From NCBI RefSeq assembly GCF_044647545.1, contig NZ_CP172818.1: a DNA stretch of 64,000 nt; one strand, 5' to 3'. Under the pieces are notes generated by a model that was not told the DNA's origin, ran no database searches, and was given only the letters and a program-made list of their open reading frames with translations. Within the stretch, counting starts at the first letter, position 1; each line of letters opens with the position of its first letter. Source of the stretch: Escherichia coli. GTDB taxonomy: Bacteria > Pseudomonadota > Gammaproteobacteria > Enterobacterales > Enterobacteriaceae. Positions 1 through 64,000 of this stretch are shown in pieces. A program made the translations under genes and the position numbers.

Positions 1-2583
1 CGTAGCGACTTCGGTTGAACCGGTAAACATCACCCCGCGCACGCGATCATCACCCGTCAGCTGCGCGCCCACGGTTTCACCCCGACCGGGCAGCAATTGC
101 ACCACGCCTGGCGGTACACCCGCTTCCAGCAAAATGGCGATCCCTTGCGCGGCAATCAGCGGCGTTTGTTCTGCCGGTTTTGCCAGCACGCTGTTACCTG
201 CCGCCAGTGCGGCAGCGATCTGTCCGGTGAAAATCGCCAGCGGGAAGTTCCACGGACTGATACATACCACAGGCCCTAATGGACGGTGGGTTTCGTTAGC
301 GAAATCATCCCGCACCTGTCCGGCATAGTAGTGGAGAAAATCGACCGCTTCGCGCACTTCGGCAATGGCGTTACTGAAGGTTTTTCCGGCTTCACGCACC
401 AGAATACCAATCAGTTGCTGCATCTGGCTTTCCATTAGCACGGCAGCGCGATGCAAAATTGCCGCGCGTTCAGCCGGAGGAGTGGCAAACCAGATTGGCG
501 CGTTATTAACCGCACTTTCCAGCGCCTGTTCTACTTCACGCGGCGTGGCTTCACGCACATAGCCCACAATATCTTTCGGTTCCGCAGGGTTAATAACGGG
601 CGACATCTCACCTGCCGCTACCGGTTGTTCCAGCATTGGCAAGGACTGCCATTTTTGCAGTGCACTATTGAGCAGGGCTGAAGAGAGCGAGGCCAGACGG
701 TGTTCGTTAGCGAGATCCAGCCCTGCCGAGTTGTCGCGCCCGTGACCGTAAAGATCGCGCGGCAGGGGAATTTTCGGATGCGGTAATCCAGTTTGCCCTT
801 CCTGTTGCGCCAGTTTTTCTACAGCAGTGACTGGATCGGCGACCAGTTCATCCAGTGGCAAAGAGGTGTCGGCAATACGGTTAACAAACGAGGTGTTAGC
901 ACCGTTTTCCAGCAGGCGGCGCACCAGATACGCCAGCAGCGTTTCATGTGTACCGACCGGAGCATAAATACGACACGGACGGTTAAGTTTGCCGTCGGCA
1001 ACTTTCCCGGTGACCTGCTCATACAGTGGTTCGCCCATACCATGCAGGCACTGGAACTCGTACTGACCCGGGTAGTAGTTTTGACCCGCCAGTTGATAAA
1101 TTGCCGCCAGCGTATGGGCGTTGTGCGTCGCGAACTGCGGGTAGATTAAATTCGGCACCGCCAGCAGTTTTTTCGCACAGGCAAGATAAGAAACGTCGGT
1201 ATACACCTTGCGGGTATAAACCGGATAACCTTCAAGGCCGTCCATCTGTGCACGCTTGATTTCACTATCCCAGTACGCGCCTTTCACCAGGCGAATCATC
1301 AGACGGCGACGGCTGCGGGTGGCGAGATCAATCAGGTAATCGATCACCAACGGGCAGCGTTTTTGATAAGCCTGAATAACAAAACCGATGCCGTTCCAGC
1401 CTGCCAGTTCCGGCTCGAAACAGAGTTTTTCCAGCAGATCGAGGGAGATCTCCAGACGATCGGCCTCTTCGGCATCGATGTTAATACCAATATCGTACTG
1501 ACGCGCCAGCAGGGTGAGTGATTTCAGACGTGGGTAAAGCTCTTCCATTACCCGGTCATACTGGGCGCGGCTGTAACGCGGATGCAGCGCCGACAGCTTG
1601 ATTGAAATGCCCGGACCTTCATAGATGCCACGACCATTGGACGCTTTACCAATGGCGTGAATCGCCTGCTGATAGGAAACCATATACGCTTGTGCATCTG
1701 CGGCAGTCAGTGCGGCTTCGCCCAGCATATCGTAAGAGTAACGGAAACCTTTCTCTTCCAGTTTGCGGGCATTGGCTAACGCTTCCGCGATGGTTTCGCC
1801 CGTGACGAACTGCTCGCCCATCAGGCGCATCGCCATATCCACACCTTTGCGGATCAGCGGTTCACCGCTCTTACCGATAATGCGGTTCAGCGAGCGGGAG
1901 AGGCTGGCTTCGTTATGGGTGGAAACCAGTTTGCCGGTAAACAGCAGCCCCCAGGTGGCGGCATTAACAAACAAAGACGGGCTACGACCAATGTGTGACT
2001 GCCAGTTACCGTTGCTGATTTTGTCGCGAATTAACGCGTCCCGGGTGGCTTTGTCGGGAATACGCAACAACGCTTCTGCCAGACACATCAGCGCCACGCC
2101 TTCCTGCGATGACAGCGAAAACTCCTGCAATAACCCCTGGACCATACCTGCGCGACCACTGGCATTTTTTTGATTACGCAGTTTATCGGCCAGTTGATAC
2201 GCCAGTTTATGCGCCTGTTCAGCAACTGGTTGCGGCAGGCGGGCTTGTTCCAGCAGCATCGAAACCGCTTCGGTTTCCGGGCGGCGATAGGCCGCGGTGA
2301 TCGCGGCGCGGGAAACCGACTGGGGCAAAATTTGCTCGGCAAAGTCGAGGAAAGGCTGGTGTGGTTCCTCTGCCGGAGTCGGTGCTTCATCGCTCTCATT
2401 GGCCGCGCCAGAAAGCAGCGCAGGTAGCTCCGGAAGAGTATCGCTGTTTTCCAGTTGTTCAAGATAAGAAAAAATCGCCTGCTTAATTAACCAGTGTGGC
2501 GTGCGATCGATACGTGTCGCGGCAGACTTAATACGCTCACGCGTCGCGTCGTCCAGCTTAACCCCCATGGTGGTGGTTCCCAT
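1..2583 (-). CDS. putA: Bifunctional proline dehydrogenase / P5C dehydrogenase and transcriptional repressor PutA (5' ~861 codons; gene continues beyond window start)
   Basis: Reverse-complement translation from the ATG at 2583..2581 gives MGTTTMGVKLDDATRERI...; the window start reads ...LTGDDRVRGVMFTGSTEVAT, matching E. coli PutA. The six-frame track shows only fragments because the gene is cut by the window edge. Confidence 0.93.
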   Translation of the reverse strand, partial: MGTTTMGVKLDDATRERIKSAATRIDRTPHWLIKQAIFSYLEQLENSDTLPELPALLSGAANESDEAPTPAEEPHQPFLDFAEQILPQSVSRAAITAAYRRPETEAVSMLLEQARLPQPVAEQAHKLAYQLADKLRNQKNASGRAGMVQGLLQEFSLSSQEGVALMCLAEALLRIPDKATRDALIRDKISNGNWQSHIGRSPSLFVNAATWGLLFTGKLVSTHNEASLSRSLNRIIGKSGEPLIRKGVDMAMRLMGEQFVTGETIAEALANARKLEEKGFRYSYDMLGEAALTAADAQAYMVSYQQAIHAIGKASNGRGIYEGPGISIKLSALHPRYSRAQYDRVMEELYPRLKSLTLLARQYDIGINIDAEEADRLEISLDLLEKLCFEPELAGWNGIGFVIQAYQKRCPLVIDYLIDLATRSRRRLMIRLVKGAYWDSEIKRAQMDGLEGYPVYTRKVYTDVSYLACAKKLLAVPNLIYPQFATHNAHTLAAIYQLAGQNYYPGQYEFQCLHGMGEPLYEQVTGKVADGKLNRPCRIYAPVGTHETLLAYLVRRLLENGANTSFVNRIADTSLPLDELVADPVTAVEKLAQQEGQTGLPHPKIPLPRDLYGHGRDNSAGLDLANEHRLASLSSALLNSALQKWQSLPMLEQPVAAGEMSPVINPAEPKDIVGYVREATPREVEQALESAVNNAPIWFATPPAERAAILHRAAVLMESQMQQLIGILVREAGKTFSNAIAEVREAVDFLHYYAGQVRDDFANETHRPLGPVVCISPWNFPLAIFTGQIAAALAAGNSVLAKPAEQTPLIAAQGIAILLEAGVPPGVVQLLPGRGETVGAQLTGDDRVRGVMFTGSTEVAT

Positions 2584-3005
2584 GCCATTACTCCTGTTGT
2601 TCTGAAAGGTGCAACTTAACGTTATCGTGAAATATCCATGATGTTGCAACTTTGTGCAACCATGTTAAATGTGACCTGCGTAGCAAGCTTAAAAATGAAT
2701 GAAATGTTAATAAAAGAAATCGATATGACAGGGATTAAAAAAATAACTCAGACTTTTTCTCTGCGGCAGTTAACATTTTTGAAAGGTGCAACCGCAAAAA
2801 ATGTGAGAGAGTGCAACCTGATGAAAAATAGTGTCGCTGAGCACTAAAATTTAATGTAAATGGTGTGTTAAATCGATTGTGAATAACCAGCGCTTCCGGC
2901 AGGATACGGTCGCCCTGGTAAAACATAAACTCTGTTACCCCGTTCCGGTGGCAGATATAACGGCAAGTTTCGACATTGCCGATAATAATTTTTTGGAGAC
3001 TTTAG
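2584..3005. promoter_or_regulatory. put control region: divergent putA/putP promoters with five GTGCAAC/GTTGCA PutA operator motifs
   Basis: GTTGCA-type motifs seen near 2608-2615, 2643-2650, 2654-2660, 2786-2794 and 2811-2817; the ~420 bp divergent intergenic region is AT-rich. Confidence 0.8.
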
Positions 3006-4514
<1,509 letters not shown>

Positions 4515-4552
4515 GAGAGGCAATCAGTGATTGCCCTCTGCGTTTTTTCTCA
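4515..4552 (+). terminator. Probable rho-independent terminator after putP
   Basis: GC-rich hairpin (agaggcaatcagtgattgccctct) followed by a T-run (gcgttttttctc). Confidence 0.6.
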
Positions 4553-4611
4553 AAATATTTTTACATCTTCTCATCATTATCACTACATTTCACTTGTATT
4601 TTTCTTCATCG

Positions 4612-4629
4612 TAATGATAATCGCTATCA
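4612..4629 (+). promoter_or_regulatory. Fur-box-like site upstream of efeU
   Basis: taatgataatcgctatca resembles the Fur consensus GATAATGATAATCATTATC; a second Fur-like hexamer array (tcatcattatcac) lies at ~4571-4583. Confidence 0.6.
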
Positions 4630-4687
4630 CTGCGATTTACTTTTCTTTGCATAGATTGACTCAGAAAAACGTTTAAGGGTGGGTGGC

Positions 4688-5518
4688 ATGTTTGTTCCAT
4701 TTCTCATTATGTTGCGCGAAGGACTTGAAGCCGCGCTGATTGTCAGTTTGATTGCCAGCTATCTTAAGCGTACCCAGCGAGGCCGATGGATTGGTGTGAT
4801 GTGGATTGGCGTGTTGCTTGCCGCTGCGTTGTGCCTGGGCTTGGGTATCTTCATTAACGAAACCACCGGTGAATTTCCGCAAAAAGAACAGGAACTGTTT
4901 GAAGGCATCGTGGCGGTGATCGCCGTGGTGATCCTTACCTGGATGGTTTTCTGGATGCGCAAAGTGTCGCGCAACGTCAAAGTACAACTGGAGCAGGCGG
5001 TCGATAGCGCATTGCAGCGTGGAAATCATCATGGCTGGGCGCTGGTGATGATGGTTTTTTTTGCCGTTGCAAGGGAAGGGCTGGAGTCGGTCTTTTTCCT
5101 GCTGGCGGCATTTCAACAAGATGTCGGGATCTGGCCGCCGCTGGGTGCAATGCTCGGTCTTGCTACAGCCGTGGTGCTTGGCTTCCTGCTCTACTGGGGC
5201 GGTATTCGCCTCAATCTTGGTGCATTTTTTAAATGGACCAGCCTGTTTATTCTCTTCGTCGCCGCAGGGCTGGCGGCTGGTGCCATTCGCGCATTTCATG
5301 AAGCCGGATTGTGGAACCACTTTCAGGAAATCGCCTTCGATATGAGCGCGGTGCTCTCAACTCACTCGCTGTTTGGCACGCTGATGGAAGGGATTTTTGG
5401 CTATCAGGAAGCGCCGAGTGTCAGCGAAGTCGCCGTCTGGTTTATTTATCTCATCCCGGCGCTGGTGGCATTTGCTCTGCCACCACGCGCAGGGGCGACA
5501 GCGTCTCGCTCCGCGTAA
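4688..5518 (+). CDS. efeU: Ferrous iron permease EfeU (FTR1/OFeT family), apparently intact
   Basis: Continuous ORF (track 4679..5518; the ATG at 4688 gives 276 aa) containing two REGLE motifs (MLREGLEAAL and VAREGLESVF). Confidence 0.9.
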   Translation: MFVPFLIMLREGLEAALIVSLIASYLKRTQRGRWIGVMWIGVLLAAALCLGLGIFINETTGEFPQKEQELFEGIVAVIAVVILTWMVFWMRKVSRNVKVQLEQAVDSALQRGNHHGWALVMMVFFAVAREGLESVFFLLAAFQQDVGIWPPLGAMLGLATAVVLGFLLYWGGIRLNLGAFFKWTSLFILFVAAGLAAGAIRAFHEAGLWNHFQEIAFDMSAVLSTHSLFGTLMEGIFGYQEAPSVSEVAVWFIYLIPALVAFALPPRAGATASRSA

Positions 5519-5575
5519 CAAATACGACGCAAACTCTTGCTTAGTTACAACATACTTTAAAGGGATAGTCTCGTC

Positions 5576-6703
5576 ATGACCATTAACTTCCGCCGTAACG
5601 CATTGCAGTTGAGCGTGGCTGCGCTGTTCTCTTCTGCTTTTATGGCTAACGCCGCTGATATTCCGCAAGTCAAAGTGACCGTAACGGATAAGCAGTGCGA
5701 GCCGATGACCATTACGGTTAATGCCGGTAAAACACAGTTCATTATTCAGAACCACAGCCAGAAGGCGCTGGAGTGGGAGATCCTCAAAGGCGTGATGGTG
5801 GTGGAAGAGCGGGAAAATATCGCCCCTGGCTTTAGCCAGAAAATGACGGCGAATTTACAGCCTGGCGAATACGATATGACCTGCGGTCTGCTGACTAACC
5901 CGAAAGGGAAGTTGATCGTCAAAGGTGAGGCAACGGCGGATGCGGCGCAAAGTGATGCGCTGTTAAGTCTTGGTGGTGCAATTACTGCATATAAAGCGTA
6001 TGTCATGGCGGAAACCACGCAGCTGGTGACCGACACCAAAGCCTTTACCGACGCGATTAAAGCAGGCGATATCGAAAAAGCGAAAGCACTGTATGCGCCG
6101 ACGCGCCAGCACTATGAGCGCATTGAACCGATTGCTGAACTGTTCTCCGATCTGGATGGCAGCATTGACGCCCGTGAAGATGATTACGAGCAAAAAGCCG
6201 CCGATCCAAAATTCACCGGTTTCCACCGTCTGGAAAAAGCATTGTTTGGCGATAACACCACTAAAGGGATGGATAAGTATGCCGACCAGCTTTATACCGA
6301 TGTGGTCGATTTGCAAAAACGCATCAGTGAACTGGCTTTCCCACCTTCAAAAGTGGTCGGCGGTGCAGCCGGACTGATTGAGGAAGTGGCAGCCAGCAAA
6401 ATCAGCGGTGAAGAAGATCGCTACAGCCACACCGATCTGTGGGATTTCCAGGCTAACGTTGAAGGCTCGCAGAAAATTGTCGATCTGCTGCGTCCACAAC
6501 TGCAAAAGGCCAACCCGGAACTGCTGGCAAAAGTCGATGCCAATTTCAAAAAGGTCGATACCATTCTGGCGAAATACCGAACCAAAGACGGTTATGAAAC
6601 TTACGACAAGCTGACCGATGCCGACCGTAATGCGCTGAAAGGGCCGATTACTGCGCTGGCGGAAGATCTGGCGCAATTTCGTGGTGTGCTGGGACTGGAT
6701 TAA
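5576..6703 (+). CDS. efeO: Periplasmic iron uptake protein EfeO (cupredoxin-like plus peptidase M75 domain)
   Basis: ORF 375 aa with N-terminal signal peptide (…[12 protein letters not shown]); recognised as E. coli EfeO/YcdO. Confidence 0.92.
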
Positions 6704-6708
6704 GCGTT

Positions 6709-7980
6709 ATGCAGTATGAAGATGAAAACGGCGTGAATGAACCGTCACGCCGACGTTTACTGAAAGGGATTGGCGCGCTGGCGCTGGCAGGAAGTTGTCC
6801 GGTAGCGCATGCTCAAAAAACGCAAAGTGCGCCGGGGACGCTTTCACCGGATGCGCGCAGTGAAGCGCAGCCGTTTTATGGCGAACATCAGGCGGGTATT
6901 CTGACGCCGCAGCAGGCGGCAATGATGCTGGTGGCGTTTGATGTGCTTGCCAGCGATAAAACCGATCTTGAACGGTTGTTTCGCTTGTTGACTCAGCGTT
7001 TTGCTTTTCTGACTCAGGGCGGAGCGGCACCAGAAACGCCAAATCCGCGCCTGCCACCACTCGATTCCGGCATTCTTGGCGGCTACATTGCGCCCGATAA
7101 TCTCACCATAACGTTATCGGTGGGTCACTCATTGTTTGATGAGCGCTTTGGCCTTGCGCCACAGATGCCAAAAAAGTTGCAGAAGATGACGCGTTTCCCT
7201 AACGACTCGCTGGATGCGGCGTTATGTCATGGTGATGTGTTGCTACAAATTTGCGCCAACACCCAGGACACGGTGATCCATGCGCTGCGCGATATCATCA
7301 AACACACGCCGGATTTGCTCAGCGTGCGCTGGAAGCGGGAAGGGTTTATTTCCGACCACGCAGCGCGTAGTAAAGGCAAAGAGACGCCGATAAATTTGCT
7401 GGGCTTTAAAGACGGCACCGCCAATCCCGATAGCCAGAATGCGAAGTTGATGCAAAAAGTGGTGTGGGTGACGGCAGATCAGCAGGAGCCTGCGTGGACA
7501 ATCGGTGGCAGCTATCAGGCAGTACGCTTGATTCAGTTTCGGGTGGAATTTTGGGACAGAACGCCGCTGAAAGAGCAGCAGACGATATTTGGTCGTGATA
7601 AGCAAACCGGTGCGCCGCTGGGAATGCAGCATGAGCATGATGTTCCCGATTACGCCAGCGATCCGGAAGGGAAGGTGATCGCGCTGGACAGCCATATTCG
7701 GCTGGCGAATCCCCGCACGCCAGAGAGTGAGTCAAGTCTGATGCTGCGTCGTGGCTACAGTTATTCACTGGGCGTCACCAACTCCGGGCAACTGGATATG
7801 GGGCTACTGTTTGTCTGCTACCAACACGATCTGGAAAAAGGCTTCCTGACAGTACAAAAAAGGCTCAATGGCGAAGCGCTGGAGGAATACGTTAAACCCA
7901 TCGGCGGCGGTTATTTTTTTGCGCTGCCGGGAGTGAAGGACGCGAATGATTATCTCGGAAGCGCGTTATTGCGGGTTTGA
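6709..7980 (+). CDS. efeB: Dye-decolorising (DyP-type) haem peroxidase EfeB, Tat-exported
   Basis: ORF 423 aa; twin-arginine signal [16 protein letters not shown]; recognised as EfeB/YcdB. Confidence 0.92.
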
Positions 7981-7991
7981 ACGACGCAAAT

Positions 7992-8096
7992 ATGCCCGAT
8001 GCGCAGGTTTATCGGGCATGAGTTTTGTGCACAAATTATTAATCACTTGTAGGTCGGGTAAGGCGTTCGCGCAGCATCCGGCAAACACGAGGCACA
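7992..8096. repeat. REP/BIME-type extragenic palindromic repeats
   Basis: Imperfect palindromes tgcccgatgcgcaggtttatcgggca and gtaggtcgggtaaggcgttcgcgcagcatccggca, typical of E. coli REP units. Confidence 0.7.
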
Positions 8097-8145
8097 TTTT
8101 ACCAGCCCAGCGAATCCTGCTGAAAGCACACAGCTTTTTTCATCA

Positions 8146-8163
8146 CTGTCATCACTCTGTCAT
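8146..8163 (+). promoter_or_regulatory. Pho box (PhoB binding site) of the phoH promoter
   Basis: CTGTCATCACTCTGTCAT is a two-direct-repeat CTGTCAT match to the Pho box consensus. Confidence 0.75.
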
Positions 8164-8452
8164 CTTTCCAGTAGAAACTAATGTCACTGAAATGGTGTTT
8201 TATAGTTAAATATAAGTGAATATATTGTTGCAATGAATGCGAGATCTGTTGTACTTATTAAGTAGCAGCGGAAGTTCCCGGCAGTGATAGTCAGTCACTA
8301 TGGAGATCGCGGATGGTAACGTCCTGTTCTGGACAATGTTTTGTTAAGCAAGGCTCCACCACTCGCGGAGATTTCTCCTCCGGTAGCAACTTCGTCACTC
8401 TGTATTTTTCTCACTTCCTCTCTTTACTCGTGTTACCGACGCCGCAAACGGT

Positions 8453-9376
8453 GTGCGTAGCCGTTTTTCGGCATTTTATCCAAAAGCAAACTATGGCTTA
8501 CAAGGAAGCCAACCCTCTGATGTTCGTGCGCATAATCGCGCTGCCAACGGCGCGTGTGATGAATACAAACAACTCAAGGTGCTCTCCATGGGAAGACAAA
8601 AAGCAGTGATCAAAGCTCGTCGCGAGGCAAAACGTGTGCTGAGACGGGATTCGCGCAGCCATAAGCAGCGTGAAGAAGAATCGGTCACCTCGCTTGTGCA
8701 GATGAGCGGCGTAGAAGCCATTGGTATGGCCCGCGACAGTCGCGATACTTCGCCCATCCTCGCGCGAAATGAAGCGCAATTGCACTATCTGAAGGCTATT
8801 GAGAGTAAGCAGCTGATATTCGCCACGGGCGAAGCTGGGTGCGGAAAAACCTGGATCAGCGCAGCAAAAGCGGCAGAGGCCCTGATACATAAGGATGTCG
8901 ACAGGATTATCGTCACCCGTCCAGTTCTGCAAGCCGATGAAGATCTTGGCTTCTTACCTGGTGATATCGCAGAAAAGTTTGCTCCCTATTTTCGCCCGGT
9001 CTACGATGTGCTGGTCCGGCGCTTAGGGGCTTCCTTTATGCAGTACTGCCTGCGACCAGAAATAGGGAAGGTGGAAATTGCGCCGTTCGCCTATATGCGT
9101 GGACGTACCTTTGAAAATGCAGTCGTCATTCTTGACGAGGCGCAGAATGTGACTGCCGCGCAAATGAAAATGTTTTTAACCCGCCTCGGGGAGAACGTGA
9201 CGGTTATCGTCAACGGTGATATCACGCAATGCGATTTGCCTCGCGGCGTGTGCTCCGGATTAAGTGACGCGCTGGAACGTTTCGAAGAGGATGAAATGGT
9301 CGGGATCGTCCGATTCGGTAAAGAGGATTGCGTACGTTCGGCACTTTGCCAACGTACGCTACATGCATACAGTTAA
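8453..9376 (+). CDS. phoH: PhoH, phosphate-starvation-inducible ATP-binding protein (start uncertain; ATG at 8588 would give 262 aa)
   Basis: ORF track 307 aa; Walker A motif GEAGCGKT; C-terminal ...CQRTLHAYS; recognised as E. coli PhoH. Confidence 0.88.
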   Translation: MRSRFSAFYPKANYGLQGSQPSDVRAHNRAANGACDEYKQLKVLSMGRQKAVIKARREAKRVLRRDSRSHKQREEESVTSLVQMSGVEAIGMARDSRDTSPILARNEAQLHYLKAIESKQLIFATGEAGCGKTWISAAKAAEALIHKDVDRIIVTRPVLQADEDLGFLPGDIAEKFAPYFRPVYDVLVRRLGASFMQYCLRPEIGKVEIAPFAYMRGRTFENAVVILDEAQNVTAAQMKMFLTRLGENVTVIVNGDITQCDLPRGVCSGLSDALERFEEDEMVGIVRFGKEDCVRSALCQRTLHAYS

Positions 9377-9425
9377 GTGTATTATCGGCGCAGAGCCCGG
9401 GCGAACCGGGCTTTGTTTTGGGTGT

Positions 9426-9839
9426 TTATACCCGGACTAGCGTTTTTTCTGAAACCACCATTTTTATTTGTCCCTGGCTGGTGAAGTGTACGCTCATCCT
9501 GTGGCTTTTTTGTAGTTGCTGATAAAGCTCATCAGGTATTGCTAAGCTCTCTGCATATTCTCGCGGCGTATATTGGTATGCTGCATGATGCTGCTGTTTT
9601 TTAAAACGCAGCTTATTGTACAATGCCCAGACGATTAACACGACGGCATTCGCCACTGCCAGCAAAAAATAGAACTGAAGTCGGCTTCTGGCCTCGCTTT
9701 GCCAGTAATAACCCGTCAGCAGATCAATGGCGAATAAGAATATGAACAAAGCAAATAATGTCCACAAGATGGTTGTGGCAACATAATCAACCAGTAAACG
9801 TACTGGCGATTGTCGGGTCGTAATAATTAGATTGTTCAT
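9426..9839 (-). CDS. pgaD: PNAG biosynthesis protein PgaD
   Basis: ORF 137 aa, small membrane protein immediately downstream of pgaC; size and sequence match PgaD. Confidence 0.9.
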
Positions 9840-9840
9840 A

Positions 9841-11166
9841 TTAACCTCTCAGAATCCCACGATCGGGACTTACCCAACGAGCGCGTTGTTTTTTAGGCAT
9901 CAACATGACTCGTGTAAATGATACCAATGTCGTTGCCAGGCTTAGCATCCAGAAAATAACCGGGAACCAAATAATCCAGAAAAGCGATGAAGCCAGATTG
10001 TGCTCATAGCGATTCTCAATCACCAGACTGACAATAAATTGCAGTAAACATAACGTACACAATAATATTCCGGCAGTATGTGTCGCTGCGATATGTGTCA
10101 ATTCAATATTTAACGGTACACCTGCAAGTTGGACTGCGTAAATAATGAAACCGACCAGGCAGGTAAAGGCCCATATTGTCGTCAGACAGTATTCAAAAAA
10201 CAGTGGCCACATTCGAAAGTTTTCTTTGCGCCATAGCCTTGTCATATTTTTGAGGAATACTTCTGCACCGCCCTGAGCCCAGCGCAGGCGCTGTTTCCAC
10301 AGCCCTTTTAACGTTTCAGGCATTAATATCCAGCACAGCGCCCGTGGCTCGTAAAAAATCGTCCACTGATTCAACTGCAGCTTCCAGCTAATATCAATAT
10401 CTTCGGTGATCATATCGTCACTCCAGTAACCCACTTCTGCCAGGGCGCTGCGACGAAATGCGGCAATAACACCGGAAACTGTAAATACGTTTCCATAGAT
10501 ACGCTGGGTCCGCTTGATCAAACCAATAATTGAGGAATACTCGCCAACCTGAATTTTACCCACCAGGGTAGAACGTGTGCGAATACGAGGATTACCGGTT
10601 ACGGCACCCACACGCGGGTTGTACAACATCGGTTCCACAATATATGCCGCCGCATCGCGGTCTAATAACGCATCGCCATCAATGCACACCAGATATTCAC
10701 TTTTCGCCGCGGCAGCTCCGGTTTTAAGCGCAATGGCTTTCCCCTGGTTTTGCGCCAGATGAATGACCCGCAGGTGGGGAATTTGTGCAGCCATGCGATC
10801 CAGGATGGCACGGGTTTTGTCTGTTGAACCGTCATTTACGGCAATAACTTCAATGTTCTCATAACGCTGTGCTAAAGCGGCGTGTATGGTTTCCTCAACG
10901 TTTTTCTCCTCATTAAAACAGGGAATGATAATGGAGATAGACGGATTATCTTTCAACTGGGGGGCTGGTGCGTTTTCTCCCCACGGCCAGTGGCGTTCAC
11001 GATAGACCCAGAAATAGACGCCGCCAACAATCCACATAATGGACATAAAAAACGGCCAGAAGAAAACGAACCTCATCATCAGTTCACCAGAGTGAAAGTA
11101 CGCTACGCATAGGGGGATGCATAACACCAGACATAATATAAAAAACGATACGATGCGATTAATCAT
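9841..11166 (-). CDS. pgaC: Poly-beta-1,6-N-acetylglucosamine synthase PgaC (GT2 glycosyltransferase)
   Basis: ORF 441 aa; recognised as E. coli PgaC by sequence and size. Confidence 0.93.
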
Positions 11167-13177
11167 TTTTCGGATACCAGGCTGTTGAAAACTCAGGACG
11201 AATAACGTCTATTTCAGGTTGGTTATGCAGAAAATTGTCGGGATAATAACCATAATTTTTCACTCCATTCAGTTGTAATAGGCTCATCCAGTGAGCGAGT
11301 TGTTGTGAAGAAATAGCCTGATGCTGACCATTTTTCTGCCAGTTTTGTGCCTGTAATTCTAAAATTGATTTGTCTTTAGCCTGCGGGATGCTTTTCATCT
11401 GATTGGTCAATTGTGTTAACCATTGATCAGCCAATTTTTCTGTGACGCCTTCCATATAAGGCATAGCCATAATAGCGGTCCAGTCATAGCTTTTTAGGAA
11501 ATCAGCATAATTCTGTGCAAACCAGGCTTCACTTTCAGGTTGTATTACCGGAAGTGCAAAAATATTTCGTGCAGTTTTAACATGTGGACCACGAATGGCT
11601 TTTACGCGCGCACTAAGTTCTAAAGTGAAGTCAGTTAACGCACGACTTTTAAAGCGGGTCCACTGTTTAAATTGCTCCGGGTTTTGTCGAATTTCGCTCA
11701 GACTCCCGCTAAAGCCAGCTTGCTGATAAGCCGCGATAGCCGGTGCACTGGCATCTTCATAATCTGAAAGCAAAGCATCATCGTGGAACAATATGCCATC
11801 AAAAGCAGCATGTCCGGCAAGATCATCATATAACATGCCAACTTGTGCTCTGACCCTGTCATCGAAAGGAGAGAGACGGCGGTATTGTTCAGGATGAATT
11901 TGTGCTTTTTTCTCCCCAGTTGGTAAGTATTTTACTCGCGTTAATGTGGGATCTAAATCCCAGCTTAATACCGGCATCCACGCATAGATGTTTACACCTG
12001 AGCGGGTACGCAATTGCCAGGCAACCCGACTAAAAATATCTGCTTTCATTGGTAGCAAACGATTTGGAAACCAGACCTCTTTAACCAGCCCATCACCATC
12101 GGGATCAGCAAATGCTTGTAAATACACGGTAGATATTTGCATATCTTTTACCCGCTGAATTAGCACATCAATATTGCGATCCATTTGCTGGCGGTTTTCG
12201 TCATAAATGTAATCAAGATCGATATGCATTACCCGTTGTAGTGGTTTTTCCTGTACGGTAATAATTTGCTGGGCAAACTCTTTTAATGAGGGATTATTGG
12301 CGATTAATACTCGCGGAATGGAATCTAATTGCGACGCATTTGCCAAACCTGATTCAAGGGTGAAGAACATGTCATAACCGAGTTTTTTTAATTCCGCGAT
12401 TGCTATGCCATTCGCTTCGCCATAAGGCCAAACAAAAACGTGTGGATTTACCTCAGCCTTTGTACGCAGGTATTCCGTCATTTTTACAGCATCCAGACGA
12501 ATTCTTTCCCGGTATTCTGCTGCGGTTTCATACCGTGCGTGGTCAGTAAAATATGCACGATTTACATATACAGGCAATAAGCTGCCGGTGGCATTAGCCT
12601 GAATACCGTAGTGAGAATTCCATGTATGAGAAGCGACCTCAACGAGCCGGGAACGCGCAACTTCTCGCACTTGTTGCCACGTGGCAAAATATTCTCGATC
12701 GACCATCTCATCGCCAAATTTTACTTGTTCATCCGCTGGCGTATCGACCCAACTGCCGACGGGGGCCCATACAGCAGGCCACTGGAAGGCCTGAAGAATT
12801 GGGAAGACGCGGGTATAAAAACTCTGGTAGCCGTCATCAAAAGTCAGCACTACTGCTTTTTCCGGTAGCGGTTTTCCTCCTCGATGTGCTTCACGAATTT
12901 GAGCAATACTGACCGGTTGATAACCGTTCTCGCGCAGCCAGGCAAATTGTTCACGCAGTGCTGATGTTCGCACTGACATAAAACGCTGGTCGGCAGCTTC
13001 GTCTTCAACGTTATGCCATGAAATCGCCACAAAACCATTATGCGGCCACGGTTGCTCGGCGAGTAAAGATTCGCGATCCTGTGGCGGTATAAATGATGTT
13101 CTTGACTGGCTAATGCACGCAGTGAGCATAATTATACTCACCAGCATCAGGATATATTTATTTCCATTACGTAACAT
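11159..13177 (-). CDS. pgaB: PNAG N-deacetylase lipoprotein PgaB
   Basis: ORF 672 aa; lipobox LTACISQ; overlaps pgaC by 8 nt. Confidence 0.93.
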
Positions 13178-13185
13178 ATTTATCC

Positions 13186-15609
13186 TTAAAATCTGAATGT
13201 CATATCGAATTCAACGTATAAGTTGTGTTCTCTGTCACCGTCATAAGGTCGTTTTTCCCAGCGTAGCGTTGCGCCAGCATCAATCACGTCATTCCAGCTA
13301 ATACGTTGCCCGTAGCCGAGTTGGGTGACGACATCCGTGCCATAATGTTTTTGCCAGGAGGCACCAACACCTGCGCTGAAGATTTGCTCCCAGCTATTTT
13401 CATAGCTACGCCATAACAAATGACTTGCCTCAAATGCCGGAACAATATCGAACGTTTTTATAGGGTTGTAGTATGGAGTGTCGTGTTCTGTATTTTGTTC
13501 GTAATACAGATTGGGTAGGAAATCGACAATCAAATATGGTGAAGACCAGATGCGTTCCTGACCCTCAAGTGAGACTTCCTGACGCTGGTTACTGTCGGAA
13601 AAATCAGTGAAAGCCCAGGAGACACCGTACTTACGCCGCTCATTTTGATACCAGCGAACATAAGCCTGAGCACTGTTGCCTGTAACACCATTTTTCATTG
13701 CCCGTAATGGAACGCGGTGAGAGAGGCGTTCCAGTTGCGAACCAATACGCCAGTTATCATTAAAATCATACCAGCCAGATAGGCGCGCGCCGGGTTTATG
13801 CTCATGATTGAAAACGCGTTCAGCGTACTCCGCCTCGAGCCAGATATTACGTGACCGCCACTCAACACCCGCCAGCCAGTCGCGAACAATCCCTTTTCCT
13901 TCGCTAAATTGTCCATCGGCATAACCGAATCCAGCAAAACCGCGCCAGTTATCCTTCAGCGGTGGTGAATAAACGATGGTGGTTAAGTCGACATCATGTT
14001 TACCACTATCCGGGCCTTCGGCATCAATTCCTGTTGAACCAGCTATACGAAGCTCTGCAAGATTATGTACATCAACCGCACGTTTTAAACGTACAACGCC
14101 GGGATCTTGCGGTTCACGTTCGACAACATCGTGCGTTAAGACAGCTGCCTGCTGCCATTCTTGTAACGTTAATGCTGTCCATGCTTGTTCAACCTCCAGA
14201 TTAATATTACGTGGCTCGATCACTTCTGCTTTTTTTAATTCATTTTCTGCTGCACGAGGCCAACCGCGGGCTTGTAACACACTCGCGTAATCAATGCGCA
14301 GTCCCTGATTTCCTGGTGCGTTATAAGCAAGCTCTCTGGCTATCATTTCAGCCTGAGGAAGATCATTACTATATTTTGCTACGGTTGAGAGAAACGAATG
14401 CCCCTGTAACCAGGTATCATTCGGGATGCTCGTAGGCGTGCCCATTAACCGAAGGAAAGGCGGCGAAGTATTAATGGTATGTTGGGTGACAGTTAGCGCG
14501 CCGGGATAATTTTCACTCTCCAGGTGGCTGTAAAAGAGATCCGCAAGTTCTTCATCGGATAAATCCGGGGCAATGGTCTCCTTGTGATAAAAGAGCTCTG
14601 TCATTATTGACTGTGCTTTTTTTGGCTGATGTTCTTTGAGATAAGCCGACGCAACCCAATATTGCGCCCAGGGTGGAATAATTTGCCCCGTCTTTTTTAA
14701 ACGCTGATAGTGAGAAATAACGTCTTTATAACGATCGCGAGTTAATAACGCGCCAAGATGATCAACCTGAATACGCTGGTACTGGGCAGTGCGGTCAGGG
14801 TTATCATACCAAAGAATTTCTAATGCAGCGTATTGGGCGAGGGCGCGATCGGCAATGGCATAACGTTCACTTTCACTGCGCGTAGGCATAAACGACAGTC
14901 TGACCAGTTCGGCATGAATATCAGCGCGAATATCTGGCGTTAAATTGGCATCGTCAATCGCGGCAGTAAGTTGATTATTCCGTAATGCCTGCACGTATTC
15001 TGTGGGATATTGTTGCGTTAAGGCATTTTCAGGTAATGATCCTGTCATCGCCCGTAATTCATCCTCATGCCGCCCCGCCAGTTTATAGATATAGGCTTCT
15101 GCGAGTAAATTAGCTTTGTCCGGTGCTCCAGAGTTAAGCTGCTTAAGTTTAACCAGCGCAGAATCATAGTGACCCGCATCTGCCAGGGTTAAAATTTGTC
15201 CCCGTTGATAATCCTTATTTTGCGACTCCAGAGAGAGTGCCTTTTGCCACAGTGTAAGCGAGTTTTGCCATTGTTGCAGGTTACGATAAGCGACGGCGAC
15301 AGCTGCATAACCACGCGCTGGTAATTGCTGATGACGGTAGCGGTTGTAAACGGTAATAACCTGTTTATCTTGCCCGGCCCATAAGGCAATCTGTAACCAG
15401 TCAGCAATTTGGTTATTACTGAGAGCTGATTTTTGTGCAAACCATAACAAAGCTGGCTGAGTATTTCCCTTGCGAGCTTCGATAATCAATGCATCATAGG
15501 CATTATTAACAGCACTCTTCGCCGCGGGACTCGCTGCTAAAAATGCGGCAGTAAGAATTTTCAAAGCCCATTTGGTTTTCGGGCACCTTTTTCTGCTACT
15601 TGAATACAT
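13186..15609 (-). CDS. pgaA: PNAG export outer-membrane porin PgaA (TPR plus beta-barrel)
   Basis: ORF 807 aa with signal peptide; recognised as PgaA. Confidence 0.93.
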   Translation of the reverse strand: MYSSSRKRCPKTKWALKILTAAFLAASPAAKSAVNNAYDALIIEARKGNTQPALLWFAQKSALSNNQIADWLQIALWAGQDKQVITVYNRYRHQQLPARGYAAVAVAYRNLQQWQNSLTLWQKALSLESQNKDYQRGQILTLADAGHYDSALVKLKQLNSGAPDKANLLAEAYIYKLAGRHEDELRAMTGSLPENALTQQYPTEYVQALRNNQLTAAIDDANLTPDIRADIHAELVRLSFMPTRSESERYAIADRALAQYAALEILWYDNPDRTAQYQRIQVDHLGALLTRDRYKDVISHYQRLKKTGQIIPPWAQYWVASAYLKEHQPKKAQSIMTELFYHKETIAPDLSDEELADLFYSHLESENYPGALTVTQHTINTSPPFLRLMGTPTSIPNDTWLQGHSFLSTVAKYSNDLPQAEMIARELAYNAPGNQGLRIDYASVLQARGWPRAAENELKKAEVIEPRNINLEVEQAWTALTLQEWQQAAVLTHDVVEREPQDPGVVRLKRAVDVHNLAELRIAGSTGIDAEGPDSGKHDVDLTTIVYSPPLKDNWRGFAGFGYADGQFSEGKGIVRDWLAGVEWRSRNIWLEAEYAERVFNHEHKPGARLSGWYDFNDNWRIGSQLERLSHRVPLRAMKNGVTGNSAQAYVRWYQNERRKYGVSWAFTDFSDSNQRQEVSLEGQERIWSSPYLIVDFLPNLYYEQNTEHDTPYYNPIKTFDIVPAFEASHLLWRSYENSWEQIFSAGVGASWQKHYGTDVVTQLGYGQRISWNDVIDAGATLRWEKRPYDGDREHNLYVEFDMTFRF

Positions 15610-15850
15610 CCTGTATTACTCCATGTATTGCCAAAATCTCTCTCTGTATCTAATTACAGGTAACTGAAACGAAAGATATTTTTTTTGCACATCATAATCC
15701 GTTATTAAACGCGGAAGAGAGACGTGAATTGTTGATGATGAGAAGAAGAAATGATGAGTAGAGTATCCATATAAAATCCTTTTCTCGCCCGAAAATCCAT
15801 TCCAATGATGAGGATCTTCAGGAATACGGCATAAATCCCAATGCCTTTTT
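15610..15850 (-). promoter_or_regulatory. pgaABCD long 5' leader with multiple GGA (CsrA-type) motifs
   Basis: The minus-strand transcript sequence contains repeated GGA motifs (AAGGAU, UGGAAUGGAUUUUCG, AUAUGGAUAC), including one over the Shine-Dalgarno next to the start codon. Confidence 0.65.
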
Positions 15851-16198
15851 CAAAATAAATTAGGATTAAAATAATTAAATCAGTAAATTCCGATGCATGA
15901 TATCGGATTTTTCGAAAGTCCTGATGAAATGCAGCGTTACTGTACTCACGGATTCAATTGTTATTCCTAATATATCTATGAATTAATGTTTTATAAGGAT
16001 TTCCTTATAACCATTTATATGTATTTGCAAGCCTGTCTTGTCGCGAAGAATGTATAAAGCACTAAGGTAATAATAATTGCGGTCTGCAACTATCATCATT
16101 GGTATTGTTTGTGGTGGATTTTTATATTGACAACAGTACAGTTCTTATATCTATTAATGACAGAAAGGGATCTACAACCTACAGATTGGTGTAGCTTT

Positions 16199-17617
16199 AT
16201 GGAAAAAGACTATTTGGGAATTAGTAGTACTGTATTAGTGAGTTTATTGTTTGGGCTTGCGTTGGTTTTGGTGAATAGTTGGTTCAATCAGCCAACCGTT
16301 GAGGAAGTTGTTCCACGATCAACCTATCTGATGGTTATGATTGCTTTATTTTTTATCGATACTGTTGCATTTATTTTTATGCAGTTGTATTTCATTTATG
16401 ACCGTAGGCAATTTTCAAACTGTATACTTAGTTTGGCTTTTCTAAGTTGTTTGATTTACTTTATTAAAACCGTCATTATCATTCAGCAAATTATTGAGGG
16501 GCGTTTGACAAGCAGTGTTGTTCAAAATGACATTGCAATTTATTATTTGTTTCGTCAGATGAGTTTGTGCGTATTAATATTTCTGGCATTGGTAAATAAA
16601 GTTAGTGAAAACACAAAACAGCGCAATTTGTTTTCCAAAAAAGTGACTTTGTGCATAACTTTGTTTTTTGTTCTTGGGGGGCCGATAGTTGCTCACATAT
16701 TTTCTAGCCATTATGAGAGCTACGATTTACACATTGCCGAGTTAACCAATGAAAATGGTCAGGTGGTTTGGAAAGCCTCATATGTTACCATAATGATTTT
16801 CATGTGGTTAACCTTGCTTTCGGTTAATCTATACTTTAATGGTTTACGCTGTGATATCTGGAACGGGGTGTCGGTGATTGCTTTTTGTGCCGTGCTGTAC
16901 AATATCTCTCTGTTATTTATGAGCAGGTATAGCGTGTCCATTTGGTATATTAGTCGCACTATTGAAGTAGTCAGTAAGTTAACCGTTTTGGTAATTTTTA
17001 TGTGCCATATATTCAGTGCGCTACGAGTAACAAAGGACATTGCACATCGCGATCCCTTAACCAATATATTTAACAGAAATTATTTTTTTAATGAACTGAC
17101 GGTTCAATCAGCATCGGCCAAAAAAACACCTTATTGCGTCATGATTATGGATATTGACCACTTCAAAAAAGTCAACGACACCTGGGGACATCCGGTTGGC
17201 GATCAAGTGATAAAGACAGTGGTGAATATCATTGGGAAAAGCATACGACCAGATGACCTTTTAGCGCGCGTTGGCGGCGAAGAGTTTGGCGTCTTGCTGA
17301 CGGAGATCGATACTGAATGTGCGAAAGCTTTAGCGGAAAGGATTCGGGAAAATGTTGAACGTTTAACTGGCGATAATCCTGAATACGCCATACCACAAAA
17401 AGTGACGATTAGTATTGGCGCTGTTGTAACGCAGAAAAATGAGTTAAACCCTAAGGAGATCTATCAACTGGCTGATAACGCACTTTACGAGGCGAAAGAG
17501 ACCGGGCGTAATAAGCCGCTGTCGCCAGTTGTCGACCTCCGCTTGGGGCTTCTCATCCCCCCGGTGTGTGCAATATACGAAAAAAAAGCCCGTACTTTCG
17601 TACGAGCTCTTCTTTAA
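16199..17617 (+). CDS. dgcT: Membrane-anchored diguanylate cyclase DgcT/YcdT (GGDEF domain, GGEEF active site); C-terminal tail runs into the serX terminator
   Basis: ORF track 16109..17617; MEKDYL... start at 16199; GGEEF motif in ...LARVGGEEFGVLL...; N-terminal multi-TM region. Confidence 0.85.
   Translation: MEKDYLGISSTVLVSLLFGLALVLVNSWFNQPTVEEVVPRSTYLMVMIALFFIDTVAFIFMQLYFIYDRRQFSNCILSLAFLSCLIYFIKTVIIIQQIIEGRLTSSVVQNDIAIYYLFRQMSLCVLIFLALVNKVSENTKQRNLFSKKVTLCITLFFVLGGPIVAHIFSSHYESYDLHIAELTNENGQVVWKASYVTIMIFMWLTLLSVNLYFNGLRCDIWNGVSVIAFCAVLYNISLLFMSRYSVSIWYISRTIEVVSKLTVLVIFMCHIFSALRVTKDIAHRDPLTNIFNRNYFFNELTVQSASAKKTPYCVMIMDIDHFKKVNDTWGHPVGDQVIKTVVNIIGKSIRPDDLLARVGGEEFGVLLTEIDTECAKALAERIRENVERLTGDNPEYAIPQKVTISIGAVVTQKNELNPKEIYQLADNALYEAKETGRNKPLSPVVDLRLGLLIPPVCAIYEKKARTFVRALL
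17585..17612 (-). terminator. Rho-independent terminator downstream of serX
   Basis: Minus strand reads gagctcgtacgaaagtacgggc followed by TTTTTTTT, immediately 3' of the tRNA; it overlaps the last codons of the ycdT ORF. Confidence 0.7.
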
Positions 17618-17620
17618 ATA

Positions 17621-17708
17621 TGGCGGTGAGGGGGGGATTCGAACCCCCGATACGTTGCCGTATACACACTTTCCAGGCGTGCTCCTTCAGCCACTCGGAC
17701 ACCTCACC
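17621..17708 (-). tRNA. serX: tRNA-Ser (anticodon GGA)
   Basis: Reverse complement reads GGTGAGGTGTCCGAGTGGCTGAAGGAGCACGCCTGGAAAGTGTGTATACGGCAACGTATCGGGGGTTCGAATCCCCCCCTCACCGCCA: long variable arm, CCA end, anticodon loop cuGGAaa. Confidence 0.93.
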
Positions 17709-17902
17709 AAATTGTCGTTCCTGTCTTGCTGGAACGGGCGCTAATTTAGGGAAATCATGACCTGAGGTCAACAAACTTTTTTAAAAAATCGCTCGATTAT
17801 TCAAACTTCAATCAATATGCAGTTTTAATAAGCGAAATTTGCTTTTTTTGCCACCGACCACGGATTTGTTATGCTGGTGGCTTTTGTAGATCATAACGAT
17901 AA

Positions 17903-18880
<978 letters not shown>

Positions 18881-18934
18881 TAAAGCATCAGGTTTCCTGC
18901 TATCCTTGGCGGGAATTGAATACAGGAGAGAGTT

Positions 18935-19672
18935 ATGTATCCCGTCGACCTTCATATGCATACCGTTGCCAGCACGCATGCATATAGCACATTGAGTGAT
19001 TACATTGCCCAGGCCAAACAAAAGGGCATTAAACTTTTTGCGATCACCGATCATGGCCCGGATATGGAAGATGCGCCGCATCACTGGCACTTCATTAACA
19101 TGCGTATCTGGCCGCGAGTGGTTGATGGAGTAGGGATCCTGCGCGGCATCGAAGCTAACATTAAAAATGTTGATGGTGAAATTGATTGCAGCGGCAAAAT
19201 GTTTGATTCGCTGGATCTGATTATTGCCGGTTTTCATGAGCCGGTTTTTGCGCCGCATGATAAAGCGACCAATACACAAGCGATGATCGCCACTATCGCC
19301 AGCGGCAATGTGCATATAATAAGCCATCCCGGAAATCCGAAATATGAAATAGATGTTAAAGCCGTTGCTGAAGCAGCCGCGAAACATCAGGTGGCGCTGG
19401 AAATCAATAATTCCTCTTTTTTACACTCACGTAAGGGAAGTGAAGACAATTGTCGTGCGGTAGCCGCAGCGGTACGTGACGCTGGAGGTTGGGTGGCATT
19501 AGGCTCGGATTCTCACACCGCGTTTACCATGGGTGAATTTGAAGAGTGTCTTAAAATCCTCGACGCGGTAGATTTTCCGCCAGAGCGCATTTTGAATGTT
19601 TCTCCGCGCCGCTTACTGAACTTCCTTGAATCTCGCGGTATGGCACCGATTGCGGAATTTGCAGACCTTTAA
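18935..19672 (+). CDS. ycdX: PHP-domain zinc phosphatase YcdX
   Basis: ORF 245 aa, [13 protein letters not shown]... (PHP family HxH motif). Confidence 0.92.
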
Positions 19673-19695
19673 TTACTAGTAATGGAAATATATTA

Positions 19696-20250
19696 ATGAA
19701 CGAGTTTTCTATCCTCTGTCGTGTGCTGGGTTCGCTCTATTACCGCCAACCACAAGATCCTTTACTGGTGCCGCTGTTTACCCTGATTCGTGAGGGGAAA
19801 CTGGCTGCGAACTGGCCACTGGAGCAGGATGAGTTGCTGACACGTTTGCAGAAAAGCTGTGATATGACGCAAGTCTCTGCCGATTACAATGCGTTGTTTA
19901 TCGGCGATGAATGTGCTGTGCCGCCATATCGTAGCGCATGGGTTGAGGGCGCGACGGAAGCGGAAGTGCGCGCTTTTCTTTCCGAACGGGGGATGCCATT
20001 AGCGGATACGCCAGCCGATCACATCGGCACATTGCTGCTCGCGGCTTCCTGGCTGGAAGATCAGTCAACGGAAGATGAGAGCGAAGCACTGGAAACACTG
20101 TTCAGTGAGTATCTGTTACCCTGGTGTGGTGCGTTCCTTGGTAAAGTGGAGGCCCATGCAACTACGCCTTTTTGGCGCACCATGGCACCGCTAACCCGCG
20201 ATGCTATTAGTGCAATGTGGGACGAGCTGGAAGAAGATTTTGAAGAGTAA
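19696..20250 (+). CDS. ycdY: TorD-family chaperone YcdY
   Basis: ORF 184 aa immediately downstream of ycdX; recognised as YcdY. Confidence 0.9.
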   Translation: MNEFSILCRVLGSLYYRQPQDPLLVPLFTLIREGKLAANWPLEQDELLTRLQKSCDMTQVSADYNALFIGDECAVPPYRSAWVEGATEAEVRAFLSERGMPLADTPADHIGTLLLAASWLEDQSTEDESEALETLFSEYLLPWCGAFLGKVEAHATTPFWRTMAPLTRDAISAMWDELEEDFEE

Positions 20251-20351
20251 ATGTGATCTGCATCACTCATAACTGCAACAGATAATTTGTTGTTGCATAA
20301 AATGTGTGCTCGATCTCATTCATGGCCGCGTTTTCTGATATCATGCGCGGC

Positions 20352-20843
20352 ATGAACATACTTCTCTCTATTGCAATCACAACAGGTATTCTCTCCGGTA
20401 TCTGGGGATGGGTGGCTGTTTCCCTGGGCTTACTAAGCTGGGCGGGCTTCCTGGGCTGTACGGCCTACTTTGCCTGCCCGCAAGGTGGGCTGAAAGGGCT
20501 GGCGATCTCCGCTGCAACCCTGCTTAGTGGCGTGGTGTGGGCGATGGTCATTATTTACGGTAGTGCACTGGCACCACATCTGGAAATTCTCGGTTATGTC
20601 ATAACCGGTATTGTCGCGTTTCTGATGTGTATTCAGGCGAAACAGCTGCTGCTTTCATTTGTTCCGGGGACGTTTATAGGCGCATGCGCGACGTTTGCCG
20701 GGCAGGGTGACTGGAAACTGGTGTTACCTTCGCTGGCGCTTGGGCTGATATTTGGTTACGCAATGAAAAACAGCGGCCTGTGGCTGGCGGCGCGTAGTGC
20801 AAAGACGGCGCACCGTGAGCAGGAAATCAAAAATAAAGCGTGA
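20352..20843 (+). CDS. ycdZ: Inner membrane protein YcdZ (DUF1097)
   Basis: ORF track 20304..20843; the MNILLSIAITTG... start gives 163 aa; multi-TM. Confidence 0.88.
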   Translation: MNILLSIAITTGILSGIWGWVAVSLGLLSWAGFLGCTAYFACPQGGLKGLAISAATLLSGVVWAMVIIYGSALAPHLEILGYVITGIVAFLMCIQAKQLLLSFVPGTFIGACATFAGQGDWKLVLPSLALGLIFGYAMKNSGLWLAARSAKTAHREQEIKNKA

Positions 20844-20876
20844 GGGGCACTCACGCTTTCGCTTAAACCGTAAAAT

Positions 20877-20903
20877 GCCGGATGATAATTCCGGCTTTTT
20901 TAT
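20877..20903. terminator. Hairpin terminator between convergent ycdZ and csgG
   Basis: gccggatgataattccggc followed by ttttttat on the + strand. Confidence 0.6.
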
Positions 20904-20906
20904 CTG

Positions 20907-21740
20907 TCAGGATTCCGGTGGAACCGACATATGGCGGTATTTCACCAGAATGTCGTTCTGCCGTTCTGCTTTGTTCTGCAAATCCCACAGACCACGGTCA
21001 ATACCATCATTAATCAGGAAAATGACCCCTGTTTCGATAGCCGACATCAGGCACAGCATAACGGGTTCGTTCGAGGTGTAACCCACTTCCCCTTCCAGCA
21101 AGCGCTGGTAGTCAATAAAGCGGAAAACCCCGGCCTGAACTTCATAGGAAAGTATCGTCTTACTGGTGTTCACCGAGGAGAGGATCTCACCGGTACTCAC
21201 ATTGACGACACGCAGGTTCACGGCAATCTGATCAAGCTGGTATTGCGTGTCGGCACCGATCCCAAAATATCTTGCCCCAACACCGCCCGATTTAACGTTG
21301 CTTTCATAACCGATAATCGAACCTTCAACCATGATATTTGCCGCCGTTAAAGACTGCAGCGGGATTCGGTTATTAATGGCAACCGTACCGTTTTCTTGTG
21401 CCGCACGAATAATCTTGCGCTCGTTAAGCAGGTTTTGTAAGCCCTGGCGCTCCAGCGGTATAAACCAGCGAGAATCTTTCAATGCCGTGACCAGCATTGC
21501 CGTGGCGCTTTGCGGAACAGCAGTGGAGAAGTTACTTGCCGGGTAAGGTTTAAATTGCCCGGTTTCGTCCTGAATGTTGTATACCGAAACAAAGATCTTA
21601 CCCGTCGGCGCTGGCAGATGGGTCAAATCTTTGTAGCTCTGAGCACGAGGCATTAATGTCGGTCTGGCTGCTTCTTTAGGCGGGGCGGTTAAGCATCCGC
21701 TCAGTAACATGACGGCAACCAAAAGAAATAAGCGCTGCAT
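20907..21740 (-). CDS. csgG: Curli secretion channel lipoprotein CsgG
   Basis: ORF 277 aa; lipobox LLSGCLT; recognised as CsgG. Confidence 0.95.
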   Translation of the reverse strand: MQRLFLLVAVMLLSGCLTAPPKEAARPTLMPRAQSYKDLTHLPAPTGKIFVSVYNIQDETGQFKPYPASNFSTAVPQSATAMLVTALKDSRWFIPLERQGLQNLLNERKIIRAAQENGTVAINNRIPLQSLTAANIMVEGSIIGYESNVKSGGVGARYFGIGADTQYQLDQIAVNLRVVNVSTGEILSSVNTSKTILSYEVQAGVFRFIDYQRLLEGEVGYTSNEPVMLCLMSAIETGVIFLINDGIDRGLWDLQNKAERQNDILVKYRHMSVPPES

Positions 21741-21766
21741 GATTATTTTCCTTATGAAGCTGGGGC

Positions 21767-22183
21767 TTAAAAATCGGTTGAGTTATTTTGTAAACCCGAA
21801 ACCTGGATGGTCGAGGTTTGTCCGGTTTTACGATCTGTCACGTTCAACTGCAATTGACCATCGCGGTTAGCAATATCAACAATATAATCGTTGGTCACCA
21901 TGCGGCCCGGTTTACCGGTATTAATATTCGACAGTAGCCCACCTAAAATTTGTGACTGGATGGCCTGAGTAAAGTTATCTAACGCTGAGGGTGTTTCAAT
22001 ACCAAAGTCATCGTTATAGCTCGGATCTTTATACGAGTTTTGGGCCTGGGCGCTATTTAATAAAAAAGCGCCATTATTTGGGTTACCACCAAAGTTTGGA
22101 TTACGGAACTGAAAAGTCATTGTTCCAGCCCAACTTAATGGCGAAATAAGCATGAGTAGAACTACTGCATGTTTGACACGCAT
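21767..22183 (-). CDS. csgF: Curli assembly protein CsgF
   Basis: ORF 138 aa with signal peptide; recognised as CsgF. Confidence 0.94.
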
Positions 22184-22207
22184 TGCAGCCTCCGAACAAT
22201 TTTTTAT

Positions 22208-22597
22208 TTAGAATTCATCATGCGCCAAATCGCCCGTACTTAATAACGCCTGATTTATCTGGCGACGATTTAGTGCTTCTTCAGTTTGAATCAGTGCAAA
22301 GACGACAGTTTTTTCGAAGTCTCTTTTCAACGGGAATAAAAAAGTCTGGAAAATAACGTCCTGATTGACCGTTATAGTGATCCAGCTTCCCCATCGTGCA
22401 CTGGGCCTTTCATTAATCGTTAAGTTACCCGTATAGTCACTTTCCCATTTATCACTAAAGGCTCGGTAAAAATCATGGCCAATAGATGAAACAGTATGGT
22501 CAGTTAACAATCCCGGGACTTCTACCTCAACGGCGTGAAGATTCCCTGCGGCGAACAGAAATTCTGCCGCCACAATCCAGCGTAAATAACGTTTCAT
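22208..22597 (-). CDS. csgE: Curli assembly/transport protein CsgE
   Basis: ORF 129 aa with signal peptide; recognised as CsgE. Confidence 0.94.
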
Positions 22598-22601
22598 GGC
22601 T

Positions 22602-23252
<651 letters not shown>

Positions 23253-24007
23253 GATGAAACCCCGCTTTTTTTTATTGATCGCACACCTGACAGCTGCCTC
23301 TAAAATAGAAGCACCAGAAGTACTGACAGATGTTGCACTGCTGTGTGTAGTAATAAATCAGCCCTAAATGGGTAAAATATAAAACTAATGGATTACATCT
23401 GATTTCAATCTAGCCATTACAAATCTTAAATCAAGTGTTAAACATGTAACTAAATGTAACTCGTTATATTGAAATGTTAATCTTAAGGTTTTATTAAGTT
23501 TAGAAATGATAGAAAAGTTGTACATTTGGTTTTTATTGCACAATTTTAAAAAATCATACAAATGGTGCTAACTTGCTAATAATGCATATAAAAAATATTT
23601 CGGTGTAGTCCTTTCGTCATGTAAAACGTTCTTGTTTTTTCTCTACACCTCCTTGGACAATTTTTTACTGCAAAAAGACGAGGTTTGTCACGGCTTGTGC
23701 GCAAGACATATCGCAGCAATCAGCGACGTGCAAGAAGAATGGCTGTCTGGTGATTTTTGATTGCGGAAAACGGAGATTTAAAAGAAAACAAAATATTTTT
23801 TTGCGTAGATAACAGCGTATTTACGTGGGTTTTAATACTTTGGTATGAACAAAAAAAGAAAAATACAACGCGCGGGTGAGTTATTAAAAATATTTCCGCA
23901 GACATACTTTCCATCGTAACGCAGCGTTAACAAAATACAGGTTGCGTTAACAACCAAGTTGAAATGATTTAATTTCTTAAATGTACGACCAGGTCCAGGG
24001 TGACAAC
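23253..24007. promoter_or_regulatory. csgD-csgB divergent intergenic regulatory region (csgDEFG and csgBAC promoters)
   Basis: ~750 bp AT-rich non-coding region between divergent curli operons; the only ORF in it (23720..23914) is low-complexity and judged spurious. Confidence 0.8.
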
Positions 24008-24463
24008 ATGAAAAACAAATTGTTATTTATGATGTTAACAATACTGGGTGCGCCTGGGATTGCAGCCGCAGCAGGTTATGATTTAGCTAATTCAGAATAT
24101 AACTTCGCGGTAAATGAATTGAGTAAGTCTTCATTTAATCAGGCAGCCATAATTGGTCAAGCTGGGACTAATAATAGTGCTCAGTTACGGCAGGGAGGCT
24201 CAAAACTTTTGGCGGTTGTTGCGCAAGAAGGTAGTAGCAACCGGGCAAAGATTGACCAGACAGGAGATTATAACCTTGCATATATTGATCAGGCGGGCAA
24301 TGCCAACGATGCCAGTATTTCGCAAGGTGCTTATGGTAATACTGCGATGATTATCCAGAAAGGTTCTGGTAATAAAGCAAATATTACACAGTATGGTACT
24401 CAAAAAACGGCAATTGTAGTGCAGAGACAGTCGCAAATGGCTATTCGCGTGACACAACGTTAA
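24008..24463 (+). CDS. csgB: Curli minor subunit/nucleator CsgB
   Basis: ORF track 23981..24463; the MKNKLLFMMLTILGAPGIAAA start gives 151 aa; imperfect Q/N-rich repeats. Confidence 0.94.
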   Translation: MKNKLLFMMLTILGAPGIAAAAGYDLANSEYNFAVNELSKSSFNQAAIIGQAGTNNSAQLRQGGSKLLAVVAQEGSSNRAKIDQTGDYNLAYIDQAGNANDASISQGAYGNTAMIIQKGSGNKANITQYGTQKTAIVVQRQSQMAIRVTQR

Positions 24464-24503
24464 TTTCCATTCGACTTTTAAATCAATCCGATGGGGGTTT
24501 TAC

Positions 24504-24959
24504 ATGAAACTTTTAAAAGTAGCAGCAATTGCAGCAATCGTATTCTCTGGTAGCGCTCTGGCAGGTGTTGTTCCTCAGTACGGCGGCGGCGGTAACCACG
24601 GTGGTGGCGGTAATAATAGCGGCCCAAATTCAGAGCTGAACATTTACCAGTACGGTGGCGGTAACTCTGCTCTTGCTCTGCAAGCTGACACCCGTAACTC
24701 TGATCTGACCATTACCCAGCACGGCGGCGGTAACGGCGCAGATGTTGGCCAAGGTTCTGATGACAGCTCAATCGATCTGACTCAGCGTGGTTTCGGCAAC
24801 AGCGCTACTCTTGATCAGTGGAATGGTAAAGATTCTACTATGACTGTTAAACAGTTCGGTGGCGGTAACGGTGCTGCTGTTGACCAGACTGCATCTAACT
24901 CCAGCGTTAACGTCACTCAGGTTGGCTTTGGTAACAACGCGACCGCTCATCAGTACTAA
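24504..24959 (+). CDS. csgA: Curli major subunit CsgA
   Basis: ORF 151 aa; signal peptide plus five imperfect repeats (SELNIYQYGGGNSAL..., TQHGGGNGADVGQ..., etc.). Confidence 0.95.
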   Translation: MKLLKVAAIAAIVFSGSALAGVVPQYGGGGNHGGGGNNSGPNSELNIYQYGGGNSALALQADTRNSDLTITQHGGGNGADVGQGSDDSSIDLTQRGFGNSATLDQWNGKDSTMTVKQFGGGNGAAVDQTASNSSVNVTQVGFGNNATAHQY

Positions 24960-24977
24960 TACATCCTCTATATTAAA

Positions 24978-25006
24978 GAAACAGGGCGCAAGCCCTGTTT
25001 TTTTTC
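24978..25006 (+). terminator. Rho-independent terminator/attenuator after csgA
   Basis: aaacagggcgcaagccctgttttttttc: perfect hairpin plus T-run. Confidence 0.75.
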
Positions 25007-25017
25007 GGGAGAAGAAT

Positions 25018-25401
<384 letters not shown>

Positions 25402-25402
25402 G

Positions 25403-25782
<380 letters not shown>

Positions 25783-25876
25783 GTTTCTGAACAACTCACC
25801 TTGCTGAGCAGAAAAATGCGATTTAACCAAAAAGCCTGCTGTACACTTAAGAAACAAGAAGGTGTAAGGAGGCGTT

Positions 25877-26410
25877 ATGAAAACGCGTATTCATGTTGTG
25901 CAGGGTGATATTACCAAACTGGCCGTTGATGTGATTGTGAATGCGGCTAATCCGTCATTAATGGGAGGCGGCGGCGTCGATGGGGCCATTCATCGCGCAG
26001 CGGGTCCGGCGCTGCTGGATGCCTGTTTAAAAGTCAGGCAACAGCAGGGCGATTGCCCTACGGGGCATGCCGTTATTACGCTTGCAGGCGATCTTCCCGC
26101 TAAAGCCGTAGTGCACACCGTCGGGCCAGTCTGGCGTGGTGGTGAACAAAACGAAGACCAGCTTTTGCAGGATGCCTATCTCAATAGCCTACGACTGGTG
26201 GCGGCAAACAGCTATACGTCAGTGGCTTTTCCTGCAATCAGTACTGGGGTTTATGGTTACCCTCGTGCGGCAGCGGCTGAAATCGCAGTAAAAACCGTTT
26301 CAGAATTTATTACCCGTCACGCTTTACCCGAACAGGTATACTTTGTCTGTTATGATGAAGAAAACGCCTACCTCTACGAAAGACTCCTTACCCAACAAGG
26401 AGATGAATGA
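25877..26410 (+). CDS. ymdB: Macrodomain O-acetyl-ADP-ribose deacetylase YmdB
   Basis: ORF 177 aa; macro-domain sequence ([23 protein letters not shown]). Confidence 0.93.
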
Positions 26411-27833
26411 TTTGCCCCGGCTGGCGAGCGCGGTGCTGCCACTGTGTTCGCAACATCCCGGTCAGTGTGGTCTTTTCCCTCTGGAGAAAAGTCTGGATGC
26501 GTTTGCCGCCCGGTATCGTCTGGCCGAAATGGCAGAGCATACGCTGGATGTTCAGTATTACATCTGGCAGGACGATATGTCGGGTCGGTTACTGTTTTCC
26601 GCCCTGTTAGCCGCAGCAAAGCGTGGCGTTCGCGTCCGTTTGTTGCTGGACGACAACAATACACCCGGACTTGACGACATTTTACGCTTGCTTGACAGTC
26701 ATCCCCGCATTGAAGTCCGGCTTTTTAATCCTTTCTCGTTTCGCTTGCTACGTCCGCTTGGTTATATCACCGACTTTTCCCGTCTCAATCGCCGTATGCA
26801 CAATAAAAGTTTCACTGTCGATGGCGTGGTGACGCTGGTAGGGGGGCGAAATATTGGTGATGCCTATTTTGGTGCAGGGGAAGAGCCACTTTTTTCGGAT
26901 TTAGATGTCATGGCAATAGGACCAGTTGTAGAGGACGTTGCCGATGATTTCGCCCGCTACTGGTATTGCAAATCGGTTTCACCCCTACAGCAGGTGCTGG
27001 ATGTCCCGGAAGGTGAAATGGCGGATCGCATCGAGTTACCCGCCTCCTGGCATAACGATGCTATGACGCATCGTTACTTACGCAAAATGGAATCCAGTCC
27101 GTTTATAAATCATCTGGTTGATGGAACATTGCCGCTTATCTGGGCGAAAACACGTTTATTAAGTGATGATCCGGCGAAAGGGGAGGGCAAGGCAAAACGG
27201 CATTCACTGTTACCGCAGCGCCTGTTCGATATCATGGGCTCACCCAGTGAACGCATCGATATTATCTCTGCCTATTTTGTACCGACACGCGCAGGTGTGG
27301 CGCAACTCTTACGGATGGTGAGAAAAGGGGTAAAGATTGCGATCCTAACCAATTCTCTTGCCGCTAACGATGTTGCTGTCGTCCATGCCGGATACGCACG
27401 CTGGCGCAAAAAATTGCTCCGCTACGGCGTGGAATTATATGAACTCAAGCCGACGCGTGAACAAAGTAGTACGTTACACGATCGCGGCATAACCGGTAAT
27501 TCCGGTGCCAGCCTGCATGCTAAAACCTTTAGCATCGATGGTAAAACGGTGTTTATCGGCTCTTTCAATTTCGATCCGCGTTCGACATTGCTCAATACTG
27601 AAATGGGGTTCGTGATAGAGAGCGAAACGCTGGCACAGTTAATTGATAAACGCTTTATTCAGAGCCAGTATGATGCGGCCTGGCAGCTCCGTCTGGACAG
27701 GTGGGGACGGATCAACTGGGTTGATCGTCATGCAAAGAAAGAGATTATTCTCAAAAAAGAACCCGCCACCAGTTTCTGGAAGCGGGTTATGGTCAGACTG
27801 GCATCGATATTGCCCGTGGAATGGTTATTATAA
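26403..27833 (+). CDS. clsC: Cardiolipin synthase C (PLD superfamily, two HKD motifs); start uncertain
   Basis: ORF track 26343..27833; HKD motifs HNKSFTVDG and HAKTFSIDG; the ATG at 26403 overlaps the ymdB stop (ATGAATGA). Confidence 0.88.
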
Positions 27834-27840
27834 GCGTGGC

Positions 27841-28998
27841 TTAACGGGCTGGTGCTTTATCGTTCTCACGCTTGACAACCGGTTTACCAGAGAACAAAAA
27901 CTTCAGTAACGGGATGCGTAAATGAATTTCATACAGAATTATCGCAATCCCTACAACGAATATCAGGCCACAGAGAAAACCAAGCCAGTTGGAGGTGATG
28001 TGCGGTGTAATGTATGCGCCGAAAAACAGCGTTAACGGGTGGTGAACCAGATAGATAAACAGCGATGCGTTAACAAAGTAAGTCACCCGCGCTGACTGGA
28101 AGTTAAGCAAACGGTGGCCGAAGGAGAAGACCACATTCACCATCCACAGACCGAGGACCATGGTGATCACCGACTCGGTTTCGTACATCCAGGCATCGCC
28201 ACTGCCATAGCGCTGGTTGAGTAAGTAAGCGACAAATGCCAATGCTGCTGCGAGGGTACAGCCACGAGACGGCGTGGTAAACAAGGCTTTAAGATGAGGG
28301 AAAATGAAAGCCAGTGCGCCGAGGATAAAGAACGGCAAATAAAATAGCGTTTGCATGACAATAAAATTGAACATGCCATTACTCAGAATGGGCGGATACA
28401 CAATAAAAATCGTTCTTCTTATTACCGCATAACCGATGCCGAGGCACAAAAAAATCACCGATAGTTTTACCATCGAGAATTTTTTATTCGTTTTATCAGA
28501 ATTTTCTAAATTATTTCTGATGCGTTTGAATATCCAGACGCACAGCGTCGTCATGACCACTAACACCAATAAAAACCACAGGTGCGATATTAATTCCCAG
28601 GCCAACGTATTATATTTGTCATACATTGACAGCCCAGGCCAACTTTCCGCTTTCCCTTTGACGTATTGCAGCATAATAAATTGCGGTAATGTCAGTAGGG
28701 GGATGGCTGTTAACATCGGGATACCTACACGTTCGACACGTACTTTCCACCATTTTTTCAAGGGATAGCGTAAAAAAAGCATGTAGGAAAAGTAGCCGGA
28801 TATAACGAAAAATACCTGCATGCGGAACGAGTGGATGAAGTCATTAAAAAGGGTCAGCCACAATGACGGTTCGGCGCTATTCACATGCCATGTATGGCTC
28901 GAATAGATTAAAGAAATATGAAAAGGGATCCCTAACAACATCAGCCAGGCGCGGATGGAGTCGAGGAAATATTCACGTTGCGCGGGTACTGGATTCAT
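27841..28998 (-). CDS. opgC: Osmoregulated periplasmic glucan succinyltransferase OpgC (acyltransferase-3 family)
   Basis: ORF 385 aa, polytopic membrane protein; recognised as MdoC/OpgC. Confidence 0.92.
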
Positions 28999-29280
28999 AT
29001 ATGGTTAACTAATCTCGGATTTTTCGTCTTATCCCTGTCGGGTTATGCCTTTAGGCTTGTTGCCATAGCGACACCGACCTGACCGCGCCAGACGCAGGCT
29101 TCAAGGTTTTTATGCATAGCATCATCGCTACCACTAACCAGAATGGAAGCGTCTGTAAGACGGTTGATAAATAAATTTGCTGGCAAACCCTACACGAAGT
29201 CGATGCTTCTGTCTTTAGGAGAAGCACGGAAAGTGAAAACGGTTGCAATCAGGTGCTTAATCCATGAGCCAGCGTGCTGA

Positions 29281-33463
<4,183 letters not shown>

Positions 33464-33473
33464 AAACGTAGTT

Positions 33474-33575
33474 GCCTGATGCGCTACGCTTATCAGGCCT
33501 ACATCGCTCCTGCAATGTATTGATTTTGCAAGATTTTGTGGGTCGGATAAGGCGTTCACGCCACATCTGGCAAAA
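33474..33575. repeat. REP/BIME extragenic palindromic repeats
   Basis: gcctgatgcgctacgcttatcaggcctac and gtgggtcggataaggcgttcacgccacatctggca are classic REP units. Confidence 0.75.
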
Positions 33576-33635
33576 ACAACGAGCCAATAAAAATACCGGC
33601 GTTATGCCGGTATTTTTTTACGGAAGAGGTATCAA

Positions 33636-33863
33636 ATGCGTTTAATTGTGGTGAGCATCATGGTGACCTTGCTGAGTGGCTGTGGCAGCATTATTAGTCG
33701 CACTATACCGGGGCAGGGGCATGGCAACCAATATTATCCCGGTGTGCAATGGGATGTGCGTGACTCCGCCTGGCGTTATGTCACGATCCTTGATCTGCCA
33801 TTCTCCCTGGTTTTTGATACTTTACTGCTGCCGATCGACATTCATCATGGCCCGTATGAGTAA
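33636..33863 (+). CDS. yceK: Lipoprotein YceK
   Basis: ORF 75 aa; lipobox LLSGCGS. Confidence 0.88.
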   Translation: MRLIVVSIMVTLLSGCGSIISRTIPGQGHGNQYYPGVQWDVRDSAWRYVTILDLPFSLVFDTLLLPIDIHHGPYE

Positions 33864-34238
33864 TTAACGTTCATCCCACTCATCAGCTGCTGCGCGTCCT
33901 TCCTCAGTATCCAGCGGTGGCTCAAGCTGAAATTCCCCCTCATCCCATTCATGTAATGTATTCTCTTCCTGCCACTCCTGGCGGATCTCTATCTCATCAT
34001 AGTCGCCATCAAAGACACTTTGCGCGGCTTCACCGCTAAGCATAGGTAAACATTCACCTTCTTCCCCTTCGTCGGCAAAAAACTCAACTTGCCACATGAT
34101 GTCGCCGTCCTGCAAAACGTATTTTTGGGCATTGAACTGTTGCACATTCGCATCTTCGGCGTCGATGCCGGGGTTGTCTGCAAGAAATTCTTCGCGTGCA
34201 GCGTCAATGGCTTCTTCAAGCGTTGCGTACATGGTCAT
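33864..34238 (-). CDS. msyB: Acidic protein MsyB
   Basis: ORF 125 aa, highly acidic (…DEGEEGE…); recognised as MsyB. Confidence 0.9.
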   Translation of the reverse strand: MTMYATLEEAIDAAREEFLADNPGIDAEDANVQQFNAQKYVLQDGDIMWQVEFFADEGEEGECLPMLSGEAAQSVFDGDYDEIEIRQEWQEENTLHEWDEGEFQLEPPLDTEEGRAAADEWDER

Positions 34239-34320
34239 CACGATTCTCCCTTTGAGTTGATGAGGTTTCAGGGAAAAGGATAGCTGATTCTCCGCTTTTG
34301 CAAGTATGAAAGGCGAAAAA

Positions 34321-35547
34321 TCAGTTCGATACCTGGGGTATTCGACGACGACGTAGACTGTTCCATGAATAGACTGCGTTGAATAACACGACGCCAGCGG
34401 TGACGAGAAATACCGCTCTGAAACCGTAGTTCGCTGAAATCGCTGCTCCCATCAATGGTCCGGTAACGTTGCCAATATCACGGAACGATTGGTTATAGCT
34501 GAAGATACGCCCGGCGATCTGGTTGCTCGAGTTATAAACTAACAGTGTCTGTACGGCGGGGAGTAGTGCACCATCGGCGGCACCGAGCAAAAAACGTAAA
34601 ATCCCAAGTTGTAATGGCGTCTGAACGTAAGACATTGGGATCAATAGCAGTACAGAAAAGATCAGCGCCGTAATCAGGATCTTTTCGGGTCCGATTCGAT
34701 CGCCAAGTTTGCCGAGTCGTGGTGCACTCAGCAGAGCCGCCACGCCTGGCACCGAGGCGATCATGCCACTGATAAAGGCAACGTTACTGACGTTACCCGC
34801 CAGTTCGCGGACATACAGCGTCAGAATGGGGGCAATTGAGCCCGTCGCCACCTGGATGATTAACGTAGTGACAAACAGGCTGAGTACCAGTTTCGGGTTT
34901 TTAAGTGATGTCACCACTTCCCGCATGTGCAGCATCTCTTTTTTGCTGACCGGCTGGAATTTTTCTCTGATGCAAAACAGGGTGACGAAAAAGCAGAGTA
35001 TGAGCACACTGGCGGTAATAAAGAATACCGGACGTAAGCCGTAGCTATCGGCGAGCAAACCGCCAGCCATTGGGCCGAGCAACGCGCCGCTAACGCCGCC
35101 TGTGGAGAGCGTACCCAGCGCCCAGCCGCTTTTATTACGCGGTACTTGTGTGGCGATAAGAGCATTAGCGTTGGGAACAAATCCGCCAAGTAACCCAAGA
35201 AGCGCCCGCAGGATCAAAAACTGCCAGATATTTTGTGCCAGCCCCATCAACACCATCACGATGCCCATGCCGAGGGCAGAGCGTAATAGCATGAGTTTTC
35301 GGCCTTTACGGTCGGCGAGTCCACCCCAAAACGGTGAGGCGATGGCCGAAAATAAAAATGTAATGCTGAAGACAATACCGGACCACATATTCAGGGCGGA
35401 GTGGCCGGTAACGCCAAGCTGCTCAACGTAGAGGGGTAAGAAGGGCATTACCAGGCTGAAGGCGGCACCGGTAAGAAAACAGCCTAGCCAGGCGACGATC
35501 AGGTTTCGTTTCCAGTTTATAGGGGTGTCATTTTCACAGGGTGACAT
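34321..35547 (-). CDS. mdtG: MFS multidrug efflux transporter MdtG
   Basis: ORF 408 aa, 12-TM MFS protein; recognised as MdtG/YceE. Confidence 0.92.
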
Positions 35548-35718
35548 AGCAATCCGCTGTTGGTGCGCCAGGCGCGGTGAACATAAGAAGAAAAGATAAG
35601 CACACTAATTATGCGCCCGACTTCCAGGGGGCGCAATCCAGAGAGCTTTTATCGCTAAATCAGGGGGATTTTCTGTGGTAATGCCGGATGCCATTCTGAA
35701 GCATCCAGCATGGAAGAT

Positions 35719-36639
35719 TTAATAGCGTGAAGGAACGCCTTCCGGGCGTGTTTTAAAGCGACGGTGTAACCACATATACTGCTCTGGTGCCATCATGATG
35801 CATTTTTCGACCACTTTGTTCATCCACGCGGCGGTAGTTTCGGCATCATCCAGCGGCGGAGAACACTCTGGCGGCAGTATAATCAACTGATACCCTTTGC
35901 CATCTGGCTTACGGCGTGGAACGAAGGGCACCAGACATGCGCCGGACATCCGTGACAGCATCCAGGTTCCGGTCGTGGTCGCAGCCTGCTCAACGGCAAA
36001 CAACGGGACGAAAACGCTTGAGCGCGGGCCGTAATCATGATCCGGTGCGTACCAGACCACTTCGCCTTTTTTCAGGGCTTTAATCATGCCTTTTAAATCT
36101 TTGCGGTCGAGCATCGATTTATTTGAGCGCAAACGGCCCCAGGTTTGTAGCCAGTCAATCAGTGGATTATCGTTCGGGCGGTAAACGCCAATCCCCGGTT
36201 CCTGCATACCAAACTGCCGCGCACCCAGCTCCAGTGTCAGAAAATGGATGCCAACTAACAGGATGCCGCGTTTTTGCGCCTGCACGTCACGAATGTGTTC
36301 CATGCCGATCACTTCCGTCCAGCGGGCGATTCGGCGGTCCGGCCAGAACCACGCCATGCCGGTTTCCATCAGGCCCATGCCAACGGATTCGAAATTCTTC
36401 ACCACCATTTTACGGCGTTCTTGTTCGCTCATTTCCGGGAAGCACAGTTCCAGGTTGCGATGCACAATTTTTGCGCGTCGTTTCATAAAACGTAACGCCA
36501 GTTTTCCTAATCCACAACCGAGGCGGTAGATAACCGGGTAGGGCAATTGCACGACCAACCAAAGTACGCCAATACCCAACCAGGTTAACCAATAACGCGG
36601 ATGAAGCAGTGCGGTGGAGAACTTGGGTAGATTCGTCAT
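35719..36639 (-). CDS. lpxL: Lipid A biosynthesis lauroyltransferase LpxL
   Basis: ORF track 35719..36702; the [24 protein letters not shown] start gives 306 aa. Confidence 0.93.
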
Positions 36640-36863
36640 ATCAATCCTGTTTTTCAACCTATACGGGCAATTGTATGTATTGTCGCATTTTTTCGTCCGC
36701 AACCAAAATTTGTGACTGAAGACTGGGCGAAATTGCCGCGCTTGTAAATAACAAATAATTTTTAATGCTAAAATGTAGCGTAAAATGTGTGGATGTTAAT
36801 TATCGATAATTGCTATATCATGCCGCGGATTTTTACTTTCCCATCTCGCAGGAACCGTACACC

Positions 36864-37916
36864 ATGCCAGTGTTACACAACCGCATTTCCAACGACGCGT
36901 TAAAAGCCAAAATGTTGGCTGAGAGCGAACCGCGAACCACCATTTCGTTTTATAAGTATTTCCACATCGCCGATCCTAAGGCGACCCGTGACGCTTTATA
37001 TCAGCTGTTTACCGCGCTGAATGTTTTTGGGCGAGTGTATCTGGCGCATGAGGGCATTAACGCGCAAATCAGCGTACCTGAGAGCAATGTTGAAACATTT
37101 CGCGCGCAGCTTTATGCCTTCGACCCGGCTTTAGAGGGCTTACGCCTGAATATCGCGTTGGATGATGACGGGAAATCCTTCTGGGTACTGCGCATGAAGG
37201 TCCGCGATCGTATCGTTGCCGACGGTATTGACGATCCTCACTTTGATGCCAGCAATGTGGGTGAGTATCTGCAAGCGGCGGAAGTGAACGCCATGCTTGA
37301 CGATCCCGATGCATTGTTTATCGACATGCGTAACCACTATGAGTATGAAGTGGGGCACTTTGAAAACGCGCTGGAAATTCCGGCAGATACCTTCCGTGAG
37401 CAGCTGCCAAAAGCAGTCGAGATGATGCAGGCACATAAAGATAAAAAAATCGTTATGTACTGCACCGGCGGCATTCGTTGTGAAAAGGCCAGTGCCTGGA
37501 TGAAACATAACGGATTCAATAAAGTCTGGCATATCGAGGGCGGAATTATTGAATACGCCCGCAAGGCGCGCGAGCAGGGTTTACCGGTACGTTTTATTGG
37601 CAAAAATTTTGTTTTTGACGAGCGGATGGGCGAACGTATATCTGATGAGATTATCGCGCATTGCCACCAGTGCGGTGCGCCGTGCGACAGCCATACCAAC
37701 TGTAAAAATGATGGCTGCCACCTGCTTTTTATTCAGTGTCCAGTATGTGCGGAAAAATACAAAGGTTGTTGTAGTGAGATTTGCTGCGAAGAAAGCGCGT
37801 TACCGCCTGAAGAACAGCGACGCCGTCGGGCAGGACGTGAAAATGGCAATAAGATCTTTAATAAGTCTCGTGGACGTCTGAATACAACACTGGGCATTCC
37901 TGATCCAACAGAATAA
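36864..37916 (+). CDS. trhO: Rhodanese-domain tRNA U34 hydroxylase TrhO/YceA
   Basis: ORF track 36810..37916; the [16 protein letters not shown] start gives 350 aa; rhodanese active-site motif [10 protein letters not shown]. Confidence 0.9.
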
Positions 37917-37922
37917 ATATCA

Positions 37923-37947
37923 TTGCCGGATGCGTGCCATCCGGCAA
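37923..37947. terminator. Bidirectional hairpin terminator between convergent trhO and yceI
   Basis: ttgccggatgcgtgccatccggcaa: perfect 9 bp stem. Confidence 0.6.
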
Positions 37948-37957
37948 CATTTCACTC

Positions 37958-38533
37958 TTACTTCTGCTGTACGCCTTCCACTGAAATAATCAGATCCACT
38001 TCCTGAGAAGCTGGACCTAAATCTGTTTTGATATTGAAGTCCTTGAGCTTAATTTTGCCTTCGGCCTCGAAGCCTGCACGTTTACCACCCCACGGGTCGT
38101 CGCCTTGACCAATTAATTTCGCTTCCAGCGTGACGGGTTTGGTTACGCCATTCAGCGTCAGATCGCCGGTAATATCCAATTCGTCACCGTCTTTCTTCAC
38201 GCTGGTGGAGGTGAATGTTGCCTGTGGATATTTTGCAGTATTGAGGAAATCTGCACTGCGAAGATGTTTATCGCGTTCGGCGTGATTAGTATCGACGCTG
38301 GTGGTGTTAATTGTCACATTCACTTTATCGGCAGCTGGATTTTTTTCATCAAAGGTAAAAGTACCGTCGAAATCTTTAAAGGTGCCATATAACCAGCTAT
38401 AGCCAAGATGCTGGATGCGGAAGTTAACAAAGGCGTGCTGACCTTCTTTGTCAATTTTGTAATCGGCGGCAACCGCTGAACCGGCAGAGAACATCAAGGA
38501 AGCGAAGGTTAAACCAAGCAGGCTTTTTTTCAT
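37958..38533 (-). CDS. yceI: Periplasmic polyisoprenoid-binding protein YceI
   Basis: ORF 191 aa with signal peptide; recognised as YceI. Confidence 0.92.
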
Positions 38534-38536
38534 TTT

Positions 38537-39103
38537 TTATACTCCATAGTCAGATGACGACTTTCCCAGCATGCGCTTCAGAGTGTCGTCTTTATCGATG
38601 AAATGATGCTTCAGGGCCATAAATCCGTGCATAACGGACAGTACTACGACGCTCCACGCGAGCCAAAAATGCAGGGCACCGGCAAAGTCAGCCTGTGCGC
38701 CAGCGTCGGCGAGGGTCGCGGGGACGTCAAACCAGCCAAAAACGCTGATCGGTTTACCATCGGCAGTTGAGATCAGATAGCCGCTGATGCCGATGGCGAA
38801 CAGCAATAGGTACAATGCGAGATGTCCAGCTTTTGCTGCAAGACGAGTTATGGGCGAATAACTCGGCAGCGGACCCGGCGGTGGAGATATGACACGCCAC
38901 AGAACGCGAATAACCAGTCCCATCATTAACAAAATACCGATGCTTTTATGCAGTTCGGGTGCTTTGTGATACCAGCCATCGTAATAACTGAGCGTGACCA
39001 TCCACAGACCTAAAGCAAACATGCCGTAGACAATAATTGCGCTTAGCCAATGGAAGGCCGCAGATATAACACCATAGCGTTCAGGGGTATTTGTGAATGA
39101 CAT
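38537..39103 (-). CDS. yceJ: Cytochrome b561 family protein YceJ
   Basis: ORF track 38537..39178; the MSFTNTPERYGVISAAFHW start gives 188 aa; 4-TM haem-binding membrane protein. Confidence 0.88.
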   Translation of the reverse strand: MSFTNTPERYGVISAAFHWLSAIIVYGMFALGLWMVTLSYYDGWYHKAPELHKSIGILLMMGLVIRVLWRVISPPPGPLPSYSPITRLAAKAGHLALYLLLFAIGISGYLISTADGKPISVFGWFDVPATLADAGAQADFAGALHFWLAWSVVVLSVMHGFMALKHHFIDKDDTLKRMLGKSSSDYGV

Positions 39104-39363
39104 AAGTGCATCCAAAACGACTTTGCGAGAGAAAGAAAATGGCGTGTCGGAGAATGAATTGCAACACAAAAATAACAAATTGAATGATATTTATTTTTAT
39201 TTCAATAATTTTGAATTAATAATGAAAGAATCTTCATAAGTTTAGTGGGTTCAGCTTCAGAGATGTCTGGTGAGTGCTGTTGAAGCAGGAATAATCTCAT
39301 TCAATTTTTCACGCTAAATGAAAGGGAGATTAAATATTTGTCAGTTTATGTCAGTGCGGAAAA

Positions 39364-39477
39364 CTAAAAATAAAACACATAGATCAGATCCATAATTGCC
39401 AACAATCCCCAGAGAAAAAGATAAAGCATCAGATGCTTGCGAATATTATTGATGAGATAGTGCAACAGCCGACGCAT
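39364..39477 (-). CDS. yceO: Small hydrophobic protein YceO (37 codons as read here)
   Basis: Manual minus-strand reading gives [37 protein letters not shown]; below the ORF-track length cut-off; position between yceJ and solA. Confidence 0.5.
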
Positions 39478-39524
39478 TAAATACTCCTGTAAAAACGGCC
39501 TCATTCTGGAGGCCGTAATGATGA

Positions 39525-40643
39525 TTATTGGAAGCGGGAAAGCCTGAATGGCGTCAAATCAAAATCGCTTTTTTTGTCTTGCGCAAAATCGGCAGCTATT
39601 TCCCCTAAAACTGACGCAAATTTAAAACCGTGCCCACTCAGGCCGGTAATGAGCAGTGTATTATCGTGGCCGGGTAGGGTATCGATAATAAAATCTTCGT
39701 CAGGCGAATTATCATAGGTGCAGGCAGCGCCGTACAGGCAGCAACCGATACCCGGCAATACATTGCGCAAGAACGGGAAGGCTTCCGAACCATCGCTGAC
39801 CACTTCCGCAAACGGAACACGTTCATCCGCTGAATGGATAACCTGGCCTCCGTTATGTTTGCCAATCTTCAACGCGTCGTTTTCTGCCGGAAAACCATAA
39901 TATTGATCGCCATTGGGCAGTTCACCGGTAAACGCCGGGAATTTATTCTTCACGCTATAGCGACCATCGGCCTGATACCAGGCAAATACTTTGCGTACGG
40001 GCTGGACAGGCAGCTCCGGGAGTAGGTCTTTTACCCATGTTCCCGCGCAGACAATCGCTTTTTTCGCCCGATACTCACCGTCAGCCGTTTCAATAGTTAC
40101 GCCATCATCGTCATGACGAATTGCGGTGACCGGGCAGTTGAACAGCTGCGCACAGCCCGCTTCCTTCGCCAGTTGGATCCAGGTTTTAATCGCCAGTTCG
40201 CTGCGCAAAAAACCAGAATCAGTTTCAAATAAACCGATGTAGTTGTCCGGGACGCGTATTTCTGGCCAGCGGGCCATAATCCCTTGCGCGTCGAGCTTTT
40301 CAACGTTGAGTTGCCACTGTTCGGCGCTGTGGGCGACGTTGGCGAGAAATGCGGAGTCAGCCGGACCGAGGTTAATGACACCAGAGCGTACAAAAATGGG
40401 ATCATCTTCGTTGTGGCGGGAAAGTTCATCCCACAGCATTTGCGCGCGGAGGACCAGCGGGACATACTTTTCACCTTCACCATAAGCATGGCGAATTAAT
40501 CGCGTATCGCCGTGGTGGCTGCCGTGTTGATGTGGTGGCATATGGGCGTCGGTCATAAGCACGTTTAAACCGGCGCGGGTTGCATAATACCCGGCGGCAG
40601 CGCCTATGGAACCGCTGCCAATAATGATGAGATCGTATTTCAT
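39525..40643 (-). CDS. solA: N-methyl-L-tryptophan oxidase SolA (FAD-dependent)
   Basis: ORF 372 aa; N-terminal FAD fold [21 protein letters not shown]. Confidence 0.93.
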
Positions 40644-40757
40644 TTTTTTCTCTCTGCTCTCATGGTTTAAGCAGAGTAATTAACTGAATGCAGATATACA
40701 ACCCAGAAATGGTAAAGGCACCGGTGAGGTGCCTTTTGGGTGGATGGTCATGTCATG

Positions 40758-41012
40758 TTAATGACGCCGATACTCGTTTACCTGGAAATCACCGGATTCA
40801 ATTTTGGCGATTCCTGCTTCTAATATCGAAATAAATTGTCTGGCAACATCAGTGGTTAACCAGAGCGTCTGACCAACTTCAGTCCCTTCCTGCTCGGACT
40901 TATTTGGGGTCTGGTAGTGCAAACGCAACATCAGCGCATCATAGCTATCAACGGTGCTGATGTCCCACCCTACGAGCGGATGAGTCTGAATGACTTCATT
41001 ATTTTTTTCCAT
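40758..41012 (-). CDS. bssS: Biofilm regulator BssS
   Basis: ORF track 40758..41015 (85 aa); MEKNNEVIQTHPLVGWDISTV... gives 84 aa from the second Met. Confidence 0.88.
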   Translation of the reverse strand: MEKNNEVIQTHPLVGWDISTVDSYDALMLRLHYQTPNKSEQEGTEVGQTLWLTTDVARQFISILEAGIAKIESGDFQVNEYRRH

Positions 41013-41301
41013 CATGGCCCCCTAATTCGTGTTACTAGACAACGTTATTCGAGGTTCAATGCGTTTTTATCTGAAGCAACTTCAGTATACCAATAAGTAA
41101 GGGTATTCACCGAATTTTTAAAGGGGGGAACAGATAAATTTCTGCTTTTAAGATTTATATGAACAATAAAACAGCATGTCATTCATATTTTTTTAGCATA
41201 TTGTGCAATTATTTTGAGGAAGTGTAGAAATTTTGTACTCACAATTCGCAAGTAAAATAAAAAAGCCGGGGCGACCCGGCAAAAACAAAAATCACTGCAT
41301 A

Positions 41302-41547
41302 TTATTCGCTGACAAACCAGTCATCGGCGCTTTCCCACGTTTCCTGGAGAATTTCGCTAATGCGCTGTTTATCTTCTTTTGTCGCGCCAATAACCGATAA
41401 ATTATTTGCTGCGGCATAACGTACCGATACGTGGCCTTCATTATCAGGAAACGCATACTGAATACGGCGGGAAAGTTCGCCAGCCAGGGCGTCAATAGCC
41501 CCAGCTGGCAATGGAGAAGTTTTCGCTATGGTGACTTCAATTCGCAT
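41302..41547 (-). CDS. dinI: DNA damage-inducible protein DinI
   Basis: Internal Met of track ORF 41302..41679 gives MRIEVTIAKTSPLPAGAIDALAGELSRRIQ..., 81 aa. Confidence 0.92.
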   Translation of the reverse strand: MRIEVTIAKTSPLPAGAIDALAGELSRRIQYAFPDNEGHVSVRYAAANNLSVIGATKEDKQRISEILQETWESADDWFVSE

Positions 41548-41568
41548 AATAGCCCCCTGTTGAATATA

Positions 41569-41584
41569 CTGGTTATTTATACAG
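41569..41584 (-). promoter_or_regulatory. LexA (SOS) box of dinI
   Basis: Minus strand reads CTGTATAAATAACCAG (CTGT-N8-ACAG palindrome) 22 bp upstream of the dinI start. Confidence 0.85.
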
Positions 41585-41620
41585 GTAAAATAACCTAATG
41601 ACAACAGGAAGCTACGATTT

Positions 41621-42667
41621 TTATTGTTTAACGGACCAGCGTACCGTTTCCCCAGCGAGGAATGGCACCAGGGTGTCATCAGTCAGTGCGATGCTTTCAG
41701 CAACCTGTTGCTCTTCACGTACCAGTTCGATGAATGTGTCGTTGACCGGCAAGCCATAGAACTGCGGGCCGTTTACAGAACAGAATGCTTCAAAGTGCTG
41801 CAAAGCATTCATCTCTTCAAAGACGGTAGCGTAACTGCCCAGCGCGGTTGGGGCGTTGAAGCAGCCCGCGCAGCCGCAGCTGCTCTCTTTGCGATGACGT
41901 GCATGTGGCGCAGAATCCGTTCCGAGGAATACACGATTAAAACCGCTGGCGACCAGTTCACGCAATGCCTGTTGGTGGATATTGCGTTTGAGGATGGGTA
42001 GACAATACAGGTGCGGACGCACGCCACCAACCAGCATATGGTTGCGGTTAAACATCAGATGCTGCGGAGTGATGGTGGCAGCCAGCCGTTCATTTCCGTC
42101 ACGGACATAGTCGGCAGCATCTTTGGTGGTGATGTGCTCAAAAACGACTTTCAGCGCAGTCAGACGCTGGCGTAGCGGTTCCATCACGCTTTCTATAAAG
42201 CGCGCTTCACGATCAAAAATGTCGATATCTGCATGTGTCACTTCACCATGCACCAGTAGCGGCATACCGATTTTTTCCATGCGCTCTAATACCGGCATGA
42301 TTGCGTCAACTGACGTCACGCCGTGACTGGAGTTAGTGGTTGCGTTTGCCGGGTAAAGTTTTGCAGCGGTGAACACGCCTTCGTTAAATCCGCGCTCCAG
42401 CTCATTCGGATCCAGCGAATCTGTTAAATAACAGGTCATCAATGGGGTGAAATCGTGCCCGGCAGGTACGGCGTCAAGAATACGCTGGCGATACGCCACG
42501 GCAGCCTCAACGGTGGTCACGGGCGGAGCCAGATTGGGCATTACGATAGCCCGTCCATAAATTTCGCTGGTATACGGCACGACAGTTTTTAACATGTCGC
42601 CATCGCGGAGGTGAAGGTGCCAGTCGTCTGGGCGGCGGATCTTTAATACCTGGGATGGTGCAGTCAT
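41621..42667 (-). CDS. pyrC: Dihydroorotase PyrC
   Basis: ORF 348 aa, [27 protein letters not shown]...; recognised as PyrC. Confidence 0.95.
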
Positions 42668-42718
42668 TAATCTCTATGCTCCGGCTGAAGGGATGTTTTT
42701 GCCGGACACAAAGGATAA

Positions 42719-42734
42719 GCGGAAACGTTTTCCT
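42719..42734 (-). promoter_or_regulatory. PurR operator upstream of pyrC
   Basis: Minus strand reads AGGAAAACGTTTCCGC, matching the palindromic PurR box core (GCAAACGTTTGC-like). Confidence 0.7.
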
Positions 42735-42737
42735 TTG

Positions 42738-42766
42738 CACGAAAAATAAAGGGCGCGAATGCGCCC
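42738..42766 (-). terminator. Probable terminator after dolP/yceB
   Basis: gggcgcgaatgcgccc hairpin followed by a T-run on the minus strand. Confidence 0.55.
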
Positions 42767-42772
42767 TCGTGA

Positions 42773-43333
42773 TTAATCCGTAAACGGAATGACAATTTCG
42801 CCTGGCTTCACTTCAATGCCTTTCGCCAGTTTCTTCGCCATTGCTTCGCCCTGGCTGCCATCTTCGCGCAGGACGTAAGCAGGTTGCTGGTTAAAGTAAT
42901 TGCGTAATGCCTGGTTCAAATAGGGGAGCAACGTTTGCATCACCGTTTGCATTTTTTCCGGTTGTACCGTCGCATCGACCACTTCCATCTCTTTCAGGAA
43001 GATCGCACCTTTTTCTTTATCAAACACGGGCAGCGCTTTCAGCTTCAGTTTCATGGTCGCTTTCTGGCTACCGAACAGGGAGTTCATGTCCAGATTGGCG
43101 TCTCCGGTTAGGGTAACCTTATTCGGCTCTTCGCGACCAATTTGGCTGGTCAGGTTTGTCAGAACAATATGGGCGTCAGCCACGCCGGGTAAACCGATAT
43201 CTTTTGAGAAATTATTATGTTTCGCAAGCGACTGGTTAATTTCTTGTTCGGTGATGGTGTATTGGGTGAGTTGATTACAGCCAACGAGCAGGCCACTGAC
43301 GATCAATGCAGCGGCAAATAAAAACTTGTTCAT
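42773..43333 (-). CDS. dolP: Outer-membrane lipoprotein DolP/YceB (BON domains)
   Basis: Track ORF 42773..43534; the MNKFLFAAALIVSGLLVGCNQ start (lipobox LVGC) gives 186 aa. Confidence 0.9.
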   Translation of the reverse strand: MNKFLFAAALIVSGLLVGCNQLTQYTITEQEINQSLAKHNNFSKDIGLPGVADAHIVLTNLTSQIGREEPNKVTLTGDANLDMNSLFGSQKATMKLKLKALPVFDKEKGAIFLKEMEVVDATVQPEKMQTVMQTLLPYLNQALRNYFNQQPAYVLREDGSQGEAMAKKLAKGIEVKPGEIVIPFTD

Positions 43334-43466
43334 GGTAGTCCTCGACATGAAATCTGCGTCAATATCCTGACACAACGCAGCATGTGTCACCAGCGATAAA
43401 CGCGCCAGCAGAAAAAACTGAAAACGGCGGCAACCCGCGAATACAGGCTGCCGCGGCGGGTCAGGA

Positions 43467-44114
43467 TTAAATCGCCATTGATGATAACAAATTGATTTGT
43501 GTCTGTTTCGCCATATTATCGCGGTAATCAGCAACGCGGCTTGGCCAGTTAATTCCGGCTACCAGCGTCAGATTACGCAGGAGCGGAAATAGCTGAATAT
43601 CATCTTCCGAAAGTTCGCCATTCACGGCGTTCGGTTTGACGATCAGTTTGTCCAGCGCACGTAAATCATCGCTGATATTCTTAATCAGACCGTCAGAGTG
43701 GGCCAGCAGGTCGGCAAAATTACCCGCGCTGGCCTCTTTCTTGTCGACGAAATATTTGCGCGCGGCAGGAGTAGAAAACTCATCAAATGCCGATTTGGCA
43801 AAACGCGGCAACAGCAGTTTGTTGGCGTAGCCATTGACCTTGCGCAGCCATTCTTCAATGGCAGGGGAACGTTTGCCGGTCAGTAACGGTTTGCCGTCGA
43901 GTTTATCGACATAGTGAACGATGTCCATGCTTTCTGGCATATAGCGGCTGTCATCTTTTTGCAGAATGGGAACCTGTTTTTGACCGACCATCCGGGTGGG
44001 TGTTTCTGCGTCGTCGTTGAGTAGAACATGTAATTCGACGGGGATATTTTTCAGGCCGAAAATCATGCGGGCTTTGAGGCAGTAAGGGCAGTGATCGTAA
44101 ATGAATAGCTTCAC
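43467..44114 (-). CDS. grxB: Glutaredoxin 2
   Basis: ORF 215 aa; CPYC active site in MKLFIYDHCPYCLKARMIFGL. Confidence 0.94.
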   Translation of the reverse strand: MKLFIYDHCPYCLKARMIFGLKNIPVELHVLLNDDAETPTRMVGQKQVPILQKDDSRYMPESMDIVHYVDKLDGKPLLTGKRSPAIEEWLRKVNGYANKLLLPRFAKSAFDEFSTPAARKYFVDKKEASAGNFADLLAHSDGLIKNISDDLRALDKLIVKPNAVNGELSEDDIQLFPLLRNLTLVAGINWPSRVADYRDNMAKQTQINLLSSMAI

Positions 44115-44177
44115 GTGACTCCTCCATTTGGCTGTCAGTTCACTTTCAGTATGGAGGAGTCAGGGGGGAGTATCAAA

Positions 44178-45386
44178 TCAGGCGTCGCGTTCAAGCAAAC
44201 GACGCGCGGTGCGTTTCTGGCTAAACTGCCAACCCACCGCAAGGAAAGTGAAGATGCCAATAATGCCCAGCATCATCCACGGAAGCTCTGGCTGGTGCGC
44301 CGATTTGCCCAGGTCAAACAGCCAGCCGCCACCGATATAACCAATAGCGCCGCCAATCGCCAGACCCAGACGGCTAAACCCCATATAGCTGCCGCGAGCT
44401 CTTGCGTCTGCCAGCGAAGCACTTAAGGTTTCACGCGCAGGCTCGGCAATGATCGACCCGATATAAAACAGACAAATCAGGGTGAAAAGTTGTTGCAGGC
44501 CACTGACCATGCCCACCGGCATCATGCTTAATGACATTATCAACAGCCCAGCCATCAACCGGTGTTCCAGACGAAAATGCTTTTCACTCCAGCGGGCGAT
44601 AGGGTAGAGCAACGTTAACGACAGACACGCTTCAATGGCATACATCCATTTAACGGCAGAGGGCGCGCCCGCCACGTCGTTGACCATAATTGGCAGCATC
44701 AGCATCACTTGTACAGCCAGCATGTAGTAACCCGCCAGCGTCAGGACATAGGTGACAAAACGCTTGTCGCGCATCACGCGGGTCATGCCTTCGCGAACGG
44801 GCGTGCGTACGGTGGAGAGTTTCCATGCCGGTAACAACCACGCATTGAACGCTGCACACAGCACAAACAAAACTGCCCCTGTGGCGCAGACCAGGCGAAA
44901 GTCGTATTGCAACAGCCAGCTCCCCAACAATGCGCCAATGACCGCACCGGCACTGTCCTGCATCATCAACAGCGAGAAAAAACGACCACGCTGCTGTGGA
45001 CGGATTAATTTCACCACCAGCGCCGAACGCGGAGGATCAAACAACGTGCCGCCGAGTCCCGAAAGCAGGCATGAAAACCACAGTAGCCACGGTTCGTGGG
45101 CGATACCCATTGTGGCGAATCCGGCGGCACGCATCAGCATACCGGTGACAATCATCGGTTTGGCGCCAAAGCGGTCAGCAATTGCGCCGCCGAAAATACC
45201 CAGACCTTGCTGAATAAACTGGCGTAGGCCGAGGGCAATACCGACCATGACGGCGGCCCAGCCCATTTGATCAACGAAGCGGATAGAGATCAGCGGGAAG
45301 ACAACAAAGAACCCCAGCACGACCAGCATATTATCGATGAGCAGGAAATATTTACCCAGGTTCCTCGCCTGCGACACGCGGGACAT
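44178..45386 (-). CDS. mdtH: MFS multidrug resistance transporter MdtH
   Basis: Track ORF 44178..45416; the [23 protein letters not shown] start gives 402 aa. Confidence 0.92.
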
Positions 45387-45621
45387 TTCCCCTCCCGGGA
45401 AATAAAAGATGAGCACTTTCTATTCTGCATTGCCGCTAAGACTTTTCCCATCACTTCGGGGACAATATTTTTTTATCAAAACGTCGCTTTGATAGAGAGT
45501 TTTTATCAAATATGTGAATAATGCAGAAAATGGCATTCTGGACTTTTCACAGGGTCTGGTTGCGCAGGTATAGTAATACTTACAGCGTATTAAAGACGTT
45601 ACGGGAAGGAGTAGGTATAGA

Positions 45622-46864
<1,243 letters not shown>

Positions 46865-46865
46865 A

Positions 46866-47789
46866 GTGAAAAAATTACGTATCGGCGTAGTGGGGTTAGG
46901 CGGCATCGCGCAAAAAGCGTGGTTACCGGTGCTGGCGGCAGCGTCTGACTGGACGTTACAAGGTGCGTGGTCGCCTACGCGCGCCAAAGCCCTGCCAATT
47001 TGTGACAGCTGGCGCATTCCTTATGCTGATTCGTTATCCAGCCTTGCCGCCAGTTGCGATGCGGTTTTTGTGCATTCCAGCACCGCCAGCCACTTTGACG
47101 TGGTCAGTACGTTACTCAATGCGGGGGTACATGTCTGTGTCGATAAACCGCTGGCAGAAAATCTGCGCGATGCTGAACGGCTGGTGGAACTGGCGGCGCG
47201 GAAAAAATTGACGTTGATGGTCGGTTTTAACCGTCGTTTCGCACCACTCTACGGTGAGTTAAAAACGCAACTCGCCACCGCAGCCTCGCTAAGAATGGAT
47301 AAACATCGTAGCAATAGCGTCGGGCCACACGATCTTTATTTCACGTTGCTGGATGATTATCTGCATGTGGTGGATACCGCGCTGTGGTTGTCGGGCGGTA
47401 AAGCCTCTCTGGATGGCGGTACGCTACTGACTAATGACGCTGGCGAAATGCTGTTTGCCGAGCACCATTTTTCGGCCGGTCCTTTGCAGATCACCACCTG
47501 TATGCATCGCCGTGCCGGAAGTCAGCGTGAAACCGTGCAGGCCGTGACTGACGGTGCGCTCATCGACATTACGGATATGCGCGAATGGCGTGAGGAGCGC
47601 GGGCAGGGCGTAGTGCATAAACCGATTCCTGGTTGGCAGAGTACGCTTGAGCAACGTGGATTTGTCGGCTGTGCGCGGCACTTCATTGAATGCGTGCAAA
47701 ATCAGACAGTTCCGCAAACCGCCGGCGAACAGGCAGTGCTGGCGCAACGTATCGTTGACAAGATCTGGCGCGATGCGATGAGTGAATAA
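46866..47789 (+). CDS. yceM: Gfo/Idh/MocA-family oxidoreductase YceM/MviM
   Basis: Track ORF 46833..47789; likely GTG start at 46866 (VKKLRIGVVGLGGIAQKAW, Rossmann fold) gives 307 aa. Confidence 0.88.
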   Translation: MKKLRIGVVGLGGIAQKAWLPVLAAASDWTLQGAWSPTRAKALPICDSWRIPYADSLSSLAASCDAVFVHSSTASHFDVVSTLLNAGVHVCVDKPLAENLRDAERLVELAARKKLTLMVGFNRRFAPLYGELKTQLATAASLRMDKHRSNSVGPHDLYFTLLDDYLHVVDTALWLSGGKASLDGGTLLTNDAGEMLFAEHHFSAGPLQITTCMHRRAGSQRETVQAVTDGALIDITDMREWREERGQGVVHKPIPGWQSTLEQRGFVGCARHFIECVQNQTVPQTAGEQAVLAQRIVDKIWRDAMSE

Positions 47790-47811
47790 ACCCTGTAACA
47801 TCTGGCGGTAG

Positions 47812-49434
<1,623 letters not shown>

Positions 49435-49440
49435 CAATGC

Positions 49441-49467
49441 ATTCCGGCCTGCAGTGCAGGCCGGAGA
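49441..49467. terminator. Bidirectional hairpin terminator between convergent murJ and flgN
   Basis: ccggcctgcagtgcaggccgg: perfect inverted repeat. Confidence 0.6.
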
Positions 49468-49473
49468 TAATCT

Positions 49474-49890
49474 TCAGATCGAAATCTTTTTACTGCCGCG
49501 ATGGGTTGTTGAGGTCTGACCGTTCGCTCCATATAGCGTCGGTTCCTGATGCGGTTTCAACATTTCCAGCGCCTGTTGATTGCGCTCAATCTGTCCTTCC
49601 AGTAACCAGCCGTTATGTTGATTCATTTGGCGTAGTTGCTGCGTTTTCACAGTAATTTCCTGCCAGCGTTGACTAATATCAACGCTATTTGCTGAATTGG
49701 GTTCTTTCCTGCGTAACTGTTCGAGGTAATCCAGCGTCGCCAGCAGTGAGCTTTTTTGTTCTGTAATCCATTGCAACTGGCTGCCGTTGATCTGCCCCAT
49801 AGAGAGATGTTGCTGTTCTTGATCCATTACCGTTTTGAGATCGTTAAGCACAGCGGACATCTGGTCGAGGATCTCTGCAAGACGCGTCAT
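49474..49890 (-). CDS. flgN: Flagellar export chaperone FlgN
   Basis: ORF 138 aa; recognised as FlgN. Confidence 0.93.
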   Translation of the reverse strand: MTRLAEILDQMSAVLNDLKTVMDQEQQHLSMGQINGSQLQWITEQKSSLLATLDYLEQLRRKEPNSANSVDISQRWQEITVKTQQLRQMNQHNGWLLEGQIERNQQALEMLKPHQEPTLYGANGQTSTTHRGSKKISI

Positions 49891-49894
49891 ACGA

Positions 49895-50188
49895 TCAGTT
49901 ACTCTGCAAGTCTTGCTGCGCTTCGTTGATCAGCGCATCGGCAATTTTGCCGGTGTCCATTTTTAGTTCACCGTTACGAATCGCCAGTTTTAACGCTTCG
50001 ACACGTTCAAGATTGATATCACTGCTGCCGGGTTGCATCAGTTTTGCTTGCGCGTCGCTTAACGTCACACTAGTGCTGGTGGAGGCGGTTGTTTTTGCCG
50101 CCCGGGTGTTCGTTACCGGCGCGTCAGTGGTTTCGCGCGGTTGAACGGTGCTTACGGGCTTCAGAGGCGAAGTGCGATCAATACTCAT
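49895..50188 (-). CDS. flgM: Anti-sigma-28 factor FlgM
   Basis: ORF 97 aa, [22 protein letters not shown]...; recognised as FlgM. Confidence 0.94.
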
Positions 50189-50230
50189 GGTTTATTCCTC
50201 ATTGAGGGCGCTTTTATCATGTGTTGCTTA

Positions 50231-50258
50231 TTTATCGGCAAGGGATGGGTAATCTTTA
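50231..50258 (-). promoter_or_regulatory. Sigma-28 (FliA) class 3 promoter of flgMN
   Basis: Minus strand reads TAAAGATT-N11-GCCGATAA, near-perfect match to the sigma-28 consensus, ~45 bp upstream of the flgM start. Confidence 0.85.
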
Positions 50259-50263
50259 ACAGC

Positions 50264-50923
50264 TTACAGGTTTATAAGAATATTCCCATCTGCATCAACA
50301 ACGCCGCTGACCACCTGTCCCGATACCATGCGCACCCGCGCATTCTGTGCGACGGCAGCATTGTTCAGCGCCTGACCTTCTGCGTTGGCGCTAAACCCAT
50401 CACCGCTGGCGATCACGTTGACGCGTTGTCCCGCTTTTACCCGCCATGCCTGGCGAAACTGGGTTAACTGGATAGGTTGATCGGGTGATAGATCGCGCAG
50501 GCTAACGGCATCAACAAGTTGATTGATATCCAGTACCGTACGCGGTGGCAAGGTGTCCAGCCGTCCGCGTTTCAGTTTGACATTGCCAGCTTCCAGCTTT
50601 CCTCCCCGCACAATGGGCATTGCGGCAACCACATAATTTCCTGTGGCCTGCACATTAACCTGTAAATATCGTTTGTCGTTACCGCAGCGTGCCAACACAT
50701 TCACATTGCCCCACAGGCGGGAATTATTGCTCATCGAAAGCAATGGCTGCTCGCACGGCGGCAGTAGACTGGGCGCTGTACGAATAGAAACACGAACCTC
50801 ATCACTTACCCCCGCGAGCTGGGCGCTAAAAAAGGTGTGCAATTGCGATGTGAGATTGCTCGCCGTACTTAACGGACTGAACAGTATCGCGATGATCGTC
50901 ACGCTACGTTTTATTGTCAGCAT
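50264..50923 (-). CDS. flgA: Flagellar P-ring assembly chaperone FlgA
   Basis: ORF 219 aa with signal peptide. Confidence 0.93.
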   Translation of the reverse strand: MLTIKRSVTIIAILFSPLSTASNLTSQLHTFFSAQLAGVSDEVRVSIRTAPSLLPPCEQPLLSMSNNSRLWGNVNVLARCGNDKRYLQVNVQATGNYVVAAMPIVRGGKLEAGNVKLKRGRLDTLPPRTVLDINQLVDAVSLRDLSPDQPIQLTQFRQAWRVKAGQRVNVIASGDGFSANAEGQALNNAAVAQNARVRMVSGQVVSGVVDADGNILINL

Positions 50924-51077
50924 TTTCGCCCCCAGCCATTTCTACAACGTGAATTGTACCTGTCCGCAATGACCATCAACGGCATAAATAGCGACCCATT
51001 TTGCGTTTATTCCGCCGATAACGCGCGCGTAAAGGCATTTAAGCTGATGGCAGAATTTTGATACCTGCGGAGGAGAT
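50924..51077. promoter_or_regulatory. flgA/flgB divergent class 2 promoter region (expected FlhDC target)
   Basis: Divergent intergenic region between flgAMN and flgBCDEFGHIJ; FlhDC sites are inferred from known regulation, not individually resolved. Confidence 0.6.
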
Positions 51078-51494
51078 ATGCTCGATAAGCTCGACGCCGC
51101 CTTACGTTTTCAACAAGAGGCGCTCAATCTGCGCGCCCAGCGTCAGGAAGTGCTGGCAGCAAACATCGCCAATGCCGATACCCCTGGTTATCAGGCTCGC
51201 GATATCGATTTTGCCAGTGAACTTAAAAAAGTCATGCAACGTGGACGGGATGCAACCAGTGTGGTTGCTCTGACGATGACCTCAACGCAACACATTCCGG
51301 CGCAGGCGCTGACGCCTCCTACCGCAGAACTGCAATACCGTATTCCGGACCAGCCTTCGCTTGACGGTAATACCGTCGATATGGATCGCGAACGCACCCA
51401 GTTTGCCGATAACAGCCTGCAATACCAGATGAGCCTTAGCGCGTTGAGCGGGCAAATCAAAGGCATGATGAACGTTTTACAGAGCGGAAATTAA
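51078..51494 (+). CDS. flgB: Flagellar basal-body rod protein FlgB
   Basis: ORF 138 aa. Confidence 0.95.
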
Positions 51495-51497
51495 CGG

Positions 51498-51902
51498 ATG
51501 GCACTGCTGAATATTTTTGATATCGCCGGTTCGGCGTTAACTGCCCAGTCCCAGCGCCTGAACGTGGCGGCCAGTAATCTGGCGAATGCTGATAGCTTGA
51601 CCGGTCCCGATGGACAGCCATATCGGGCAAAACAGGTGGTATTTCAGGTTAACGCTGCGCCAGGTGCTGCGACAGGCGGCGTAAAGGTGGCCGATGTTAT
51701 AGAAAGTCAGGCCCCGGACAAACTGGTTTATGAACCGGGTAATCCGCTGGCGGATGCAAAGGGCTACGTGAAAATGCCAAACGTTGATGTCGTCGGAGAG
51801 ATGGTTAACACCATGTCGGCGTCACGCAGCTATCAGGCCAATGTTGAAGTGCTCAACACGGTGAAAAGCATGATGCTGAAAACCCTTACGCTCGGTCAAT
51901 AA
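51498..51902 (+). CDS. flgC: Flagellar basal-body rod protein FlgC
   Basis: ORF 134 aa. Confidence 0.95.
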
Positions 51903-51913
51903 AGGAGAAAGCT

Positions 51914-52609
51914 ATGTCCATTGCGGTAACCACCACCGATCCGACAAATACCGGCGTAAGCACCACCAGTAGTAGTTCGCTCACGGGCAGCAACGCCGCA
52001 GATTTACAAAGCAGTTTTCTGACTTTGTTGGTGGCGCAGCTGAAAAACCAGGACCCGACCAATCCAATGGAAAACAACGAGCTGACGTCGCAATTGGCTC
52101 AAATCAGCACGGTAAGCGGGATTGAAAAACTCAATACCATGCTCGGATCTATTTCCGGACAGATTGATAACAGCCAGTCGTTACAGGCCAGTAACCTGAT
52201 CGGTCACGGCGTGATGATCCCCGGTACCACAGTTCTTGCGGGAACCGGCAGTGATGAAGGGGCTGTGACCACGACCACGCCGTTTGGTGTTGAGCTGCAA
52301 CAGGCGGCAGACAAAGTGACGGCCACCATCACCGATAAAAACGGTGCAGTTGTCCGTACCATTGATATCGGTGAACTGACTGCCGGAGTCCACAGTTTCA
52401 CCTGGGACGGTACGTTGACTGACGGCAGCACTGCGCCGAACGGTTCTTACAATGTAGCGATTAGCGCCAGTAGCGGTGGTACACAACTGGTTGCCCAGCC
52501 GCTGCAGTTTGCTCTGGTGCAGGGTGTGATCCGCGGCAACAACGGTAATACGCTGGATCTCGGCACTTACGGCACCACCACCCTCGACGAAGTACGGCAG
52601 ATAATTTAA
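51914..52609 (+). CDS. flgD: Flagellar hook capping/scaffold protein FlgD
   Basis: ORF 231 aa. Confidence 0.95.
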   Translation: MSIAVTTTDPTNTGVSTTSSSSLTGSNAADLQSSFLTLLVAQLKNQDPTNPMENNELTSQLAQISTVSGIEKLNTMLGSISGQIDNSQSLQASNLIGHGVMIPGTTVLAGTGSDEGAVTTTTPFGVELQQAADKVTATITDKNGAVVRTIDIGELTAGVHSFTWDGTLTDGSTAPNGSYNVAISASSGGTQLVAQPLQFALVQGVIRGNNGNTLDLGTYGTTTLDEVRQII

Positions 52610-52633
52610 GCCTTCACATTTCAGGAGTCAGTC

Positions 52634-53839
52634 ATGGCCTTTTCTCAAGCGGTTAGCGGATTAAACGCTGCCGCCACCAACCTCGATGTTATTGGCAACA
52701 ATATCGCCAACTCCGCCACCTACGGCTTTAAATCAGGCACGGCCTCTTTTGCCGATATGTTTGCCGGTTCGAAAGTGGGACTGGGGGTAAAAGTTGCCGG
52801 TATCACTCAGGACTTTACCGATGGCACGACCACCAACACCGGGCGAGGTCTGGACGTTGCTATCAGCCAGAACGGTTTTTTCCGTCTGGTAGACAGCAAC
52901 GGTTCGGTGTTCTACAGCCGTAACGGACAATTTAAGCTGGATGAAAACCGTAACCTGGTGAATATGCAAGGTTTACAGCTGACGGGTTACCCGGCAACCG
53001 GTACGCCGCCGACTATTCAGCAAGGGGCGAATCCGACCAATATTTCGATTCCGAATACCCTGATGGCAGCGAAAACTACTACCACGGCGTCGATGCAGAT
53101 CAACCTGAATTCCAGTGATCCGCTTCCCTCTGTTAAAGCATTCGATGCCAGCAATGCGGATAGCTATAACAAAAAAGGTTCGGTGACTGTTTTCGATAGT
53201 CAGGGTAATGCTCATGATATGAGCGTTTATTTTGTGAAGACCGGGGATAACAACTGGGATGTTTACACCCTGGATAGCAGTGATCCAACAGGCACAGCTA
53301 ACCCTGCAACGACGCTGGTGTTTAATGCCAATGGCGTTCTGACCTCAGGTCCAACAAAGGATATTACCACCGGCGCAATTAACGGCGCAGATCCCGCCAC
53401 GTTTAGCCTGAGCTTCCTCAATTCTATGCAGCAAAATACCGGCGCTAACAACATCGTGGCAACCACCCAGAATGGCTACAAACCGGGTGATCTGGTGAGT
53501 TATCAAATCAATGATGACGGTACGGTTGTCGGCAACTATTCCAACGAACAAACCCAACTGCTGGGGCAGATTGTACTGGCGAACTTTGCCAACAACGAAG
53601 GTCTGGCATCTGAAGGTGACAACGTCTGGTCTGCGACGCAATCTTCTGGCGTGGCGCTGTTGGGGACTGCCGGGACGGGCAACTTTGGTACGCTGACCAA
53701 CGGTGCGCTGGAAGCGTCCAACGTCGATCTCAGTAAAGAACTGGTCAATATGATCGTTGCCCAGCGTAACTATCAGTCTAACGCCCAGACCATCAAAACC
53801 CAGGACCAGATCCTCAACACGCTGGTTAACTTACGCTAA
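52634..53839 (+). CDS. flgE: Flagellar hook protein FlgE
   Basis: ORF 401 aa. Confidence 0.95.
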   Translation: MAFSQAVSGLNAAATNLDVIGNNIANSATYGFKSGTASFADMFAGSKVGLGVKVAGITQDFTDGTTTNTGRGLDVAISQNGFFRLVDSNGSVFYSRNGQFKLDENRNLVNMQGLQLTGYPATGTPPTIQQGANPTNISIPNTLMAAKTTTTASMQINLNSSDPLPSVKAFDASNADSYNKKGSVTVFDSQGNAHDMSVYFVKTGDNNWDVYTLDSSDPTGTANPATTLVFNANGVLTSGPTKDITTGAINGADPATFSLSFLNSMQQNTGANNIVATTQNGYKPGDLVSYQINDDGTVVGNYSNEQTQLLGQIVLANFANNEGLASEGDNVWSATQSSGVALLGTAGTGNFGTLTNGALEASNVDLSKELVNMIVAQRNYQSNAQTIKTQDQILNTLVNLR

Positions 53840-53858
53840 TCGCTGACGGGATAGCTCA

Positions 53859-54614
53859 ATGGATCACGCAATTTATACCGCGATGGGAGCAGCCAGCCAG
53901 ACGCTGAATCAACAGGCGGTAACCGCCAGTAATCTGGCCAATGCCTCTACGCCCGGTTTTCGCGCGCAGTTAAACGCCTTGCGCGCAGTGCCGGTGGAAG
54001 GGCTTTCACTGCCCACGCGCACGCTGGTAACGGCGTCAACGCCGGGTGCAGACATGACGCCCGGCAAGATGGATTACACCTCGCGCCCGCTGGACGTTGC
54101 GTTGCAGCAGGATGGCTGGCTGGCCGTGCAGACCGATGACGGTAGCGAAGGGTATACGCGTAATGGCAGCATTCAGGTTGATCCCACCGGGCAACTGACA
54201 ATTCAGGGGCATCCGGTGATAGGCGAGGCGGGGCCAATTGCTGTGCCGGAAGGGGCGGAAATCACTATTGCTGCCGATGGAACAATCTCGGCGCTGAATC
54301 CGGGCGATCCGGCAAATACGGTTGCGCCAGTGGGGCGTCTGAAACTGGTGAAAGCCACGGGCAGCGAAGTGCAGCGCGGTGACGACGGCATTTTTCGTTT
54401 AAGCGCGGAAAGCCAGGCCACGCGTGGGCCGGTACTGCAGGCAGATCCAACCTTGCGTGTGATGTCGGGAGTTCTGGAAGGCAGTAACGTCAATGCCGTT
54501 GCGGCAATGAGCGACATGATTGCCAGCGCGCGGCGTTTTGAAATGCAGATGAAGGTGATCAGCAGCGTCGATGATAACGCAGGCCGTGCCAACCAACTGC
54601 TGTCAATGAGTTAA
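53859..54614 (+). CDS. flgF: Flagellar proximal rod protein FlgF
   Basis: ORF 251 aa. Confidence 0.95.
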   Translation: MDHAIYTAMGAASQTLNQQAVTASNLANASTPGFRAQLNALRAVPVEGLSLPTRTLVTASTPGADMTPGKMDYTSRPLDVALQQDGWLAVQTDDGSEGYTRNGSIQVDPTGQLTIQGHPVIGEAGPIAVPEGAEITIAADGTISALNPGDPANTVAPVGRLKLVKATGSEVQRGDDGIFRLSAESQATRGPVLQADPTLRVMSGVLEGSNVNAVAAMSDMIASARRFEMQMKVISSVDDNAGRANQLLSMS

Positions 54615-54732
54615 TTAAACGATTGATGACATTGCAATAAAAGCGCGCGGACTATTCTCTCGCCCATTTTGGGAGAGGTTAGGGTGAGGGGAAATTCGCA
54701 CCGTCGCGTGCTTCTGCTCTGCTTGTCACTAA

Positions 54733-55533
<801 letters not shown>

Positions 55534-55585
55534 GGCATAACCGGTGGCAGATTCACCGGTTTACTGATTTTTGAAGATGATAGCC

Positions 55586-56284
55586 ATGCAAAAAAATGCT
55601 GCGCATACTTATGCCATTTCCAGCTTGTTGGTGCTTTCACTAACCGGCTGCGCCTGGATACCCTCCACGCCGCTGGTACAGGGGGCGACCAGTGCACAAC
55701 CGGTTCCCGGTCCGACGCCCGTCGCCAACGGTTCTATTTTCCAGTCTGCTCAGCCGATTAACTATGGCTATCAACCGCTGTTTGAAGATCGTCGACCACG
55801 CAATATTGGCGATACGCTGACCATCGTGTTGCAGGAGAACGTCAGCGCCAGCAAAAGCTCCTCTGCGAATGCCAGCCGTGACGGTAAATCTAATTTTGGC
55901 TTTGATACTGTGCCGCGCTATTTGCAGGGGCTGTTTGGTAACGCTCGTGCCGATGTCGAAGCCTCCGGTGGTAACACGTTCAACGGAAAAGGCGGGGCCA
56001 ATGCCAGCAATACCTTTAGCGGCACGTTGACGGTGACGGTTGACCAGGTACTGGTCAACGGCAACCTGCATGTGGTGGGTGAAAAACAGATCGCCATTAA
56101 TCAGGGTACCGAATTTATTCGCTTCTCTGGTGTAGTTAATCCACGCACTATCAGCGGCAGCAATACCGTACCGTCTACTCAGGTGGCGGATGCGCGCATT
56201 GAATACGTAGGCAATGGCTACATTAACGAAGCGCAAAATATGGGCTGGTTGCAACGTTTCTTCCTTAATCTGTCGCCAATGTAA
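55586..56284 (+). CDS. flgH: Flagellar L-ring lipoprotein FlgH
   Basis: Track ORF 55571..56284; the [24 protein letters not shown] start (lipobox LTGC) gives 232 aa. Confidence 0.93.
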
Positions 56285-56295
56285 GTGAGGCTGTG

Positions 56296-57393
56296 GTGAT
56301 TAAATTTCTCTCTGCATTAATTCTTCTACTGGTTACGACGGCGGTTCAGGCTGAGCGTATTCGCGATCTCACCAGTGTTCAGGGGGTAAGGCAAAACTCA
56401 CTGATTGGCTATGGCCTGGTGGTGGGGCTTGATGGTACAGGTGACCAGACAACTCAGACGCCGTTTACCACACAAACGCTTAATAACATGCTCTCACAGC
56501 TGGGAATTACCGTTCCGACGGGCACCAATATGCAGCTAAAAAACGTCGCTGCGGTAATGGTGACGGCGTCACTTCCACCGTTTGGACGCCAGGGGCAAAC
56601 CATTGACGTGGTGGTTTCTTCCATGGGAAATGCCAAAAGTCTGCGTGGCGGTACGTTATTGATGACACCGCTTAAGGGCGTTGACAGTCAGGTGTATGCG
56701 CTGGCACAGGGCAATATTCTGGTTGGCGGCGCAGGGGCCTCCGCTGGCGGTAGCAGTGTTCAGGTGAACCAACTGAACGGTGGACGGATCACCAATGGTG
56801 CGGTTATTGAACGTGAATTGCCCAGCCAGTTTGGCGTCGGGAATGCCCTTAATTTGCAACTTAACGACGAAGATTTCAGTATGGCGCAGCAAATCGCTGA
56901 CACCATCAACCGCGTGCGTGGATATGGCAGCGCCACCGCGTTAGATGCGCGGACTATTCAGGTGCGCGTACCGAGTGGCAACAGTTCCCAGGTCCGTTTC
57001 CTTGCCGATATCCAGAATATGCAGGTTAATGTTACCCCGCAGGACGCTAAAGTAGTGATTAACTCGCGCACTGGTTCGGTGGTGATGAATCGCGAAGTGA
57101 CCCTCGACAGCTGCGCGGTAGCGCAGGGGAATCTCTCAGTAACAGTTAATCGTCAGGCCAATGTCAGCCAGCCAGATACACCGTTTGGTGGCGGGCAGAC
57201 CGTGGTAACGCCACAAACGCAGATCGATTTACGCCAGAGCGGCGGTTCGCTGCAAAGCGTACGTTCCAGCGCCAGCCTCAATAACGTGGTGCGTGCGCTC
57301 AATGCGCTGGGCGCTACGCCGATGGATCTGATGTCCATACTGCAATCAATGCAAAGTGCGGGATGTCTGCGGGCAAAACTGGAAATCATCTGA
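56296..57393 (+). CDS. flgI: Flagellar P-ring protein FlgI
   Basis: Track ORF 56293..57393; likely GTG start at 56296 gives 365 aa (…[18 protein letters not shown] signal peptide). Confidence 0.93.
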
Positions 57394-58334
57394 TGATCAG
57401 CGACAGCAAACTACTGGCAAGTGCGGCCTGGGATGCACAATCGCTCAACGAACTTAAGGCGAAAGCGGGCGAAGATCCGGCGGCAAATATCCGTCCGGTG
57501 GCCCGCCAGGTGGAAGGGATGTTCGTGCAGATGATGTTGAAAAGCATGCGCGACGCTTTACCAAAAGATGGCCTGTTCAGCAGCGAGCACACTCGCCTGT
57601 ATACCAGTATGTATGACCAGCAGATTGCCCAACAGATGACGGCGGGCAAAGGTCTGGGGCTGGCAGAGATGATGGTTAAACAGATGACGCCAGAACAACC
57701 ATTGCCAGAGGAGTCCACGCCAGCAGCACCGATGAAATTCCCGCTCGAAACCGTGGTGCGTTATCAAAATCAGACGCTTTCGCAGCTGGTGCAAAAGGCC
57801 GTACCACGTAACTACGATGATTCGCTGCCGGGTGACAGTAAAGCATTCCTCGCGCAACTCTCGTTGCCCGCCCAACTGGCAAGCCAGCAAAGCGGTGTGC
57901 CACATCATTTGATCCTCGCTCAGGCGGCGCTGGAATCTGGCTGGGGACAACGGCAAATCCGCCGTGAAAACGGCGAGCCGAGCTATAACCTGTTTGGCGT
58001 CAAAGCCTCTGGCAACTGGAAAGGGCCAGTCACTGAAATCACCACGACTGAATATGAAAATGGCGAAGCGAAGAAAGTAAAAGCGAAGTTTCGGGTCTAC
58101 AGCTCGTATCTGGAAGCATTGTCGGATTACGTTGGGCTGTTAACGCGTAACCCGCGCTACGCCGCCGTGACGACCGCCGCGAGTGCGGAGCAGGGGGCGC
58201 AGGCCCTACAGGACGCGGGCTATGCCACCGATCCTCACTATGCCCGCAAACTCACCAGCATGATTCAGCAGATGAAATCGATAAGCGACAAGGTGAGCAA
58301 AACCTACAGCATGAACATTGATAATCTGTTCTGA
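57393..58334 (+). CDS. flgJ: Flagellar rod-assembly protein / peptidoglycan hydrolase FlgJ
   Basis: Track ORF 57363..58334; the [14 protein letters not shown] start overlaps the flgI stop by 1 nt and gives 313 aa. Confidence 0.93.
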   Translation: MISDSKLLASAAWDAQSLNELKAKAGEDPAANIRPVARQVEGMFVQMMLKSMRDALPKDGLFSSEHTRLYTSMYDQQIAQQMTAGKGLGLAEMMVKQMTPEQPLPEESTPAAPMKFPLETVVRYQNQTLSQLVQKAVPRNYDDSLPGDSKAFLAQLSLPAQLASQQSGVPHHLILAQAALESGWGQRQIRRENGEPSYNLFGVKASGNWKGPVTEITTTEYENGEAKKVKAKFRVYSSYLEALSDYVGLLTRNPRYAAVTTAASAEQGAQALQDAGYATDPHYARKLTSMIQQMKSISDKVSKTYSMNIDNLF

Positions 58335-58339
58335 ATAAC

Positions 58340-58366
58340 TCAAGTCCGGCGGGTCGCTGCCGATAA
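58340..58366 (+). promoter_or_regulatory. Sigma-28 class 3 promoter of flgKL
   Basis: TCAAGTCC-N11-GCCGATAA (5/8 match in the -35, perfect -10) 34 bp upstream of the flgK start. Confidence 0.7.
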
Positions 58367-58399
58367 TACTCTGTAATTGAAGGCTTATAAGGAACCTCC

Positions 58400-60043
58400 A
58401 TGTCCAGCTTGATCAATAACGCCATGAGCGGACTGAACGCGGCCCAGGCGGCGTTAAATACGGCAAGTAATAATATCTCCAGCTATAACGTTGCCGGATA
58501 TACCCGCCAAACCACTATTATGGCGCAGGCCAATAGCACGTTGGGCGCTGGCGGCTGGGTTGGCAATGGCGTCTACGTTTCTGGTGTGCAGCGTGAGTAT
58601 GATGCGTTTATTACCAACCAGTTACGTGCTGCGCAGACGCAAAGTAGCGGCCTGACTGCCCGCTATGAGCAGATGTCGAAAATCGACAATATGCTCTCCA
58701 CCAGTACCTCTTCGCTGGCAACACAGATGCAGGATTTCTTCACCAGCCTGCAAACGCTGGTGAGTAACGCGGAAGACCCGGCAGCGCGCCAGGCGCTGAT
58801 TGGGAAATCAGAAGGGTTGGTGAATCAGTTTAAAACCACCGATCAATATCTGCGCGACCAGGACAAACAGGTCAATATCGCGATAGGTGCCAGCGTTGAT
58901 CAGATCAACAATTACGCTAAACAAATCGCCAGCCTGAACGATCAAATCTCGCGTCTGACAGGCGTGGGGGCAGGGGCGTCACCTAACAATCTGCTGGATC
59001 AACGCGATCAACTGGTGAGTGAATTAAACCAGATTGTTGGCGTAGAAGTTAGCGTTCAGGATGGTGGCACTTATAACATCACGATGGCCAATGGCTACTC
59101 ACTGGTTCAGGGAAGTACGGCGCGGCAGCTGGCGGCAGTTCCTTCCAGCGCCGACCCTTCTCGTACGACTGTCGCTTATATTGATGGGACGGCAGGCAAT
59201 ATTGAGATCCCGGAGAAATTGCTGAATACCGGGTCGCTGGGCGGCATTCTGACATTCCGTTCTCAGGATCTGGACCAGACGCGTAATACGCTTGGACAAC
59301 TGGCGCTGGCATTTGCCGAGGCTTTCAACACCCAACACAAAGCCGGATTTGATGCTAACGGCGATGCCGGTGAAGATTTCTTTGCTATCGGTAAGCCCGC
59401 GGTTCTGCAAAACACGAAAAACAAAGGTGACGTTGCGATCGGTGCAACGGTAACTGATGCCTCCGCGGTACTGGCGACAGATTACAAAATCTCGTTCGAT
59501 AATAATCAGTGGCAGGTCACCCGCCTTGCCAGCAATACCACTTTTACGGTGACGCCGGATGCCAACGGTAAAGTGGCATTTGATGGTCTGGAGTTGACGT
59601 TTACAGGAACGCCTGCCGTTAACGACAGCTTCACGTTGAAACCGGTAAGTGACGCCATCGTCAACATGGATGTATTAATCACTGACGAAGCGAAAATCGC
59701 CATGGCGAGCGCAGAAGATGCGGGTGATAGCGACAACCGCAACGGTCAGGCCCTGCTGGATCTGCAAAGCAACAGTAAAACGGTGGGCGGTGCGAAATCC
59801 TTTAACGACGCTTATGCCTCGTTAGTGAGTGATATCGGTAATAAAACCGCGACGTTGAAAACCAGTAGCGCCACGCAAGGTAATGTGGTGACGCAGCTTT
59901 CCAATCAGCAGCAGTCGATTTCCGGTGTCAATCTCGATGAGGAGTACGGAAATCTGCAACGTTTTCAGCAGTATTACCTCGCGAATGCGCAGGTTCTGCA
60001 GACGGCAAACGCGATTTTTGATGCGCTGATTAACATTCGCTAA
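58400..60043 (+). CDS. flgK: Flagellar hook-associated protein 1 FlgK
   Basis: ORF 547 aa. Confidence 0.95.
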   Translation: MSSLINNAMSGLNAAQAALNTASNNISSYNVAGYTRQTTIMAQANSTLGAGGWVGNGVYVSGVQREYDAFITNQLRAAQTQSSGLTARYEQMSKIDNMLSTSTSSLATQMQDFFTSLQTLVSNAEDPAARQALIGKSEGLVNQFKTTDQYLRDQDKQVNIAIGASVDQINNYAKQIASLNDQISRLTGVGAGASPNNLLDQRDQLVSELNQIVGVEVSVQDGGTYNITMANGYSLVQGSTARQLAAVPSSADPSRTTVAYIDGTAGNIEIPEKLLNTGSLGGILTFRSQDLDQTRNTLGQLALAFAEAFNTQHKAGFDANGDAGEDFFAIGKPAVLQNTKNKGDVAIGATVTDASAVLATDYKISFDNNQWQVTRLASNTTFTVTPDANGKVAFDGLELTFTGTPAVNDSFTLKPVSDAIVNMDVLITDEAKIAMASAEDAGDSDNRNGQALLDLQSNSKTVGGAKSFNDAYASLVSDIGNKTATLKTSSATQGNVVTQLSNQQQSISGVNLDEEYGNLQRFQQYYLANAQVLQTANAIFDALINIR

Positions 60044-60054
60044 GGGGAGATAAA

Positions 60055-61008
60055 ATGCGTTTCAGTACCCAGATGATGTACCAGCAAAACATGCGCGGCA
60101 TCACCAATTCTCAGGCAGAATGGATGAAGTACGGTGAACAGATGTCGACGGGTAAGCGAGTCGTTAACCCTTCAGATGATCCCATTGCTGCATCACAAGC
60201 TGTTGTTCTCTCCCAGGCACAGGCGCAAAACAGCCAGTACACGCTGGCGCGTACTTTCGCCACTCAAAAAGTGTCACTGGAAGAGAGTGTACTTAGCCAG
60301 GTCACCACCGCTATCCAGAATGCTCAGGAAAAAATTGTCTACGCCAGCAATGGCACCTTGAGTGACGATGACCGGGCCTCGCTGGCTACGGATATTCAGG
60401 GGCTTCGTGACCAGTTGCTGAATCTGGCGAACACCACTGACGGTAACGGGCGCTACATTTTTGCCGGTTATAAAACAGAATCCGCACCGTTTAGCGAGGA
60501 GGATGGCAAATACGAAGGCGGAGCAGAAAGTATTAAACAACAGGTCGATGCTTCGCGTTCGATGGTGATAGGGCACACGGGTGACAAAATTTTCGACAGT
60601 ATTACCAGCAACGCGGTAGCGGAACCAGACGGTAGCGCTTCTGAAACCAATCTTTTTGCCATGCTGGATAGCGCCATCGCAGCCCTGAAAACGCCGGTCG
60701 CGGATAGCGAAGCGGATAAAGAAACCGCCGCTGCGGCACTGGATAAAACCAACCGCGGACTGAAAAACTCGCTGAACAATGTGCTGACTGTTCGCGCGGA
60801 ATTAGGCACGCAGCTGAACGAACTGGAGTCGCTGGATTCATTAGGTAGCGATCGCGCTTTAGGGCAAACGCAGCAGATGAGCGATCTGGTTGATGTGGAC
60901 TGGAATGCAACTATTTCATCTTACATCATGCAGCAAACGGCATTGCAGGCGTCGTATAAAGCATTTACCGATATGCAGGGATTGTCGCTCTTCCAGCTCA
61001 ACAAATAA
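60055..61008 (+). CDS. flgL: Flagellar hook-associated protein 3 FlgL
   Basis: ORF 317 aa. Confidence 0.95.
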   Translation: MRFSTQMMYQQNMRGITNSQAEWMKYGEQMSTGKRVVNPSDDPIAASQAVVLSQAQAQNSQYTLARTFATQKVSLEESVLSQVTTAIQNAQEKIVYASNGTLSDDDRASLATDIQGLRDQLLNLANTTDGNGRYIFAGYKTESAPFSEEDGKYEGGAESIKQQVDASRSMVIGHTGDKIFDSITSNAVAEPDGSASETNLFAMLDSAIAALKTPVADSEADKETAAAALDKTNRGLKNSLNNVLTVRAELGTQLNELESLDSLGSDRALGQTQQMSDLVDVDWNATISSYIMQQTALQASYKAFTDMQGLSLFQLNK

Positions 61009-61090
61009 TTTCGCTTTAAAACATATCATGAAACTGGGTATGTTTTGTCTGCCTGCTCTGGGATCGCCGGGGCGGGCATTTTTTTGCCTA

Positions 61091-61800
<710 letters not shown>

Positions 61801-61858
61801 TGATAATTATACAGCACATGTAACGCTAATGTCATTACAGCAAAGATGCTACCCCTGA

Positions 61859-61889
61859 AATAAAAAAGCCCTGGCAGTTACCAGGGCTT
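61859..61889 (-). terminator. Rho-independent terminator of rne
   Basis: aagccctggtaactgccagggctt hairpin followed by ttttta on the minus strand, 19 nt 3' of the rne stop. Confidence 0.7.
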
Positions 61890-61907
61890 GATTGCTTGAG
61901 CTAATTA

Positions 61908-64000
61908 TTACTCAACAGGTTGCGGACGCGCAGGAGCGGCAGAGGCATGATGCGTTGCCGTATGACCACCTGCGGCACCTTTGCCTTCGAAGGCAAAAGT
62001 AGGGCGCTGCCAGTCACTGTGACGCGGTGCCTCCGGAACATATTCCGGTGCCGGAGCGCGCGTCATTGGCGCGGTAGCGTGGTTATGCTCAACGGTGATC
62101 TCTGGTTCAACCGCGGCTACCGTTTCAACTTCTGCTGCGACTGGTGCGGCAGGTTGAGCAACAACTTCAGGTTCAGCAACCACAACCTCAGCAGTTTCGG
62201 CAACTTCTTCAATATCAGCCGTCTCTTCCTGCGGTTCAACTACCGGTTCTGCGTGTTCTGCAACTTCCTGGGCTACGGCAACATCAGACTCGGTAATCAC
62301 CTGCGGCTGTTCAGTTACCGCGGCGGCAATTACTTCAGGATGCGTCGTTTCAGCCATTTCCGGTTGCGGTTCGGCAACCTGAACGGGGGCTTCTACGACT
62401 TCAGCCACTTCTTCAACAACCGGTGCGCTAACAACCGGTTCGACAGCGGCGGCGACAGGGACCTCAGTCACCATCGGCTGCACTTGTACTTCTTCCTGTT
62501 CGCGCTGCTCTTCGACCTGTACATCTTGCGGACGTACAATTGGATAGCGGATCCAGACTTTGCCAGAGGCCAGTTCCGGAGATGCGCACGCTACGGTCAA
62601 CGGCATTGGCGATTGGGTTGGATAACGCTCGTCACGATAGCGACGACGACGCTGACCACTCACGCGCAGGTGACGAGGCGAGCGGCGAGAACGACGCGGC
62701 ATGCCACCGTTGTCACGGTTATCGGCATTGTTCTCTTCTTGCTGTTCTGGTGCAGCTTGCGCTACGACTGGCAGCGGGACTTTCACCAGTTCTGTGCGTG
62801 GAGCTGGCGCTTCCTGAACAATTGGTTCGGCAACGACAGTTTCTTCAACCACCGGTGCGACTACCGCTTCTTCGGCTACGCTTTGCTCGTAACGCACTTT
62901 CTGATTGAGCTGACGCTGTTTACGACGCGGCTGAACCGGACGTACACGTTCTTCCTGTTCGGTTTCCTGAACAGATTGCTCTTCAACATTCAGCGCCTTC
63001 GCTTCTTGTTGCGCCTGACGTTTATCATCGTTACGGCGGCGGCTACGTTCACGACGCGGCGCTTGCTGCTCGTCGGTGGTACGCGCTTTTTCCGTTACCT
63101 CAGCCTGCTGACGGCTCTCACGCGTCTCGGCAGTTTGCTGCTGTGCCTGGCGACGATTACGACGGTTTTCTTCGCGATTATCGCTGCCTTCTGTACGTTC
63201 ACTACGGGAGTCGCGGCGCTCATTACGGTCACGGCGGTTGTTCTGACGAGGCTTGCGACGATCCTGTTGACGTTCCGGTTTCGCTTCTGCTTTCGGTGCT
63301 GGTTGCTCGGCCGGTTTGGTTTCTTCACCACCGCTGAACAGCGCTTTCAGTGCGCCGAAGAAGCGGCTCAACAACCCAGGTTGTGCAGGAGCTGCTGGTG
63401 TTGCCGGTGCAGCTTTAGGTGCTGGGGCTACGACAGGCGCGGCAGGTTCAGCTGGCGTTGGCGCTGGCGGCACATCCGGCATGGCAAAGGTAGCCAGCGC
63501 AGGTTGTTCCGGACGCTTACGTTCAGCGAACTCTTCTTCAGACGGCAGCGCCATCGCTTCTTCATGCAGCTTCGGCAGCATGTAGCTTAAGGTTGGAGTT
63601 TCTTCCCCTTTACGCACGCGCAGCACATGGTAGTGCGGGGTTTCCATCTGATCGTTTGGCACAATCACACAGCGCACGCCGTCCTGACGAGTTTCAATCG
63701 CATTCACTGCAGAACGTTTTTCATTCAGCAGATAAGACGCGATTGGCACAGGAACAATGGCGTGAACTTCCTGGGTGTTCTCTTTCAGCGCTTCTTCTTC
63801 GATCAGACGCAGAATAGAGAGCGACAGCGATTCGTTGTCACGCACGGTACCGGTACCGGAGCAGCGCGGGCAGACGTGATGGCTGGATTCACCCAGTGAT
63901 GGGCTCAGGCGCTGACGGGACATTTCCAGCAGGCCAAAGCGAGAAATATGGCTGATTTGAATACGCGCACGGTCCTGACGCACCGCTTCACGCAGACGGT
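61908..64000 (-). CDS. rne: Ribonuclease E, C-terminal ~697 codons (gene continues beyond window end)
   Basis: Track ORF 61908..63983 (691 aa from an internal Met); ends ...HHASAAPARPQPVE; Arg-rich RNA-binding and acidic/Pro-rich scaffold segments typical of the RNase E C-terminal half. Confidence 0.93.
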   Translation of the reverse strand, partial: RLREAVRQDRARIQISHISRFGLLEMSRQRLSPSLGESSHHVCPRCSGTGTVRDNESLSLSILRLIEEEALKENTQEVHAIVPVPIASYLLNEKRSAVNAIETRQDGVRCVIVPNDQMETPHYHVLRVRKGEETPTLSYMLPKLHEEAMALPSEEEFAERKRPEQPALATFAMPDVPPAPTPAEPAAPVVAPAPKAAPATPAAPAQPGLLSRFFGALKALFSGGEETKPAEQPAPKAEAKPERQQDRRKPRQNNRRDRNERRDSRSERTEGSDNREENRRNRRQAQQQTAETRESRQQAEVTEKARTTDEQQAPRRERSRRRNDDKRQAQQEAKALNVEEQSVQETEQEERVRPVQPRRKQRQLNQKVRYEQSVAEEAVVAPVVEETVVAEPIVQEAPAPRTELVKVPLPVVAQAAPEQQEENNADNRDNGGMPRRSRRSPRHLRVSGQRRRRYRDERYPTQSPMPLTVACASPELASGKVWIRYPIVRPQDVQVEEQREQEEVQVQPMVTEVPVAAAVEPVVSAPVVEEVAEVVEAPVQVAEPQPEMAETTHPEVIAAAVTEQPQVITESDVAVAQEVAEHAEPVVEPQEETADIEEVAETAEVVVAEPEVVAQPAAPVAAEVETVAAVEPEITVEHNHATAPMTRAPAPEYVPEAPRHSDWQRPTFAFEGKGAAGGHTATHHASAAPARPQPVE

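Follow-up and report, generated by a model that had tools for sequence, protein, structure and literature searches.

Five tight gene junctions in a segment of the Escherichia coli chromosome that runs from putP to rne (64,000 nt; hereafter the window) are real, and they are very probably ordinary junctions of co-transcribed genes, at four of which the downstream gene starts as annotated, with partial translational coupling as the likeliest consequence and three candidate starts for the fifth downstream gene, clsC. All five pairs, as well as pgaC/pgaD, consist of adjacent protein-coding genes that lie on the same strand with nothing intervening (Table 1). For flgJ, pgaC, opgH, yceM and pgaD, the start codon falls within -8 to +6 nt of the upstream stop, with spacings of -1, -8, -8, +1 and +1, respectively. 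An earlier note on this DNA had described a one-base overlap between flgI and flgJ, 8-nt overlaps in pgaB/pgaC and opgG/opgH, and a GTG-initiated yceM within 2 nt of yceH. Reading the sequence bore this out, with TGATG occupying exactly positions 57391-57395, where the note had placed it, the two 8-nt overlaps reading ATGATTAA and ATGAATAA, and a single nucleotide separating yceH from yceM. These four joins are of the textbook E. coli operon type and are already known; the literature also names the operons pgaABCD and ymdAB-clsC.

The junction of pgaC with pgaD is a sixth tight one, which the earlier reading had missed. Its spacing is +1, -4 or +2 in other genera, and PgaC-PgaD fusion proteins occur (P0237, P0238). 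Counting all co-directional junctions of the window, 11 of 47 (23%) lie within -8 to +6 nt, where a uniform distribution of spacings up to 200 nt would predict ~3.4 (P=4e-4). This share equals that of the whole E. coli genome, in which 24% of co-directional pairs are spaced this tightly (PMC10666635).

Table 1. Positions of the tight junctions and of the candidate clsC starts in the window.
Feature	Span	Strand	Elements	Remarks
flgI/flgJ	57391..57395	+	flgI stop TGA 57391-57393; flgJ ATG 57393-57395	TGATG, 1-nt overlap
opgG/opgH	30920..30927	+	opgH ATG 30920-30922; opgG stop TAA 30925-30927	8-nt overlap ATGAATAA
pgaB/pgaC	11159..11166	-	pgaB stop TAA 11161-11159; pgaC ATG 11166-11164	8-nt overlap ATGATTAA
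pgaC/pgaD	9837..9843	-	pgaC stop TAA 9843-9841; 1-nt spacer; pgaD ATG 9839-9837	tight junction
yceH/yceM	46862..46868	+	yceH stop TAA 46862-46864; 1-nt spacer; yceM GTG 46866-46868	Shine-Dalgarno GGGAG 46855-46859
ymdB/clsC, ATG 26403	26403..26410	+	ATGAATGA: in-frame clsC ATG 26403-26405; ymdB stop TGA 26408-26410	candidate start of the earlier note, 476 aa
ymdB/clsC, TTG 26412	26412..26414	+	TTG, 1 nt past ymdB stop	candidate, curated K-12 start, 473 aa; Shine-Dalgarno AAGGAG 26397-26402
ymdB/clsC, ATG 26352/26355	26352..26357	+	ATGATG inside ymdB	candidate, PGAP start, 493 aa, 59-nt overlap

Start codons of flgJ, pgaC, opgH and yceM

The open reading frames listed by program for this DNA begin too far upstream, as had been suspected, namely at ATG 57363 for flgJ, GTG 30890 for opgH, TTG 46833 for yceM and TTG 26343 for clsC. 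The curated K-12 record and the PGAP annotation of a near-identical strain place the starts of flgJ, pgaC, opgH and yceM identically, at the codons given in Table 1, and for these genes as well as for pgaD the two annotations and INRI-seq agree on the site of initiation. INRI-seq is an in-vitro mapping of initiation sites (Table S2) in which the RNAs carry only 30 nt upstream of the start. It detected the starts of pgaC, opgH and yceM in all five replicates and that of flgJ weakly, in four of five; the pgaD start was detected as well. The long form of flgJ was rejected. Its ATG 57363 is replaced by TTG in Salmonella and Citrobacter and is without an INRI-seq site, its 10-residue extension is unconserved as protein, and the TIGR02541 profile aligns only from residue 12 of the shorter protein. 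For YceM, family profiles align from residues 3-4 of the GTG-initiated protein, and the Shine-Dalgarno sequence of the gene pairs with -7.3 kcal/mol at a spacing of 5.

The geometry of these four junctions is kept in related genomes, which does not hold for ymdB/clsC. The -1 overlap of flgI and flgJ recurs, with the sequence TGATG or TAATG, in loci of Citrobacter and of the Salmonella type, and Salmonella-type loci keep the +1 geometry of yceH/yceM together with the GTG and the Shine-Dalgarno sequence. At opgG/opgH, Cedecea, Kosakonia and Citrobacter have exactly the same ATGAATAA junction. Enterobacter retains the 8-nt overlap of pgaB and pgaC, there in the form ATGAATAA, and Serratia and Pseudomonas have an ATGA with a 4-nt overlap.

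Ribosome profiling or N-terminal proteomics had been proposed as a check of the chosen starts. In published data, INRI-seq supports the four starts, and an N-terminal peptide listed in TRAINSPOTTER Table S1 supports OpgH only. In-vivo Ribo-RET gave zero signal at every start examined here, so confirmation of starts in vivo is limited to the OpgH peptide, and none of the junction genes appears in the supplements on Salmonella riboproteogenomics. In sum, the earlier proposal that overlaps help to fix start codons holds for flgJ, pgaC, opgH and yceM, by annotation and by INRI-seq. At clsC, where it pointed to ATG 26403, it failed or at most lacks proof. Choosing a start by its overlap with the upstream stop thus beats the longest-ORF rule at four junctions, where it confirms the reference annotation; caution is warranted, as the same heuristic chose the least supported start of clsC.

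Candidate starts of clsC and the effect of ymdB

The claim that ymdB and clsC share ATGAATGA is correct insofar as the string is present and its ATG lies in the clsC frame; as a clsC start, this ATG has the least support among the candidates. The true start may be TTG 26412, ATG 26352 (or 26355) or, least likely, ATG 26403. Relative to the ymdB stop, the K-12 start is spaced by +1 and the ATG of the earlier note by -8, both within the -8 to +6 band, and the PGAP start, at -59, lies outside it. Public databases contain three N-termini of ClsC, giving proteins of 473, 476 and 493 aa, of which the 476-aa form is a minority annotation (72 contigs vs at least 1000 for each other form). In the sampled E. 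coli genomes, all candidate starts are invariant at this junction and provide no discrimination, and NCBIfam holds no ClsC-specific model. Between genera, the ymdB/clsC geometry spans -77 to over +100 nt.

Initiation at ATG 26403 would make the two genes overlap by the 8 nt ATGAATGA and would yield a protein of 476 aa, made by ribosomes that re-initiate after ending at the ymdB stop. This codon is of the best start-codon type and lies 5 nt upstream of that stop. Every E. coli checked has it, and so does E. albertii, whose codon corresponding to the TTG is TTA; the resulting form is annotated in some GenBank records. However, the AAGGAG Shine-Dalgarno sequence abuts the ATG with a spacing of 0, and INRI-seq lists no alternative site at -9, though the oligo includes that position. 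Outside Escherichia, the ATG is not conserved, being ACG in C. sedlakii and Intestinirhabdus, and other genera are without a start there. As neither K-12 RefSeq nor PGAP uses it either, we regard ATG 26403 as an improbable start.

The same AAGGAG is ideally placed for TTG 26412, pairing with -8.5 kcal/mol at a spacing of 8-9 nt, and it could drive initiation there while leaving clsC dependent on the translation of ymdB, either because a hairpin masks it or because ribosomes are handed over directly. In Citrobacter, the positionally equivalent codon is an ATG, which in C. werkmanii is the sole possible start. Against this, TTG is a rare start codon, the E. albertii locus has TTA and a Shine-Dalgarno sequence weakened to AAGGCG, and INRI-seq yielded 0 signal in 5/5 replicates, although the method does pick up other TTG starts, such as that of rpsT. 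A masked site would be consistent with the lack of any independent initiation in vitro, given how abundant the template was (316 CPM). The predicted masking hairpin, in which CUCCUU 26386-26391 pairs with AAGGAG 26397-26402, appears in the minimum-free-energy fold and amounts to -6.2 kcal/mol alone. Its fold z-score, however, is only -0.67 and the pairing is not kept outside Escherichia; the hairpin was rejected as an explanation in its own right and is retained only as a weak part of this scenario. Taken together, a start at TTG 26412 is possible, if somewhat doubtful.

A third candidate, the PGAP model, starts clsC at ATG 26352 (or 26355), 59 nt inside ymdB, and is possible too, with a slight edge over TTG 26412. 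PGAP uses ATG 26352 in five of five E. coli genomes checked, and of the 24 loci in which clsC adjoins or overlaps ymdB, 23 have an ATG at the equivalent position (-60 to -66). The exception is C. werkmanii, whose stop codons in the extension frame mean that the N-terminal extension is dispensable there. In Leclercia, Lelliottia and one Enterobacter genome, clsC has no in-frame start codon other than those at -54 to -75; the rest of this group has a few nearer GTG or TTG codons that lack Shine-Dalgarno pairing, so that only the starts at -54 to -75 pair. Independent gene callers likewise arrive at ClsC proteins of 497 and 498 aa in Kosakonia and Cedecea, and in Erwiniaceae and more distant homologues, N-terminal sequence precedes the TRLG motif. 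Because the INRI-seq oligo for clsC does not include ATG 26352, its negative result is not counted against this start. On the other hand, ATG 26352 is not preceded by a good Shine-Dalgarno sequence, the pairing being -3.8 kcal/mol at a distance of 13 nt, its conservation may merely reflect that of YmdB codons (C-Y/F-D-E), and it is rejected in the curated K-12 record.

The way in which ymdB increases the amount of ClsC is a stated question of the cardiolipin field, on which the clsC start and its dependence on ymdB both bear, and the choice of start also affects the design of clsC expression constructs. Possibly, the boost of ClsC by ymdB is a translational effect in cis, not an activity of the YmdB protein. 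In one version, clsC would initiate at ATG 26352/26355 inside ymdB, so that clones carrying clsC only would be without the native start. In a second version, initiation would occur at the ymdB stop, at TTG 26412 or ATG 26403, only while ribosomes translate ymdB. An effect in cis is supported by INRI-seq, which recorded no initiation at the two proximal clsC starts, and by the many sister genera in which the only credible clsC starts lie inside ymdB. It also fits the title of a 2024 paper, which states that the ymdB product is not needed for ClsC specificity.

Such an effect would have precedents among systems in which coupling works by RNA unfolding, namely coat and lysis of phage MS2 (-50 nt) and rpmI-rplT of E. 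coli (PMC12548453). The same mechanism would apply if clsC started ~59 nt within ymdB, or if a Shine-Dalgarno sequence at the stop of ymdB were masked. Unlike in these systems, our fold and accessibility analyses found no significant or conserved inhibitory structure at ymdB/clsC.

Translational coupling and comparison with known junctions

Coupling of the pairs described here is plausible, a judgement made from geometry only. Where a downstream start overlaps or abuts the upstream stop, partial translational coupling would be the likeliest functional outcome. The ribosome that ends the upstream gene may re-initiate locally (termination-reinitiation) or may open nearby RNA, and initiation coupled in this way would add to a modest independent initiation. 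Where the coding sequences overlap, there is no room for a terminator plus a promoter between the genes. As to independent initiation, INRI-seq shows that the starts of pgaC, pgaD, opgH, yceM and flgJ are used on fragments without the upstream gene, reaching 5-33 CPM at flgJ, pgaC and opgH despite weak or absent Shine-Dalgarno sequences; clsC alone is silent. The four downstream starts thus initiate in vitro without upstream translation, and coupling cannot be obligatory for them. Shine-Dalgarno pairing is weak or absent (-1.9 to -3.3 kcal/mol) in the three overlapping downstream genes, flgJ, pgaC and opgH, and strong in two abutting ones. In predicted accessibility of the initiation region, compared across 58 window genes and the three clsC candidates, the coupled candidates were not distinct from the others.

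It is also conceivable, though rather unlikely in our view, that the overlaps have no function and result incidentally from the compactness of operons and from the ease with which stops arise near starts, all downstream genes initiating independently. That pgaC, opgH, yceM and flgJ initiate in vitro on fragments from which the upstream gene is absent fits this possibility, as does the drift of the pgaB/pgaC overlap from -8 to -4 between genera, and a J Bacteriol review credits the abundance of -4 overlaps partly to evolutionary ease (PMC12548453). Experiments on native E. coli -4 pairs speak to both sides: bioBF was uncoupled, so an overlap need not imply coupling, whereas the other four of the five tested pairs were coupled (PMC6728339), and coupling collapses within ~20 nt of added spacing (PMC6728339, PMC10666635). 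A lack of function is further at odds with the persistence of tight geometry over long evolutionary distances, even where the stop has changed from TGATG to TAATG, and with good Shine-Dalgarno sequences being missing from the overlapping downstream genes. Partial coupling remains our preferred reading.

The reporter-tested -4 pairs are close counterparts of the window pairs, being from the same organism and of the same kind of junction, and the part played by the Shine-Dalgarno sequence differs from one pair to the next. They differ in being known from reporter fusions and premature stops, whereas the window pairs are known from sequence. In E. coli, a spacing of -4 is the commonest, followed by -1 and -8 (PMC10666635; PMC12548453); by the K-12 annotation, the window contains no pair of this commonest class (ATGA). 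An 8-nt overlap is the shortest of its reading phase because canonical start and stop codons do not allow overlaps of 2 or 5 nt. Set beside the spatially coupled ORFs of the literature (Huber et al. 2019, 2023; Brown & Wade 2025), flgI/flgJ belongs to the -1 class (TGATG), pgaB/pgaC and opgG/opgH belong to the -8 class (NTGNNTAA), and yceH/yceM, pgaC/pgaD and, in its K-12 form, ymdB/clsC have a spacing of +1. All of these window junctions lie in the -8 to +6 band, which is enriched across the genome and is said to permit termination-reinitiation, and structurally they do not differ from that known group.

Tight junctions and the starts of flgJ, pgaC, opgH and yceM

Reading of the sequence bore out the tight junctions that an earlier, sequence-only note had described, namely a one-base overlap at flgI/flgJ, 8-nt overlaps at pgaB/pgaC and opgG/opgH, a yceM GTG within 2 nt of yceH and a short string shared by ymdB and clsC. 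The ORF track was, as claimed, over-extended at flgJ, opgH, yceM and clsC. One further tight junction, pgaC/pgaD, was added to the set.

Stop and start codons at the tight junctions and candidate clsC starts (window positions)
Junction	Strand	Upstream stop	Downstream start	Geometry	ORF-track start	INRI-seq signal at annotated start (replicates)
flgI/flgJ	+	TGA 57391-57393	ATG 57393-57395	1-nt overlap, TGATG	ATG 57363	6-10 CPM (4/5)
pgaB/pgaC	-	TAA 11161-11159	ATG 11166-11164	8-nt overlap, ATGATTAA		14-26 CPM (5/5)
pgaC/pgaD	-	TAA	ATG	1-nt spacer, 9843-9837		6-12 CPM (5/5)
opgG/opgH		TAA 30925-30927	ATG 30920-30922	8-nt overlap, ATGAATAA	GTG 30890	24-33 CPM (5/5)
yceH/yceM		TAA 46862-46864	GTG 46866-46868	1-nt spacer	TTG 46833	33-41 CPM (5/5)
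ymdB/clsC		TGA in ATGAATGA	ATG 26403, clsC frame	ATGAATGA, 26403-26410	TTG 26343	
ymdB/clsC, curated K-12			TTG 26412 (473 aa)	1-nt gap		
ymdB/clsC, PGAP			ATG 26352 (493 aa)	59-nt overlap		

The proposal that such overlaps fix the start codons held for flgJ, pgaC, opgH and yceM, where the same start is given by K-12 RefSeq and PGAP and is active in INRI-seq, but not for clsC, whose proposed ATG 26403 is the start in neither K-12 nor PGAP. INRI-seq applies retapamulin ribosome profiling to synthetic RNAs in a purified system, every K-12 gene being represented by 51 codons preceded by 30 nt of upstream sequence (PMC9825163). Within the pgaC, opgH, yceM, pgaD and flgJ oligos, no alternative sites were listed at upstream in-frame codons. 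The in-vivo counterpart, Ribo-RET, gave a signal of 0 at these same five starts, presumably because of low expression. Protein-level features agree with the annotated starts: an OpgH N-terminal peptide is found at this position in the TRAINSPOTTER N-terminomics table, the Rossmann motif MKKLRIGVVGLGG of YceM read from the GTG coincides with position 1 of the profiles of related families, and the TIGR02541 profile sets in at residue 12 of short-form FlgJ.

The geometry is also retained in other genera. Salmonella-type and Citrobacter loci keep the 1-nt overlap of flgI/flgJ, even with a TGA to TAA change of the stop, and Salmonella-type loci keep the 1-nt spacer, the GTG and a GGGAG Shine-Dalgarno at yceH/yceM. 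The opgG/opgH overlap is the same in Cedecea, Kosakonia and Citrobacter, and the spacing of pgaB/pgaC is -8 in Enterobacter and -4 (ATGA) in Serratia and one Pseudomonas. The long form of flgJ was rejected: its ATG is TTG in Salmonella-type loci and Citrobacter, and the 10-residue extension is unconserved as protein. At the flgI start, GTG 56296, an in-frame GTG (56293) lies immediately 5', identically in K-12; Shine-Dalgarno spacing (5 vs 2 nt) favours the second, annotated GTG. PgaC and PgaD are fused in some organisms into a single 591-aa protein with the PgaD domain PF13994 appended (P0237, P0238), which fits the tight junction and the known partnership of both proteins.

Competing starts of clsC

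Three starts compete at clsC. ATG 26352 is the PGAP start in all five PGAP E. coli genomes checked, one of them a K-12 derivative, whereas ATG 26403 (476 aa) is a minority annotation, with 72 contigs against at least 1000 for each other form. The Shine-Dalgarno AAGGAG (26397-26402) has a spacing of 0 to ATG 26403 and of 8-9 nt to TTG 26412 (pairing -8.5 kcal/mol). INRI-seq yielded 0 reads at TTG 26412 in 5/5 replicates, with the oligo abundant in the pool (316 CPM), and listed no site at ATG 26403; the oligo spans both codons, and ATG 26352 lies beyond it.

We compared 80 ClsC loci, 24 of which have clsC adjoining or overlapping ymdB. An ATG equivalent to 26352 is found in 23 of these 24; the exception is C. 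werkmanii, where clsC can start only at the K-12 TTG position because of upstream in-frame stops. Leclercia, Lelliottia and one Enterobacter genome have in-frame clsC starts only at -54 to -75, and in Pseudescherichia, Kosakonia, Superficieibacter, Cedecea, Buttiauxella and Siccibacter nearer GTG or TTG codons are few, with next to no Shine-Dalgarno pairing. For Kosakonia and Cedecea, independent gene callers predict a ClsC of 497-498 aa and a 59-68-nt overlap with the macrodomain gene. The K-12 TTG position is ATG in Citrobacter and TTA in E. albertii, which has a weakened Shine-Dalgarno and retains the ATGs at -9 and -60. The position of ATG 26403 is a start codon within Escherichia only. 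Taken together, we tentatively favour ATG 26352/26355, at somewhat below an even chance; TTG 26412 is nearly as likely, ATG 26403 is improbable, and mixed use takes up the remainder.

Most homologues outside Enterobacterales (L044-L082) carry a ~45-residue N-terminal extension before the conserved TRLG motif, a lipoprotein-type signal with a hydrophobic stretch ending in L-x-G-C, which enterobacterial ClsC lacks. By lineage, clsC starts at about -60 inside ymdB, at 0, or at -39 to -48. From these sequences we infer that enterobacterial clsC may have lost its original N-terminus and that its start position would now depend on lineage, which would account for the ambiguity in E. coli.

Translational coupling

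Coupling by termination-reinitiation is plausible at these junctions, judging by their conserved tight geometry, by Shine-Dalgarno sequences that are weak or absent in all three overlapping downstream genes, and by tested E. coli pairs: four of five native -4 pairs were coupled via termination-reinitiation, and coupling was lost within ~20 nt of extra spacing (PMC6728339, PMC10666635). That such coupling should be obligatory is countered by the uncoupled bioBF pair (PMC6728339), by the in-vitro activity of four downstream starts on isolated INRI-seq fragments and by computed accessibility, in which the initiation regions were indistinguishable from others in the window. A candidate hairpin over the clsC Shine-Dalgarno, CUCCUU/AAGGAG (-6.2 kcal/mol), is part of the minimum-free-energy fold; it is insignificant (z=-0.67) and unconserved.

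The effect of ymdB on ClsC might be translational and act in cis, either through a start within ymdB or through initiation that needs ymdB translation, which is compatible with all findings. The ymdB product is reportedly not needed for ClsC specificity, as the title of a 2024 paper has it, and the cis-translation question may be partly answered already.

Window annotation and frequency of tight junctions

The 64-kb window covers the E. coli chromosome from putP through rne, and annotation was carried onto it from NC_000913.3 (curated K-12) and ECONIH1 (PGAP). Identity is 99.8% to strains such as ECONIH1 and 97-99% per gene to K-12 MG1655. The most divergent gene is csgA (24504-24959), at 92.5% identity to K-12 against 96-100% elsewhere in the window. 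efeU (4688-5518), a frameshifted pseudogene in K-12, is intact (276 aa), and dgcT (16199-17617) is full length (472 aa); IS3D, ymdE and ycdU, 3' of dgcT in K-12, are missing. The K-12 long phoH start (354 aa) maps to 8313 (gene 8313-9376) and is probably over-extended; the first ~120 nt are divergent in the window strain, with indels and many in-frame stops, and PGAP gives 262 aa in near-identical ECONIH1. The convergent yceK (+) and msyB (-) abut without an intergenic base (33861-33866; yceK stop ends 33863, msyB stop begins 33864). Between flgL and the rne 3' end, 61240-61810 holds ~570 nt of low complexity with long T/A/G/C homopolymer runs, where K-12 carries just a short spacer and the small RNA flgO, and ECONIH1 a GNAT toxin/DUF1778 antitoxin pair. 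The window sequence matches the 3' part of the ECONIH1 GNAT gene at 93% identity and then becomes degenerate; the segment resembles an artefact of assembly or base calling, or else a corrupted toxin-antitoxin copy.

Spacings of -8 to +6 nt occur at 11 of 47 co-directional junctions in the window (23%) and of -8 to +1 at six, compared with ~3.4 (P=4e-4) and ~2.2 (P=0.02) expected from uniform spacing up to 200 nt. The 8-nt overlap is the minimum in its phase, because ATG/GTG/TTG and TAA/TAG/TGA permit no 2-nt or 5-nt overlap. The earlier observation of tight junctions is confirmed and its interpretation partly supported, with four of five starts right and coupling plausible by inference; the genome is well annotated and the junctions are already known. 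Their clustering is real but normal for E. coli: by the count of Huber et al. (2023), 24% of co-directional pairs (707 of 2,987) fall in the -8 to +6 band, with -4 the commonest spacing, followed by -1 and -8 (PMC10666635), and Brown & Wade (2025) agree on this pattern (PMC12548453).
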